From Candidatus Poribacteria bacterium (lineage in GTDB: Bacteria > Poribacteria > WGA-4E > WGA-3G): 64,000 nt of DNA. This document shows, in pieces, positions 1 to 64,000 of this stretch. The DNA lies in the NCBI GenBank assembly GCA_965197475.1, contig CBDANF010000003.1, positions 480,001 to 544,000 of the forward strand, read 5' to 3'. The position numbers were made by a program, and so were the translations under genes. Positions within the stretch are counted from its first letter, which is position 1. Every line of letters starts with the position of its first letter. The notes under the pieces are model-generated. The model was not told where the DNA came from. It did no database searches and saw only the letters and a program-made list of their open reading frames with translations.

Positions 1-2
1 CC

Positions 3-212
3 TGTGGGCAATATGTCGCTTGCAGTCCTGATACGTGGGCACTTGAAGGGTATATATGTGTATGGGATATCCGCAAAGGAACTGAACCTATTGTCACGTT
101 TGAGGTGAAAGAAGGCATATCCTCTCTTGAATTTTCAGCTGATAGTACACTTTTAGCAAGTGCCGGCACCAGTGGTGCCATTCTACTTTGGGACATGAAA
201 CCCTATCTTTAA
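3..212 (+). CDS. WD40-repeat protein, C-terminal fragment (runs off window start)
   Basis: Manual translation CGQYVACSPDTW...FSADSTLLASAGTSGAILLWDMKPYL*; same C-terminal tail as the downstream WD40 paralogues. Confidence 0.85.
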   Translation, partial: CGQYVACSPDTWALEGYICVWDIRKGTEPIVTFEVKEGISSLEFSADSTLLASAGTSGAILLWDMKPYL

Positions 213-250
213 CGTGAGATCGGTATAAGCAAATTTTTGTAGTTATGTAT

Positions 251-390
251 AGCCCCAGCGGGGCGAAAGGTGTATATGTGCACCTATTGTAAGACACCTC
301 ATGCAGCATGCCATACGCGCATGCTGCCCCGCTGGGGTTCAAGAGTGTGTCTAACACCGTTTTCTGGACACATTCCGCACCGCTGGTGCT
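251..390 (+). repeat. ~140-bp REP/REPIN-like repeat (GCCCCAGCGGGGCG family)
   Basis: Near-identical reverse-complement copy at 24001-24139; partial copy at ~2860-2905; related hairpins at 47335-47400 and ~43910. Confidence 0.85.
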
Positions 391-711
391 GCGTTCTTCA
401 CAAATCAACACCTTTTTGTCATAAAACACACACTAAATTGACGCTTATGGTGTGATAAGGAAACCGCATCTACCGGGATTGGGAAAATTAGAATTAGAAG
501 TCATATTGAGTTAAACATAAGGATGTGTTAAAATAGGGAAAGAGAAGGGTGGACTTTATGTCCCATTCTTTCTACTTCAGACATCTATTTACTTTGAGTT
601 CTTAGCTCTTACTCGCTATAAGTTCTTACCGAAAGAATAAATTAATTTTCATACAGATTGTGCTACAAAGATAGCAACTTGCGTTATCTTTAGAAACAAG
701 GAAACAATATT

Positions 712-2772
712 ATGCAAGATCGAGGACCAGCAGCTTTTAATGTTATTGCGAGTGACCCTACGGGAAACACCTGGGCATTACCACAAGACGCAATTGCACG
801 ATTTGGAAAAGGGGACCAAGGAGATGTCAAACTTTCTCCCGATGGCACATATTTCGCTGTTGGAACAGGGTTAGGACTTTGGTGGTATGACGTGTCGTCA
901 ATGTCACCGATTTCGTTATGGGAAACGGAACGCGGATTGATTAATTCTCTCGACTTTTCTCATGATGGTAAGTGGATTGTTACTTATAACTCGGATGGTA
1001 TTCTTAAGGTGATGGATGTTCAAAGTGGTGAATGTATTTATCAAATGGAAGATCAATGGGCTTTCCACGGAATTGCCTTTTCGCCTAACGGAGATCGAAT
1101 TGCGATTGCCGGAGAAGGCATTAAGGTGTTGGATATGCAGCGCGGCATGTGCATCGCACAAATGGATCAGGAGTCACATGAAGATGAGTCAAGTCACGTT
1201 CATCAACTCACCTTTTCTCCGAATGGACAGTATGTTGCATCTGAAGTTATAAATTCTAAGGTATATTCGGATGATGGCGAACTTCTTAATCCTGAAACAG
1301 CGGGAAATCAAACTCATATCTGGGATTCAGAGACAGGAACACAGCTTGCAAAGTTTCCGAGTGAAAGGTTTGCTTTTTCCCCAGATAGCCGCCTGTTAGT
1401 GTATGCAGCACCTGACGATAACAATCCTGATAGTGTTGACTGCTGCGTTTCGATATGGAATATAGCTGCCAAAGAACGGGTTGCCCACTTTATAGGGCAT
1501 AGTGATTATATTAATGAAATTATCTTTTCACCTTGTGGGCAATTCGTTGTATCAAACCGTAAAACGCTACGGTTGTGGGATATGGCAGCGGGGAAACAGA
1601 AATCCGCTTTTTCGCTGCCAACCGACGACGAGATCGAGTTTGTCCGTCCAGAACCGATCTACTCATCAGAAGGCGTGCTACATGCCAAAGTGATTAACTT
1701 TGACGCACGGGTTATTGAAGTGTGGAACGTAGAACGCAGCGAAAAATTACAGACACTTGAATGGTCTCATGGCATAGGAGGCGAGTACTTTGCCTTATGT
1801 CCTGATTTGGTTATCACATACGCGTTATCTTCCAATCGCACGGATGGTAAAACACACACATTTCCTGCACTACGCGAACCTCGTTTCCCGTGGCCGGAGG
1901 CGATGGCCGTTTGGCTGGATGATCAGACGCTCGCAAGTAGGAGCATTAGACAAGGTATCGTTTTATGGGATATTCCGCAAAAACGCGTCCGGGAAACATT
2001 GATGGATGACAAAAATTTTGACTATTTTACTATTTCGTCTCGCGGAAGTATCTTGGCTATGGAAATTGGTGAGACAACCAAGGTATGGGATGTTGATGTG
2101 TCTGGTAAACCGATCGCGGAGTTCACCATACCACCTGATGACTTGATGCTTCACAGAGGCAAGTTCGCCCCTACAGGCGACCAGTTTGCCACTGCAAATA
2201 GAAATGGCGCGTTTTATGTGTGGCATTTCGGAACCTCGGAGCATCCGACAAAGTTCACGGGACATACAGACCGTGTTGAATCAATAGCGTTTTCCCCAAA
2301 TGGAAGGATGCTTGTGAGCGGGGCATTTGACAACACTACACGTTTGTGGGATGTTGCGTTGGGCAAAGAAATTGCCACATTGCCTGTAGACGTATCTCTT
2401 ACAACAAGGGCAATAAAATTCTCGCCTTGTGGTAACATAATAGCTGGAGGGTTGGGCAGCGAAATCCGTTTGTGGTGTACTGAGCAACTTACAACATTAC
2501 GCACAATACCACAGCCAGACAACAACCAACGGACTTATGCACTCGCTTTTTCACCGCGTGGCAATTATCTCGCATCGGGAACTTGGTGGGAGAAGGGCAT
2601 GCAAAAAATGGCTATCCGGTTATGGGACGTTGCTACAGGTGAGAATATCCATACTTTCTGGGGGCATAACTCGGACGTGCAATCACTTGCATTTTCACCA
2701 AACGGCACAATGCTGGCGAGTGGTAGTTTTGATGGCACAATCTTGATCTGGGATCTAAAACCGTATCTGTAG
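712..2772 (+). CDS. WD40-repeat (double beta-propeller) protein
   Basis: Many FSPDG / GH..V..AFSP..LASGS.D.T..LWD repeats; N-term TWALP..AIARFG; C-term WDLKPYL. Confidence 0.92.
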   Translation: MQDRGPAAFNVIASDPTGNTWALPQDAIARFGKGDQGDVKLSPDGTYFAVGTGLGLWWYDVSSMSPISLWETERGLINSLDFSHDGKWIVTYNSDGILKVMDVQSGECIYQMEDQWAFHGIAFSPNGDRIAIAGEGIKVLDMQRGMCIAQMDQESHEDESSHVHQLTFSPNGQYVASEVINSKVYSDDGELLNPETAGNQTHIWDSETGTQLAKFPSERFAFSPDSRLLVYAAPDDNNPDSVDCCVSIWNIAAKERVAHFIGHSDYINEIIFSPCGQFVVSNRKTLRLWDMAAGKQKSAFSLPTDDEIEFVRPEPIYSSEGVLHAKVINFDARVIEVWNVERSEKLQTLEWSHGIGGEYFALCPDLVITYALSSNRTDGKTHTFPALREPRFPWPEAMAVWLDDQTLASRSIRQGIVLWDIPQKRVRETLMDDKNFDYFTISSRGSILAMEIGETTKVWDVDVSGKPIAEFTIPPDDLMLHRGKFAPTGDQFATANRNGAFYVWHFGTSEHPTKFTGHTDRVESIAFSPNGRMLVSGAFDNTTRLWDVALGKEIATLPVDVSLTTRAIKFSPCGNIIAGGLGSEIRLWCTEQLTTLRTIPQPDNNQRTYALAFSPRGNYLASGTWWEKGMQKMAIRLWDVATGENIHTFWGHNSDVQSLAFSPNGTMLASGSFDGTILIWDLKPYL

Positions 2773-2777
2773 AATTA

Positions 2778-3174
2778 CTATAGTTTGGACAATTTTTAGA
2801 GTTCCTGTGTGATAGTCAGTTAATAGAAACACCTCAGCATCAATAGAAGTTTCACTGATACACCTCATGCAGCATGCCATACGCGCATGCTGCCCCGCTG
2901 GGGCTGATTATGGTTAAGCTATCGTTTTCTATACACCTGTCACCCCGCTGGGGCTGATGTTTTTCTTATATCCTTTATATTTTGTGAGATTTAGCTGATT
3001 GAAGAAACTCGTAGAAAAGGACCTTAGAGCAGCCCCACCGGGGTGGAATGTGTATAGTAGCATGATGGACACATGGATAAAGCCCCAGCGAGGCGACAGG
3101 TGCACAGCATTTTGACTGGACTCATAGTATCTCAACAGTTGACTTGAATAGTTTGTCCATTGTCTAAACTATAG
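2778..3174. mobile_element. MITE with 16-bp TIR (CTATAGTTT[G/A]GACAAT) and 10-bp TSD, carrying REP hairpins
   Basis: TGTAGAATTA directly repeated at 2768-2777 and 3175-3184, flanking the inverted ends. Confidence 0.85.
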
Positions 3175-3195
3175 TGTAGAATTAAAGGTGATAAT

Positions 3196-5253
3196 TTGAT
3201 GAAAGACGGAAAATTAGGGACTCATACACCGGTAGCGGCAGACGTAGGCGACGTAACCACCTGGGCACTTCCCGAAGGCGCGATTGCTCGCTTGGAGCGC
3301 GGTGGTGTGTGTGACATGGCATTCTCCCCAGATGGGCACTATCTCGTTATCGCAACCAAGATAGGCATCTGGTGGTACGAAATGACAACCATGTCGCCTG
3401 TCGCACTGTGGGACATGGAACGAGGGATGGTTGGCAGTGTTGTCTTTTCGCCCAACGGGAAATGGATTGCTACCAGCAATTGGGATAAGGTCCTAAAGGT
3501 GTGGGATGTGCAACGCGGTGTGTGCGTGACGCAGATAGAACTTGGGTTCTGGGATTCTTTCGCCTTTTCTTCTGACAACCGATGGCTTGCTATCGGCAAC
3601 CGTGACACCGCAACCATCAAAATCTATCATCCAGAAACCGGAGAAACGCTTACAAAATTTATCGGTGAAGCCAAAAAAGGAGGTAGTTATATGCCTATCG
3701 CATTTTCGCCCGATACTTGCTTGTTAGCGTCCACGAGTCGTGACGATCCAGATGACGGTGCTGAATCTATAGTTGTGTGGGATGTAGGGAGCGGTGAGCA
3801 AATTTCCTGCCTCACAGAAGACACTCGCTGCGTTTACCATCTCTGCTTTTCGCCGTGTGGGCGGTTCCTTACCTCCGGCGGGGCAGAAAATGGTACGGTC
3901 CACGTCTGGGATGCAGATAATTGGAAACTGGTGAAGGTGTACACAGGTTACGGCGAGTCTCAAATGATCCCCTCCTATTCGTCGGAGGGTGTTATCCATA
4001 CTGCAGTGGTATCCTCTGATGATAATATCGCCACCGTGTGGAACCTAGAAAAGACAGAGAAACTTTACACTGCGAATTCAGAGGGAACAGTGGCATTTGC
4101 AAACGGTTCACAGCTGGCCTACCAATACGGACATCAATTCTTAGAGGTATGGACTATGGATAATCCACACCCGCGTCGAACCATCCAGACACATCTTTCG
4201 TTTGTAGACACATCCAATTCATTAGCATTTTTACCGGATGGAAAAACATTAGCAGCTGAGTACCGGTATGGTCCCGCGCTGTTATGGGATATTACAAGTA
4301 AGCAGTCGCAACTTGCAATCAACGCAAATTCGGAAGAAAAAAAGCAGTATTTGTATACATCTCCTGATGGAAAAAGTTATATTGCCTGTATCAACAAAAA
4401 CATTATCAGATTATGGGAAATTGGAGACGATGCGATCCCGATTTTTGAGTTCACGGAACATGAGAAGGAATGGGACGTATGGGTACGGCCGGGATTCGTG
4501 TCTACGGTTAATCTGCTTGCATGCGCGGATCAAGAGGGCAGCTTGATAGTATGGGATGTGCAAAACGGAGACACATTTTGCAAGATGACACCCCCGCTTC
4601 GTGAAGTTGACTCCTATGGAAGCCCTGATTCCTACGAAATTTGCTTGATCAAGTTCAGTGCAGACGGGAGGTTCCTTGCCAGTGAAGCACATTGTGATAT
4701 TCCAAATGTCCGACTGTGGGATGTGAAACGAGGCACAGAGATTGCCGAGTTTCCAACAGATAAAATTGTGGGTATCAAAGGCTTTTCTCCGTGTAGTGCA
4801 TATCTGGTTTGCAAATCGGTAAAAACATCAGATATTTTACTATGGGATGTCGAGCGTCGCGAAATTTTCACGACAGTACAGGGTGGAGGAAAATCTGAGT
4901 TCGCCTATTCTCTGTGTGGTTCGTATATAGCTTGGGGTGGCGAAGAAGATATTCTGCTATGGAATGTCAAACGTCGTGAGATTCATAAGCGGATCTCCCT
5001 ATCGGAGTGTGAGTGGACACATACCTTGGCGTTTTCTCGATGTGGGCAATACCTCGCCTTTGGGGCTGAGTGGCACAAAACAGAGAAGGTTCCAGTAAAG
5101 TTATGGGAGGTTGAGACAGGTAAACATATTGTCACATTCTGGGGACACACAACGGATGTACAAGCAGTCGCTTTTGCACCGAATAACGAACTTTTAGCAA
5201 GCGCGAGTTTTGATGGTTCTATTATCCTCTGGGACCTGAAACCCTATCTGTAA
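3196..5253 (+). CDS. WD40-repeat protein
   Basis: VTTWALPEGAIARL N-term, WD40 repeats, TFWGHTTDVQ...LWDLKPYL. Confidence 0.92.
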   Translation: MMKDGKLGTHTPVAADVGDVTTWALPEGAIARLERGGVCDMAFSPDGHYLVIATKIGIWWYEMTTMSPVALWDMERGMVGSVVFSPNGKWIATSNWDKVLKVWDVQRGVCVTQIELGFWDSFAFSSDNRWLAIGNRDTATIKIYHPETGETLTKFIGEAKKGGSYMPIAFSPDTCLLASTSRDDPDDGAESIVVWDVGSGEQISCLTEDTRCVYHLCFSPCGRFLTSGGAENGTVHVWDADNWKLVKVYTGYGESQMIPSYSSEGVIHTAVVSSDDNIATVWNLEKTEKLYTANSEGTVAFANGSQLAYQYGHQFLEVWTMDNPHPRRTIQTHLSFVDTSNSLAFLPDGKTLAAEYRYGPALLWDITSKQSQLAINANSEEKKQYLYTSPDGKSYIACINKNIIRLWEIGDDAIPIFEFTEHEKEWDVWVRPGFVSTVNLLACADQEGSLIVWDVQNGDTFCKMTPPLREVDSYGSPDSYEICLIKFSADGRFLASEAHCDIPNVRLWDVKRGTEIAEFPTDKIVGIKGFSPCSAYLVCKSVKTSDILLWDVERREIFTTVQGGGKSEFAYSLCGSYIAWGGEEDILLWNVKRREIHKRISLSECEWTHTLAFSRCGQYLAFGAEWHKTEKVPVKLWEVETGKHIVTFWGHTTDVQAVAFAPNNELLASASFDGSIILWDLKPYL

Positions 5254-5268
5254 ACGCAAGGAGATATT

Positions 5269-7254
5269 TTGATGCCAAACAAAAATTTAGTAATTCCGCC
5301 ATCTGTTAGTGTGAGCGGAGATGATGTAACAACCTGGGCACTTCCCGAAGGTGCCATCGCCCGTTTGGGACGAGGCGATGTAAATGATATTGCATTTTCG
5401 CCAAATGGACAGTATCTCGCAGCTGCCACAGACATAGGGATTTGGTTGTATACATTGCCTACGCTATCCCCTGTAGCGTTATGGGATACAGAAAACGGGC
5501 ATACCGAAGTTGTCACATTTTCACCTGATAGTCGTTGGATTGCTGCTTACAGTAATAATGAAGAAACTTTAAAGATTTGGGATATTCAAATAGGTGTATG
5601 CTTAGCCCAAATGGCAGATTCATATCAACCGGGTAGTTGCCGTCCCATCTTTTCACAAGATGGCAAGTACCTTTTTGGTCGGTCTCTCCAGTGGTATGCA
5701 CAAACCGGTGAATTATATGACAAAATTGAATTATGGCACCCACATCCTACCAACGCCGCTGTCTCTTCCACCTTTTCTTCAGATGGAAGTCTGATCATAG
5801 CAGAGAGATTTGACTCCAATAATGATCACACAGAGATTGTTGTATGGGACGTGGAGTCTGGCGAACAAATTGCCTGCCTCAGTGAAAAACGTGAAAGACA
5901 CGATTTAGTATGGTGGAATCCCTGCTTTTCTCCGTGCGGACGCTATCTTGCTGCTGGTGATTGTGATGGAACAATCCGAGTTTGGGAACTTGAAAACGGA
6001 ACATTGCTGAATACTTACACCGACTACGGAGACGCGAAGATGTATCCGTGCTATACACCAATGGGGAATCTGATTGCCGCATCAATACTTCCGCAAAAGG
6101 TCGAAGTATGGAATGTAGAAAAACACGAAAAACTTGATGAGTTTGAACTTAACGGGGAATATGTTTCACGACATCGCGTCCGTTTTTCAGACGATGGCAC
6201 ACAACTTGCGGTGTCAATACCAAACGCACTCTTCCTCTGGACAAAAGAAAAAAATGGATGTCGTCCACTCACTATACTTAATGGACATACAGATACTGCA
6301 GATTGCCTTGCCTTCTCATCCGATGGAAAAACGTTAGGAGCTGCATATTGGGATGCAAACGTTATCTTATGGGATGTGGCAAGCAAGCGTGCACAACGCC
6401 CAGGTGGAGAAAAACTGCGCGGGACAGCACATGCTGTTTATCTTTCTGCCAATGGTCAATTCATTTCTACTGGCGGAGACGATAAAGATACCCTCTGGAT
6501 TTCAGAGATTGGAAATCCTCAACTAGTAGCAGAATTCACCGCACCTTGGATTGGGACAAATTATTCTAAGACATACTCGCTTACTGCTCAAAGGTTAGCA
6601 AGCTCCGATGGTGAATATAATATCCACATTTGGGAGTATATACAGCCTTCCCTAAGTAAAACAGAGGAACAGGGTTGGAGAAAACATACTACGCTCATCG
6701 GGCACACGGCACCTGTTAGGTCGTTGGCGTTTAGTCCGAATGGAAAACAACTCGCGAGTATCTCATGTTCAACAGAAGAGCGAAGCACCCGTAACGCCCG
6801 ATTGTGGGATATTAATGATGGCAAGCAAATTGCAGAATTATCCTTACCACCTTTTTTGAATCAAATGGAGAGTTTTCGTGGATGGGATATGAGAATAGCG
6901 TTTTCACCGCGTGGCGATTTAATTGCCGGAGGACAGTGGGGAGAGATTGTGTTATGGAATGCGACAACTGGTCAAATACACATGACATTGCCACAACCGG
7001 AAGACAGTCAAAGACCCATTACGTTGTGCTTTTCACCGTGTGGAAAATATTTAGCATCTGGCGCGTGGTGGCAACCTGAGTTAAAACTGGTATCAATCCG
7101 TTTGTGGGAAATTGCGAGTGGTGAAAATATCGCTACTTTTTGGGGACATACGACCGATGTTCAGGATCTTCAATTTACATCGGATGGTGCTGTTCTCGCA
7201 AGTGCAGGGCATGATGGTGTAATCTATCTTTGGGATCTGAAACCTTATCTGTAA
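5269..7254 (+). CDS. WD40-repeat protein
   Basis: Same architecture; RBS AAGGAG upstream. Confidence 0.92.
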   Translation: MMPNKNLVIPPSVSVSGDDVTTWALPEGAIARLGRGDVNDIAFSPNGQYLAAATDIGIWLYTLPTLSPVALWDTENGHTEVVTFSPDSRWIAAYSNNEETLKIWDIQIGVCLAQMADSYQPGSCRPIFSQDGKYLFGRSLQWYAQTGELYDKIELWHPHPTNAAVSSTFSSDGSLIIAERFDSNNDHTEIVVWDVESGEQIACLSEKRERHDLVWWNPCFSPCGRYLAAGDCDGTIRVWELENGTLLNTYTDYGDAKMYPCYTPMGNLIAASILPQKVEVWNVEKHEKLDEFELNGEYVSRHRVRFSDDGTQLAVSIPNALFLWTKEKNGCRPLTILNGHTDTADCLAFSSDGKTLGAAYWDANVILWDVASKRAQRPGGEKLRGTAHAVYLSANGQFISTGGDDKDTLWISEIGNPQLVAEFTAPWIGTNYSKTYSLTAQRLASSDGEYNIHIWEYIQPSLSKTEEQGWRKHTTLIGHTAPVRSLAFSPNGKQLASISCSTEERSTRNARLWDINDGKQIAELSLPPFLNQMESFRGWDMRIAFSPRGDLIAGGQWGEIVLWNATTGQIHMTLPQPEDSQRPITLCFSPCGKYLASGAWWQPELKLVSIRLWEIASGENIATFWGHTTDVQDLQFTSDGAVLASAGHDGVIYLWDLKPYL

Positions 7255-7270
7255 AACGCAAGGAGATATT

Positions 7271-9493
7271 TTGATGCAAGACAAAAAAATAGTAGTACCT
7301 GCACCAGCCGGTGTCGGTGGAGATGATGTCACTACCTGGGCATTGCCTGAAGGTGCAATTGCCCGTTTGGGTAGAGGTCAGATAGGTAGAATGGCATTTT
7401 CGCCAGATGGAACACACCTTGCTGTTCCGACACGTATCGGTTGCTGGTTGTATGACCTTGGGACAATGACACACCGCGCACTTTGGGGGACAGAACGGGG
7501 GATGGTAGCAACCATTTCATTCTCTGACGATGCGCGATGGACTGCTACTAGCGACTGGGATGGTGTTGTGAAGATATGGGACACACAAAACCTACAATGT
7601 GTCGCAGAAATAGATGTGTCCGAAGATTCCGATGCTGTAAGAGCGTCGGCTAACAATCTCACCATTTTACCTGATGGACAACACTTAGCTATGTACTACG
7701 TTGACGTATATCCCGACCAGACTCCGAAATTCTACAGCAGACAGTGTGCTGTCTACGCTTGGCGTACAGACACTGATACCCCTATCACAAACTACACTGC
7801 AAAGTCTAAACGGGAAGGAGGTAACGTTAGTCCTATAGCAATTTCGCCTGATGGTAGTCTTTTTGCATACACACCTGAGGCAAACATGACATCCGTTATC
7901 TGTATGGAGACAGGCGAACAGATTGCAGAACTACATGATGATTACATCGGACAATCTGAGAAAGGATGTCACAGGCTCGTTTTTTCTCCCTGCGGAAAGT
8001 ATCTTGCCGCCTGTAACAAGGGAAACAAGGTGCATGTGTGGAATGTACATAACGGCACTTTGGAAATGGAACCGATGGAATATGGCGGCGATAGCTACAT
8101 AAAATTTGGCATACCTTTCTATACGTCGGATGGTACTTTACGGGTTGCTGGTATCGGAGGTATTGAGGTCGTATTATGGGATGCAGCTCAGCAGAATACG
8201 ATAGATACCTTTGAATCTTGGATTCCGTCTAATATAAGTGCCTGTTTTTCAACAGATGGCACACGGTTTGCAGTCGCTAATGGACGCGGCGAACTTCACC
8301 TCTGGACAGAAGGGACATCAGCAGCACTTGCATCTCTCCCTGTACATCATCAGAACGTTAATCCAGAGAACGTTAATCCAGTAAGGTTTTCTAACGATAG
8401 CCATAGATTGGTAAGTAACCACAAAACCCGCTCTGCAATCTGTGTATGGAATGTTAAGCGGCGACAAGTGGAACGTACATTCCATTTCCAAACCCGGAAT
8501 CCTAACGTTCCAGGTTCCATAGTTCTATCAAACAGTCTTGAACTTCTGGCTACCACTGAAGAGAGTGAAAATTCCATTAAAGTTTGGAATCTCTTGTCCA
8601 AAACCCAAGTTACAGAATTCGCCGAAAACCCCACGCGAGTGCGTAATATGGTTTTCTCTCCCACAGAAGAATATCTCGTCACCGCGGGACTCCGCAGATC
8701 TATTAAAGTTTGGCATGTTGCGTCCGGCACGCAAATCGCAGAACTTCCCAGAAACCCGTCGTCACATGTGTCTAAGATAGGGTTCTCACCTACAGGAGAA
8801 TACTTCGTCATCATCTATGGAGACAGTATCGCTGTGTGGGATACTTCGCGGTGGGAGAACCTCCATCAAGCGTCTCTTACACCACAGCAGAAACGTCCGG
8901 GTTGGAAATTGGTGTTTCACTCAAACGGTAAACACTTTTTCACTATTCCACCAGAGGACGTTACCCTCGTCTGGGATTTCAAAAGCGGGAATCAAATCGG
9001 CTCGCTTGATACAACAACATGCATAGATCCATCTTTATATAAAGGCATGCCGCAAGATATTCAACGTGTCCAAGAACAACAGAAAAAAGGTCACCGTCGC
9101 ATCCGGGCACTCCAAACCTCTTCTCACCATAACCTCATCGCTGCTGGAATGCGGAGCGAAATTAGAGTGTGGGACGCAACTACCTTAGAAGAGTGCATGG
9201 CACTTATCCCGCCTATAGGATGTCAGATGCCTTACGCGCTTGCATTTTCACCATGCCTCAACTACCTCGCCTCCGGTTCTCGATGGCAAGAGAATCCACG
9301 GTGGGAAAAGGAACAGAAAAAGACATCTATCCGTTTGTGGGATATTGCCACTGGTGAAAATGTCCACACATTTTGGGCACACTCTTCCGATGTCTTATCG
9401 CTAGATTTTTCACCAGATGGAAATCTCTTAGCAAGCGGCAGTTATGATGGCAGTATCCTGCTTTGGGATATGAAACCATTCATCGGTTCTTAA
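7271..9493 (+). CDS. WD40-repeat protein
   Basis: Same architecture; ends LWDMKPFIGS. Confidence 0.92.
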   Translation: MMQDKKIVVPAPAGVGGDDVTTWALPEGAIARLGRGQIGRMAFSPDGTHLAVPTRIGCWLYDLGTMTHRALWGTERGMVATISFSDDARWTATSDWDGVVKIWDTQNLQCVAEIDVSEDSDAVRASANNLTILPDGQHLAMYYVDVYPDQTPKFYSRQCAVYAWRTDTDTPITNYTAKSKREGGNVSPIAISPDGSLFAYTPEANMTSVICMETGEQIAELHDDYIGQSEKGCHRLVFSPCGKYLAACNKGNKVHVWNVHNGTLEMEPMEYGGDSYIKFGIPFYTSDGTLRVAGIGGIEVVLWDAAQQNTIDTFESWIPSNISACFSTDGTRFAVANGRGELHLWTEGTSAALASLPVHHQNVNPENVNPVRFSNDSHRLVSNHKTRSAICVWNVKRRQVERTFHFQTRNPNVPGSIVLSNSLELLATTEESENSIKVWNLLSKTQVTEFAENPTRVRNMVFSPTEEYLVTAGLRRSIKVWHVASGTQIAELPRNPSSHVSKIGFSPTGEYFVIIYGDSIAVWDTSRWENLHQASLTPQQKRPGWKLVFHSNGKHFFTIPPEDVTLVWDFKSGNQIGSLDTTTCIDPSLYKGMPQDIQRVQEQQKKGHRRIRALQTSSHHNLIAAGMRSEIRVWDATTLEECMALIPPIGCQMPYALAFSPCLNYLASGSRWQENPRWEKEQKKTSIRLWDIATGENVHTFWAHSSDVLSLDFSPDGNLLASGSYDGSILLWDMKPFIGS

Positions 9494-9546
9494 GGTATAT
9501 ATAGATATAGATTTAACTCAGTCCAAGAGAAAATAAAGGAGGTTTA

Positions 9547-10803
9547 ATGATGTCAAACATTTCAGATGAAAGATTGATAGTCGCCGCGGTGAAAGATGGT
9601 GATTCCGATGCAATGGAAGAACTGAAAAAACGAGCAATATTTGGGAAATATGGGATACGTGCTATTCTCAAAAGAAAGCAGTGGCAGTTTTCTGATGAAG
9701 AAATAAAAAGTCTTGAAGAAAAAATACTTGACCGTATATCCAATACTTTACCTAGTTATAGTTACACAGTTACTTTCCAAATATGGGTTTTTCGTATTAC
9801 TATCAACAGGGCTGCACTATATAAAGAGAATAATGCTGAGGAAACTATAGATAATACCCAGAACGAGGTAGATCAGTCGAAAGTTCCACCTATAAATAGC
9901 CATACCCCCGAAAAACCTAAGCACCCTCCTCTGGAACAAATTGACTTTGAGATTCGTTCCGTTGTAAGTTTGCTGAACCAATCCCCTGACATACAAACGT
10001 TCACTTCCTGTAGTGGACATCCAGATCAGAAGGTATGGGAAAGAAAACGCAGATGGGTTCAGAATGGTGGGTGGATTGGGATAAGCCCCACCGGGGACCC
10101 GCGTAGTGCCTTGGATTTCCTTGTCAGTATGCTGGCGAGATTGGATAACACACATGCCCTGAATACAACTGAAACCATTTCAACCGATGAAATTCACGAG
10201 CGATACAAGCAAGCAGACGCAGAAGCGTTGTTTTGTTCCGGTGGACCTATTGTAATTGTAGATGTTTCACTTCGCTTTTTTGCTTCTCATCGTGAAGTGG
10301 AACAACGTTTACAAATCTGGAAACAATTCACTACTTGCATAAAAGAGTTGATACCAGATAACGAGGAAATTACTACTGAAGTTGACACACCAGAGATGGC
10401 AGCACAACTAATGCAAAATGTACTTCATCGGTCACCTTTCCTATATAGTGTCAGACTTGAGACAAGCCGTGAGGGATTTCTCGGTATTGCCATGAAAACA
10501 GTAGCAGATCTCCCTTTATTACGATGGTATTCAATGTTATCAAAACGGCTGCATGAACACCTTGATGCAGCAGAACATGTGCTGCCTCCAGACACACAAC
10601 AGACTACACCATCTACTATGAAATGGAGTTTCCGTTTACGACCATTTCTAAACCAGGAATTGATGCCATTGCCGCATCTGTTAACTCCACAATGGGATCC
10701 ACGCACCCGTGAAGACCATCTGAAGATTTGGCAACTCCTTGAGTTAGCGGTTGCGGAACAACTTGAGTCTGAAAATATTATGGTAATGACTAAAAATATT
10801 TAG
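9547..10803 (+). CDS. Hypothetical protein: ECF sigma region-2-like N-terminus fused to a TYW3-like domain
   Basis: ISDERLI..VKDGDSDAMEEL...FQIWVFRITINRA (sigma-2-like); IDFEIRSVVSLLNQSPDIQTFTSCSGH (TYW3-like motif); strong RBS AAGGAGG. Confidence 0.6.
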   Translation: MMSNISDERLIVAAVKDGDSDAMEELKKRAIFGKYGIRAILKRKQWQFSDEEIKSLEEKILDRISNTLPSYSYTVTFQIWVFRITINRAALYKENNAEETIDNTQNEVDQSKVPPINSHTPEKPKHPPLEQIDFEIRSVVSLLNQSPDIQTFTSCSGHPDQKVWERKRRWVQNGGWIGISPTGDPRSALDFLVSMLARLDNTHALNTTETISTDEIHERYKQADAEALFCSGGPIVIVDVSLRFFASHREVEQRLQIWKQFTTCIKELIPDNEEITTEVDTPEMAAQLMQNVLHRSPFLYSVRLETSREGFLGIAMKTVADLPLLRWYSMLSKRLHEHLDAAEHVLPPDTQQTTPSTMKWSFRLRPFLNQELMPLPHLLTPQWDPRTREDHLKIWQLLELAVAEQLESENIMVMTKNI

Positions 10804-10971
10804 TCATTCTGATATTTCTCAGAATGGTCTTCAACCTAATAATCATCAATAGAAACAAGGTGTAACGCCATGGAAATGCGTTTTTGCTGTGTCCATTTTC
10901 CTTGACTTTTATAGCATGAGAGCCCATCCTAATTACAGTTTCAGACATAAAATGCATTAGGAGGACATCTC

Positions 10972-12126
10972 ATGCTAACTCAGCTTATCAAATCTATAAC
11001 CTTTTTTCAACTACTTCTTTCTTCACAGTTTCGCACCTTGAAACAGGGTCTTGTTCATACCTTAGTGTTTTTGTCAACCTGTCATCTGTTTGGACTTACT
11101 AACCCGAATCAAGTGGCGGATGCGCTGTCTATTCCGAAAACGAGGCTATATCGGGAACTGAACACGATGAGTCTTTATCTCTGGCAGCATCTTTTTGTGC
11201 GTATCGGGTGTTCTATTGCGTTAGAGGTGCTACAGGAGGCAGTATCAAAAAGTGCTTCTACCCTATCGCGTCTGTGTATCGTCATCAGTGTGGATGATAC
11301 CTTTGTTTTCCGTTATGGAGCGGAACTCTCCTACGTATCTGATTGGTGGTCTTCTCAAGCAAATCAGCCGATGAAGGGACAAAATATATTGGGGATCACA
11401 ATAAAGATTGGAAATCAGATCATTCCGCTGAATATGCGACTGGTCAGCAAACAAGGCCGCGGGAACACGGATAAACCCTCCTGTGTCATCACTATGTTCA
11501 AGGAAGTGGTGTTCTTCTTTGAAGAGACCGGAATAGATATCCGAAACTATCCGATCACCTTTGATTCGTGGTATGGTAGCCGCCACTTGATTGACACCTT
11601 GCGAGAAATGGGATTTGAAACGATCCTTGTGCACGGAAAAAGCAACTATGTGATGACGATTGATGAAAAAAGGGCGAAACTCTCGGAACATAAAAAGTCG
11701 ATCAAACTCCTCTCCAATCAATGGGGTTGCGATAAACCGGTCTATCGCACTAAAGCCACAAGTCCAACTTTTGGAAAAGTCGTGGTGTTGTTCTTGGCAG
11801 ACCGTGGCAAAATCCGAACAATGCTGGTATTCGGGAAACCACTCCGTGCTTGTGAAATCCTACGGATATGGTCTCAACACCACGGTATAGAACAGTATTG
11901 GCGGCATCTAAAAACAGACCTAAACCTCGCATCCATGAGCCTAAAAGGACGGAATGGCGCGTATGCGAACTTAGGTGTGAAAGTGATGAGCTACCTTTTG
12001 ATACAGCAGGTCAGTCGCTCCGTGCGAAAAACCTTTCATCAAGGACAACTTGAACTTTCAGGACAGAGGCAGATGCTGTCTGATCTCAGCGAGCATTTTC
12101 ATGAACAAATACCAAGAAAACACTGA
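10972..12126 (+). mobile_element. DDE transposase (IS4/IS701-like superfamily)
   Basis: ISVDDT, TFDSWYG and H.GIEQYWRHLK motifs; RBS AGGAGG; imperfect inverted ends CTGATATTT[C/A]TCA[G/A]AAT at ~10809-10825 and ~12147-12163. Confidence 0.85.
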
Positions 12127-12206
12127 TAAACATTGACATATGAAGAATTTTGATAAATATCAGTCTACTATAACGTGAGTTCGATAATAAAATACAAATA
12201 TAGATG

Positions 12207-12450
12207 TAGGTATGGGTTTCGCTGCGCTCTACCCCATAGGTGTCAACTTAAAGATTTTTCGAATATGAAAAATGCTCTTCAGCCCCGTAGGGACGCAATG
12301 TTTATAGAAAACGTGGTGAACATCCGTTTGAGCCCCGTAGGGGCGGTATGTTATAGCCTCGGTTTACCAATCAAGATATGTCGCTCCTACGGAGCTCAAG
12401 AGTTGTGTTGATACGCCGTGCTATAAACATATCGTCCTTACGGGACTAAA
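12207..12450. repeat. REP hairpin + CATAGGTGTCAACTTAA MITE end + REPIN-like cluster (GCCCCGTAGGGGCG variant)
   Basis: Four GCCCCGTAGGG-type units, two forward and two inverted, at 12281-12448. Confidence 0.7.
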
Positions 12451-12979
12451 TATGGGACAGTCTCAATCATAATGCTCATTGAGAGGTGTTCATAAAACTC
12501 AGAAATTACCTTAAGTTAACCTTTCTTGTGGAGGGCTTTGTAAGCCCGATTTTTGAGACTCGAGTTGTTAAATCCAAATCAACGCCGAATGTGCTTGGCA
12601 GAATACGCGTATGGTATTCTGCATGATTCGTCGGGGTTGGAAACCCCTCCCACGGGGAAAATCCGTGTAATCCGAGTCTCAGAACAAGACACAAACCGAT
12701 TAATTCCAACAAAAAACGGATTCATTTTCTTAAATCGACGCTTATGGCGCGCTGCTTACGCGCACCTATCTTTTTTCGGAGCTTATTTGGATACGTATAA
12801 AAATCTCATTTTCGCGTATCTCTAAATCCTATAAATCGCGTATGCATCCAAAAAAATACATTTTTATGAAAAAGTACTATCTTTTTGTTGGCAAATGTAT
12901 CTTTATACACAAAGGATACTTTATGTTTTGAGCGTTTTCAAACTTGTTTACTTGCATCTGGCATGAAAAAGGAGAAAGA

Positions 12980-13759
12980 ATGTTTAAAGAATTTCTCAAC
13001 AACAACTGGTTTTTCATAGGAATTGGGTTTGTAGTGATTTTTGGTATCGGATGCTATCTATGGTTTCAGAACGACCTTGCTAACTTCCGACAACACTATG
13101 CATCAATTAGTCAACTTAGTAAATCCAAAGAAACGCGAAAGGCCGGAAGCTTACAAACAGAGCAGAGCGACAAACCACAACCTGAAGCGCAATCTGTGAA
13201 AAACAGTCCTGCTCCCAAAAACACTACTGATGGCACACATAGTGTCACCAGTACAATAGAGGAAAACTCAGAAAACGTCACTGATACTACGTTAGAAGGG
13301 ACAATTGAGGAAACTGTTTCAACGGAAGAGGAAGCAGCGGAAAACCTCTCACCTGAAGAATTGAGGGAACAAGAACTCAAAAAACGACTGAAGGATATCT
13401 CTGCACAGATGAAAGTATTGATAGAAAAAGCAGGCGGTAAAGTAGACGCTTCAAGCGACCCTGAAGTGAGACGTGAGATGCAGCAGCTTACAACAGAAAT
13501 GTTTCAAATTATGCAAGAAGGGGTAAAAGAAGAAGACCAACCAGCCTTCAACTTCTTCATGAATTTAATGACAATAGGAAACAATTCCGTAAACTCAAAA
13601 GGTGAATTGATTGTTTCCGAATATGTAAAAATGGCAGATTTAATGGAATCCGCAGGAATGGGTGAAATAGCAAAAGGTATGCGTGCCTTAGCACAGATCG
13701 CTATAGATAGTGGAAGCGATGTAATTAAACCCGAGCATATTAATAAGGCTCTCAGATAA
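12980..13759 (+). CDS. Hypothetical N-terminally membrane-anchored protein
   Basis: ATG at 12980 after AAAGGAG; TM segment WFFIGIGFVVIFGIGCYLW; low-complexity linker, then a helical domain. Confidence 0.7.
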   Translation: MFKEFLNNNWFFIGIGFVVIFGIGCYLWFQNDLANFRQHYASISQLSKSKETRKAGSLQTEQSDKPQPEAQSVKNSPAPKNTTDGTHSVTSTIEENSENVTDTTLEGTIEETVSTEEEAAENLSPEELREQELKKRLKDISAQMKVLIEKAGGKVDASSDPEVRREMQQLTTEMFQIMQEGVKEEDQPAFNFFMNLMTIGNNSVNSKGELIVSEYVKMADLMESAGMGEIAKGMRALAQIAIDSGSDVIKPEHINKALR

Positions 13760-14007
13760 AGTCAAAGTTTATTGTATAACGTAACTCGTTTACGATATGC
13801 TTTTTTGAACCTGTTTTCGACACACCAAATCCACACCGATTGCCATCAGTGCCTTCGGTGTGGATTCGTGGAACGATCTGTAATGTCTCCTTCGGTATAT
13901 CTCACAACATTCTTCTTCAGTTCATACCTTTGACAAAACTTTACACACCCCAAAAAAACTTTGCTTGCAATCTGATCGTAATTGTGTTATCCTATCTATA
14001 AAGAAAT

Positions 14008-14129
14008 CAGGACTTACGCAATGTGTTTAAAAGTCCCCTTGATAAGGGGGATTTAGGGGGTTAAAAGCACTAAATTCTGCCTATTTAACCCCCCTAACCC
14101 CCCTTATCAAGGGGAATGCGTAAGTCCTG
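14008..14129. mobile_element. 122-bp palindromic MITE, 13-bp TIR CAGGACTTACGCA, 5-bp TSD GAAAT
   Basis: GAAAT at 14003-14007 and 14130-14134; near-identical copy at 17926-18047. Confidence 0.9.
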
Positions 14130-14154
14130 GAAATATACAAACGGGGACAAAGCA

Positions 14155-14961
14155 ATGAAATTGGGTTTATGCACCATCACTTTTCAAGAAAAACCGTTGG
14201 AAGAGGTCATCAATATCGCTGCTGACTACGGATTTGATGGGATAGAGGTTTGGGGAAAACCGCCACACATGCCAGCGGAATACGATGAAATTCATATAAA
14301 AAACATTAGGGATTTAGTTCAACAAAAAGGATTGGCGATTTCCGCATTCGGATCCTACGTAGAACCGTTGCGGCATCTTCATCAAAAATATTTTGAAGAA
14401 GCGTTTAAAATTGCGCATGAACTTGGTACCGATCTGGTTAGAATCTGGTCAGGTGGAGGTCCATCAAAATCCATAGCACCTGCCGATAAACGACTGATCC
14501 TTTTCCGATTAGTCAGTTTGGCACAATGGGCGAGTTTCCGTAGTATAAAATTGGGCATGGAAATGCATAATAACCATCTTACAGACACTGTTGATAGTAT
14601 CATAGAGATAATTGAGAGTACTAACTTATCCTCTCTTAAAACCTACTATCAACCACTTGCTCGGTTTGATGCTGATGAACCCCATACAGCGGCACAACGA
14701 CTCGCATCTCACGTTGTGAACGTGCATGCACAAAACTTTGATGAAAACGGAAAAGCATGTGCAATCGCGGATGGTGTTGTTGACTATAGCAGGATTGTGG
14801 AGACACTAAGTGGGGCAGATTATGAGGGTTACGTTCAGGTAGAATTTGTACACGGTGATAACAAATTAGAAGCTTTACAACGCGACAGAGACTACCTCGC
14901 GAGTTTAACTACGCCTTTAGCAGAGAGTTCCTTGAAAAATTTGGACACCGCGCCTGTATAA
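14155..14961 (+). CDS. Sugar phosphate isomerase/epimerase (AP endonuclease 2 TIM barrel)
   Basis: MKLGLCTITF, GFDGIEVWG, GMEMH, NVHAQN, VQVEF. The ORF-track start (14116) lies inside the MITE, so 14155 is preferred. Confidence 0.85.
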   Translation: MKLGLCTITFQEKPLEEVINIAADYGFDGIEVWGKPPHMPAEYDEIHIKNIRDLVQQKGLAISAFGSYVEPLRHLHQKYFEEAFKIAHELGTDLVRIWSGGGPSKSIAPADKRLILFRLVSLAQWASFRSIKLGMEMHNNHLTDTVDSIIEIIESTNLSSLKTYYQPLARFDADEPHTAAQRLASHVVNVHAQNFDENGKACAIADGVVDYSRIVETLSGADYEGYVQVEFVHGDNKLEALQRDRDYLASLTTPLAESSLKNLDTAPV

Positions 14962-14986
14962 TAAACAGAATCGGTTTATTCGTTGT

Positions 14987-15601
14987 ATGCGGTTAGAAGT
15001 CGGTATCATCGCATTAGTGGAAGAGGTATTGGGAACAACTGCAGATAAACGTATGCAGTTTGAATGGCTTTGTAATAAGCCGTGCCGTGAGCATTTCTGC
15101 GAATATTACGACCCTCTGATGGAACTCTACGTTGAACTTAACGGTGACTGGAAAGGGACATCAGCAAAGTCTGACGGTTATCTTACGCCAGATGCATATT
15201 TTCCCGAACCGTATCATTTTATCTTTGAGTTTGATGAACTGCAACACTTCACCCGGTTCCGAGAATTGACATTCAGGTTTTATCCTGAGAATATACCGCT
15301 TGCTTACGCACCGGAGACGTATATAGAGTTTTGCCAGCAGCACCACGATGCGGCACTTGCAAAGGGGCCTGACCGATTTCGACGGCGCACTGCTGATTTT
15401 CCTTACGTTAACGGTCGCGCTGCACAACGTGCTTTCTTTGACACTTTCAGGGATTGGCTTCCCCCACGACACGGGCTGAATCCTACGGTGAGACTAGCTG
15501 AATTTGAAGTTAAACCTATTCTCAACGGAGAATTAACTGGAAATGCCGCGAATGCCTACATGGAACGGTTAATTTGTGAGCGAATCGTGACTTCCAGATA
15601 G
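14987..15601 (+). CDS. Hypothetical protein, probable PD-(D/E)xK / Vsr-like nuclease fold
   Basis: LTPDAYFP...IFEFDELQH motif. Confidence 0.55.
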   Translation: MRLEVGIIALVEEVLGTTADKRMQFEWLCNKPCREHFCEYYDPLMELYVELNGDWKGTSAKSDGYLTPDAYFPEPYHFIFEFDELQHFTRFRELTFRFYPENIPLAYAPETYIEFCQQHHDAALAKGPDRFRRRTADFPYVNGRAAQRAFFDTFRDWLPPRHGLNPTVRLAEFEVKPILNGELTGNAANAYMERLICERIVTSR

Positions 15602-15641
15602 CGAGCTGGAACAATAGAAAAGGTAGGGCACATTACACTAC

Positions 15642-16571
15642 ATGGACAACCTAACTGGTTCAACAGTGAATCTATCAGATTATCCACTGCTTCAACTGAT
15701 TGGACAGACTCCCCTCACCAAAATTGATCTCTTTTCTAAAGAATTGCCAAATATAGAGATCTATGCGAAAGTGGAGACCTATAACCCCGGCGGTTCCATC
15801 AAAGACCGACCAGTTTTGCGAATGTTAACGGAGGCAATTGCTTCTGGAGAACTCACACGCGAAAAAGTGATTTTAGATTCCAGCTCAGGCAATGCGGGGA
15901 TCGCTTACGCTATGATCGGTGCCATCCTTGGATATAAAGTTGAACTCGTGATTCCAGACAATGCAACTGAAGAACGAAAAAAACGCATCAGTTCACACGG
16001 CGCAGAGATTATCTATACCGATGCAATCCTTGGCTATGATGAAGCACTGCGAGAAGTTGATCGCAGGTACGAAGCACAACCGGAAAAATATTTTTTCAAA
16101 TCGCAATACGAAAATGAAAATAACTGGCGTGCCCATTTTGATACTACAGGTGTAGAAATCTGGGAGCAAACTGGTGGAAAACTGACCCATTTTGTCGCGG
16201 GTGTAGGAACAGGTGGCACTATCACAGGCGTAGGACGACGACTCAAAGATTATAATCCTGATATTCAGGTCTGTTCCATTGCACCTGAGAGGTTTCCTGG
16301 GATTGAAGGATTAAAACCTCTTGGACATCATGATGACATTGTACCTGAAATTCTTGATGAAAATGTTATTGATTACCGAATTCCTGCCTCAATTGAAAAT
16401 GCGCACGAAATGTGTAGCCGTCTTGCACGACAAGGTTGGTTTGTTGGGACATCTTCCGGTGGGTATCTTTACGGCGCATACAAACTTGCACAACAGATAC
16501 AGAAAGGTGTTATCGTTACAGTGTTTAATGACCTTGGTGAAAGATATTTTAGTATGAGATTGTGGGATTGA
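15642..16571 (+). CDS. cysM: PLP-dependent cysteine synthase family protein
   Basis: IGQTPL, NPGGSIKDR, SSGNAG, GVGTGGT motifs. Confidence 0.88.
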   Translation: MDNLTGSTVNLSDYPLLQLIGQTPLTKIDLFSKELPNIEIYAKVETYNPGGSIKDRPVLRMLTEAIASGELTREKVILDSSSGNAGIAYAMIGAILGYKVELVIPDNATEERKKRISSHGAEIIYTDAILGYDEALREVDRRYEAQPEKYFFKSQYENENNWRAHFDTTGVEIWEQTGGKLTHFVAGVGTGGTITGVGRRLKDYNPDIQVCSIAPERFPGIEGLKPLGHHDDIVPEILDENVIDYRIPASIENAHEMCSRLARQGWFVGTSSGGYLYGAYKLAQQIQKGVIVTVFNDLGERYFSMRLWD

Positions 16572-16617
16572 CGTATCTTTTGATCGAAGATTCCGAACGA
16601 AGTAAAATAGGAGTTCT

Positions 16618-17880
16618 ATGGAAACGACAGTTATTCCGTTTCGTGGCTTACGCTACAATTTAGGGAAGGTGGAAAATATCACCGATGTTATCGCACCGCC
16701 TTATGATGTCATCAAACCTGAAGAACGGATTGAGTTGGAAGCGCGGCATCCCACTAATATCATCCGCTTAATTTTGAGCCAGCCGCGCGACAATGACACT
16801 GAAAACGATAATCAATACACACGCGCTGCCGCATTACTGAACCAATGGATTTCTGACCAAACCCTCGTCCGAGACACCACCCCTCGTTATTATATCTACG
16901 ATCAATCCTTTCACGCACCAGATGGAAAGCACTATACACGCCGTGCTATAATTGCCCTCGGTAAACTTGAACCTTTTGAAAATAGGGTTATTCTGCCTCA
17001 CGAAAAGACACATGCGGGACCGAAGATTGATCGACTCAATCTGATGCGGACTTGTCATGCGAACCTTAGTCCAATATTTCTTTTCTACCAAGATCCAAAC
17101 GGTGATATTGAGCAGATCATGCAGGGTTTTACCGATAAAACCCCCCCCGAAGTAGATTGCACTGAAACTTTTGGAAGTACACATCAATTGTGGTGTTTAG
17201 ACAATCCTGAATCCAATCGTGAAATTCAAAACCTATTTTCGTCGAAACCACTTCTGATTGCCGATGGACATCACCGCTATGAAACTGCCCTTGCATTTCG
17301 TGATGAGACGGTAAAGAATGCGGAAGACAAGACATCTGAGGGTTATGGCTATATGATGATGAATCTTGTCCGTATGGAATCATCGGGTTTAGCTGTTTTA
17401 GCAATTCACCGTTTACTGAGTAATCTTACTACAGAACAGATCAATCATGCTATTGCCGGGTTGCCCGAAGTATTTGAGGTACACGAAATCGATTCCCTTT
17501 CAAATCTTATGGAAAAATTGGGTACGTTTAAAGGGAAATCTCCTGCTGTTGGCATGTCCACACCTGACAAAAAATATCGTTTGTTAATTCCGCATTCCGC
17601 GTCTGCAGGACAATTAGATGTTACGCTTGTTCAAGAGACCATTATCAACAAGTTGTTTAAGGTCGAGACATTAGCAGACCATATCAGTTATACTGCTTAT
17701 GCTGATGATGCTGTAGCTCATGTTCATTATACGCAGCACCGTGTTGCATTACTCATGAATCCTACACCAGTTGAGCAGGTTTTAGATGTCGCAATGGCAG
17801 GATTGGTGATGCCGCAGAAATCAACTTATTTCTATCCAAAGATGGCGACAGGATTCGTTGTGAACCTATTGAATAGATAA
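16618..17880 (+). CDS. DUF1015 family protein
   Basis: PFRGLRY, APPYDVI, PHEKT, IADGHHRYETA, MPQKSTYFYPK. Confidence 0.9.
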   Translation: METTVIPFRGLRYNLGKVENITDVIAPPYDVIKPEERIELEARHPTNIIRLILSQPRDNDTENDNQYTRAAALLNQWISDQTLVRDTTPRYYIYDQSFHAPDGKHYTRRAIIALGKLEPFENRVILPHEKTHAGPKIDRLNLMRTCHANLSPIFLFYQDPNGDIEQIMQGFTDKTPPEVDCTETFGSTHQLWCLDNPESNREIQNLFSSKPLLIADGHHRYETALAFRDETVKNAEDKTSEGYGYMMMNLVRMESSGLAVLAIHRLLSNLTTEQINHAIAGLPEVFEVHEIDSLSNLMEKLGTFKGKSPAVGMSTPDKKYRLLIPHSASAGQLDVTLVQETIINKLFKVETLADHISYTAYADDAVAHVHYTQHRVALLMNPTPVEQVLDVAMAGLVMPQKSTYFYPKMATGFVVNLLNR

Positions 17881-17925
17881 ACCAGAACAATATTGTGGTA
17901 AGCGTGCTGTTTATTGTTTTAAAGT

Positions 17926-18047
17926 CAGGACTTACGCAATGTGTTTAAAAGTCCCACTGATAAGGGGGATTTAGGGGGTTAAAAGCACCAAATTCTGCCT
18001 ATTTAACCCCCTAACCCCCCTTATCAAGGGGGAATGCGTAAGTCCTG
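17926..18047. mobile_element. Second copy of the CAGGACTTACGCA MITE, 5-bp TSD AAAGT
   Basis: AAAGT at 17921-17925 and 18048-18052. Confidence 0.9.
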
Positions 18048-18091
18048 AAAGTAATCATAGGCTTTACTCAACACAGGAGATAGTTGACATT

Positions 18092-21019
18092 ATGAAAATA
18101 CGGAAAATTCTTATAACTGCAATCGTTTTCGCAAGCATCATTTCGATTCTTCCAATTTCTCATGCTTTTGAGTTTTCTTGGCAAATAGACGAAACACCTG
18201 AAGGTCAAGAGAGTGCAACTGCCGTCGAACCGATAGAAGTAACACTCTTAGATCAGCCTATACACGTGTCATCTCACAGTGCAGCAATTTTTTTAATGAA
18301 AAAGTATTCAGTTTACATAGATACAAACTGGAGCGGTTTAGACGCATACAAGCTGCTACAAACATTTGAATCGATACCACAACGAACGAATTGGAGATTT
18401 GCGAGACAAGATGTGTCTCCGTCGGTTTGGCAAATCAGTAATAGCCACATTCATAACGACATAGACATAGAACATAGAAGTGACACAAGAGTAGTCACAA
18501 TCGCATCTGATGCTTTTACCTATGCAAACCCCCTATTAGCAGAAATTGAAGGTGTCCGAGGCAGATTCTTTTCCAAACGGCTACATAATGCTGTCGTTCG
18601 GTTTGTAACCGATGACGGTAATAATAGAGATGTTATCAATAAAATACTGCGAGAACGTTATGATGTAAGCATTGATGTACCTGATTATGCAGAATTGACA
18701 AAATACACGACAGGTGAGAATCGCCACCGCTTCTCTGAATTCAAAAGCGAAGAATTATTGGTAATTCTTTCTATGCTTGAGGAATTTCCCCAAGGGATGC
18801 TTACTACACCAGGACTCAAATACCTTGTTCGCAGACTTGACGGCACGCCCAACCCCATATACCCAACAGCCCCTGCCATTGCATGGACAAGCGCAGGATA
18901 CATTGAATTCATGGAATCTGCTTTTAAAAATGCAGGCTATGACTATATGCACCGTCTGATTCTGCATGAAAAGGCACATTTTCTTTGGGAATACTTATTT
19001 GACGAACAACTCAAACAAGATTGGATTGAAATCGGCGGCTGGTATGAAAACCCCGACGACAAGGATGGATGGTCAACTACAAAGCAAGTTGAATTTGTAT
19101 CTGCTTATGCACACGGAATCAACCCGAACGAGGACATGGCAGAGAGTATTAGTTTTTACATTGTGAGACCTGACAAATTACGCTCACGTGCCCCCGCAAA
19201 ATACGAATTTATCCAAAATCGCATCATGCACGGCACACGATACATCTCACAAATTAGAGAGGATTTAACATTTGAAGTTTATAACTTATATCCTGACTAC
19301 GTCTATCCTGGAAGAATCATACGAATAGACATTCAAGTTGAAGGTGAACCCGAAGAAGATAAACTCGCAAAAATTGAAATAGAATTACACAAAGAAAGCG
19401 AATTAGACGCAGCGACAGTGGCATCTATCAGAATATTCAGTCCAAAAGGATCGTATACTGGGTTAAGACTGCGTCCAGTTGACGCACAAGGTAATAGGAT
19501 ACCTGCGGGACACATCTTACGAGGAAGTGTAGAAATTTCACGATATGCCCCTGACGGCTATTGGAATCCTGACCAAATCAATTTAACAGACGCAAACTCC
19601 AACAGTCGTTATAGTTCAAAAGTCGATTTCAATTGGATGATGTATATAAACAACCCGTTAGCTGATTGCGAACCCCCGAAATATGTGTCAAACACAATGC
19701 GATTGTCACTCTCACAACCCCAAAATACTGATGAAGGTGAATATCAGATAGTTACAGCAAGATGGCAAGCAACTGATAAAACAGACATAGACACATTAGC
19801 AGCACGGATAAACGACACATTTTTAGAAACATACTCACGCTTTTCATACGGCAAATTTGACCCTGAAACAAACACGGCAGAAGTCAATTTTAAGTTCCCA
19901 AACTACATGCCTGGCGGTGTATATAGTCTCAACTATATCACAATGAGAGACATAGCATTAAACTATTCTGCATACTATTTCACCGATCCAGAGATGGACG
20001 AAGCACCACAAACAATAGAGATACACACTACGAATCCCGACTTTGAGACACCCGAATTGGATATGAACAATATCACTATAGAAGCCACACCGACAAACCC
20101 TGAAGAACCGAATGGAGAAACTATAGTTGATATAACATTCTTTGCTAGAGATAATATTAGCGGTTACACCAAATCAGATATGCGTTTACGCGACCCGAAC
20201 GGCGTCATACATTTGTTCCGCCACTATCCTAAAGGACGAAGTGCTTTATATTTCCCTGGCGATCCGACTATATATAAAGAATACAACAAAACAATCGTAT
20301 TATCAGTCGGTAGCATTCCTGGAATTTGGGGACTTGCAGAAATGGTTCTCTATGACAAAGCAGGTAACACTCTCAAAGCCGATTTTACAGAGATCGTGCG
20401 GTTTGTCGTTGATGATACACCCGGTTCCGCTAACAAAACAGATGTCAACGGTGATGGCAAGGTCAACATTCTTGATCTGGTTTTTGTTGCGAATGCATTT
20501 GATGAATATGACGCGAAAGCGGATGTCAACGGAGATGGGGTGGTTAGCATACTGGATTTAGTATTAGTCGCAAGCTCCCTGGGAAATGACGAAATGGCAG
20601 CACCAAGTCTACACAAAAACGACCTTCAAAACTGGCTAACATTAGCACTTCAAAATGACAACGGAAGCTATAGGTATCGCCAAGGTCTAAACGTGTTACA
20701 ACGTCTGCTACTCACAGCACAACCCGAAAAAACAGCGCTGTTGCCAAACTATCCAAACCCATTCAATCCGGAGACGTGGATACCGTATCAATTAGCAGAA
20801 CCCGCAGATGTCACACTACACATTTATACTTCAGAAGGAAAGATTGTAAGAACATTTGAAATTGGACACAGACGGGCAGGTAAATATATCACAAAAAGTA
20901 GTGCCGCGTATTGGGATGGTAAAAACAGTTTTGGCGAAGTAGTTTCGACTGGTATATACTTCTATGAATTGCGAACCGATAACCAATCATTCACGAGAAA
21001 AATGATAATCGTCAAATAG
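18092..21019 (+). CDS. Secreted putative zinc metallopeptidase with dockerin-like repeats and a C-terminal sorting (FlgD/T9SS-like) domain
   Basis: Signal peptide; HEKAH (HExxH) plus EDMAES; two DVNGDG.V.ILDLV repeats; LLPNYPNPFNPETWIPYQL...GIYFY tail. Confidence 0.8.
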   Translation: MKIRKILITAIVFASIISILPISHAFEFSWQIDETPEGQESATAVEPIEVTLLDQPIHVSSHSAAIFLMKKYSVYIDTNWSGLDAYKLLQTFESIPQRTNWRFARQDVSPSVWQISNSHIHNDIDIEHRSDTRVVTIASDAFTYANPLLAEIEGVRGRFFSKRLHNAVVRFVTDDGNNRDVINKILRERYDVSIDVPDYAELTKYTTGENRHRFSEFKSEELLVILSMLEEFPQGMLTTPGLKYLVRRLDGTPNPIYPTAPAIAWTSAGYIEFMESAFKNAGYDYMHRLILHEKAHFLWEYLFDEQLKQDWIEIGGWYENPDDKDGWSTTKQVEFVSAYAHGINPNEDMAESISFYIVRPDKLRSRAPAKYEFIQNRIMHGTRYISQIREDLTFEVYNLYPDYVYPGRIIRIDIQVEGEPEEDKLAKIEIELHKESELDAATVASIRIFSPKGSYTGLRLRPVDAQGNRIPAGHILRGSVEISRYAPDGYWNPDQINLTDANSNSRYSSKVDFNWMMYINNPLADCEPPKYVSNTMRLSLSQPQNTDEGEYQIVTARWQATDKTDIDTLAARINDTFLETYSRFSYGKFDPETNTAEVNFKFPNYMPGGVYSLNYITMRDIALNYSAYYFTDPEMDEAPQTIEIHTTNPDFETPELDMNNITIEATPTNPEEPNGETIVDITFFARDNISGYTKSDMRLRDPNGVIHLFRHYPKGRSALYFPGDPTIYKEYNKTIVLSVGSIPGIWGLAEMVLYDKAGNTLKADFTEIVRFVVDDTPGSANKTDVNGDGKVNILDLVFVANAFDEYDAKADVNGDGVVSILDLVLVASSLGNDEMAAPSLHKNDLQNWLTLALQNDNGSYRYRQGLNVLQRLLLTAQPEKTALLPNYPNPFNPETWIPYQLAEPADVTLHIYTSEGKIVRTFEIGHRRAGKYITKSSAAYWDGKNSFGEVVSTGIYFYELRTDNQSFTRKMIIVK

Positions 21020-21034
21020 TATCAAATGACCATA

Positions 21035-21145
21035 GGATATCTGGAAGGTTGATGTTTATTGGCTTCCCAGCGATCATTAATGAGTGGGTTGCGTTGGGAT
21101 CGCGAGCATCCTCTTTGAGAAATGATGCGTTTAGCGATAAACGTG
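21035..21145 (-). ncRNA. Putative structured small RNA inside the DUF1670 element
   Basis: Lies just downstream of a near-consensus promoter; four adjacent short stems; no credible ORF or RBS. Confidence 0.4.
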
Positions 21146-21150
21146 TCTAA

Positions 21151-21179
21151 AGTATAGCAAAACCAGTAGCGGTTGTCAA
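21151..21179 (-). promoter_or_regulatory. Near-consensus sigma70 promoter TTGACA-17-TATACT with extended TG
   Basis: Minus strand TTGACA accgctactggttttgc TATACT. Confidence 0.75.
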
Positions 21180-21246
21180 CCATATTTTCAAGGCACCTGC
21201 CCCGGTTTTGCGAAGTAAAGTTCGTCGGGAACATAGGATTAGGGTC

Positions 21247-22131
21247 TCATTGGGCTTCTCCTTGGTGAGTGGCTTCATCGTTTGAGTCTGAATTGGCAAG
21301 GTCTGCATCTATGGCTTGGAGTTGGTGCTGCGGTATGAGGTCGAGATATTGAGAGATGACGCGTTTAGAAAGTCGTGTAATCTGTGAGATTTTATCAATA
21401 TCTGCGGTTGCTTTCCGAACGACTTTGACGCTCTCATAATCGCGAATGTATCTATCAACTGCCTCCTTAGAGTGTTTGGTCTTTGCGGCAATCCTGGGGG
21501 TGAGATGTCCTTGAAGATAGAGGGTTATGATCTCTTTCTTATGGGTAATAGCCCCCGATAAGTCATGGATATTGCCACGGGTGGGCAAGAGTTCTCCAGT
21601 GGTTTTTTGCCATTCATTAACATAATCACAGACAACGGCATCGCAGACATTGAGCAAAACTGCCAAGTCGAGTTGGGTCAATAATGCCCCTTGGTCATAA
21701 GCTTGATGACACCAGCGGACCAAGCGATTGATCCGCAATTGCCGGGAGGTGAAACCGTTGCGAAAGGATTCAATATCCTCTGCGGCGAGGTAAGTCAGGA
21801 TGACGGGTTTCATGCGGGTTTTGACGATGGACTTTCCTCTTTCTGGATGCTCTTCAATAGGGACGGCCATCCAAACGAGTTGTCCATAACTCAAGAAACG
21901 CTCATCCGGGAGTTGATCGCCGGTGGCGAGTTTCTCCAAAGGAAGGGTAATCACGAAATAGTCTTCAACGGTCTTAAGAATATCATCAACAATGGCGGTG
22001 GCAGTGACTTCGCCTTTGTCATAACCATAGTCATTGAGAAAGCGGTGAATGAGCAACTGTCGTAGGGACTTATCGTTGATGCGTCTGAATTTCTTCTCGT
22101 TGATTTGCGTGCGGGTTAGAGGTTTGCTCAT
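21247..22131 (-). CDS. DUF1670 domain protein (paralogue B)
   Basis: QAYDQGALLTQLDLAVLL...PTRG.IHD....THK...HSKEAVDRY; ATGA overlap with paralogue A. Confidence 0.8.
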   Translation of the reverse strand: MSKPLTRTQINEKKFRRINDKSLRQLLIHRFLNDYGYDKGEVTATAIVDDILKTVEDYFVITLPLEKLATGDQLPDERFLSYGQLVWMAVPIEEHPERGKSIVKTRMKPVILTYLAAEDIESFRNGFTSRQLRINRLVRWCHQAYDQGALLTQLDLAVLLNVCDAVVCDYVNEWQKTTGELLPTRGNIHDLSGAITHKKEIITLYLQGHLTPRIAAKTKHSKEAVDRYIRDYESVKVVRKATADIDKISQITRLSKRVISQYLDLIPQHQLQAIDADLANSDSNDEATHQGEAQ

Positions 22132-22928
22132 GAGAGGTCCCCCTTTTTTGTGTCCTCAGGTTCTGGGTGAAGGAGTTGGGTTATGCGATCTGTGTGTTGG
22201 TATTCCTCATAGAGTGAGAGATACTCGCGGATCAACCGGTCAGATAGATGGGTGATCAGGCGTATCTGTGCGTTAGGAAAGCCTTGATGATGGAGCGTAG
22301 CGACTTGTGTAAAGTCTTTCAAGTAGCGGTAGACAGCTCGTTCGCTGTGGTTCGTCTTTTTCTCGATTTCGGTGAAGGTATAGGCTTTGAAATATAACTC
22401 CAGGACCTGGGTTTTATGAGAAGTGCCGGGGCCCATGTCGTGTTTCGTCCCGCGCGTCATAACGAAATACCCATCCTGCTTCAAGTGTCGAATGTCGCGT
22501 TTGACTGTAGCAGGACTGGTGGTTAATAATACAGCTAAATCCTCGTAGCTCAGTAAGGCATCTTGGTCATAAGCTTCTTGGGTCAATCGGAGGATCCGAT
22601 GCCGTATGAGTCCTGCGAGACCATAATTCGCTAAGACTTCAAGATCGGCGTTTGTGTCATTGAGAGTTAGCCGACAGGAAACTTTTTTCGCTAAAGCGAT
22701 ATGTTTACCTGCGGGTTCCTCTGCGGCGACTGCCTCGTAGCAGATTTGCCCTGATGTCAGGTGCACATCGGCGTGTTGTTCAAAGTAGGTGGAAATCTGT
22801 TTATAGTAGGCTTCAGCAACGAGAGGCATTAGATTAAAGTCTGCTGAAATCTTCTGAATAATAGCGGCTCTGGCATTCTTGGATTCGAGCCGAGTGATAC
22901 CGTAAGCGGTATCCTTCTTGCGGTTCAT
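22128..22928 (-). CDS. DUF1670 domain protein (paralogue A)
   Basis: EAYDQDALLSYEDLAVLL...TRG..HDMGPGTSHK...HSERAVYRY; GGAGG RBS favours ATG at 22928. Confidence 0.8.
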   Translation of the reverse strand: MNRKKDTAYGITRLESKNARAAIIQKISADFNLMPLVAEAYYKQISTYFEQHADVHLTSGQICYEAVAAEEPAGKHIALAKKVSCRLTLNDTNADLEVLANYGLAGLIRHRILRLTQEAYDQDALLSYEDLAVLLTTSPATVKRDIRHLKQDGYFVMTRGTKHDMGPGTSHKTQVLELYFKAYTFTEIEKKTNHSERAVYRYLKDFTQVATLHHQGFPNAQIRLITHLSDRLIREYLSLYEEYQHTDRITQLLHPEPEDTKKGDLS

Positions 22929-22995
22929 ATTGACCTCCATGAATAGATTATCGGGGATCCGAGGACATCTACTCGTTAGTTTAACGAATACTAAT

Positions 22996-23024
22996 AGTAT
23001 AACTCATGGGGTCATTTGATACAA
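22996..23024 (-). promoter_or_regulatory. Candidate junction promoter TTGTAT-17-TATACT for the DUF1670 genes
   Basis: The -35 box uses 2 flanking bases plus the first 4 TIR bases. Confidence 0.5.
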
Positions 23025-23042
23025 ACTATAAGTAAATTTAAA

Positions 23043-23906
23043 ATGACTGGACGCAATATCAAACTGGAATCTCGCACAAAAATACTTATCATGATGATAT
23101 GTGGTTGCCTTGTCATTTTGCTTGATAGTCCTACCGCGTTGTTAACATGTTTTGTTGCAAGTATCCTTCTCGTTGCGTTTTCAGCACCAACCCTAAAACA
23201 GATCCGATTGTTACTACTCTTCCTATTTTTCACAACATGGGGATTGATTTATAGTCAGGCAATTTTCTACAACGAATTTCCTCGCACAGTTTTAATTACG
23301 CTTGTTCCCGCCGAATTGCCAATCATCGGGGATATGACAGGCGGCATCCGAATCTATCGCGAAGGACTTTTTCACGGTATTATTCAATCGATGCGGTTTA
23401 ATACCACCCTTGTGATCGGTTGTTACATTGTTTGGACCACACAACCTCGCGACCTACTTCTGGCATTGGTGCAGTTACGTGTACCTGGGGCATTAGCGTT
23501 TATGGTGACAACCGCGTTGCGTTTTACTCCATTGATTGCGAATGAAACATTAGCAATCATCCGTTCTCAAAGATTGCGCGGATTCCGTTACCTACGGTTC
23601 AACCTATTTGTCACAGTGCGCGGTGTTATCAATAGTTTGCGTCCTATCTTGGCAGGGAATATTCGGCATGCATCCCACCTTGGAGAATCGGTTGAAAGCC
23701 GAGGATTCTCACCGGACACAACATCAAAACGGACTTCATTACGAATCTCACGGATGGACAGGTGGGATTATTGTTTGCTTGCGTTGCTATGCCTCTGCTT
23801 GTTCTGCGTCATTGGTTTGAAAGTGCTCTATTTCTGCTATGTGAATGGTATCTATTACGGGGCGTGGTTGAGAGGTGTGTATACATTTGCCCGAGAGGTG
23901 TTATGA
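23043..23906 (+). CDS. ecfT: Energy-coupling factor transporter transmembrane component T
   Basis: TALRFTP, SQRLRG and SVESRGF XRX motifs; multiple TM segments; start uncertain. Confidence 0.85.
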   Translation: MTGRNIKLESRTKILIMMICGCLVILLDSPTALLTCFVASILLVAFSAPTLKQIRLLLLFLFFTTWGLIYSQAIFYNEFPRTVLITLVPAELPIIGDMTGGIRIYREGLFHGIIQSMRFNTTLVIGCYIVWTTQPRDLLLALVQLRVPGALAFMVTTALRFTPLIANETLAIIRSQRLRGFRYLRFNLFVTVRGVINSLRPILAGNIRHASHLGESVESRGFSPDTTSKRTSLRISRMDRWDYCLLALLCLCLFCVIGLKVLYFCYVNGIYYGAWLRGVYTFAREVL

Positions 23907-23944
23907 GGGATTTAGTCCGTAGGTTGGATTGAGCGCGTGTAACC

Positions 23945-24233
23945 CATAGGCATCAATTTAGTGTGCTATATGCAAAAAGATGCTGATTTGTGATGATAGC
24001 AGCACCAGCGGTGCGGAATGTTATAGAAAACAGTGTCAAACAGTCTCTTGAACCCCAGCGGGGGCAGCATGCGCTTTTGGCATGCTGCATGAGGTGTCTG
24101 ACAACACGTACACATATACACCTTTCGCCCTCTGGGGCTTGAGTTTGGTAGGGGTCGCGTGTCTGGACACCTTTCGCCCTCTGGGACTTAGATATCCAAA
24201 ATATAGGTTTATTTCCTTAAATTGACACCTATG
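23945..24233. mobile_element. MITE (CATAGG..TCAA.TTA ends) inserted in a GTAG-REP hairpin with a long duplication
   Basis: TGG[A/G]TTGAGCGCGTGTAACCCA at 23925-23946 and 24232-24253; contains the inverted 251-390 repeat. Confidence 0.75.
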
Positions 24234-24404
24234 GGTTGAGCGCGTGTAACCCAACAAAAGAGGCGCGTGAATTGCGCGACTACGAACGCGATACCTTTAA
24301 AATCCGCGTAATCCATGAAATTAGCGATAATTTGCGATTCTGACAAAAACCCGTGCGGTTAGGAAACCGCACCTACCGTCCATGGAGAACACTATGAGGT
24401 GAGA

Positions 24405-24923
24405 TTAACGTCCTACCTCCCAAGCCAGATGTTGAAGCTCCGGTCCGATGAGTTTTTCCCACGCCAGCCGCACAGCGGCATTTGAACCTGGCGTAGAAAT
24501 AACTACTTTTCCTTGATAGACTCCTGCTGTTGCACGCGATAACATAGCAGCAGCACCGACTTGGTCATAACTAAACATCCGAAAGAGTTCCCCAAAACCC
24601 GGCAACGTCTTTTCTAATTTACGATTGAGCACATCAAAAGTCGTGTCGCGTGGTGCGATGCCGGTCCCACCGTTAAATAAAATGACTTGAGCATCGCTTG
24701 CAGCCATTTTATCCAAAATGTCCGCAACCTGATCCGGTTCATCTTTAATAATCTGATAAGCGGTCACACTGTTTCCATCCGCCTCAACTTGTTCTCGTAT
24801 AAACGCAGCGTTTGTGTCTGTTTCTGGTGTCCGTGAATCACTTACGGTAACAATGGCAACTGAGACAGGACCTTCTTCAGCAGCTATCTCCCGATGCTGT
24901 TGTGTGCTTGTTGATGTCGTCAT
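24405..24923 (-). CDS. moaB: Molybdenum cofactor biosynthesis protein MoaB/MogA
   Basis: [36 protein letters not shown]. Confidence 0.9.
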
Positions 24924-24944
24924 AAAATAACCTCTTCCGTCAAA

Positions 24945-27137
24945 TTATTGATTTGGGTACGCCTTCTGCAAATGCCTTGGCATAGGAAAAAAGATTCCTT
25001 GAGTTTGTGCAGCGAGTGTTGTTTGAAAATCGTTAGGGTCTGGATAGCCTATCACATACGCGGTAATGCCTAATGATTGACATATCTCCAATGCTCTCTC
25101 CGCAGGATATTTGCCTGTAGTAGGTTCGTCAGTCAAAATAAGCAGGAATCGCCTCGCGTAAGGGCTAAATTTCACCTTAGGCACACCTTCAACGATAGCA
25201 TCAATAAGATGTTCATCACCACCAAATGGTTCTTCCATAAACCTTTTTATCAAACTTTCGTTGAGCGGCATCTGTGATACGACAGTCCCATTGATAGTCT
25301 TAATAGCATCTTTTGCTTCAGCAAAACGGATGAGTCCAATCCGATATTTTAGGGGAAAAATCGATAATCTGCCAATGAGTGTGCTTAACCCGAGCATGAC
25401 TGCATCCGCTTTTCCACCCATACTTCTGCTATAGTCTAACATTACCACAACATCGACGAGCGGTTCAGCACTGTTATTTGTTGTAGATGCACTTGGTTGT
25501 GCACCAATGTAAACTTTGAGACTATCTCTATCTCTCCGAATCGTATAAAATTGGTTGTTCCACCGGTCAGTAACGGTCCATCTATGAACAGATTGCCTTG
25601 CTCGAGCTATAAGATTAGCATCCAAATTCCAATAGTTTGGGGAGGCACCTGCATAAACGTTTATCTTATTTTCATCTTTACGAAGGGCATAAATTTGCTC
25701 ATTGCCGTAGTCTGTAATTACTAACAAATCATTATTCCGTTTTTCTAAAATTGCTGCATATCCCTCACTGAAAAAATCCGTTTTCAAGCCAAGCTCTTTG
25801 TTATCGAATTCTTGTTGTATTTTATTTATAGGGATATCACCTTCTTCAAAAAGCACTTCAAACTGTAATTCAAGGCTAAATAGCATTTTGCTACCGTTTT
25901 GCTGAATATCAGTAGCAATATCTTTGAATAATTTGAGAAGCGGGCGGTTCCCAACGCGATTACTTGGGAGTGCGGCGGGATTGGCGGGATTATAGAGGCT
26001 ACCGGGTATTTGTTCCCATACGCCCCCAGTGGCATCAGCTAATGTCTGCTGAAAAGGTTCGGGAAATCCAAGTATGTTTACGCGAACTTCCTCAAATTGA
26101 GATTGATCGATTACTTTTGCTCGCATATTAGTTATTGCGTTCTTTTCTCTCAAACTGGTTGATGCGGGTTCATCTGTAACTAAGATTAAGTGCTTTTCGG
26201 CGTCTGTGTGAAATTCCATATAGTCCAATGTATACAAAAGTGCATCAAGTGCATTTTCATCTCCACTCAGATGAACTTCTTTCATTCGCCGTCGAAGAAC
26301 ACTGACATCAGGTAACAGCGCACGTGTTTCGACCTTTTGACCCTTTTGCCGGACACTGAATTCAGACATGCCAAAATGGTATTCGAGATTGATAAGATCA
26401 AATGCATCCGTCATGCTATAAAGGTTTTCGGCGACCTGCTGGATGTTGTCGCGCATACTGGCACTTGTATCAAGCACAAAGACCACGTTGATCTTATCAA
26501 GTTCCCGTGTGCTAATAATATGCTCAGCAATCTTTTTGAGTGCTTCTCCGATTGGATTAGTACCACCGTCGTCTTTTCTAATTCCTTCTCCGATAGTTCC
26601 AATTTCTGCAGTTCCTTTTGACTCAAGCCTGTGAAATCCACTTTCGCCATCGCCTTTGACACGTTGTCGAAGACTTTTCACCCCTGCGCCTGAAGAGATT
26701 TCAAAGGGACTTGTGACAGATTTTGGAAGTGCTGCTGTACGGCTATTCAAATGCGTTGCTTGTGTTGTAACTTCAGGTAGTTTTGTCACTGTTTCAGACA
26801 CTGATTTTGTAGCATTGTGCATCAATACCTTCTTGGAAGGGCGAAGGGTTTCATCGATTAAATTTGAAGAAGCTTTTAAGGCAACATGTTTTGGACGGTA
26901 ATCAGAAATAGATTTGGTCTGTTTTGAGGTAAGTGTTTGCTTCGGTAGTGGTCGTTTTAATCTGCGTTGTTTCTGGGTATCCTTCATATCTATAAATTCC
27001 ACCCCAACAACATCTTCAATTTCATTACTAAGATGTGCATAGTAGAAAAATGTAAAAAGTATAGCGATGCAGAGATGGACAATCCCGGCAATCAGACAGG
27101 CATTCAATGAGCGTTGTTTTACTTCAGATCGAATCAT
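24945..27137 (-). CDS. Membrane-anchored tandem VWA-domain protein
   Basis: Two MIDAS motifs (VLDTSASM; MLDYSRSM), each with TDEP; N-terminal TM segment. Confidence 0.85.
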   Translation of the reverse strand: MIRSEVKQRSLNACLIAGIVHLCIAILFTFFYYAHLSNEIEDVVGVEFIDMKDTQKQRRLKRPLPKQTLTSKQTKSISDYRPKHVALKASSNLIDETLRPSKKVLMHNATKSVSETVTKLPEVTTQATHLNSRTAALPKSVTSPFEISSGAGVKSLRQRVKGDGESGFHRLESKGTAEIGTIGEGIRKDDGGTNPIGEALKKIAEHIISTRELDKINVVFVLDTSASMRDNIQQVAENLYSMTDAFDLINLEYHFGMSEFSVRQKGQKVETRALLPDVSVLRRRMKEVHLSGDENALDALLYTLDYMEFHTDAEKHLILVTDEPASTSLREKNAITNMRAKVIDQSQFEEVRVNILGFPEPFQQTLADATGGVWEQIPGSLYNPANPAALPSNRVGNRPLLKLFKDIATDIQQNGSKMLFSLELQFEVLFEEGDIPINKIQQEFDNKELGLKTDFFSEGYAAILEKRNNDLLVITDYGNEQIYALRKDENKINVYAGASPNYWNLDANLIARARQSVHRWTVTDRWNNQFYTIRRDRDSLKVYIGAQPSASTTNNSAEPLVDVVVMLDYSRSMGGKADAVMLGLSTLIGRLSIFPLKYRIGLIRFAEAKDAIKTINGTVVSQMPLNESLIKRFMEEPFGGDEHLIDAIVEGVPKVKFSPYARRFLLILTDEPTTGKYPAERALEICQSLGITAYVIGYPDPNDFQTTLAAQTQGIFFPMPRHLQKAYPNQ

Positions 27138-27249
27138 GATGTCCTCCTTTAATTCTTTACCTCTATCATTGCCTTTCTATTATTGTTGAAAAGTCAATAT
27201 AAAAATTATATCAGATATTGTAATAAATTTCAAGAAGCTTAAAAGTTAA

Positions 27250-27752
27250 GGGTGTGTAAAGTTTTGTCATTGAGAACGTAAAGATGTGTATTGCCAAAAG
27301 ATATTAACACTTTCAATATTGTGTGTTTAATTAGGACGTTTAGCACGTCCCACGGACGTGCTAATGCCAAGCAGTACAAGGATTAGGACGTGATTTTGTG
27401 TGTGTTTTTTTGCATCTTCTCTGGTTTCACCTGCAACATTAGTGGTCAACATCTGAATATATAATCGTTGTGTGATAATAAGTATAACATAGATACGTGT
27501 GTTTGTCAAATTATTTAGAAGAATTTAGTCTTTTACCAAAACTTTACACACCCTGCTCCACATTTCCTACCCTCTTGGGTGTGTAAATATTTTGTCGCAT
27601 AGGTTCAATTTGCGAAAAATCCTTCGCGTTTTTCTACTGTAGGGCGGGGTCTGTGTGCCCGCCATGTCTGATGTATCCAAACAATGGGCGGGCACAGGGA
27701 CCCGCCCCTACAATGAGTGGTGGACAGATTTTGTCAAAAACTTTACACACCC
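27250..27752. mobile_element. Composite MITE with GGGTGTGTAAAGTTTT ends, an internal pair of ends and a REP doublet
   Basis: Ends at 27250, ~27553, ~27578 and 27752; AAAGTTAA repeated outside the outer ends; solo end at ~13931-13950. Confidence 0.75.
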
Positions 27753-27868
27753 CAAAGTTAATCTCAACACTAAATGGTTTTGTGTTATCTGAAAGGATAA
27801 CCTCTTTTCTGCTTTTTGTCTCTAAAAAAAATGAAAATTGTCCAAACTTGAGTAAACCTATAAATTGA

Positions 27869-27897
27869 TTGACAAATTTTCACAAAAACAGTAAAAT
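27869..27897 (+). promoter_or_regulatory. sigma70 promoter TTGACA-17-TAAAAT
   Basis: Directly upstream of GGAGG and ATG at 27929. Confidence 0.65.
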
Positions 27898-27928
27898 GTT
27901 CCAATTATTAGCAAATTGGAGGCGAACA

Positions 27929-28783
27929 ATGGAAAAATTCCCGATTATTGATACACATGTTCATCTGTGGCACCCGAAGCAGCTTAGATATCCGTGGCTT
28001 AAACAGGTTCCAGCACTAAACAAGCCGTATCTTCTAAATGATTATTCCGCCGCGCACGAGAATCTGGAAATTGAATCCATTGTCTTTGTCCAATGCGATA
28101 CACATCCAGATGATGGATTGAAAGAGATCGCGTGGGTTACTTCACTTGCAGCCGTAGAGCCGCGCATCAGAGGTATCGTGGCATGGGCACCACTTGAAGA
28201 AGGTAAACAGGTGGCACCTTTTGTGGAAAAATTGGCTGAGGATACGCTTGTAAAAGGTATTCGCCGCCTCATTCAAGGGGAAGACGTTGATTTTTGTATC
28301 CAACCCAACTTCATGAATGGTGTCAAAACCCTCGCTCGCTACGGATTGAGTTTCGATATATGTATCTTCCACCCGCAACTCGCTAATGCCATTCGTCTTG
28401 TAGAACAGTGTCCGAATGTCCAATTTATTTTAGATCATATTGGCAAGCCAGACATCAAGAATCAGCTGTTTGAACCGTGGAAGCAGGAAATAAAAATACT
28501 TGCGGAATTCCCCAACGTCTACTGTAAAATATCAGGTCTGGTAACAGAGGCTAATCATGAGAATTGGACACCTGCCGACCTACAACCCTATATTGAACAC
28601 GTTATTGACTGTTTCGGGTTTGACCGCGTGATTTACGGAAGTGATTGGCCAGTCTCAACATTAGCTTCAGATTATCTACTTTGGGTGCGGACATTGCAGG
28701 AAGCAGTTTCAGAATCTACGCCTGAAGAATTGAAAAAACTTTTTCACGACAATGCTATCAAATTTTATAGACTTCAACAGTGA
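27929..28783 (+). CDS. Amidohydrolase_2 family (L-fuconolactonase-like)
   Basis: IIDTHVHLW, LDHIGKP, CKISGL, GSDWP. Confidence 0.88.
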   Translation: MEKFPIIDTHVHLWHPKQLRYPWLKQVPALNKPYLLNDYSAAHENLEIESIVFVQCDTHPDDGLKEIAWVTSLAAVEPRIRGIVAWAPLEEGKQVAPFVEKLAEDTLVKGIRRLIQGEDVDFCIQPNFMNGVKTLARYGLSFDICIFHPQLANAIRLVEQCPNVQFILDHIGKPDIKNQLFEPWKQEIKILAEFPNVYCKISGLVTEANHENWTPADLQPYIEHVIDCFGFDRVIYGSDWPVSTLASDYLLWVRTLQEAVSESTPEELKKLFHDNAIKFYRLQQ

Positions 28784-28995
28784 TAATAAGACCATAATTA
28801 TTGACTAACGTTGTAGGCGCGGTTCGAAACCGCGCCTACATTGGTAAAAGAGTTTATGCGTTACCGATCACCGAAAACTATAAAGGCAGTCAGTAATCTG
28901 TATAGAATGTAAGAGGCGCAATGAATTGCGATTAAACGCGTTTTTTGTTAATGAGAAGTCATCATTCAGAAATGGTATAACAAGAAAAATACACA

Positions 28996-29259
28996 ATGTT
29001 TTTTGTCTTTTGTATATTTATCCTACCGATCACAGTTTTACTGATTTTGCTCCTTGCCACAAAACAGAAAACGGACAGTGAAATGTCGCCTACAGATCCC
29101 ACGGAAGTCTGCGCGTTCTGCCAGAAGGACTTTCCGATAAATCAATTACTGGAGAAAGAGGTAGGTACCTACGGTAGAGTTTACTGTTTCTGTGGGGAAT
29201 GCATCGAAAAATTATACAACGAATTTAAAAATCAAACAGCGATAAAAACAGGAGAGTAA
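28996..29259 (+). CDS. Small membrane protein with CxxC/CxCxxC zinc-finger-like motif
   Basis: N-terminal TM segment; CAFC...CFCGEC; adjacent to kdgK. Confidence 0.6.
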   Translation: MFFVFCIFILPITVLLILLLATKQKTDSEMSPTDPTEVCAFCQKDFPINQLLEKEVGTYGRVYCFCGECIEKLYNEFKNQTAIKTGE

Positions 29260-29262
29260 ATT

Positions 29263-30306
29263 ATGTACGATTTAGTTACGTTTGGGGAAGCGATGATCCG
29301 ACTCACAGCACCTGAGTTTATGCGCTTGGAGCAGGTATCATCGCTATCAATCACAGCAGGCGGAGCAGAGATGAACGTTGCTGTCAACGCTGCACAACTT
29401 GGCTTAAAAACAGCATGGGTATCGCGACTCGTTGACAATTGGTCTGGTCGTTACATTCGCAATAAAGGACGCGAACTCGGTGTTGACATGTCCAACATCG
29501 TATGGGTAGACTTCGACGGTGTTGGCTTTGAGCGAAACGGGTTTTATCATCTTGAGATGGGGGCAGGTCCTCGGGCAAGTAGCGTTACTTATGACCGCGG
29601 ACATTCGGCTATCTCTAAGGTTCAACCCGGTGAAATAGATTGGGCATCTATTTTTAGCAATGCGCGATGGTTTCATCTCAGTGGGATTACGCCTGCATTA
29701 TCAGAATCTGCGGCTGCGGTTTCAGCTGAAGCACTCAAAGCGGCACGTGCAGCGGGTGTCAAAACAAGCTATGACCTTAACTTCCGTTCTAAATTGTGGA
29801 GTGCTGAGCAAGCACAGGCAGCGAACCGACCGATGATGGAACATGTCTCTGTTCTTATCGGAAACGAAGAGGATTTCGAAAAATCGCTTGGGTTTGCTAC
29901 AGAAGGTGCGACCGAATCATATAGCAAACTTGAACCTGATAGTTATAAAGAGGTTGCTCAGCGCGTCAAAGAGGCTTTCCCAAACATTGAGATGATCGGC
30001 ACAACTTTGCGTGATGCTAAAACCGGTTGGCTAAATGATTGGCGAACACTTCTGTTTGATGGTGAAGAGTTTTATCTGTCACGTATCTATGAAGATTTAG
30101 AATTAGTGGACAGAGTTGGCGGTGGGGATAGTTTCTCATCAGGGTTAATCTACAGTCTACTCAACGAAAAATCACCTCGAGAGGCAGTTGATTTCGCAGG
30201 GGGATACTCTGCCTTAGCACACACTTTCCCAGGAGACTTTAACTGGGCAACGACAGCAGAAGCAGAAAAAGCGATGCAGGCAGGAAGCGTCCGTATTAGC
30301 CGCTAA
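29263..30306 (+). CDS. kdgK: PfkB sugar kinase, 2-keto-3-deoxygluconate kinase-like
   Basis: FGEAMIRL, GGAEMNVA, SGITPAL, DLNFR.KLW, DRVGGGDSF. Confidence 0.85.
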   Translation: MYDLVTFGEAMIRLTAPEFMRLEQVSSLSITAGGAEMNVAVNAAQLGLKTAWVSRLVDNWSGRYIRNKGRELGVDMSNIVWVDFDGVGFERNGFYHLEMGAGPRASSVTYDRGHSAISKVQPGEIDWASIFSNARWFHLSGITPALSESAAAVSAEALKAARAAGVKTSYDLNFRSKLWSAEQAQAANRPMMEHVSVLIGNEEDFEKSLGFATEGATESYSKLEPDSYKEVAQRVKEAFPNIEMIGTTLRDAKTGWLNDWRTLLFDGEEFYLSRIYEDLELVDRVGGGDSFSSGLIYSLLNEKSPREAVDFAGGYSALAHTFPGDFNWATTAEAEKAMQAGSVRISR

Positions 30307-31439
30307 CTTTTTTCAAGCAAGAAAAGGAATTCTCGGTTCGGTTTTCCGGCTGCGTTCACCCATTCAAGGGTCCATTTCATACCTGCCATGACGTTCCGTT
30401 TGTAATTCATCTCAACCACAGCAAGTAGTTTACCGTTCGTTAGCATCACTTCATTCAGTTCTTCCGCAGTTGCGCGTCCACCAGAACTGTATGATAGGAT
30501 AATCCAACGCGCCTGCGTTATCCTGATTAACTTTTCAATGGCTTCAACAGCGATAAAACGACCGTTTGTGTCACATCGGAACTCCTCAAATACGGATGCT
30601 GAAAGTTGATCGGAGGTATCTTTACGTCGTTTTGCCTTACCGAACAGTGTTGGTTCGTCAAAGAGAATAACGCTTTTCCAGAGATGATAGTATGCCGCGT
30701 ATCTCACGCGGGAGGGAGGCATTTTCTCGTTGTTTGAACCGTAGGGTGGATCAAAGTATGCAAGGTCTACAGAAACGCGCGAGACAAGATCAAAGATGTC
30801 GGTTTGATAAACTTCGTGGTTTCCTTCTGACGTAAAAACTTTTGGCACTTCAAGCACTAATTCTTTATAGGCGCGAGGTGCCCAATCTTTGAGATAGGCG
30901 GAATAATGACCGAGGGTACTATCAACGCGATCCAACCCCAAAATTAGGCTTGTTAATGCCACTGCTTTTTCAACCTTATCCAGTTTGAGATTTTCAATTT
31001 CCTGCCGAATCGCATCTAATTTACGTGTATTGTGTAGCTGCCACGGTTTCTTAAGTCCATCTGCTTGGATTGCACTACCGGTGTTGGCGTGTCCGCCATA
31101 ATGCTCTGTGAACCACCCATCAATCGATGGGATAGTGTTTAGATGGTCAATAAGGGGTTGATATTCTGATCGGGGTTTTGTGTTGAGAAGGTAGCAAGTT
31201 CCCAAAACTTCTGACCACGAGGCAATGTCGTTGCATACGACGGTATAACCGAGTTTGGCGAATGCTTGTGAGACACGGGTTGTGCCTGAAAAACCGTCTA
31301 AAATTGTCTTGGCATCAACTTTTTTGGCGAGTTGGAGTATTTGTGGGATAAGTTTTAGTTTGGAACCAGCGTATTTTATGCCTTCTGTGGGAGGTACATT
31401 AAGGACAAAGTTATCAAAGAGAGGAAGTGTTTGTGCCAT
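30303..31439 (-). CDS. Adenine-specific DNA methyltransferase (D12 class)
   Basis: KYAGSK, DGFSGT (motif I), YFDPPY (motif IV). Confidence 0.88.
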   Translation of the reverse strand: MAQTLPLFDNFVLNVPPTEGIKYAGSKLKLIPQILQLAKKVDAKTILDGFSGTTRVSQAFAKLGYTVVCNDIASWSEVLGTCYLLNTKPRSEYQPLIDHLNTIPSIDGWFTEHYGGHANTGSAIQADGLKKPWQLHNTRKLDAIRQEIENLKLDKVEKAVALTSLILGLDRVDSTLGHYSAYLKDWAPRAYKELVLEVPKVFTSEGNHEVYQTDIFDLVSRVSVDLAYFDPPYGSNNEKMPPSRVRYAAYYHLWKSVILFDEPTLFGKAKRRKDTSDQLSASVFEEFRCDTNGRFIAVEAIEKLIRITQARWIILSYSSGGRATAEELNEVMLTNGKLLAVVEMNYKRNVMAGMKWTLEWVNAAGKPNREFLFLLEKS

Positions 31440-31475
31440 GCTTTTAACATCTCTCTACTTTGATGACTTCCCCGA

Positions 31476-31709
31476 TTAAGAAACTTGGACATTGGTAAGT
31501 GAAAGTTCTTTAGCGTATCCCTTATCTAAAACTGTTTCCTGAATGAAAGTGCTTGCATTGAGAATCTCAATACCGATGAGTTCACCGTTATCATTCAATT
31601 CAGCTGTGATATTAGGACTCAACTCTAAACTGCCACTTTGGGGTTCATCAGAAATCACAAGATGTAATATATTTTCTTTGTCAAAATATTTCATCTGCGG
31701 TTTAGTCAT
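31476..31709 (-). CDS. DUF2283 family protein
   Basis: YFDKENILHL...ELNDNGELIGIEILNAS. Confidence 0.8.
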   Translation of the reverse strand: MTKPQMKYFDKENILHLVISDEPQSGSLELSPNITAELNDNGELIGIEILNASTFIQETVLDKGYAKELSLTNVQVS

Positions 31710-32025
31710 TGGTTGGTTTTCCCACTACTTTCGATTCTATCCTTTTCAGGGCACAGAGACGGTATTTTCCATGTCCTACCCGCCAGTATCTACGCTTACC
31801 TCTATATTTGCTGTCTTTTGAATCGGAATTGACACAATCTATTGATAGTTCCGCCCCTATGTTCACCATCTTAAAGTCAGGGTACTTTTTCTTGATGATT
31901 GGTTCAAGGTCTGCCTTCATAAAGACTCTATTTGTATCTCTGTCGGTAAATTCCTGTGCCGCTTCCCAGACTACCTGATTTACAGGTACGGGGCCAGACC
32001 AACGCTCTGTAAGTTTTATTTCCAT
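31702..32025 (-). CDS. Stand-alone winged-helix-like protein, paralogue of the NucS C-terminal domain
   Basis: QVVWEAAQEFT..KYPDF..GKYRL aligns with QIVWEAVQEFT..KHPDF..DKYRL. Confidence 0.65.
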   Translation of the reverse strand: MEIKLTERWSGPVPVNQVVWEAAQEFTDRDTNRVFMKADLEPIIKKKYPDFKMVNIGAELSIDCVNSDSKDSKYRGKRRYWRVGHGKYRLCALKRIESKVVGKPTND

Positions 32026-32030
32026 ATTAG

Positions 32031-32969
32031 TTAGTCTCCATCACTTTCCATTCTATCCTTTTCTGGATCATATAGGCGGTATTTATCCCTTCCTATCCAC
32101 CTATATCTATCCTCCCCTCTGGGATAGTTCCGTCGTGTCGGGAACTTAACACAGCACCCCCTTATCCATCTTCTTACTTTTTCCACATTGAAATCAGGAT
32201 GCTTACCCGAAACGACTCGTTCAATTTCTTTGAGAGAGAATATAGCGTTTGGATCGCCTTTTGTAAATTCCTGAACTGCTTCCCATACAATCTGTTCTAA
32301 TGGTTCATCGCTTGGAGGGCGCGGAGGAGAGGAAGACTTTTTCCGGGATTTATTAGGTACAGCGAACTGCTCATCTCCAACAATTGTTTCTGTACTAACG
32401 ACGATTTCACCTAACTCTGTCTGGAATATGGAGACAGCTATGCAGGTAACATCTATACCGTGTGAAGTTCGGAGGAAACGGCAGACACGTGTGACTCGCT
32501 CTGGTATCTCTTCTGCGACTATGAATAGACGCAATGTGCAATTGAGCGGAGGGAATTCGCTTGTCTCAGACATATCAAATACTGCCCTAAAGACCTCATC
32601 AAAAGTTTTGCCTTCAAACTCGCCCCGAGTTTGAAAGTAATTTTCAGCTATCTCACGAATCTGCGATTCCGAAAGTCGCTCTGCCCACGCAGCATAGTCA
32701 AGCAGTTGTGCTACTACCTCGCGTGGAGTCCGCCCTTTTTTTAGTTCAACGATGACGAGGTTCCCTTGAAAGTCAACTCCAAGTAGGTCAGAATACATGG
32801 TGTTTTCTTCATCTGTAACACTCGTTTGCCGACCAATCCAAAGAAAATCCTCTTGAGCAAGAGTCTGGCTCGGACTATTCTCAAGCCAGTCTTCCAGATG
32901 ACTTTCGAGTTCCATATCAGTTTCTTGCGCGATGACAAGTTTATCATTCTGTAATCTAAAAATAGGCAT
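32031..32969 (-). CDS. NucS/DUF91-like PD-(D/E)xK endonuclease with C-terminal wHTH-like domain
   Basis: E..LE.WL, IGRQ, DLLGVD..GNLVIVELKKG, REVVAQLLDY. Confidence 0.82.
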   Translation of the reverse strand: MPIFRLQNDKLVIAQETDMELESHLEDWLENSPSQTLAQEDFLWIGRQTSVTDEENTMYSDLLGVDFQGNLVIVELKKGRTPREVVAQLLDYAAWAERLSESQIREIAENYFQTRGEFEGKTFDEVFRAVFDMSETSEFPPLNCTLRLFIVAEEIPERVTRVCRFLRTSHGIDVTCIAVSIFQTELGEIVVSTETIVGDEQFAVPNKSRKKSSSPPRPPSDEPLEQIVWEAVQEFTKGDPNAIFSLKEIERVVSGKHPDFNVEKVRRWIRGCCVKFPTRRNYPRGEDRYRWIGRDKYRLYDPEKDRMESDGD

Positions 32970-33071
32970 TGTTTTAGGGTGTATGTAAATTGATTGAATT
33001 AATAGACAATTCGTAAAAAGCGCGCTTAGAAAGCGCGCCTACCAAGGGAAACACTGTTACTAAAGGGCAAT

Positions 33072-33935
33072 TTACCGCACAAAACAGGAAAGAAATTCGT
33101 GAGAACGCAAAAGACCTTCTGACTCAGCTTCCCATGTGCGCCAATAACGGTAATCTTCCAGCTCAACGCTAACAATACCGTTGAAGTCTACATCTTCAAG
33201 AAGCTGCACTACTTTCAGCCAATCCACAACGCCATCACCGGGAATTGTGTATCGCCACCAATCTTCACCGAACCCACGTGGTCCGTGAAAACTCGGTCCC
33301 AAATTGCCGTGCAGGTAAAGTGCTTCCTCGTCAAAAGCAGTATCTTTTCCGTGAACATGTTTAACATAAGAAGCAAATTCGTTGAGTGCGCGAATATGGT
33401 CAATACCAATTCTGACAAGGTGTGACGGGTCATAGTTGAGACCTAAACCAGTGGAAGGACATTCAGCAAACATGGCACGCCACATTTCAGGCGTACACCC
33501 GAGCGCAGGATACGCAGGTGCACCACCGGGCCAGCCTTCTATGGCAATCGTTACGCCTTGCGACTCAGCGAATTCTGCAATAGGTGGGACGGTATCTTTC
33601 CATATATCAAAGTTTTTGCCGCGTCCGAGGCTTGCATCTTCTGGAACAAAAACGCAGAACATAATGTGAACATCGTTATCAGCAGCAGCTTGTATAGCAG
33701 ATTTCGCCCTTTCCGCACCAGATTTCTGCGTGGATTTTTTTGCGCTGAGAAGTTCGCGAGTCCCAGGCAAATCCGCTGTCCCAATTTCCAAGCCTGCATC
33801 CCTCGCTGTTTTGACGACTTCGGGGGTTGCTTCTCCAATATCAATTGCTTCAAATCCGTTATCAGCACACCACTTACAGAAATCCGAGAACGGCATTTGA
33901 CGCGCTGTGCCGGGAATACGTAAACCTATTTTCAT
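33072..33935 (-). CDS. Sugar phosphate isomerase/epimerase family
   Basis: IAIEG, LNYDPSH, HVHGKD, PGDGVVDW, SVELE. Confidence 0.85.
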   Translation of the reverse strand: MKIGLRIPGTARQMPFSDFCKWCADNGFEAIDIGEATPEVVKTARDAGLEIGTADLPGTRELLSAKKSTQKSGAERAKSAIQAAADNDVHIMFCVFVPEDASLGRGKNFDIWKDTVPPIAEFAESQGVTIAIEGWPGGAPAYPALGCTPEMWRAMFAECPSTGLGLNYDPSHLVRIGIDHIRALNEFASYVKHVHGKDTAFDEEALYLHGNLGPSFHGPRGFGEDWWRYTIPGDGVVDWLKVVQLLEDVDFNGIVSVELEDYRYWRTWEAESEGLLRSHEFLSCFVR

Positions 33936-33972
33936 ATTTTTCCTTTTTCCTCTATTTCTTGTGGAGTGGTTT

Positions 33973-35193
33973 CTAATATCCCATTAATCCGCAACAACGG
34001 CGACATACCGGCATCGGACCATCTGTACTAATAGATTGCCGGAATTTCATCGCCTTCTGATTATTCCACATATCAACAACCTTGTCATCTTTGATGTTGC
34101 CAATAATATAGTCATGGTAATCCCGACATAGACTCACGTCTCCGTTGCTATCAATTTCTAAAGTCATATAGATACTAACACACTGGTTGTAACCAAAGGT
34201 TTGCTCATGGTCAGTGTAGTAGCGTTGAATTTCACCTTTTGAGTTTAACCTCGGCATCATGACAGGTGGACATCGCTTCTGCTTTTCAGAAAGATTTTCC
34301 ATCTCTTCAAACCGATCCAGAATTACGCCATGGTCAAAATCGTGCCATGTGCCAATCCATCCGTAATGCGTTTGTGGTTTGAACCCAAAACGTCTTTCAA
34401 ACTCCTCCGTATGTTCCTGAGCGGATTCAGCATCTATCCACCATGTCAAGTAGAAGATTTGCGCATCTGCAAATTGGCTGGTGAACTTGTAAAGATCAAC
34501 CACTACATCAATGTTATACATCGTGACACAGCTAAGCGGGATAATATAAGGGAAATTTTGGTTTCGCCGTTCTTTCTCCGCACTGAGGATTTCCAACGCT
34601 GCTTTGACATCCTTGAAGCTGTCATAGTTTTCTGAAACACCAGGGCGTTGTGTATTGTGGATTTCCTCATTCGGTCCATCAACGCTTAGGTAGATAATTT
34701 TGCATGTTTCCAAAATATCGTCAGCACGTCTTGCGATGTTAGTAGCGTTGCTAACAAGAGAGATAGGCATCCCTTTCTCTTTGATGTAGTGCATCAATTC
34801 TATAATGCCGGGATAAAGCATCGGTTCACCACCCCAGATGTACCACACAGGAGACCAGCCTGCATCAACAATCTGGTCAACCAGATTTTTATAGATTTCC
34901 ACAGGTACTTCGCGTTGTTTTAATTCTTTAAGTGATTTGCCGACGAGGTACCCGTTATCCCCCCACTGCCCACAGGAATGACAACGCAGATTACACATAT
35001 CCGTAATACGGAGACTAACTAACTGAATATCATCCCCCTTGCCATGCTTCGCGCCAAACGGGTGACGCATGTTGAAGGTTTCTTTCGCAAACTGGTAACG
35101 CATCAACTTACGCGAAGTGCTCCAATCCTCTGTTACTGCGGTTGCCAGTTGGTTAACAAGGAACCGCGATGAGATTCGACTTCTTAGTGACAT
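33973..35193 (-). CDS. Radical SAM protein with SPASM/twitch domain
   Basis: CNLRCHSC, WGGEP, C-terminal C...GDVSLC...CRRCC. Confidence 0.88.
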   Translation of the reverse strand: MSLRSRISSRFLVNQLATAVTEDWSTSRKLMRYQFAKETFNMRHPFGAKHGKGDDIQLVSLRITDMCNLRCHSCGQWGDNGYLVGKSLKELKQREVPVEIYKNLVDQIVDAGWSPVWYIWGGEPMLYPGIIELMHYIKEKGMPISLVSNATNIARRADDILETCKIIYLSVDGPNEEIHNTQRPGVSENYDSFKDVKAALEILSAEKERRNQNFPYIIPLSCVTMYNIDVVVDLYKFTSQFADAQIFYLTWWIDAESAQEHTEEFERRFGFKPQTHYGWIGTWHDFDHGVILDRFEEMENLSEKQKRCPPVMMPRLNSKGEIQRYYTDHEQTFGYNQCVSIYMTLEIDSNGDVSLCRDYHDYIIGNIKDDKVVDMWNNQKAMKFRQSISTDGPMPVCRRCCGLMGY

Positions 35194-35282
35194 AAATACT
35201 CCTTTCCATAAGGCAAGGCATTAACTCAGCCTTTGGAAAATCGGATGTAAAATTACATATTAAATTTTTAAAGATGTATTGG

Positions 35283-35696
35283 TTAGGATTCGTCATCTGA
35301 CTTCACAAGTGTAAGTGCTGCTGAATTGAGACAGTAACGTTTCCCTGTTGGTTTTGGTCCATCATTGAACACATGTCCAAGGTGTGCGTCACAACGACTA
35401 CAAACGACTTCAGTACGCGGCATGAAAAAGATGCTGAAATCCGTTTTTGTCTCAATACAACCAGAGGAAACAGGATCCCAAAAACTGGGCCATCCTGTTC
35501 CGGAATCATATTTTGTTTCTGAGGTAAAAAGTGGACTACCACAACAGATACAGCGATAGGTGCCTTGTTCTTTACAATCGTGGTATTGGCCTGTAAAAGC
35601 ACGCTCGGTCCCCTTCTTCCGAGTGACTTTATATTCTTCAGGTGAGAGTTGTTCTTTCCACTCGTGGTCTGATTTAGTTATTTTTTCTACACCCAT
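35283..35696 (-). CDS. msrB: Peptide methionine sulfoxide reductase B
   Basis: [33 protein letters not shown]. Confidence 0.96.
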
Positions 35697-35866
35697 TTTT
35701 CACTCCTCAATTTTCTTGCTGTATACTATCACATATTTTGACAAAAAATGCAAGGATGTTTTATAGTTTAGACAGCACCATTCAATTCTCGGAAGTACTC
35801 TTGTAAGAAGACATTGTAAATCACCCTACAATTTAACGAAATTTTGTATAGAACATTTTAAAATAC

Positions 35867-37093
35867 TTAATTTTTTTTCTTCACCGGCCCTAAAACCTTG
35901 CATGTAGTGGCAGAAAGGATTTCATATCGCACGCCGCCCCAAACGATCTTCCGCTGGAACATAGCATACAAAGCATTGATACCCGCGAGGAAAATGGAAA
36001 ACGGTGCAGCGTATTTACTGATACGGAGTGTGTCCCGCACCCTCGGCGTATCGCGTAGCCACTGCGGAAGATTTCGGCAACAGAGTCGATAACTTATCAC
36101 CTCAAAAAATGGTATGAAAATGACCGGTAGGAGTCCCGGTTTAGAACCCAGAAAAGGAATAGCAAACGGAATTGCGCCAAAAATCAGAACTGCTTTCGGG
36201 AGAAAGAGAATCAAACTGCCAAACCACTGTGCCCACAAACCCATGTGGCGTGTCATAATCATCTGGCGATTTGTAAATTCAAAAATCTGCCCCCATGTTC
36301 GGTTTGATGTACGCGTAACCGCGACGCAATCAGGAACAAAATGTATTTTACGTTTAACGTCTCGGACAGCGCGAGTCGTGTTGAGGTCTTCAATAGTTGC
36401 TTGCTCCCAACGTTGTAGTATCTGCCCTTTTTCAAGGAATTCGCGCCGAAATGCGTTAGAACCGCCCCATACCATTGTAAGACGATGGTCTCCCTGTAAT
36501 GCCATTTGGAAGTTAACCCAAGTGGCTTCAACAAGAGATGGAAAGTTCCAAGTTTGTGGGAAATAGAATCTACCGCCGACAGTCGCGCCGATTTCAGGAT
36601 CCTGAAGTGGTGTAACAAGAAGCCTAAGCCAATCTTTCCGGATTGCCACATCAGCGTCCACAAAAGCGATAACTTCAACATCTTTGGGTAAACTTTTGAT
36701 TACGGTCATAAGGTTCTGCACTTTTTGAGAACGTGGTAGATTGTTTTCAACGATGTTCGGTGCTAAAAGGACATCAGCATGTGGAACATTTTCTACAAGT
36801 TCTTGTAGATGTGGGTAAGAGACATCATAGCCGTTGCCAGCTTTTTGGTGCGTCACGAAGCAGACCTGATATTCGCCAGCGTAATTCTGATGAAGCAAAC
36901 TCATTGCGTGCTCAGCAGTATCGTCATCCCACCCATAGTGAGGAGCGACTATAGCCACTTTTGGCGTATATGCAGGTCTCTCGGTCTTCCGTTCACGACG
37001 TGCATAGAAAAAGGATTGACTAATCAATAACAACTCAAGGATGAAGAAAAAGTAGGTGGTTAGAAGAATAAAAGATGTGTTCATAGTATTCAA
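35867..37093 (-). CDS. GT2 glycosyltransferase (ceramide glucosyltransferase/HpnI-like)
   Basis: KVQNL, FVDAD, WGGS, IED, RQ, WGGVRY; TM segments. Confidence 0.8.
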   Translation of the reverse strand: MNTMNTSFILLTTYFFFILELLLISQSFFYARRERKTERPAYTPKVAIVAPHYGWDDDTAEHAMSLLHQNYAGEYQVCFVTHQKAGNGYDVSYPHLQELVENVPHADVLLAPNIVENNLPRSQKVQNLMTVIKSLPKDVEVIAFVDADVAIRKDWLRLLVTPLQDPEIGATVGGRFYFPQTWNFPSLVEATWVNFQMALQGDHRLTMVWGGSNAFRREFLEKGQILQRWEQATIEDLNTTRAVRDVKRKIHFVPDCVAVTRTSNRTWGQIFEFTNRQMIMTRHMGLWAQWFGSLILFLPKAVLIFGAIPFAIPFLGSKPGLLPVIFIPFFEVISYRLCCRNLPQWLRDTPRVRDTLRISKYAAPFSIFLAGINALYAMFQRKIVWGGVRYEILSATTCKVLGPVKKKN

Positions 37094-37195
37094 TGTAAAA
37101 CCGATAACTAACCTATAGATATTGGAATATCTATAGGCGTTGGCTTTTCTTTCCTCCTATCAATCGATCAATATGTGGTTAAAAATGTTTTGAAA

Positions 37196-39034
37196 TTACT
37201 CATCTTCTGTAGTACGAAGCCACTCAAGTTTCGTTTTAAGTTTTTGAATTAGTTCAGCATTGATCAAAAAAATTTGATCGGGTTCATTCTGAAGCCTGGC
37301 ATAGTAGTGACCAGATGTACCAGTCTTGCCGATTTGCAAAGTGAAAACTCTCTGAATCCGTAATTCTACGGTGATTTGGACTTGTGGCGAACTGAAACCG
37401 GTTTTAGTATCAGGCAGATCAATATTTTCATCTAATAGAGTTCTGTCAACAAATTCTTCTGCTTTTAAATCGATCAATCCATACAGAAGAGCGTTGACTT
37501 CAGCATTGTTTGCGTTTTCTTGGACGGGCGAAGTCAACCTCCAATTACTACCAAGACGTTGGCATGTGATTGAAACTCTATTATTTTTTTGTGAACCGTC
37601 ACTATATTGTACAGTAAAACGTATTGGATCATCAATACTAAATTTGAAAATTTGCTTATCTCGGAGCCACGCTTCACCTTTTGCTATTTTATCAATGAGG
37701 TCACGTTCAACACGGGTAATCTGTTCTGAATTGTTGGCTTTGACGTATACGGTATCATCTTTGGCAAAGTTCCCGATAAGCAGTTCCGTAGGTTTTTCTT
37801 CACCACGTATCGTAAATATTACTCGTATTGACGGTGTTTCTAAACCATATAATACGAGATTTTTTGCTGAGTCGGTAACAAACGCAACCGTTTCCAGTGA
37901 ATCGATGCCGAAAAGCAGGTCGCTAACCGCCTGTGGATCAGCCACTGTTTTTTCTGAACCTTGTAGTTGCCATGTATCCTTACGCAGCTTAATGCAAACA
38001 ATTTTTTGCGTATTGCGTTGGATTTCAAATTTAGTTGTGTCTTCTCGCTGAAAATCGAGTACGCGTTTATCACGCAGGTCAAAAACGGATTTATTCAGAA
38101 GTCGGATGATGCTCTCGTTAACCGTGTATATTCCGCCTTGATGGATGGATTTGACATAGACGCGTCCCTTTTCATTACTATCTTGGTCCGGAGCAGACAG
38201 AACGGCTGAACCGACATCAAGTCCATAAGTTCCATTTGCATCTTTTAACAAAAACTTGATGCGTGGGTTGTCTAAACCGGACTTTTCTAAAAGTGGCATA
38301 ACATCGGAACCATCCGCTTCAAAGGTGGACACCTGAAGTGAATGCAATTCCGATAGGATGTAATCAATTTCCTGTGTGTCAGCATTCACAGATAGTGGGT
38401 GTGTCATTTTCCAGTCGTATCCTTTTTTCTGACACGAAAGCACCTCAGGCTTTTGAAATTGAATATCAGTGACTGAAGTGGGATTGAATTTAATAACTGA
38501 TCGGTCACGAAGATCCGTTGGAGATTTTGCGAGATCGTCAAGCGCACTGGATTCTATCAAGAAAATATGCGCTTCCGATTGCTCTTTGGTGTAAACAGAA
38601 AAGTTTATCCCCTTTTTGCCGATGAGAAAGGTTTTTGGTGAAACGTCAAGGTCTTTCCACAGTTCTACTTTAATTGTAGGTATCTCCAATCCATACTGCT
38701 TATGTGTAGTCACTTCAAGGGTTTGTTTGATGCGTTTGTTGAGAAAATCTCCTAACATTTCGTTAACTTTCGCGGTATCTGAGTGAGCATTAAATGGTGT
38801 TGTTAACTGCCATATTTTATTAGCATCTTTCACTACGGTCAATGTTTGATATGCATCATCAGTGTATGAGAGTCGGATTTGCCTGATTTGTCCTATCGGC
38901 AAGTCGTATACTTCAGAGATTTTCGGTTTTTTGTTCTCCGTAGTCTTATCAGTAGATCCATTAAAAAAAAGAAAATACGTTACCGCAATCCCCACCAACA
39001 CGATTATAATGATAAAGGTTGATCGGAAGCTCAC
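37196..39034 (-). CDS. DUF4340 repeat protein
   Basis: Repeated W.LT.P...AD, YGL..P and DLRD motifs; follows GldG. Confidence 0.85.
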   Translation of the reverse strand: MSFRSTFIIIIVLVGIAVTYFLFFNGSTDKTTENKKPKISEVYDLPIGQIRQIRLSYTDDAYQTLTVVKDANKIWQLTTPFNAHSDTAKVNEMLGDFLNKRIKQTLEVTTHKQYGLEIPTIKVELWKDLDVSPKTFLIGKKGINFSVYTKEQSEAHIFLIESSALDDLAKSPTDLRDRSVIKFNPTSVTDIQFQKPEVLSCQKKGYDWKMTHPLSVNADTQEIDYILSELHSLQVSTFEADGSDVMPLLEKSGLDNPRIKFLLKDANGTYGLDVGSAVLSAPDQDSNEKGRVYVKSIHQGGIYTVNESIIRLLNKSVFDLRDKRVLDFQREDTTKFEIQRNTQKIVCIKLRKDTWQLQGSEKTVADPQAVSDLLFGIDSLETVAFVTDSAKNLVLYGLETPSIRVIFTIRGEEKPTELLIGNFAKDDTVYVKANNSEQITRVERDLIDKIAKGEAWLRDKQIFKFSIDDPIRFTVQYSDGSQKNNRVSITCQRLGSNWRLTSPVQENANNAEVNALLYGLIDLKAEEFVDRTLLDENIDLPDTKTGFSSPQVQITVELRIQRVFTLQIGKTGTSGHYYARLQNEPDQIFLINAELIQKLKTKLEWLRTTEDE

Positions 39035-40620
39035 GCAGTCCCTCCTTCACGGCGTAACCACCAGACAACGATTCCAGCAATAAACACGATTAACGGGATT
39101 AGAAAAACAGAAGTTATTCGCACAAGACCGGCATCTTGGTCAGTCATCCTACGTAAGACTTGTTTGCTCGGATCAATTGGACGAATAGCAATGAGGTCCT
39201 CCTCTTCAGTGAGCCAATTGACTGTGGCTAAAAAGAGGTCGCGACTTGGTGGTCCGAAAAAGAATTTCGCTGCAAAGTCCGAATCTCCAAATACGACAAT
39301 TCGAGTTAGGCTTGATCCGGTTCCAGTCTCTGTGCTTTCGTTAATTTTCTTTTCAACCGCAACAGCAATAGACACAGGTCCTGGCGTATCCACCCCGGGA
39401 TTATAGACATAGTTGCCGAATGTCCCATCCTGTTTTCGTTGTGTCTCACCCCAACTAAACCCCACTGGACTGATAGTTTCCGCTATGGATTTAACGCTGA
39501 GATCGGCTTTCCTATCTTCAATCGGTGTAACGGAGCGTGTATACGGAAACGAGAGGGGATATCGCATTACCTTAGTGATGTCGTGAATTACGAAGCCAGG
39601 AACTGGCGCGCTAGGTCCTTGGAGAACATCATAACGATCCTTGTGAACGTCAATTACCAGATCATTTCCTACTGCCACTCCCCATTTTTTCATCAGTTGT
39701 ACGAGTCCTTTATTTATATCTTGAGCAGAACTCGATGGATTCAGCAATAGGAGCAGCTTTCCGTTCTGTGCGAGATATTTTTCAATTAATCTAATTTCAT
39801 TGGGTGACAAACCATTTTTTGGTCCGGCAATGACAAGTAGTTCACAATCTCCTGGAATATCGGATTGTGTTAGGAACGAGTGAGAAAATACGGCGTAGTT
39901 TTGATTCTCCAATTCTTCTTTTACGTCGCTATACCCCATATTGCTAAGGTCGTTAATATCATGCTCGCCATGACCCTCAAGGAAATATACATTTTTGGTT
40001 TTGTTCTGAATGATTTTGAGAAGTGCGCTGGTGAATTTCTGCTCGTCAACAACAGTCACCTTCTCCTGCCGTTTTTCATCATCAAAAATTGTTGTTCCAT
40101 CCCTCTCAATATTATACTTTTCCGCAAGCGTATTTTCAATGTCAGGATCTTTAAATGACACTGTTATAAATTTAGTTTCGTGCTGGTACAATTCCAGCCA
40201 ATGTTTCGCTTGTGGCATCTGAGGATGGGTGTCTTTGAAAAATGCGATTACCTGAACTTTTTTATCAAGTTTTTTTAAAATCTGCATTGTTTGTTCAGAT
40301 AGCGAATTGAACCGCAATTCTGTTAAATCTACTCTTTTATCAAACCGTTGCACAACAATAACGTTGACAAAAACCGCTATGCTTATAACGCCAAGAATGC
40401 TCAGTGCGACGTTTGTGCCGTAACGCAGCTGCCGACTCACAAAAAAGTTAGCAAATTCCTTAAAACGCAATCTTGCAAAAACAGCAAGTGATACTAAACA
40501 GAGAATTAGACAAATCGTAAAAGCTAACCATGCTTTAAGGAAAAAACATGCAATCGAAACAAAACAGAAAATTAAGGTCAGAAAGCCAAACATGGGTCCA
40601 GCAACGTTTCTTCTTGCCAT
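39031..40620 (-). CDS. GldG-like ABC transporter auxiliary component
   Basis: DLT...SLSEQT, YFLEGHGE, VVFGDSDF, VNWL. Confidence 0.85.
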   Translation of the reverse strand: MARRNVAGPMFGFLTLIFCFVSIACFFLKAWLAFTICLILCLVSLAVFARLRFKEFANFFVSRQLRYGTNVALSILGVISIAVFVNVIVVQRFDKRVDLTELRFNSLSEQTMQILKKLDKKVQVIAFFKDTHPQMPQAKHWLELYQHETKFITVSFKDPDIENTLAEKYNIERDGTTIFDDEKRQEKVTVVDEQKFTSALLKIIQNKTKNVYFLEGHGEHDINDLSNMGYSDVKEELENQNYAVFSHSFLTQSDIPGDCELLVIAGPKNGLSPNEIRLIEKYLAQNGKLLLLLNPSSSAQDINKGLVQLMKKWGVAVGNDLVIDVHKDRYDVLQGPSAPVPGFVIHDITKVMRYPLSFPYTRSVTPIEDRKADLSVKSIAETISPVGFSWGETQRKQDGTFGNYVYNPGVDTPGPVSIAVAVEKKINESTETGTGSSLTRIVVFGDSDFAAKFFFGPPSRDLFLATVNWLTEEEDLIAIRPIDPSKQVLRRMTDQDAGLVRITSVFLIPLIVFIAGIVVWWLRREGGTA

Positions 40621-40623
40621 ACC

Positions 40624-41358
40624 TTATCTCCATTTTGATGACTCAATTGACTTGAACGTTGCAAAAAGACAGATACCTGTAAAGCTAACGTAGTAGACGA
40701 CATCTTTTAGCTGGATGACACCGCGTGCAAAATCGTTATAGTGCTCAATAAATGAGAGGTAACTCAGGAACTGTCCAATTGATCCAGCACGACCGGAGGG
40801 TGTCCCTATTACCCATAATGTCAAAAAAAAACCAAAACTCGTCAAGGCAGCAATAATTTGATTCTTACTCATTGAGGACATCAGTAAACCGAATGCAAGA
40901 AAGCATGAACTGATGAGAATGAGACCGAGGTAGCCACTCAGAAGAAGACCCGCGTCTAAGGGGCCGAAACGTTGTGTCAAAAACGGGAAGAGGAACGTCA
41001 AGACAAGCATAATGATAAGCAGTGTCCAACTTGCAAGAAATTTTCCGAGTACTACCTGACTATCAGTAATCGGAGAGGTAAGAAGCAATTCAATAGTCCC
41101 AGACTTGCGTTCTTCGGCGAATAGTTTCATTGTTAACACTGGCGTAAAAAATAGGAGGATGACAGCTAGTTGTCCGAAGACTGACTGCATCACACCAATA
41201 CCATAACCGCCGTTGGTGCTTGCATATATTAAAGCGATAAAAAAAAGAAACCCTGAAATCGCTGAAAAAACAATACAGACAAAATAGGCGATCGGTGAAA
41301 CGAAGTAGGTGTAGAGTTCTTTAGTGCAAACTGCAAGTATGTTTCTCATTTTCAGCAT
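40624..41358 (-). CDS. GldF-like ABC-2 permease
   Basis: KEL..YF.SPIAY, EERKSGTIELLLTSP, GKFLA, KNQIIAA. Confidence 0.88.
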   Translation of the reverse strand: MLKMRNILAVCTKELYTYFVSPIAYFVCIVFSAISGFLFFIALIYASTNGGYGIGVMQSVFGQLAVILLFFTPVLTMKLFAEERKSGTIELLLTSPITDSQVVLGKFLASWTLLIIMLVLTFLFPFLTQRFGPLDAGLLLSGYLGLILISSCFLAFGLLMSSMSKNQIIAALTSFGFFLTLWVIGTPSGRAGSIGQFLSYLSFIEHYNDFARGVIQLKDVVYYVSFTGICLFATFKSIESSKWR

Positions 41359-41502
41359 TAGGCGTGGTGCCAGATAAAATTGAGTGTTACCTTTCCTGCT
41401 TTACCAAACGATACTATAGAAAACCTATGATTAATTGAGACATCTTTGATAGCGCGCTTACAAAGCGCACCTACTACGTTATCGGCATATTTATTTTCCA
41501 CG

Positions 41503-42243
41503 TCAACGCTGTCCAAACTGCTTCCGAACCTTTCCAATGAAGAAGGGACCGAGGGATTCAATATATTTGGTCGTCTGTTCTGTTTTGCGCATATCTTGTA
41601 TCAGTCGTGATAACGGATATAATTCTGCTCCTACTAAGCCGATAACGAACTCATTATCGTTTGTATCTAATCCGAAGCATGCCAACCGAATATCACTTGC
41701 ATAACCCCCCGCAGCATAGCCTCGACCGAGCATAGCGTGTTCGCCTAAAATTCTTCCGCGATCGCGCGGTTCAAGTTGGTAAAATTCCGGTTTTCGACGT
41801 AGGGGATACCAAATTGCCCAAGGAAAGTCAGGATTGAGAACATTATTACGCGGTTTGTTGAGGAGCCACTCTTCCAAATCGGGTTCTCTTCCGCTTGAAT
41901 AGGTTCGTCCGATCATCGTCATTTCGGGTCGATAGGTGAGATTAGGAACGTCTTGTGCATTTACTAATAAGGACCTTGATTCAGCCATTAACGCCGCTGG
42001 GTCTTCTGCCATGAAAAGCACACCGATGCCGGTTGGATGATTCAAATCGTCATACAATACTGCGTTCAGACTACTTCTTTCAAGCGTTTCAATGATGAAT
42101 GTAGAGTCGTGGCATTCTTCAAAAACATGGAGTTGAAAGAACAATCGGCGGTCGCTATATTGAGGTTCACCGTCAATTGGTGTTCCTATCTCGCGAATGT
42201 CCAAAGGTTTTGGTCGTGTAGGTCTTTCTGTTTCGCTTTGCAT
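41503..42243 (-). CDS. Chlorite dismutase / coproheme decarboxylase family protein
   Basis: WYPLRR, L.EH...G, FGLD..D.EF, GPFFIG. Confidence 0.8.
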   Translation of the reverse strand: MQSETERPTRPKPLDIREIGTPIDGEPQYSDRRLFFQLHVFEECHDSTFIIETLERSSLNAVLYDDLNHPTGIGVLFMAEDPAALMAESRSLLVNAQDVPNLTYRPEMTMIGRTYSSGREPDLEEWLLNKPRNNVLNPDFPWAIWYPLRRKPEFYQLEPRDRGRILGEHAMLGRGYAAGGYASDIRLACFGLDTNDNEFVIGLVGAELYPLSRLIQDMRKTEQTTKYIESLGPFFIGKVRKQFGQR

Positions 42244-42272
42244 AATAGAATTTGTCTTCTAATTCCTTTAGT

Positions 42273-43847
42273 TCAACGTTTTGCGGTGTATGACTCACGG
42301 ATCCATTCTTCAAGCACTGGATCAGGGTTCTCTACAACCTGCTTTGGAAAGTCAAACGATGATTGTCCTGTGTTCTGCTTGATGAGGTTCAAACCGTGCT
42401 GATAACTTTTCAGAATTTCATCACAGACCTGCTGTATAGATTTTTCTTGTGTCAATGCGCGTTCACAGATCGCTTCAGTTGCTTCTGTATCAAACGCAAT
42501 CTTCAAATCATGGTCAGCATGGAACTTCACTTCATACCTGCGAACCTGCTCGTGCATCACCGTGTTGCGATTGTAATCAGCATCTTCCATAATCCGCTTA
42601 AGTACGGCATCAGGTTCATCAACGACCGCTGCCGTGACAACAAATTCTACTACATTTGTAGACGGAAGTTCAAACTTATAGTTGCGCAGAACCTTTTCAC
42701 AGACAGTCATCAACGCACGCGCGCCGGTTTTCTGTTCAATCGCTTTTTCTGCGATTCGGCGTAATCCGCAGTCAGAAAATAGCATGGTAATGCCGTAAGC
42801 ATCGAAAGCGTTTTCATATTGCCGAATGATAGAACCTTCGGAATGTTTCAAGATATAAAATAGATCATCAACCGCCAATTCAGTGCAGACGACATGCACA
42901 GGTAGTCTGCCGATAAACTCAGGCTCAAAACCGAAATCGATAAAGTCTTTTGGGGTAACATGTTCAAGATGCTGTGCTACATCCTCTTTTTGGCTCGTGA
43001 CTTGGGCACTAAAACCTATTCTGTTCTGATGCATGCGTTTCTTGATAATATTCTCCATGCCAGTAAACGCACCGCTGATAATAAAAAGAATATGGCGGGT
43101 ATTAATCACCTCTTTTTCTACCTTGCCCCGTTTCTGGAATTCCATCGCAGCACGCATCTGAGAGGCAACATCGTTGCCTGATCTAAGGTCAACTTCGGTT
43201 TCCTCCATCAACTTGAGAAGTCCGATTTGCACGCCACGACCACTGACATCTCGTCCAATGATATTCGGTGGCGTGGAAATTTTGTCCGCTTCATCAAGAT
43301 AGATAATCCCGTACTGTGCCAATTCAAGATTATCATCCGCTTGCGCAACAAGTTCACGGATTAAGTCATCTACATTCGCACCGACATAACCGGTTTCACT
43401 AAATCTGGTGGCATCTGCTTTTACAAACGGCACGCCGATTAATTTGGCAATGTGTCGGATCAGATATGTCTTGCCAACACCGGTCGGACCGAGCATGACG
43501 ATGTTCTGTTTAGAGTAATCGGTTTCCGCAGCTTCAGGATTCTCGTGGCATTCTCGGACATGGTTGTAGTGATCACAGACAGCAATAGCAAGTGCCTTTT
43601 TTGCATCATCCTGTTTGATGACATACCGGTCTAAATACTTCTTAATATCTTTCGGTTTGAGGTCAAACTTCAAATCAAAGGTTTTCTGTGGCTCCGGTGC
43701 TTCTTCTTCTGTTGCACCTGGCGAGACCTGCGGACCTGTCACATTCACCATGCGAACGCCTATGTTGTCGCCGTACTTTTTTTGAAAGAACTCTTGGAAT
43801 TCCTTTTCGATTTCTTCTGGAGTGGGTATTTTTTTATTTGTAATCAT
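42273..43847 (-). CDS. ClpX-like AAA+ ATPase (no N-terminal Zn finger, extended C-terminus)
   Basis: LDRYVIKQ..AKK, GPTGVGKT, DATRFSETGYVG, DEADKI, RDVSGRGVQ, TGARAL. Confidence 0.85.
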   Translation of the reverse strand: MITNKKIPTPEEIEKEFQEFFQKKYGDNIGVRMVNVTGPQVSPGATEEEAPEPQKTFDLKFDLKPKDIKKYLDRYVIKQDDAKKALAIAVCDHYNHVRECHENPEAAETDYSKQNIVMLGPTGVGKTYLIRHIAKLIGVPFVKADATRFSETGYVGANVDDLIRELVAQADDNLELAQYGIIYLDEADKISTPPNIIGRDVSGRGVQIGLLKLMEETEVDLRSGNDVASQMRAAMEFQKRGKVEKEVINTRHILFIISGAFTGMENIIKKRMHQNRIGFSAQVTSQKEDVAQHLEHVTPKDFIDFGFEPEFIGRLPVHVVCTELAVDDLFYILKHSEGSIIRQYENAFDAYGITMLFSDCGLRRIAEKAIEQKTGARALMTVCEKVLRNYKFELPSTNVVEFVVTAAVVDEPDAVLKRIMEDADYNRNTVMHEQVRRYEVKFHADHDLKIAFDTEATEAICERALTQEKSIQQVCDEILKSYQHGLNLIKQNTGQSSFDFPKQVVENPDPVLEEWIRESYTAKR

Positions 43848-44021
43848 AGTGTTTTAATTAGCCTTCGGCTTTCAGTTATCGACTGTCGGTTATTAGATAT
43901 CTCTACATACCTGTCGCCCGCTGGGGTTGTCAATCATTTTAAATTATCTATACCCTGAAAATCGACCTACAAAAAAGGATGAATTGGCAACTGTTGCCAA
44001 AATTTTTACGCCTCTATTAAC

Positions 44022-45572
44022 CTAACCCATTACATTTGCATAGAAAAATGGTGGCATTGTCAAGGCAACTACATCATCATCGCCAGAGATTTCACGTGCC
44101 ATTGCAAGCGCATCGTCTAAGTTTTTTGCCCAATCAACACCTAATTGCTGTGCCACCCGCGGTTCTTTCGGACCGACCAGGATCACCTTTGATAGATATT
44201 TCAGCGGATAGGTTGCCCAATACCACACTGTAAACGGGTGAAAACCGTGATGCGCAAATTTGTTCCGATAACAATCAATTAAATACTCGTCCTTCGCATA
44301 TTTTTCCTGATACTTCTGTTGCATCTCAAAAGGTTCCGTTGTATCCGCAAGAACCTCTTCATAGAACATCTTATATGCAACGTGATACTCCTCATGGAAA
44401 ATCTCATAAGTTGGGTTCATAATGATGACAACACCGTTTTCTTTGATAATCGGTTTGTTATAGAACCAGTTGAACACATATCCCAAGATGTCGCTTACGA
44501 CTAAAACAGGGTTAATGCGAGCGTCAACGGCGTAGGGACTCATATCTGGCAAGCCGAACACCAAAGTACTAAACTGACGTGGAATATCAATTGCCAACTG
44601 ATCTTTCATCAATACCAACGTTTTCGCGTGAACGGCATCAATGTCGCCAGCGTTCACTGCGATCGGCTCATAGTCCGTCTGGACGCTTTTCAGTATTTTA
44701 TACCGGACTGATTCTGGTAATAAGGATAGCGTTGTTGGTGTAAAAGTTTTGATAATCCGCTCAGCAATGTTGCAGTCCTTGTTAGGTTTTCCAACATAAC
44801 GGAGATGGAACGGATATATCGCTCCATTCATCGCTGCTTCAAGGACTAAAATCGGTGTCTCTTTTTGAATGAGACGGCTCATCCGCTCAATACATGCGTG
44901 CATGTGTGAGCCTTCCGGTTGCATCACATGTGGGCTGTCCGATGTCATGTGCGGCGAGTGGTGTGGTGCAATAGAGTTATAAGTCCCAAGTCCAACAGCA
45001 ACAGATTTGTGTCCTCCGTTGAGCGGAATCTGGATCATATCAACGTAAATTATCAGATCGGCATCAAGGGCATCTTTATCTGTCTCAACGATTTCGTCTT
45101 TTTCTGTTTTCCCTACTTCAACAATCTGTTCGGCATCCTCAGCGTCAAAATTTCGGAGTTGGTGCGGATAAAATTCATCCATAATGTCTTTGCCTAACAT
45201 ATAGGCGAGTTCATGTTCTTTCATCTTCCGGTGAAGTGCGACTGCACACATCAACTGGATGTTCTTTTTGTCCACTCCATACTCGTCCAGCATCTTCAGG
45301 AGCGTCTCAATCATAATCTGCCGCATATCCGGCTTTTTTGTCGCAGGAAAAGGTTGGCAGTTGTCATCAAAGAGGATTAGTACTTTTGAATTGCCATCAA
45401 CAAGTTCACGCAGCGGAGGCATCTCAAGTGGATTTTCAAAGGCACGTTGCGTGTGTTCGCGCAATGCAGCACGCTTAATTCCCGGCAGCGGCGGTTTGGC
45501 GTAGTAAACCTCTGAGTTATCTGGTATGTTCGCGTTGACGAGGTGATTTCCGAAGTATGTGAAGTATTTCAT
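44022..45572 (-). CDS. Lactate racemase (LarA/DUF2088) domain protein
   Basis: AFENPL..PPL.EL, ILFDD, A.ALHRKM, GGHKS; near larB. Confidence 0.75.
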   Translation of the reverse strand: MKYFTYFGNHLVNANIPDNSEVYYAKPPLPGIKRAALREHTQRAFENPLEMPPLRELVDGNSKVLILFDDNCQPFPATKKPDMRQIMIETLLKMLDEYGVDKKNIQLMCAVALHRKMKEHELAYMLGKDIMDEFYPHQLRNFDAEDAEQIVEVGKTEKDEIVETDKDALDADLIIYVDMIQIPLNGGHKSVAVGLGTYNSIAPHHSPHMTSDSPHVMQPEGSHMHACIERMSRLIQKETPILVLEAAMNGAIYPFHLRYVGKPNKDCNIAERIIKTFTPTTLSLLPESVRYKILKSVQTDYEPIAVNAGDIDAVHAKTLVLMKDQLAIDIPRQFSTLVFGLPDMSPYAVDARINPVLVVSDILGYVFNWFYNKPIIKENGVVIIMNPTYEIFHEEYHVAYKMFYEEVLADTTEPFEMQQKYQEKYAKDEYLIDCYRNKFAHHGFHPFTVWYWATYPLKYLSKVILVGPKEPRVAQQLGVDWAKNLDDALAMAREISGDDDVVALTMPPFFYANVMG

Positions 45573-45850
45573 TAACCTTTAAATACGATTCAGACTATGT
45601 GTTATTAGGGTTTATTCCTTATATTTATTTTAGCACAGTTGGGGGAATAGTGCAAGTTTTTTTGTCAAACTGTTACTCCACTTTAGAAGGGTTAACTTCC
45701 CATTAATTTTATGGTATATTTTAACGTGAGTTCGATATTAGGATCCAAGTGTAGTATAAACGTAGGTTGGGTAGAGCATAGCGAACTCGCAGAATGCCAT
45801 AAGCGCATTTGGTGTTGATTTGTAGTCGCTGCAACAGGAAGCAAATGTGT

Positions 45851-46603
45851 TTAGGTATCTGACAACCGATTTATAAGCGCGGCACTATATCCTGCCCCGA
45901 ACCCATTATCAATGTTGACAACAGTGACACCAGAAGCACAACTGTTTAGCATACCGAGCAACGCAGCAAGTCCACCAAAACTTGCACCGTATCCGACGCT
46001 TGTCGGCACTGCGATGACGGGACTGTCAACCAACCCCCCAACTACGCTCGGTAATGCGCCTTCCATACCCGCAATCACAACAATTACACGTGCATTCAAA
46101 AGTTTTTCGTGATTGCTAATAAGTCTGTGTAACCCCGCAACACCAACGTCGTAGAGGCGTTCAGGCGGACTACCCAACATGCAAGCAGTTTCAGCCGCTT
46201 CTTCCGCAACAGGTAAGTCAGAGGTGCCAGCTGAAATGACAAGAACGCCTGGTTTGCCTTGCACATCAGATTGCACAACAGTGATTGTCCGTCCGAGTTC
46301 GTTATAACGCGCTTCAGGATGGAGTGTTTTGACGGCTTCGTACATTGAGGGAGTTGCCCGCGTTGCAAGTAGCGGGTGCCCAGCACTGAGGATACTTTCG
46401 CTAATTTTTGCAACTTGAGCATCCGTTTTTCCTTCACAAAAAATGACTTCAGGAAAACCGGTGCGAAGCTGTCGATGGTGGTCAATTTTGGAAAAGCCGA
46501 GGTCTTCAAAAGGGAGGATGCGGAGAGACTGAAGCGCATCGTTCACTTCAATCTCTCCACTTTTGATTTTCTCAAGGAGAGTTGTTAACTTTTTAACTTC
46601 CAT
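45851..46603 (-). CDS. larB: Nickel-pincer cofactor biosynthesis protein LarB
   Basis: DHHR..RTGFPEVIF, AGTSD.PVAEEA, DVGVAGLHRL, AVPTSVGYG, VVNIDNGFGAG. Confidence 0.93.
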   Translation of the reverse strand: MEVKKLTTLLEKIKSGEIEVNDALQSLRILPFEDLGFSKIDHHRQLRTGFPEVIFCEGKTDAQVAKISESILSAGHPLLATRATPSMYEAVKTLHPEARYNELGRTITVVQSDVQGKPGVLVISAGTSDLPVAEEAAETACMLGSPPERLYDVGVAGLHRLISNHEKLLNARVIVVIAGMEGALPSVVGGLVDSPVIAVPTSVGYGASFGGLAALLGMLNSCASGVTVVNIDNGFGAGYSAALINRLSDT

Positions 46604-46710
46604 ACACGTGTTGAAACTATGCCAAATAGGTTGTTAGAATTTCTGCAAGAGCAAGTTGTATTAGGATACTAAATTAAAACGTACTTCTCAAAACTTAGGT
46701 AATTTTGAGA

Positions 46711-47121
46711 TTAAGCTTCTTCAGTTTCCTTTTTACCAGATTTCTTGTCGTTAGAGAGACCGGGAATCGTCTCAGTAATTTTGCTTCTGACTTCGGAAGA
46801 AACTTTTTTGCCTGTTTCGACTGCAGATTTCACTTGATCCTTTGCGTCCATGACACGTTCTTTGCCGACTTCAACGAATCCTTGCACACTTTCCTTGCCA
46901 TGGTCTACAAGGTGCTGTACATTTTCCTTCGCTGCTTCACTCGCATGTTGAGCGAATTCCAAAGTTTTATCTTTAGCTTGAACGGAGGTATCCCGAATTT
47001 TTTGTCGAGTCTCTTTTCCAGGCGCTGGCGCGTAGAGAAGACTGAGTACGGCACCTGTTAAAAAACCGGTGAAGAAGGCGAAAATCATTGTCAATCCATT
47101 GTTGCGTCCATCGTTGCTCAT
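46711..47121 (-). CDS. YtxH-like protein
   Basis: F.TGFLTGAVLSLLYAPAPGKETRQKI. Confidence 0.85.
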   Translation of the reverse strand: MSNDGRNNGLTMIFAFFTGFLTGAVLSLLYAPAPGKETRQKIRDTSVQAKDKTLEFAQHASEAAKENVQHLVDHGKESVQGFVEVGKERVMDAKDQVKSAVETGKKVSSEVRSKITETIPGLSNDKKSGKKETEEA

Positions 47122-47243
47122 TAGATTATCCTTTCTTTAATATAAACTTGAGAGTTAACACAATGCTGATTTATCACATTTTGGATGAAATTCTTCATTC
47201 CTTTAATATAATACGTTTATTTTGAATATTTCTTTTCAATTAA

Positions 47244-47518
47244 CTAAACTTTGGACAATTTTAGAGTGCTTGTGTGGTAACAAGGGTAATAGAAACACCT
47301 TGTACATCAAGGTAAGATTTGTTTATACACATTTCGCCCCGCTGGAGCTTACTCCGTTAAGGTTATCGTTTTCTATAAACATTCCGCCCCGCTGGGGCTG
47401 CTCTTTGCTGCACACGAAATACTTATTTCTGTGAGTTACGAACCTGAACAAAACTTGCAGAAAACAGAAAATACTTGAAAACTCAACATCAAACAGACAG
47501 AAATTGTCCAAACTTTAG
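47244..47518. mobile_element. MITE of the CTA.A.TTTGGACAATTT family with REP doublet
   Basis: Inverted ends; flanks TTCAATTAA / TTCAATTAT (8 of 9 identical). Confidence 0.75.
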
Positions 47519-47581
47519 TTCAATTATGTGGAAGTTCACAAAAATTTTCTTCAGTCTGATTACCTGCAAAAGTCAACTTTC

Positions 47582-48205
47582 CTACTCAGCGGCGGCTTCA
47601 GGTTGTTCTTCCGGTGTGCTGGTTTCCAATTCCTCAACTTCACTTGGTGGTTGAGAATCACCATTTTCTGCTTTAGGTTGATTAGTTCCGTTTGATTGAG
47701 ACGATTTATAAAGTCTGTCCCAACCTGCTTTCAACCCATGCCACATCCCCACAATATCTGCCAGTGATACTGCGACTTGATTACGAAAGTACTCTGCTTG
47801 TTCAATTGTTTGACCCGAAAAAGAAGATACCTTTTGTACAAGCGATTCAAGCTCCCGCACACTTTGATTCAGTGTTTCTGTCAATTCTTGTACGTTATGT
47901 AAAGTAGGTTGTACCTCATTTTCACTGATTTGTTGAATTGACGCTGTAACACCATTCAGATTTTGTAGTAGTTCCGGTAATTCCTTGTTAATCTCTTTTA
48001 CAGTTTGACTGACATCTGTTATGAGTATCCCTACTTCCTGATTAACGAGGTTTTCCGTAGAATTAAGCGTGTTCTGAATACTACTTAGCGAATTTCTTAA
48101 ACTGCCGAGTGTTGCACATAAATAACCAATTAAGGCTGTTAAAGCAATTAGTGATACACCAAGACTGCATTTCCAAAAAATCGAAACAATCAAATTCCAA
48201 TCCAT
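47582..48205 (-). CDS. DUF948/YoxC-like membrane coiled-coil protein
   Basis: N-terminal TM segment plus heptad repeats; sits next to YtxH. Confidence 0.65.
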   Translation of the reverse strand: MDWNLIVSIFWKCSLGVSLIALTALIGYLCATLGSLRNSLSSIQNTLNSTENLVNQEVGILITDVSQTVKEINKELPELLQNLNGVTASIQQISENEVQPTLHNVQELTETLNQSVRELESLVQKVSSFSGQTIEQAEYFRNQVAVSLADIVGMWHGLKAGWDRLYKSSQSNGTNQPKAENGDSQPPSEVEELETSTPEEQPEAAAE

Positions 48206-48219
48206 GTGTTTAGTTTTCC

Positions 48220-50880
48220 TTATTCCTGTAGTTGGTTTTCTATAATTTGTGTGGTTGCAGCAATTGCTGCGTCCACTTTACCTGAGTTTCGACCGCCACC
48301 TTGTGCCAATTCCGGGCGACCACCACCCCGTCCATCGGCGAGTTGCGTAATTGCTTGCATGATTTGACCCGCATGTAAACCCCGATTTTTTACAAGGTCT
48401 GAAGTTACACCAACGACAAATGCTACTTCCTCACCTGTGACGGAGGCAAGTACAACAACACCCGATTCAAGTTTATTTTTTAACCCATCAACGAGTTGTC
48501 GCAAACTATTTCTATCACTGTTTTCTACACGTGAAGCAACAACCTTTACCTCTTTAACACATGATGCCCCTTCAAGTAAGGCATCAATATTAGAAAGCGC
48601 GTTCTTGCTTTTCAATTGTTGTATCTGCTGTTCCAAATCACGTTGTTCTTGGAGTAGTTGCGCAATTCTTTCTGTCAAACCGGTTTTCGGTGTTTTCAGC
48701 AAATTTGCGACATTTGCCAGTAAAGCCTCGTCATCCTGAATTGTTGTTACCGCTGTGCTACCTGTGAGTGCTTCAACACGGCGGACACCAGCGGCGATAC
48801 TACTCTCACTTATTAATTTGACATAACCGAGTTCGCCTATTGCATCTACGTGTGTGCCACCGCATAACTCTACACTATATTCACCTGCTTGCACAACCCG
48901 AACGATGTCGCCATATTTGTCGCCGAAAAATGCTAATGCGCCTTTTTCTTTAGCCTGATCCAACGTCATTTCGCTGATAGCAAGTTTGTCATTTTGACGA
49001 ATCTTCTCATTGACATAGGTCTCAATATCGCGGAGTTGCTTCGATGAAACGCCTTCATAATGGTTAAAATCGAACCTTAATCTTCCCGCTTGAACGAGTG
49101 ATCCTGCTTGTCCTACGTGCGTTCCGAGTATACTTCGTAATCCACTGTGAAGCAGATGTGTTCCGGTATGGCTTACTGCTATGGAATTGCGACGGTCACT
49201 GTCAATCTGTGCCTTCACTTTGGTAAACGGGGTAATCTCACCTTCAATTACCTTACACTTATGCACGAATAGGTCAGGTGAAGGTTTTATCGTGTCAAGC
49301 ACTGCAAGTTTCGCGTCAGCACTTTCAAGTATTCCTATATCGCCAACTTGCCCGCCCGATTCCCCGTAAAATGGCGTGCGATTGAGTAAGACTGAGACCT
49401 CTTCATTCTGCTTTGCCCTTGCAACCGATTCTGTTCCTGCAATCAACGCAACAATTTCTGCATCGGTACTATGTTTTATGTATCCAACAAATTCTGTGCT
49501 ACCGGTCTCTTTGAGTACTTCTGCGTAAACAGCGATTTCATCGTCTTTCGCACCACTACCTATCGCTTGCCATGCTGCGCGTCCTCGTGCGCGTTGTTCA
49601 GCCATACTATCTTCAAAACCGGATTCATCTACAGTAAACCCTTCTTCGCGCGTCAGAAGTTGCGTTAGGTCAAGCGGAAAACCGAATGTGTCGTATAACT
49701 CAAAGGCGCGTTGTCCATCAAGTTGGGTTTCGCTTTTTGTTTTGAGCGTGTCAATCGACTGTTCAAGCATGTCCAACCCGCGTGCCAGCGTTTGATGAAA
49801 ACGATTTTCCTCTGCCTGAATTGTACGTGTAATGAATTCCTTACGCGGCAAAACATCGGGGAAAACATTGCCAAGTAACTGAATGACTTTATCAACGAGA
49901 CGATAAATAAACGGTTCGCCCATTTCCAATTTTTTGCCATATAACACGGCGCGCCGTAAAATTCGACGGGTTACATAGCCTCGCCCATCGTTTGATGGCA
50001 TCACGCCATCACCGATAGCAAACGTTAAACATCGGATATGGTCAGCGATTACTCTATGTGGTAATCCGCTGATGTCATGTGAGTAGGCGGTATCTGTCAT
50101 ATCCGAAATTGTTTCCAGAAGCGGGGTAAATAGGTCTGTCTTGTAGTTAGAATCAACCCTTTGCAATACAGAGGTAATTCTTTCAAACCCCATGCCCGTG
50201 TCTACGTGAGTGGCAGGCAGGTCTTCAAGTGTCCCATTCTGATCACGATTGTATTGAATAAACACGAGATTCCAAAATTCTCGGAATCGATCACTCGTGT
50301 TCGGACCAGCATCAGGGTCGTTTGCAGTTTCAGGGTATGCCTCCACACCTAAATCAACAAAAAGTTCGCTACACGGGCCACAGGGACCGGTCTCCCCCAT
50401 TTCCCAAAAGTTGTCCTTATCACAGCGGCGAATACGAGAAAGCGGTAAATCGGTCTCTTGGAGCCAAAGTTTTTCAGCCTCATCGTCTCCGATATAAACC
50501 GTTGCCCAGATCAGTTCTTTGGGAATTTTCCACAATTCCGTCACTAATTCCCACGCATAAGCGATAGCTCCCTGTTTATAGTAATCTCCGAAGGACCAGT
50601 TTCCGAGCATCTCAAAGAAAGTATGGTGGCTTGGTGAATGCCCGACCTCTTCAAGGTCATTGTGTTTTCCACTGACACGCAGACATTTCTGTGTGTCTAC
50701 AGCCCTTGTGTATTCCCGCTGTCCTATTCCGAGAAAGACATCTTTGAATTGGTTCATCCCCGCATTTGTAAACAGCAACGTCGGGTCGCCCGCAGGAATC
50801 AACGAGGCACTTGGAACAACTGTGTGTCCTTTTTTTTGGAAATATTCTAAAAAACTTGCTCTGATTTCATCTGATGTCAT
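48220..50880 (-). CDS. alaS: Alanine--tRNA ligase
   Basis: MTSDEIR..FL, DPTLLFTNAGMNQFK, HTFFEMLGN, ELCGGTH, GGGRPELAQGGG. Confidence 0.98.
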   Translation of the reverse strand: MTSDEIRASFLEYFQKKGHTVVPSASLIPAGDPTLLFTNAGMNQFKDVFLGIGQREYTRAVDTQKCLRVSGKHNDLEEVGHSPSHHTFFEMLGNWSFGDYYKQGAIAYAWELVTELWKIPKELIWATVYIGDDEAEKLWLQETDLPLSRIRRCDKDNFWEMGETGPCGPCSELFVDLGVEAYPETANDPDAGPNTSDRFREFWNLVFIQYNRDQNGTLEDLPATHVDTGMGFERITSVLQRVDSNYKTDLFTPLLETISDMTDTAYSHDISGLPHRVIADHIRCLTFAIGDGVMPSNDGRGYVTRRILRRAVLYGKKLEMGEPFIYRLVDKVIQLLGNVFPDVLPRKEFITRTIQAEENRFHQTLARGLDMLEQSIDTLKTKSETQLDGQRAFELYDTFGFPLDLTQLLTREEGFTVDESGFEDSMAEQRARGRAAWQAIGSGAKDDEIAVYAEVLKETGSTEFVGYIKHSTDAEIVALIAGTESVARAKQNEEVSVLLNRTPFYGESGGQVGDIGILESADAKLAVLDTIKPSPDLFVHKCKVIEGEITPFTKVKAQIDSDRRNSIAVSHTGTHLLHSGLRSILGTHVGQAGSLVQAGRLRFDFNHYEGVSSKQLRDIETYVNEKIRQNDKLAISEMTLDQAKEKGALAFFGDKYGDIVRVVQAGEYSVELCGGTHVDAIGELGYVKLISESSIAAGVRRVEALTGSTAVTTIQDDEALLANVANLLKTPKTGLTERIAQLLQEQRDLEQQIQQLKSKNALSNIDALLEGASCVKEVKVVASRVENSDRNSLRQLVDGLKNKLESGVVVLASVTGEEVAFVVGVTSDLVKNRGLHAGQIMQAITQLADGRGGGRPELAQGGGRNSGKVDAAIAATTQIIENQLQE

Positions 50881-51349
50881 AATTTTGACTCGCTTCCATA
50901 AATCCAATTATAGTTTATTTTCAGTTAAGAAGTCAAGACAAAAAGAATCTGCACAAGGTTATTTAGTTTTAAGAACTATCAGTTGATGAGTGTTACTGAA
51001 AGTTAGGTCGTGCAGTGAAGCATAGCAAACGTAGCTAGACTTTTCATGTCACATCTGTGATTCATTTTCACCTCAAGCTAACGTTGATGGTAGAAAATAC
51101 ACTTTGAATGAATGTGAGGATTCCGCGAATGACACAACATGCGTAGGTAGCAATCGAGAGTATTTTCCAATTTGTTTCAATCCAACTTTTTCAGACGCGT
51201 AAAGGTGCACACCTCTCGGAATGTAGGGTTCAGTTTTAGTAAAACGTAAGTATTCAAGAATAGAATCTAACGGCTTTCTGGGAACTTACCACATGTCCGT
51301 TCTTCCGTGCTTTGAGAAACCGAATAAAAATGCTTTTCAGGGCATCTCT

Positions 51350-53809
51350 TTATTCTGTGGGTTCTGTTGCGAGGAATTTCGGATTCTTTTTGATGTCGGG
51401 TGGGTACCGAATCTTCCAGATTTTGGTGAAGTCAAACCGCACCACTTTTTGATTTCTTATATCCTCTCTTTGGGTATATATGGGTTCAAACGCATCGGAA
51501 GGTTCTCCACGAATGTATAGTCGAACAATTAGACTGTTCCAACCGATGTGAGATAAGTAATATGCGTTGTGAAGTTTTCGTCTGGCATCTAAATAGAGAA
51601 CAACTCCGCCATTTATGTCATCCACGGTATTCGGTGATTTTTCTTTGAGGTAACCTATGAACGCTATATAGGGTAGTGTTACTTTTTGACCCTCTTTTGT
51701 GTGTGCTGTGAGGGTGAGCGGGGATTCCTCAAGTTCTATGTCTATCTTGTTGTATGGAGTATTATCAGTATTTATGAGTTGTTTTGTTTTTTCATTTTCT
51801 GTTTTTGTCAACTGTAGGGGTTGAGGTAAGAAAAATCTGTCTTTGTGTATATCACTCCCAAGTTCTGAAAAAATGTCCGTGTTGAGAACTTCCCTTTGAT
51901 TAAACATCAGGTGAGTTGCTTCGTGTGTGTATAGAAATTCTAATGCTTCTCTTTCAGATTGGGCTGCATAGACGTGTCGAAAAAAGAGATGAATCCAGTG
52001 GGGGCGGTAGTGGTCGGGACCAATAATTGTTTTGACTTCGCCGAGTACGTTGAGTTGATTTCCGTATTCCCAGTTTGCGGCGACTACATCGGTTTCTTCA
52101 AGCGTACTTTCAATCCATTTGATAGTTTTTGCCATCGGTCCGTCTCCGGGGAGCGGATTTCGGAAGTGAACTGCAGCGTGGCGTGACCATCTTGTGTGTG
52201 CCCCGGCAGGATACCAGAATAACAACAAGGATAACACTGCTACCGCGATGCTGGTCGTGAAAACAGTTTGTAGTCTCTTTGATTTTAAGAATGTGGGTGT
52301 GAACTGGAAACTTGCTATTTGTTCGCTGAGTGTCTTTGCAAGAGCGTGTATAACTACGGCAGTAAAGAAAGCGACGGCGACCCCTACAAAAAAATCGTAA
52401 CGTTTTGCGTCCCGTGCAAGTGCGACCCAACAGAAATACCAAGTGCAAAACGCGACGTAAAGAATGTCCTTTGGCAGATGTGTTTTGCGTTGCCATGCGT
52501 GTATCAGGAACCCGATGCCAACACTGCCAACAGCGGCAAAAAAGAGTGTGTTATCAAGCGGAGTTTCAAAAAGTTTCATGTAAAGTAAATGAACAGGTTC
52601 TCGGAAAAAAGTTATGAGGATAAACAGGCTGAGCGGTAGTGCCAAAAGGATATGTCCGAAACTGTTTCGGGGATGTATACTTGTGAGAAGGAACCCGATA
52701 CTGCCGCACAGAAAGACCCCACCGAACTTAATATACCAAAACTTGTAATTTGGACTTTGTAATTCCCCAATGCTTTGCATGAGTCGGTTTTGACTGAAAG
52801 GTAACAATGTGTCAAATGTGTTGAGTTTCATCAAAACAGTAAAGAGTGCAAGTGTAAGCGTGATAATTGTCAGAATAAGTGCGATGTTTCGGGAATGTTG
52901 TAAGAGATGTTTTGAAAACGGTGTTTTGGTGAGTATCAGATAGCGGCATGCGCGCATTGCCAATAGTGTTAGTGGCGGTATTATTACAAAGGTGAAGAGG
53001 TGTGTCGTAAAACCGCCGCCACCGCCACGATAGACAGGAGAACCGAGGATAAGCAGCGGCACGAATATTAACGTCCATAGGGCGTAGTATCCTAATCCTT
53101 CTTCTGTTTCGGAAGTAAGAAACCGCCAGAGTTCAACACTCATTATAATGAAGAGAAAAATGAAAAAACCTTCCCAAGATAACCCACCGATGCAGACACT
53201 GAGGCTACTTGCAAGTGTCCAAAAGAATCTGTGGCGAGAATGTTGTGTCTGGAGTGCTTGGAGATAAGTAGTTATTGCAAGGATGCCAATTAAGAGGCAC
53301 CAACTGTCTCGGTCACCAAAACCAGCTGCGCTGCGGTCAATTGTCCCAGGAAGCGTTGCTAACAACACACCGATGATGCCTGAAAAGAGTAACCCAAACT
53401 GATGATAAAAAAAGAGCATCAACACCCCGAGTCCAAGGATAAAACAGACCACCGGCATATAGACGCAAACATGATACAGTGAAACTTTTGGGAAGAAACG
53501 CGCGATTACTGTGTGGGAATATGCAAGCACATAACCATAGAAGGGAAGTGTCTCTGTCAAATCTTTGCCGATGGGAACCCAACGGGACATATCTCGGTCT
53601 GGCAGGGTGCCGTGTTCAGCGATGAGTTGAGCTTGATCATAAAAGAAATAGCCGTCGGTATCGGTAAATTGCTTGTCTGGGATTCGATCAACACCTTGAA
53701 TACGTATCCACAATGCTAAAAAGAGAAGGCTGCTACACAGCAGAAGTGCTGCACACCGGGACAGTGTAAAAACATTTTGAAGGTGTGATATGAGAGGCTT
53801 TCCATCCAT
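51350..53809 (-). CDS. STT3/AglB-like oligosaccharyltransferase-fold membrane protein
   Basis: DTDGY, RS..GFGDRD, SIGEL, many TM segments, NWEYG in place of WWDYG. Confidence 0.75.
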   Translation of the reverse strand: MDGKPLISHLQNVFTLSRCAALLLCSSLLFLALWIRIQGVDRIPDKQFTDTDGYFFYDQAQLIAEHGTLPDRDMSRWVPIGKDLTETLPFYGYVLAYSHTVIARFFPKVSLYHVCVYMPVVCFILGLGVLMLFFYHQFGLLFSGIIGVLLATLPGTIDRSAAGFGDRDSWCLLIGILAITTYLQALQTQHSRHRFFWTLASSLSVCIGGLSWEGFFIFLFIIMSVELWRFLTSETEEGLGYYALWTLIFVPLLILGSPVYRGGGGGFTTHLFTFVIIPPLTLLAMRACRYLILTKTPFSKHLLQHSRNIALILTIITLTLALFTVLMKLNTFDTLLPFSQNRLMQSIGELQSPNYKFWYIKFGGVFLCGSIGFLLTSIHPRNSFGHILLALPLSLFILITFFREPVHLLYMKLFETPLDNTLFFAAVGSVGIGFLIHAWQRKTHLPKDILYVAFCTWYFCWVALARDAKRYDFFVGVAVAFFTAVVIHALAKTLSEQIASFQFTPTFLKSKRLQTVFTTSIAVAVLSLLLFWYPAGAHTRWSRHAAVHFRNPLPGDGPMAKTIKWIESTLEETDVVAANWEYGNQLNVLGEVKTIIGPDHYRPHWIHLFFRHVYAAQSEREALEFLYTHEATHLMFNQREVLNTDIFSELGSDIHKDRFFLPQPLQLTKTENEKTKQLINTDNTPYNKIDIELEESPLTLTAHTKEGQKVTLPYIAFIGYLKEKSPNTVDDINGGVVLYLDARRKLHNAYYLSHIGWNSLIVRLYIRGEPSDAFEPIYTQREDIRNQKVVRFDFTKIWKIRYPPDIKKNPKFLATEPTE

Positions 53810-53866
53810 ATTTTAGTATAGGACAGCAGTACTTGCGATTGAGGTTTGCTGCTGTCTTGTTGAGTT

Positions 53867-54841
53867 TTATTTTGTATTGCGTGTTTTGAGTTTGCCCCAG
53901 ACGGTTGTCAGTCGGTTTGTGGGTTCAACGGCGAACGTTGTGTTTCCGAAAACATAACCTGCTAGTCCTTTTTCAATCATGTCCTCCATACCCTCCAAAA
54001 TTTGTTCAGGAGATCCACTATCAATGTGGATTACGAAATGCCGTCTAATCCTAGTCTGCATATCTTTTATTCCATATACGAGATACTTTTCCGTAGGCCA
54101 TTTGAGACCAAAGAATCTGTGGTTTTCAAGGTCGATCATGAACAGTTGAGGATGCAGTGTCTCAAGCGAAATTATGTCAAGCTCAACACCAGGTTCAAGA
54201 ATAGGATGGTGAATAAAAGCGAGTGTTTTGCCATCCGGTGAGAAAGCGGGATACATTTTGTCTTTGGTGATCAGTGAATCTTCTCCGGTGAGGAGATTGT
54301 AAAGAAAAAGACCTTTGCCAGTTAGATAAATGAACTGCTCTCCATCGGGTGACCAACGGATAAAATCTATCGAACCTTCTTTTAATAGTGTGGCTTGAGG
54401 ATTTACTTTCTTTATTTCATCATTTGACATGAGATAGATCCCTGTAATCACATCTGGAAAGAAATTTATTATGAAGTTCTCGAACAGTATATCCCCGTTA
54501 GGTGAGATGTCAACATACGAAGTCGCATTAAATCTATTCTCTGTTAGGTTGCGTGCTCCTTTCCTCAGTTGATTTCTATTAATAAGGTAAAGGTCAGAGT
54601 CAATAGGTCCTGCAGAAATGACGATGAAGGGACCATCTTTTTGAACGGCGTAATCGTGGATTGTCCATTCATGTTGATAAAACAGACGTGCCTTCTTTGC
54701 GTTCTCAATATGGGTAATCCAAAGTTCGTTGTAAACATTCCCTGGATATTGAAAGAAAACTTCCCCCGTGAAATCGGCATGTGCCGCAAGTAGAAGTAGA
54801 AAAACTATACATAAACAGAGACATTTAATAAAGGACTTCAT
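53867..54841 (-). CDS. Secreted TolB/PD40-like beta-propeller protein
   Basis: Signal peptide; WSPDG and PAFSPDG; AVEPTNRLTTVWGKLK tail. Confidence 0.75.
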   Translation of the reverse strand: MKSFIKCLCLCIVFLLLLAAHADFTGEVFFQYPGNVYNELWITHIENAKKARLFYQHEWTIHDYAVQKDGPFIVISAGPIDSDLYLINRNQLRKGARNLTENRFNATSYVDISPNGDILFENFIINFFPDVITGIYLMSNDEIKKVNPQATLLKEGSIDFIRWSPDGEQFIYLTGKGLFLYNLLTGEDSLITKDKMYPAFSPDGKTLAFIHHPILEPGVELDIISLETLHPQLFMIDLENHRFFGLKWPTEKYLVYGIKDMQTRIRRHFVIHIDSGSPEQILEGMEDMIEKGLAGYVFGNTTFAVEPTNRLTTVWGKLKTRNTK

Positions 54842-55042
54842 GATAACTCCTATTGTTTTGTGGGTTTTTTCTTAGGATTTTCCATTTTCATTGGGAACAC
54901 GCCTAAATCAATAATTTTCCCGGTTCAACGGCGCGTTTGGCATGTTCCAAGAGGTGTTTGGCGCGCTATGGTATTAGTATCAGCAGGACGGACGCAAATT
55001 GAGCAGAAAAAGGAAATATTGGACTTAAAAAGTCGTTATTTC

Positions 55043-55106
55043 GGTGTTTTTAACCCCCTAAGTCCCCCTTATCAAGGGGACTTTTGAACCAACTGCGTAA
55101 GTCCTA
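55043..55106 (-). repeat. Half copy of the AGGACTTACGCA MITE, overlapping the stop codon of 55104-56093
   Basis: Minus strand TAGGACTTACGCA...AAAAGTCCCCTTGATAAGGGGGA.TTAGGGGGTTAAAA. Confidence 0.75.
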
Positions 55107-56093
55107 CTTTAGTGTGTGTGTTTTCAACTTTCCCCAGACGGTTGTCAATCGGTTTGCGGGTTCAACGGCGAACGTTGTGTTTCCGAAAACATAACCTGTT
55201 AGTCCTTTTTCAATCATGTCCTCCATATCCTCCAAAATTTGTTCAGGAGGTCCACCATCAATGTGGATTACGTAATGCCTACTAATCTTATTCTTTCTAT
55301 CGTCTATTCCATAGACTAAATAGTTTTCCGCAGGCCATTTGAGACCAAAGAATCTGTGGTTTTCAAGGTCGATCATGAACAGTTGAGGATGCAGTGTCTC
55401 AAGTGAAATTACGTCAATCTCAATCCCAGGTTCAAGAGTGGGTTGGTGAATAAAAGCGAGTGTTTTACCATCTGGTGAGAAAACGGGATACAAAGGGGGA
55501 TTCAATTTGTCCTTGATGATCAGTGTATCTTCTCCTGTGAGGAGATTGTAAAGAAAAAGGCCGCTGCCAGTTAGATAAAGGAACTGCTTGCTATCGGGCG
55601 ACCAACGGACAAAATATATTGACCCTTTTTTTAATAGTGTCGCTTGTGGATTCACTTTTTTGATTTCATCACTCGGCATGAGATAGAGCCCTTCAATCAC
55701 CTCTGGGGGCCGACCTGTGTCTGAGTTTGTAAAGAGTATATCTCCGTTGGGTGAGATTCTAACTTTCCAGGTTGCATCAAATCTATTGTTTGTTAGGTTG
55801 CGTGGTTCTGCTCTTAGCCGATTTCTATCTATAAGGTAAATGTCAGAAGTCGGTCCTGCAGAAATGGCGATGAGAGGACCATCTTTCTGTATGGAATAAG
55901 TGTTAATGATCTCTCTCTCATTGTGTTTATAAAGCAGCCGTGCGTTCTTTGCGTTCTCAATACGGGTAATCCAAAGTTCGTTCCAATCATTGCCTCGATT
56001 TCTAAAGATAACTTCCCCCGTGAACTTTGCATGTGTTGCAAATGGCAGTAGAAAAGCGATACATAAACAGAGGCATTTAATAAAGTTTTTCAT
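55104..56093 (-). CDS. Secreted TolB/PD40-like beta-propeller protein (paralogue of 53867-54841)
   Basis: High similarity to its neighbour over the full length. Confidence 0.75.
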   Translation of the reverse strand: MKNFIKCLCLCIAFLLPFATHAKFTGEVIFRNRGNDWNELWITRIENAKNARLLYKHNEREIINTYSIQKDGPLIAISAGPTSDIYLIDRNRLRAEPRNLTNNRFDATWKVRISPNGDILFTNSDTGRPPEVIEGLYLMPSDEIKKVNPQATLLKKGSIYFVRWSPDSKQFLYLTGSGLFLYNLLTGEDTLIIKDKLNPPLYPVFSPDGKTLAFIHQPTLEPGIEIDVISLETLHPQLFMIDLENHRFFGLKWPAENYLVYGIDDRKNKISRHYVIHIDGGPPEQILEDMEDMIEKGLTGYVFGNTTFAVEPANRLTTVWGKLKTHTLK

Positions 56094-56412
56094 GATAACT
56101 CCTATTTTTCAGTGGGTATATTCGTAGGGTTTTCCATTTCCATTGGGAACTCGCCTAAATCAATAATTTCTCTTTTGTCTTTAGGTAAAAGATGGGGTGA
56201 TTTTCCGAAGTTATAACGAACTTTTATCTGTGTTTCATCAATACGTTCAAGGTGCCTCAGTTTTGATAAAAATGGAAACTGCGTAAGTTCTACTATTATT
56301 GTGTGACATGCCACAGTAACGTGTCTGTTATGAAAGTTTCCCATGTGTAGCGAAGGATAACAAATTTAACCAGGTTTTTCATGCCATTTTCACCGTAAAT
56401 AAACCTATTAAA

Positions 56413-57036
56413 TCACAAAACCTTTTCAATTACCTGCAAAATAGTTTCTGCCTCAAATCCGCGCCGTGCCAGAAACCCGTGTAGCCGTCGTTTCGCAACA
56501 TGCATTGGTAAATTTTTATACTTTTTTGATTGTTTTTGTGCAATTTGTAGTGCTAACCGTGCCTCGTCCTCAGCCTTAACTTCAGCAACAACTTGCTCCG
56601 CTGTTTCTCGGTCAACGCCTTTGTCAATGAGTTCCTGTTTTAGCACCGTTCGCCCGCGAGGATTTGATTTCTGCCTACGGAGTATCCATTTCTCTGCATA
56701 CTGCCGGTCGCGAATATGTCCTGAATAGATTAACTCTGCGATGATTGTCTCAACCGTTTGTTCTCTATACCCTTCACGTTCAAGTTGCTGAGTCATTTGG
56801 GTTTTGCTGTAAATGTTTTCACGTAGTAAATTGAGTGCATAATTTTTCGCTTGCATCACTTCATCAGCTGCGATGATTTTTTCAATGACCTGCGGTTCAA
56901 TTTCTAAACCGATTCGCAGCCCAAATTTTTCAACCAGACTCGAATGAATTACGACAGAAGGTTTCTTGTCCAAAAAGAGTTGTTGATGTAAAGGCAGTTT
57001 GCTATGCGGTTGAATATCGGTAATTTTTTGCTTCAT
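56413..57036 (-). CDS. recX: Regulatory protein RecX
   Basis: AKNYAL.LL, D..YA, PRG...LKQEL..KGV, FLARRGF. Confidence 0.85.
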   Translation of the reverse strand: MKQKITDIQPHSKLPLHQQLFLDKKPSVVIHSSLVEKFGLRIGLEIEPQVIEKIIAADEVMQAKNYALNLLRENIYSKTQMTQQLEREGYREQTVETIIAELIYSGHIRDRQYAEKWILRRQKSNPRGRTVLKQELIDKGVDRETAEQVVAEVKAEDEARLALQIAQKQSKKYKNLPMHVAKRRLHGFLARRGFEAETILQVIEKVL

Positions 57037-57169
57037 GTGTTTTAGGAAGCACGTTGAGTTTTCGTAACGTTGTGTCCTGCACAATGTATAGATGGATACG
57101 AAATTCGCCTATACATCCACTTTACTGATGGCTCCTGTCTAAACTTAAAGTGAGTAAAAATAACAGGAT

Positions 57170-57802
57170 TTATCCTCTGCCATTGCTGCCTGCCCAAAGT
57201 GCGCCGCGCTGAAGAAGGGTACCAAACATTTCATGTTGACATGCTGCGGGATCGTGACCGAGTGCAAGGTAGAAAACCTTACCTTTTCCCCAATTCTTTG
57301 TCCATGCAACCGGCATCGCGCCGCCTTTCCATAAGGCTGAAGCGAGCACATGATTGCGCGGATCGTAATCAAGGATATATTGTTCATCTTTCACAACAAA
57401 TTCGTCAAGACCTTGCGTAATTTCATGTTCACTATCCACTATACTGACCTGATAATCACGATAGCGGGGATGCGTAGTAAAGTATCCGCCGACCATTGAA
57501 CGATATTCTGGGCATCCACGGAAAGAATCGGCAGCTGAATGTATACCGACGTAGCCTTTTCCTGAAGCGACGTGGTTTAGCAACCCGTTCTTCTGCGCAT
57601 CAGAAATTTCGCCAACCGTATAATAAAAAACGATGAGGTCATACGGATCCAAGTTTGGCGATACCAGCGCGTCAAGATCGTCCTCAATTTTGGTAATTTC
57701 AAACTCGTCTCGTTGTGAGAGAGATTTCTCAATTTCTTCGCCACAGCCTTTCCAGTTGTGAATTGCACCGCCTGCAAAGACAAGTATATTAATTTTTGCC
57801 AT
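57170..57802 (-). CDS. ThuA-like (class I glutamine amidotransferase-like) protein
   Basis: G.GYVGIHSA, GGYF..HP, DEQY, WTK.WG.GKVFY.ALGH. Confidence 0.85.
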   Translation of the reverse strand: MAKINILVFAGGAIHNWKGCGEEIEKSLSQRDEFEITKIEDDLDALVSPNLDPYDLIVFYYTVGEISDAQKNGLLNHVASGKGYVGIHSAADSFRGCPEYRSMVGGYFTTHPRYRDYQVSIVDSEHEITQGLDEFVVKDEQYILDYDPRNHVLASALWKGGAMPVAWTKNWGKGKVFYLALGHDPAACQHEMFGTLLQRGALWAGSNGRG

Positions 57803-57831
57803 TTATAGCCTCCTTGATGTATAATAGTGGT

Positions 57832-57921
57832 ATTATATCATAAATATATCAAAATTACAAACAGCGTAAAAAAATGCAAATCCTTCGTAATTTTGACAGA
57901 TAATTGATTTCGTGATAAACT
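57832..57921. promoter_or_regulatory. Divergent sigma70 promoter pair
   Basis: Minus: TTGTAA(57860-57855)-17-TATAAT(57837-57832). Plus: TTGACA(57893-57898)-17-TAAACT(57916-57921). Confidence 0.55.
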
Positions 57922-57958
57922 ATTGCAACTGAACATTGTGAATTGAGAAAGGATTTGT

Positions 57959-58536
57959 ATGGCTTACAGAGAACTCGCAACGAAAAAACCTTTTATTGTT
58001 AACAAAAACCTCGGTAGTGCAATTGAGGTAGAAGTTGAGAGCACAAACCTTTTTTATCGTACCCCTGGCATGGGCGGATTTGGACCTCATAACGGCAACG
58101 GGTTGCTCCGTTTCCCTGGCGATGTCCACTACTATAACGCATTCCCCGGCAAAGGGTATAGTCCGCACACTCACATTGTGTGGGAACTGAATGAGGTGAA
58201 AAAAGGACAGGGTGGAACACTATTGGTGACAGGCAGTCATAAATCTGTTACACAGCACCCTCTGAAATTCAAAATCCAGATTCGGATATCTGGAGTACTT
58301 ATGGATGTCCACCGGGTTCACTTCTCTTTTTTACGGAAGCATTGACGCATAGCGCAAATCCTTGGACAAATACCGATAATGACAGAATAGCGATTTTTAA
58401 TCTATATAGTCCTGTTGACAGTGGCTATGCAAGGGTGTATAAGCCTCACCCAAAATTACTTGAAGCGATGCCACCGTTGCGACGTACCCTGTTCCGAAAT
58501 CGGTATGTAGTGGACAACCTAAATGGTAATGCATAG
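57959..58536 (+). pseudogene. Frameshifted phytanoyl-CoA dioxygenase (PhyH) family gene
   Basis: VWELNEV..GQGGTL.VTGSHK in one frame continues as YTAPSEIQNPDSDIW...PPGSLLFFTEALTH..W...DR in another, with the shift at ~58248. Confidence 0.75.
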
Positions 58537-58564
58537 CGTTTTACAATATTGAAAGGAGATAGTT

Positions 58565-59941
58565 TTGGCAACAACTCAACCTAACGTCTTGTGGATATAC
58601 GGTGAAGACCTTTCACCAGATTTGGGATGTTACGGAACACCCGCCGTAGACACACCAAATATTGACCGTCTTGCTAAAGAAGGCACACGTTTTTCGAACG
58701 CTTTTGTGACCTGTGCAGTCTGTTCGCCGAGTCGTTCAGCATTGATTACAGGTACATATCAAACCCATTTTGATGCACATAACCATCGAAGTAACCGAGA
58801 AAAGCCGTTGCGGGATGATATGAAACTCATCACCGATTGTTTCCGAGAGGCTGGATATTTCACCTGCAACAGTCCCGGGCCACCCTATAATCGTCGGGGC
58901 AAAACAGATTTTAACTTTCAACGTGCGAATCCTTTTGATGGAATTGATTGGCATGAACGAGCTGAAGGACAACCTTTTTATGCCCAAATCAATATTCCTG
59001 ATACACATCGCGTTTTTAAACCGGATCCGCAACGACCAATCGATCCTGATGATGTCGAATTGCCTCCTTATTATCCTGACCATCCACTTACTCGCAAGGA
59101 TTGGGCACTCTATCTTGAAAGTATTCAGATTTTAGATCGAAAGGTAGGTGAAATTCTCAAACGTCTGGACGATGAAGGTCTTGCTGAAAACACGATCGTC
59201 TTTTTTATCAGCGATCATGGACGCGCGCATATTCGGTGCAAGCAATTTCTCTACGATGGCGGTATCCACATTCCTTTGATTGTGAGATGGCTAGGTAATA
59301 TTGGATCAGGGGTTGTCAGTGACGAACTCGTCAGCGGTGTTGATTTTACGCCGACAACTCTCTCTCTTGCAGGAATTGATATTCCGAACTATGTTCAAGG
59401 ACAAATCTTCCTGGGCTCTGATGCAACATCGCGTGATGCAATCTTCGCTGCACGTGACCGATGCGATGGAACCGATGATCGTATTCGCTGCATACGGACG
59501 CACCGCTATAAACTTATCCGAAATTATTATCCTGAACTGCCTTATATGCAATTTAACGGCTATAAAAAACTGCAGTATCCCGTCTGGACGTTGATCCGTA
59601 TCTTGTCCGAAAAAGGCGAATTGTCTGAAGCACAACAGCATTTCGTGCAACAGACTCGTCCTCCCGAAGAACTCTATGATTTACAGACAGACCCACATGA
59701 AGTAAACAATCTTATAGGTGAAAAACGTTATGAATCTGTGCAAAACGATTTAAGCTCTCAATTAGATGCGTGGATAAAAGCAACAGGGGATATGGGAGAA
59801 ACCCCTGATTCTGATGAAGTTACCACCTATTGGGATGAAAACATGGCGGAAAGTTATAGAAATAGTATGGAAAAGAGAGAGCTTTCACCGGATATAAGTG
59901 ATGCTGACTATCTTGCTTGGTGGGAGAACAAACTCTTGTAG
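58565..59941 (+). CDS. Sulfatase (Cys-type)
   Basis: PNVLWI..EDL, CSPSRSALITG, SDHG, EELYDL..DPHE; TTG start after AAGGAG. Confidence 0.93.
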   Translation: MATTQPNVLWIYGEDLSPDLGCYGTPAVDTPNIDRLAKEGTRFSNAFVTCAVCSPSRSALITGTYQTHFDAHNHRSNREKPLRDDMKLITDCFREAGYFTCNSPGPPYNRRGKTDFNFQRANPFDGIDWHERAEGQPFYAQINIPDTHRVFKPDPQRPIDPDDVELPPYYPDHPLTRKDWALYLESIQILDRKVGEILKRLDDEGLAENTIVFFISDHGRAHIRCKQFLYDGGIHIPLIVRWLGNIGSGVVSDELVSGVDFTPTTLSLAGIDIPNYVQGQIFLGSDATSRDAIFAARDRCDGTDDRIRCIRTHRYKLIRNYYPELPYMQFNGYKKLQYPVWTLIRILSEKGELSEAQQHFVQQTRPPEELYDLQTDPHEVNNLIGEKRYESVQNDLSSQLDAWIKATGDMGETPDSDEVTTYWDENMAESYRNSMEKRELSPDISDADYLAWWENKLL

Positions 59942-59953
59942 GCTGTTGTAACC

Positions 59954-61567
59954 TCAAAGGCGTTCTCCTGAAGGACGTTCCTGCATCACAGGTATAACAT
60001 AACTCCGAATCTTAAAATCTTCAATTTCTTCTGTCTCAGAACGTGGTGCTGGATTGGTGCGATGGTCAATAACAACATAGTAGCCCTCCGTTGCACCTTC
60101 CAACTTGAGATACGATGTGAGTTGCCTCTTACCTTTCTGATAGCTCACTTCGCCTCTCCACACCTTTGTTTCAACCACGTATTTTCGTTTATTGTGGGTA
60201 ATTAGCAGGTCCATCCTGCCGCGTCCTGTTTGCACCTCAATGTGCATAAATCCGCCTACCAACCGAACAAACTGCTCAAGGTACGCAAGGAGGAGATGTC
60301 GCCCCACAGATTCTTTCGGAGTATCTGGGACCTGCAGTATATTAAAACCAGCACGTGCAATGAAATCCCGGAAGTTATCAAGCAATGCCCCCATTTCAAT
60401 ATGTCCAGTCGTTGAGAGGTAATCAAGGAAACCGTCTCGGGTATCTTCAGGAAGATATTCCTGCTCTAACCCATTCACAGCAGGTTTGAAAGATTGTAAG
60501 ATACAATAAAAATAAATAGGGTTAGCAATTTCACACATACCATCTGTGCCTTGTTTTATAACGCCATAAGTCGCAAGTTCACTGATAAAATCATCGCGAA
60601 GATTGAAAGCCGGACCATCATCAGAAGCAGTGATTCTCATCAGGATACTTTCAAAGCGCGGATTCCTACGGATATTTGTTGTCAGATGTTCAATGTTAGT
60701 ATTTCGTTCATGGAGCAGCTGTGAGTGTGCTTGCGAAAAGTGTTCCATCGTAATTGAGTCGGTCTTTGGAATGTCAAGTTCATCAGTCAGTATTTGTGCC
60801 AATCGGTTGACGAGAAAAGGCTGACCTGCTGTCTGTTTGTGAATAGCCTCAATTACCTCTGGTGCAAAGGGTTGTCCAACTTCTTCCGTATACTGCTGTA
60901 GGAGTTCCCGCACTTGTTCAGGTGTGAAGTTCGGGAGGTAAAATTCATCCTGGATATTGAACGGAGAGATAGAGCGGTCATAATTGAGTTGTGCTATACT
61001 TTTTACGCCGACAATGCCTACGCTATGAGGACATCTTGGAGTGGAATTTGAAACATAAATTTTGCGGAGCGAATGAAGAAAGCCTACTACTGCTTCCTGG
61101 GGAATGCCGTCAAATTCGTCTATGATTAGAATTACCCGCTGCACACCAAATTCAGAGTTAAGGAAACTTTCAAACTTACTAAAAAATCTTAGCATTGAGA
61201 GATGATCGGTTATCTCCGTAGTTTCCAAAAATTGATGAAGTGTATCTGAGGGAAGGTGTCCTTTTCTCTCAAATACCTTCTCAATTTCTTCGCAAATATC
61301 TTGGTATAGGTAGTCGTAAAATGTTGATAGCGTGCAGCCTTCATATACCTCAAAATTCAGCGGAATTGGGAAGTAAGTCGGTTCGCTGTCTGTGAATACA
61401 TTCAGCGCATTTTGAAAGAAGGTGGTTTTGCCAGTCTGACGCGGTGCAAAGATAACGATATAGCACCCGTCTTTGACGCGCGCAATGAAATCATTAAGTT
61501 CCGCAGAACGACTGACAACATAGTTTTTCTCTGGATGAACTGGACCTTGTGTTCCGAAACGTCTCAT
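59954..61567 (-). CDS. AAA-like ATPase with C-terminal PD-(D/E)xK-type domain
   Basis: APRQTGKT, IIDEFD, SPFNI, GQPFLVN, GRMDLL...VETK...QL..YL. Confidence 0.85.
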   Translation of the reverse strand: MRRFGTQGPVHPEKNYVVSRSAELNDFIARVKDGCYIVIFAPRQTGKTTFFQNALNVFTDSEPTYFPIPLNFEVYEGCTLSTFYDYLYQDICEEIEKVFERKGHLPSDTLHQFLETTEITDHLSMLRFFSKFESFLNSEFGVQRVILIIDEFDGIPQEAVVGFLHSLRKIYVSNSTPRCPHSVGIVGVKSIAQLNYDRSISPFNIQDEFYLPNFTPEQVRELLQQYTEEVGQPFAPEVIEAIHKQTAGQPFLVNRLAQILTDELDIPKTDSITMEHFSQAHSQLLHERNTNIEHLTTNIRRNPRFESILMRITASDDGPAFNLRDDFISELATYGVIKQGTDGMCEIANPIYFYCILQSFKPAVNGLEQEYLPEDTRDGFLDYLSTTGHIEMGALLDNFRDFIARAGFNILQVPDTPKESVGRHLLLAYLEQFVRLVGGFMHIEVQTGRGRMDLLITHNKRKYVVETKVWRGEVSYQKGKRQLTSYLKLEGATEGYYVVIDHRTNPAPRSETEEIEDFKIRSYVIPVMQERPSGERL

Positions 61568-61640
61568 TTTGTATTCCTAATCTATAGTATTTCACAGAGA
61601 TAAGGATACCATAGGGATATATGATTGTCAAGAGGGTGTT

Positions 61641-62506
61641 TTAAGGTGCTTCCCAATCCGACGATAGAAATAGGTGAGTTGTGGACTTTTTTACTTGTTT
61701 CTTTAATTCTTTCCAAAAGGCACCATATTGTTCCATGAATTCTGGATATTCGGGCAAACTTTTCACTTTCTTCTCATGGCCAGGTTGTTCTGCATGGCAA
61801 CCAATGCAGAGTGCCCTTAGATCTTCTGGTTGATTATGCTGAGTGCCTCTTATATGGTGAGCATGGAGAAATTTACGTTGAGGTTTTAAATTTAAGGGTA
61901 TACTACATTCTTCACATTTCCATTCTGCCCTTTCGCGACACTGTAGTGAGAGCAAACGCCATTCTGGTGGGTAATTTGAAGCAGGACCTGTTGTTGGAGT
62001 AGTCCTGGGTCCATAGATTCCATCTCTTGGAGGCGGCTCATAACCATCATCAATCGCATTAAACCAGTCCGTTAAGGGGAAAGCATCGGGGGCATAGAGA
62101 TACCTCATATTTAGTTTCCACAGACAGTTTTTGCAGATGTCTAGTCGATGTGTCTCTGGTTCATCGCGTAAAAGATTATCGGCGAAATTGAGGAGGAACT
62201 CTCCATCTGTCCGTCGTGTGACGACGTAGCGTTTATATTTCCCTTACTTCGCATATCTGAAAGTGTGTGACAGCCTACAACATGGTATTTAGGTAAATGA
62301 CCTTTCACATCCCTGATATAGAGAACTACCTTTCGACCCTGATATTCAAGAGTCCCGTCGAGAGCGACTTCAACATCATCAGATCCTACCGTGATACCAG
62401 GTCCTGTCATTAATTTTTTTTCTGTGCCAACGAATGGTTGGAATGGCACTCCCATTCGCTTGAGCAGATCATCTAAATCCGGAAAATCTTTTGGCAACTT
62501 GTTCAA
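61641..62506 (-). CDS. zorE: ZorE-like HNH endonuclease split by a -1 frameshift at 62237-62243
   Basis: Joined frame reads LYIRD..LPKYH...C.TL.DMRSKGKYKRYVVTRRTDGEF...ICKNCL...CEEC...LHAHH....HN..EDL.ALC..CH; follows zorB. Confidence 0.72.
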
Positions 62507-63282
62507 TTAACTACCTCCGATTTATTAAATCGTTTCATAAGCTCTTCAATTTCTTTGATAAGTTTCTCGGATTTTGTGACAACCCGAAACTCAACGCGAC
62601 GAGATTCTGTTTTGTTCTCTTTTCCAGTCGAACTTAAAATGAGTTGGCTGGAAGACAATCCATTGGCTGTCAAATTCTTTTTAATCCACTCTTTATTCTG
62701 AGTAATTTTCAGATGTCTGATTCCAAGCACATATCGGAGCACATTTCGGGATCGATTCTGTGATAACTCCATATTATTAAAATAAGCTTGATCAGACATA
62801 ATTTCGTGATGCCATTCACTTGAGGTATGACCTTCAATGCGGATTTCGGCAATTCCGTCTCTATATTCAGGTTTGGTTAAGATTGTAATATACCGAGGAA
62901 AGAAATCGCGTAAGACGTTTTTAAAGGCATTTGGGACAGCGGCATCCCCTTGTGAAAAAGGTTTCTTAAAACGGATAGATAGAGTTTCCATATCCAGATG
63001 CCCGCGCCACACAGTCCTAAACTGTGTCTTTTTGGTGATATTTCCTTCAAATTCTGCGCGCAACTCTTTGTACAAAGCTGCTTGTAAATTTTTGTAAGCG
63101 TCAAGAAGTTCTTCAACTTCATTTTTATAGACTATAATCTCATCTGCTTTGAGACGAACATTCAACATGTAACTAATAGAAATAAAGAGGAATATAACCA
63201 TTAATCCGGCCATTACATCAGATATAGAAACCCAATGTTCTTCAGTTTCTTGCTCTTTTGTCCCAAAAAAGTTTTCTAACAC
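62503..63282 (-). CDS. zorB: Zorya ZorB (MotB/OmpA-like)
   Basis: WVSISDVMAGLMVIFLFI TM with conserved Asp; IRIEGHTSSEW, NMELSQNR, ANGLSSS, SRRVEFR. Confidence 0.88.
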   Translation of the reverse strand: MLENFFGTKEQETEEHWVSISDVMAGLMVIFLFISISYMLNVRLKADEIIVYKNEVEELLDAYKNLQAALYKELRAEFEGNITKKTQFRTVWRGHLDMETLSIRFKKPFSQGDAAVPNAFKNVLRDFFPRYITILTKPEYRDGIAEIRIEGHTSSEWHHEIMSDQAYFNNMELSQNRSRNVLRYVLGIRHLKITQNKEWIKKNLTANGLSSSQLILSSTGKENKTESRRVEFRVVTKSEKLIKEIEELMKRFNKSEVVN

Positions 63283-63285
63283 CTG

Positions 63286-63999
63286 TTAAATCCTTTTGCT
63301 AAGTACTTGCTGGCTTGCATTTACAAATTGTGTTAGTGCAGTAAGTACTTGGGTATAAGGCCCGACTAACTCAGTATAATTACTAACAAAGCCGTTAGAA
63401 AGACTTTCAAAGTGCCCTGCTAATGTTTGTAAAGATTTTGTCAGTTCTCGCTCAAGTGATATATCCAAGGCTTTTATTCTTTCCTGAAAAGCACTATGCA
63501 GAGTGTTTACATGCTTTTCTACTTCTTCCTTGTTCCTTTCAACAAGGTTCTTTAGATCTAAGGCAATCTCACTAACGGTATTTTCAAGTTCATCTGTTTG
63601 TCTTTTCAGTTCCGCACGTTGCGTTTCCATACTTTTATGTGAATCATCAATTGTTTGCTGAACGACATCTGAAAGGTGGACTGTGAGATCATTTAGACGT
63701 TTTTCAATAATTGGAAACGCGTCATGTGCTTTCCTACGTAATTCGCTAAATGCTTCCAGCTGGGCATTTAAGGTGTGTAGAAGAGGTTCCATATCTTCAG
63801 CACAAACAACAATGCTGGAACTTTTCTCTGCAATTTCACTTGATGCTTCGGCTATCTGTTCCATAGATACGCGAGATTGCTCAATGCTTTCTGCAGCAAT
63901 TCGAAATTCGGAAGCAAGTTCATCCATCTGTTGACGATATTGTTCCTGCCATTCTACAGTTTTCCCAACAGCCTCGTTTAACTGTTTAAAGTTTTCACC
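63286..63999 (-). CDS. zorA: Zorya ZorA, C-terminal helical tail (runs off window end)
   Basis: Frame open to the window edge: GENFKQLNEAVGKTVEWQEQY...; coiled coil ending ELTKSL..L...F...Y; directly upstream of zorB. Confidence 0.82.
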   Translation of the reverse strand, partial: GENFKQLNEAVGKTVEWQEQYRQQMDELASEFRIAAESIEQSRVSMEQIAEASSEIAEKSSSIVVCAEDMEPLLHTLNAQLEAFSELRRKAHDAFPIIEKRLNDLTVHLSDVVQQTIDDSHKSMETQRAELKRQTDELENTVSEIALDLKNLVERNKEEVEKHVNTLHSAFQERIKALDISLERELTKSLQTLAGHFESLSNGFVSNYTELVGPYTQVLTALTQFVNASQQVLSKRI

Positions 64000-64000
64000 A

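Follow-up and report, generated by a model that had tools for sequence, protein, structure and literature searches.

The window analysed here, a stretch of 64,000 nt from a Candidatus Poribacteria contig, carries on its minus strand an insertion sequence of 2014 bp (21016..23029) that runs from ATAG at 23029 to CTAT at 21016. The segment flagged in an earlier, sequence-only reading of this DNA is the 230-nt non-coding right tail of this 2.0-kb, two-gene DUF1670 element. The element ends were set from 20 left/right end pairs in its own genome, and also from relatives. The right terminal inverted repeat core, GGTCATTTGATAC (21019..21031, minus strand), is complementary at 13/13 positions to the left core, GTATCAAATGACC (23010..23022, minus strand), its perfect 13-bp partner. 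Comparison of the flanks gives a 2-bp target duplication, TT (right copy 21014..21015, left copy 23030..23031), which reads AA in the sense of the host gene.

The only genes carried by the element are two DUF1670 helix-turn-helix (HTH) genes on the minus strand: orfA (22128..22940, 270 aa as listed, PF07900 E = 2.5e-61), whose likelier start is the second ATG at 22928, with GGAGG 5 nt before it, and orfB (21247..22131, 294 aa, PF07900 E = 1.2e-61), which overlaps orfA by 4 nt. Apart from DUF1670, the Pfam matches of both genes are to HTH families only. The AlphaFold2 model of OrfB (pLDDT 86.6) gave no match at E <= 0.001 with Foldseek. With VIA-align, in which the model was searched as a whole, it matched only HTH domains (Z <= 6.3, residues 126-282), among them a winged-HTH module (residues 128-192) and a sigma-4/LuxR-like HTH module (195-243), both at Z ~6. 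Comparison of OrfB by sequence with solved structures gave nothing meaningful (E = 0.19). The DUF1670 family counts 1017 representatives at E <= 0.001, nearly all of 250-300 aa, with a few of ~930-950 aa that hold three matched stretches; in an alignment of 75 members, H197, H220 and Y228 never vary.

The element is present in about 20 copies in its own genome. Indeed, the 271 nt around the flagged segment occur there 20 times at 90-100% identity, and exact pairing of left and right end motifs yields 20 units, 18 of them of ~2.02 kb, one of ~1.79 kb and one of ~0.45 kb; DUF1670 matches number 39. Two tandem PF07900 genes between inverted repeats, in multiple copies and in a single orientation at the last codon of a host gene, are all found here. 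OrfB is present in 46 of the 176 genomes of the phylum, all in three families of one order, and the tail DNA in 35 of the 61 genomes of the same order; OrfB had no match when searched against plasmids. The literature that we searched makes no mention of DUF1670 or PF07900: the element family is undescribed there, and its conserved promoter and right-end hairpin are new here.

Target sites and derivatives

The host gene (18092..21019, plus strand) encodes a metallopeptidase-like protein of 975 aa that carries a dockerin and, at its C terminus, a type IX secretion sorting domain; the element supplies the TAG stop of the gene and the last base of its final Lys codon. Insertion takes place within this final Lys codon in genes for type IX secretion cargo, invariably in convergent orientation, and the Lys-stop end is rebuilt, the target giving AA and the element the third A of the Lys codon followed by TAG. 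Translated in the host sense, the right flanks of 17 of the 20 units correspond to a sorting-domain end (...TRKMLIxK-stop), with an internal stop in one of the 17, and the other three to other sequence. An HMM built from sorting-domain ends and run on the element's own genome retrieved 52 ORFs with such an end, 16 occupied and 36 empty. The empty sites end in AA(G/A) T(A/G)(A/G) in 31 cases and in an Arg codon and a stop in five. The occupied flanks are only ~60-67% alike over 24 nt. A sister subfamily, with an OrfB ~79% identical (10 copies in genome G060, others in G047 and G038), targets not gene ends but a TT located between GAAACCGAGTTTT and CTTCAAAACTCGGTTTC in the loop of a repeated palindrome.

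The tail shows no sign of deriving from a deleted transposase gene, an origin that the sequence-only reading had named as fatal to its own proposal. Only a 20-nt stretch (21115..21134, minus strand) resembles orfB coding sequence, as an 18/20 repeat of 21349-21368, and the best peptide match extends over 10 residues; a DUF1670 gene remnant was rejected on these grounds. Of 11 other elements tested, 2 also have this tail/orfB pairing as their top match. The extended -10, and the tail from there to the end, are retained by all four internal-deletion derivatives that have this tail (442, 324, 367 and 557 bp), except that the 557-bp one lacks an internal tail stretch. Other derivatives, which carry a reverse-oriented Transposase_31 (Rpn-like) gene, retain only the right-end hairpin described below (HP-R) and the repeats, not the promoter, which means that an end can do without the promoter in cis. 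Many relatives also hold relic right ends, 50-190 nt in length and more than 1.5 kb away from any DUF1670 gene, which still adjoin the stop codon that they supply.

The outward promoter

The right tail contains, on the minus strand, a -35 hexamer TTGACA (21174..21179), detected by consensus scan and conserved in relatives, and an extended -10, TGcTATACT (21151..21159, with TG at 21159-21158 and TATACT at 21156-21151), separated by a 17-nt spacer. The sequence-only reading had announced a strong internal promoter of this form, TTGACA-17-TATACT with an extended TG, after the second DUF1670 stop. Every coordinate proved right, and the site, an 11/12 match with TG, is kept across relatives. The scan covered 17000-25000 (8 kb) and returned 21 promoter-like sites, against 16.4 +/- 3.4 in shuffles; among these 21, the flagged promoter is the sole 11/12 match and the sole one with a TG. 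Genome-wide, 626 sites match at least 11/12 positions, and 217 of them carry the TG, against about 1 in 16 expected; on contig C2, 156 such sites were observed against 27-43 in shuffles. The site therefore combines the features of a sigma-70-type promoter, namely an 11/12 match, a 17-nt spacer, a TG and a consensus over-used by the organism.

Conservation was followed in 35 distinct full-length tails of 185 nt, obtained from 38 loci with a right end (two duplicates and one cut contig were left out, and no full-length tail was dropped for missing a promoter box); the relatives that gave them have an OrfB that is 79-100% identical. The TG before the -10 is present in 35/35 tails. The -10 itself is TATACT in 32 tails and TATAAT, TACACT and TAAACT in one each. 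The -35 reads TTGACA in 23, TTGGCA in five, TTGATA in four, TTGACC and TTGAGA in one each and a degenerate TCGGAA in one, so that TTG opens it in 34/35. The spacer is of 17 nt in 28 tails and 18 nt in seven, and its letters vary. From the end of the -10 to the end of the element, the distance is 134-136 nt in 29 tails, 139 nt in one and 102-103 nt in five. Weighted conservation peaks at the -35, TTTTGnTATACT, HP-R and the terminal repeat, both promoter boxes being as high as the latter. Because the promoter is conserved in relatives and of a type that the genome over-uses, it is probably functional. Moreover, its being conserved as tightly as the terminal repeats indicates that it matters to the element to have its right end transcribed outward.

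The promoter is not of the split junction type known from IS3, IS30 and IS21, as both hexamers lie together and the -10 ends 135 nt inside the right end of the element. In five distant DUF1670 loci from other phyla (L151-L155), gathered by a single-protein search of genome contigs and located on short, high-GC contigs that make this a weak test, no site of at least 10/12 was found behind the second gene. Terminator-like sites number eight in 17000-25000 and none in the tail, where no G+C-rich stem leads directly into a U run as in an intrinsic terminator; HP-R is followed by CUAUGGUCAU. The absence of an RBS-supported ORF after the promoter, as previously claimed, is borne out: downstream of the predicted start site there is a sole ATG, and the stop of its frame of 6-17 codons shifts between relatives. 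A small ORF at this place was accordingly rejected, its length being unconserved and one subfamily lacking it, as in the alignment the G060/G038/G047 subfamily has no ATG after the predicted start site.

Folding of the right end

Four hairpins had been drawn downstream of the promoter and read as a small RNA. The stems do exist where they were placed, CGTTTA/TAAACG at 21143-21128, GCATC/GATGC at 21128-21106, GCGATC/GATCGC at 21103-21070 and CTGGGAAG/CTTCCAG at 21070-21041, and both large loops begin with CCAA. A discrete four-hairpin small RNA is however not supported. The single-sequence fold of 127 nt reaches -24.2 kcal/mol (z = -1.53), and 17/200 shuffles fold as well; for 131 nt, z is -1.45. 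On 27 homologous tails (alignment A1), 74.8% of the cells in the four stems are paired against 70.7% in shuffles, and seven pairs show a two-sided change against a shuffled mean of 6.8, a value reached by 291/500 shuffles. With RNAalifold, neither a set of 27 nor one of 30 homologous tails yielded any consensus other than an invariant 3-bp terminal-repeat helix.

The warning that such short stems may pair by chance holds for stems 1 and 3, which are unconserved: stem 1 is broken in many relatives and replaced by unrelated sequence in more distant subfamilies, and stem 3 faces competition from a better helix. Stem 2 (21106..21128, minus strand; GCATC...GATGC with an inner TTCT/AGAG) coincides with a conservation peak, as its block GCATCATTTCT is conserved as sequence. 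It shows 85.1% of cells paired and one of nine pairs changed on both sides, and a short-tail subfamily with many copies has neither its 3' half nor the CCAAC block. An alternative fold of the 5' domain (CGUU/AACG and AUCGC/GCGAU around stem 2; 64 nt, z = -2.57) was set aside, since by eye it is not kept in relatives.

For stem 4, the warning does not hold. As first drawn it has no two-sided change in the 27 tails, but its extended form, the right-end hairpin HP-R (21036..21075, minus strand), covaries; the covariation asked of homologues by the sequence-only reading is thus found here, and remains at shuffle level for the four stems as drawn. HP-R reads GATCGCTGGGAAG ... CTTCCAG[A/C]TATC, with the conserved loop AAGC[C/T]AATAAACATCA, and its consensus arms are GAT[C/G]G[C/T]TG[G/C]GAA and TTCC[A/G]GC[T/G]ATC around the loop AAGC[C/T]AATAAACATCAGC. 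Folded singly, most of 48 distinct right ends form it. When these 48 were aligned with MAFFT without structure, 81.6% of the cells were paired, against 18-43% with slid partners, and 8/13 pairs showed a two-sided change against a shuffled mean of 4.2, which only 1/500 shuffles reached. In 69 distinct sequences, in an alignment fitted to the structure with a covariance model, the corresponding values are 82.2%, 8/12 pairs against 4.5, and 4/500. The covariance model has a single match in the window (21024-21081, 73.1 bits), and one match per element in 22/22 complete new loci.

The HP-R of this copy is weak, at -7 to -10 kcal/mol (z = -0.32 for the 67-nt end), and RNAalifold does not call it. 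G-U cells (47) and A-C cells (60) are about equally common in it, without strand bias, so that the folding strand, and RNA as against DNA, are not distinguishable. Its covariation nevertheless indicates that HP-R, located directly inward of the right repeat, is genuine and conserved as a structure. A search of 21016-21246 with Rfam found nothing, and two weak matches elsewhere (E = 4.5 and 4.7) lie far under the gathering score. We also observed two resemblances to the target flank, of the HP-R loop of the gene-end type to one part (AATnAACATC) and of the terminal repeat to another (GTATCAA).

RNA-library contigs and the left leader

The predicted transcribed tail (21016..21144, minus strand) would start ~7 nt after the -10 and run to the element end. 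The tail is covered by contigs from four metatranscriptome libraries, which belong to three studies; the contigs carry neither strand nor end information, and the libraries may include DNA, and the library rows of X1 and X2 are labelled 'sponge metagenome'. The RNA-library contigs bridge orfB and the tail (21080-21403, 21015-21556 and 21144-21309) as well as the flank and the tail (20572-21109). A contig end at 21144 (X2, record 10) was rejected as a start site, as the contig stops one base before the copy-variable site 21143. To the left of the element, the bins 23038-23300 are uncovered in all four runs, and the tail bins are no deeper than the gene bins, contig depth being unreliable.

At the other end of the element, the left leader (22929..23029, minus strand) is predicted to pair GACCCCAUGA, at the inner left end, with UCAUGGAGGUC, which contains the RBS and the first ATG (-29.1 kcal/mol, z = -4.18; 0/200 shuffles as good). 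From RBS to ATG, the mean unpaired probability is 0.53 for a transcript from the presumed native start, 0.16 for a read-through transcript and 0.32 for a modelled junction RNA. The candidate promoter of orfA itself is weak, TTGTAT-17-TATACT without TG, and is absent from the listing of the promoter scan.

Discussion

What we describe here is a promoter and a structure in an insertion sequence end, a known theme, in an element family undescribed in the literature searched. Our tentative preference goes to a reading in which the outward promoter and the structured right end form a cis-regulatory, insulating module of the element, with HP-R as a protein contact site. The promoter would fire outward from ~21144, and the transcript would comprise the conserved tail, HP-R and the terminal repeat, then the flank, where it would be antisense to the host gene at its 3' end. 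As each copy separates the host gene from its own terminator, read-through is expected, and the host RNA polymerase would enter the element from the right. The strong opposing promoter and the structured end would limit this read-in, and the antisense RNA against orfB and orfA, while the folded left leader would block translation of transcripts entering from the left. The element's own DNA/RNA-binding proteins probably make contact with HP-R and with the conserved sequence blocks.

Insulation is what we infer from this layout: it is the fact that every copy faces its host gene head-on and cuts off its terminator that favours such a role. Several observations do not sit easily with it. No canonical terminator faces the host gene, and a constitutive outward promoter would silence a gene whose frame the element preserves. 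Moreover, insulation leaves the conserved blocks between the promoter and HP-R unexplained, and the cargo derivatives keep HP-R and the repeats, not the promoter.

The arrangement recalls IS10, where the strong outward promoter pOUT, near one end of the element, produces RNA-OUT, a short non-coding RNA with a stem-loop. This RNA controls the element and, being transcribed antisense to the transposase mRNA, overlaps its 5' end. Here too a strong promoter lies inside an insertion sequence, near one end and directed outward, and the tail that it is predicted to transcribe contains a stem-loop. Unlike that of IS10, however, it lies at the far end, with ~1.8 kb between it and the start of orfA, and reads in the direction of the genes, and we found no specific pairing of its product with the rest of the element, as antisense control would demand. 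Complete outward promoters are also known in ISAba1 or IS1-type elements, and split junction promoters in IS3, IS30 and IS21. With all of these the present promoter shares its place at an end, from where it is predicted to fire across the terminal repeat into neighbouring DNA. It differs in that the site is fixed and the neighbour always convergent, so that no downstream gene would be switched on, and in being complete and not split, and conserved to the level of the terminal repeat.

Could the promoter nevertheless serve at a junction? In a circle or a head-to-tail dimer it would read across the joined ends into orfA and orfB and yield a burst of protein, following a logic known in the IS3, IS30, IS21 and IS256 families. 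Such junction-driven transposase expression would suit an element in which the outward promoter is strong and conserved and that of orfA weak, and the modelled junction transcript pairs both terminal repeats, raising the unpaired probability of the RBS from 0.16 to 0.32. The RBS nevertheless stays largely paired in this model (0.32, against 0.53 from the native start). Furthermore, the promoter is complete, unsplit and 135 nt inside the end, and so is not junction-specific, and no back-joint of 21016 to 23029 is among the joints listed in the four RNA-library runs, a weak point since contigs drop rare forms. We hold this explanation to be possible but unlikely. That the right end acts only as DNA, its boxes and HP-R repeat being double- or single-stranded binding sites for HTH proteins, and the hexamer pair either serving a DUF1670 protein as a site for its sigma-region-4-like HTH or firing only incidentally, strikes us as decidedly unlikely. 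It would accord with the winged-HTH and sigma-4/LuxR-like modules of which OrfB is made, with the lack of G-U versus A-C bias in HP-R, with derivatives that keep only HP-R and the repeats around other cargo, and with the recurrence in orfB of the 20-nt tail block, as might be expected of a shared protein site. But the conserved letters are those read by the sigma-70 holoenzyme (TTG, TG and TA...T) at a spacing of 17-18 nt, in the organism's own consensus, and the compensatory changes in HP-R point to base pairing and not to fixed half-sites. Finally, the outward RNA could be directed against the host, as the sequence-only reading had also envisaged when it saw the promoter firing toward the upstream peptidase gene. 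The orientation stands, as the promoter does point to the 3' end of a convergent gene; the antisense purpose survives only as a rival, and a quite improbable one, in which the RNA would act on the 3' sorting-domain region of the occupied gene and, by sequence similarity, on its paralogues, and tune the expression of secretion cargo. The constant convergence, the lack of a terminator before the flank, the RNA-library contigs that bridge the right junction and the occupation of 16 of the 52 sorting-domain genes all agree with it, as does the retention of the promoter by two relic right ends long enough to hold it (G023solo and G007solo). It fits oddly, however, with an element that spares the gene by rebuilding its Lys-stop; the sister subfamily has the same promoter yet inserts into non-genic palindromes, and most relic ends have lost the promoter.

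There remains the proposal of the sequence-only reading itself, a guide or cofactor RNA, which was made by analogy only. In such a reading the tail RNA would bind the DUF1670 proteins and specify, or help to find, the target through its loops or through the flank into which it is read. Promoter, conserved scaffold and element end do follow one another in the order seen with omega RNAs, the structured non-coding RNAs of ~100-150 nt located at the 3'/right end of IS200/IS605 TnpB and IscB elements, where transcription passes the boundary. The structured right end and the predicted transcription to and past the element boundary are common to both. The present element differs in having no TnpB or IscB gene, only DUF1670, in its terminal inverted repeats and 2-bp duplication, in matching nothing in Rfam and in giving no sign that flank or loops guide targeting. 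The bridge RNA of IS110/IS1111 lies upstream of a DEDD recombinase gene and carries loops complementary to target and donor. Like it, the tail is the non-coding end of a site-specific insertion sequence with large loops, and one subfamily here inserts into palindromic repeats; unlike it, the tail lies downstream of HTH-only genes, for which Pfam recognises only DUF1670 and no DEDD (RuvC-like) recombinase, and its loops do not change along with the targets.

In most rows, loop type and target class do coincide, and the likeness of the gene-end-type HP-R loop to the flank motif AATnAACATC might be cited in favour of a guide. But of the HP-R loop types AACATCAGC, CATATGGGC and ACCACGCGC, the sister subfamily uses the last two at one common palindromic target, and their near-twins CACATGGGC and ACCACGGGC sit at gene-end targets, in one row each. 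The association of loop and target therefore follows descent and not pairing, and the covariation of loops with insertion-site flanks that had been suggested as a check disappears when descent is taken into account. Nor are the flanks of near-identical copies significantly more alike: element identity and flank identity correlate at a Spearman coefficient of 0.16 (permutation p = 0.087), with a flank identity of 66.5% for 27 near-identical pairs and 60.6% for 81 diverged pairs. This correlation, which is not significant, lends a flank-derived guide no support. Nor does the tail pair any better than shuffled sequence with the remainder of the element, the best duplex energies lying within ~1.7 sd of shuffles in 8/8 elements (by RNAduplex, which is crude on long sequences). 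A programmable guide RNA is on this evidence very improbable, and the guide or cofactor role in general no less so. The same low standing applies to a flank-templated, self-updating targeting RNA, in which a promoter-driven right-end RNA would carry a copy of the occupied site and find look-alike sites. Its ~135-nt conserved scaffold would bind the HTH proteins, and transcription, in continuing into the flank, would copy the occupied site, the look-alikes being paralogous secretion-gene ends in one lineage and the repeated palindrome in another. The incentive for such readings is that no DNA-cutting or other catalytic fold was recognised in its proteins, OrfB having been searched as a whole model, so that the element may depend on its right-end RNA.

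Several insertion sequence families have recently been found to encode RNAs that steer DNA recombination or cutting. The present element has DNA-binding proteins only, and yet its insertion is precise to the base; the conserved promoter and structured end offer a handle on how a transposase-less element moves or controls itself. If only insulation is at work, as in the cis-regulatory reading that we tentatively prefer, it would be a tidy example of a gene-end-specific element coping with convergent transcription. With 16 of 52 secretion-cargo genes occupied in a sponge-associated bacterium, a whole set of surface proteins could be affected together by any antisense transcription leaving the element. 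The left leader, at the other element end than the flagged segment, has its own parallel: the leaders of IS10 and IS50 protect these elements against read-through transcripts, and here too an end-proximal segment is predicted to pair with the transposase RBS.

Occupied, empty and relic gene ends

Across the whole genome of the window's bacterium (G000), the element lies at the stop codon of 16 of the 52 ORFs that carry a terminal type IX secretion sorting domain, and the metallopeptidase-like gene of the window (18092-21019, plus strand) is one of these 16 occupied genes. The 36 empty ORFs all have a 3' end of the form AA(G/A)-stop or Arg-stop. We also noticed that the target flank of the gene-end copies (..CCGTATCAACATCTT..; window 20990-21015, for example) is similar both to the element's terminal repeat (GTATCAA) and to the hairpin loop (AACATC). 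This likeness may point to a pseudo-end or decoy relation between the flank and the element's own end.

Several relic right ends persist in genomes without an OrfB match (G023, G014, G017, G013, G004, G005, G016, G007 and other relatives); in G023, 11 tail matches were found and no OrfB match. With one to four relics examined per genome, most adjoin a sorting-domain stop codon, the exceptions being L085 and L096. The relics have probably been retained because the stop codon of the adjoining gene comes from them. The locus L069 in G005 is a miniature unit of about 75 nt at a sorting-domain stop codon, in which a partial left terminal repeat is joined without a gap to the right-end hairpin, here paired perfectly, and the right repeat. 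G005 appears to have only one copy of this unit.

Derivatives and a sister subfamily

A set of derivatives shares the terminal repeats and the right-end hairpin with the element and carries, in place of intact DUF1670 genes, a Transposase_31/Rpn-like PD-(D/E)XK gene in reverse orientation. These derivatives are L079:259-1552 (G044), L076, L089 and L090 (G050), L072 (G043) and L097 (G060), and they lack the outward promoter. The cargo protein has 319 aa and matches PF04754 with E = 1.2e-29. An orfB remnant of 45-49 residues is left in L072, L089 and L097 and one of 27 residues in L076; none was detected by tblastn in L079 and L090. G050 has seven right ends, yet orfB is present there as a fragment only. 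G000 has a single, distant Rpn homologue (30% identity).

The sister subfamily (L098 and L101-L112, in genomes G060, G047 and G038) is not found at gene ends. Its members are inserted at a TT within the loop of a palindrome that occurs repeatedly and has a 13-bp stem (GAAACCGAGTTTT...AAAACTCGGTTTC); this palindrome is probably a terminator-like or REP-like repeat.

Left leader, tail block and copy history

The left leader (window 22929-23029, minus strand) folds as a three-way junction (z = -4.18), in which the inner left end is paired with the RBS and first ATG of orfA. This pairing over the RBS and ATG resembles the read-through protection of other insertion sequences.

In the tail, a 20-nt block (window 21115-21134) is a direct repeat, at 18/20 positions, of the orfB stretch 21349-21368, which encodes ...SKRVISQ.... 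In L136 and L147, tail and orfB match best over this same pair of blocks, and in L147 both copies of the block carry an identical T-to-C change.

A few DUF1670 proteins are about 930-950 aa long (P0013, P0015, P0021 and P0023) and contain three stretches that match the query; judged on these matches, they look as if they were fusions of three units. Finally, two pairs of copies in G000 (C2:1162565/C3:847207 and C2:1472031/C3:49937) have an identical flank on one side and different flanks on the other, a pattern that suggests that copies have recombined, that a segment was duplicated or that the assembly was joined there.
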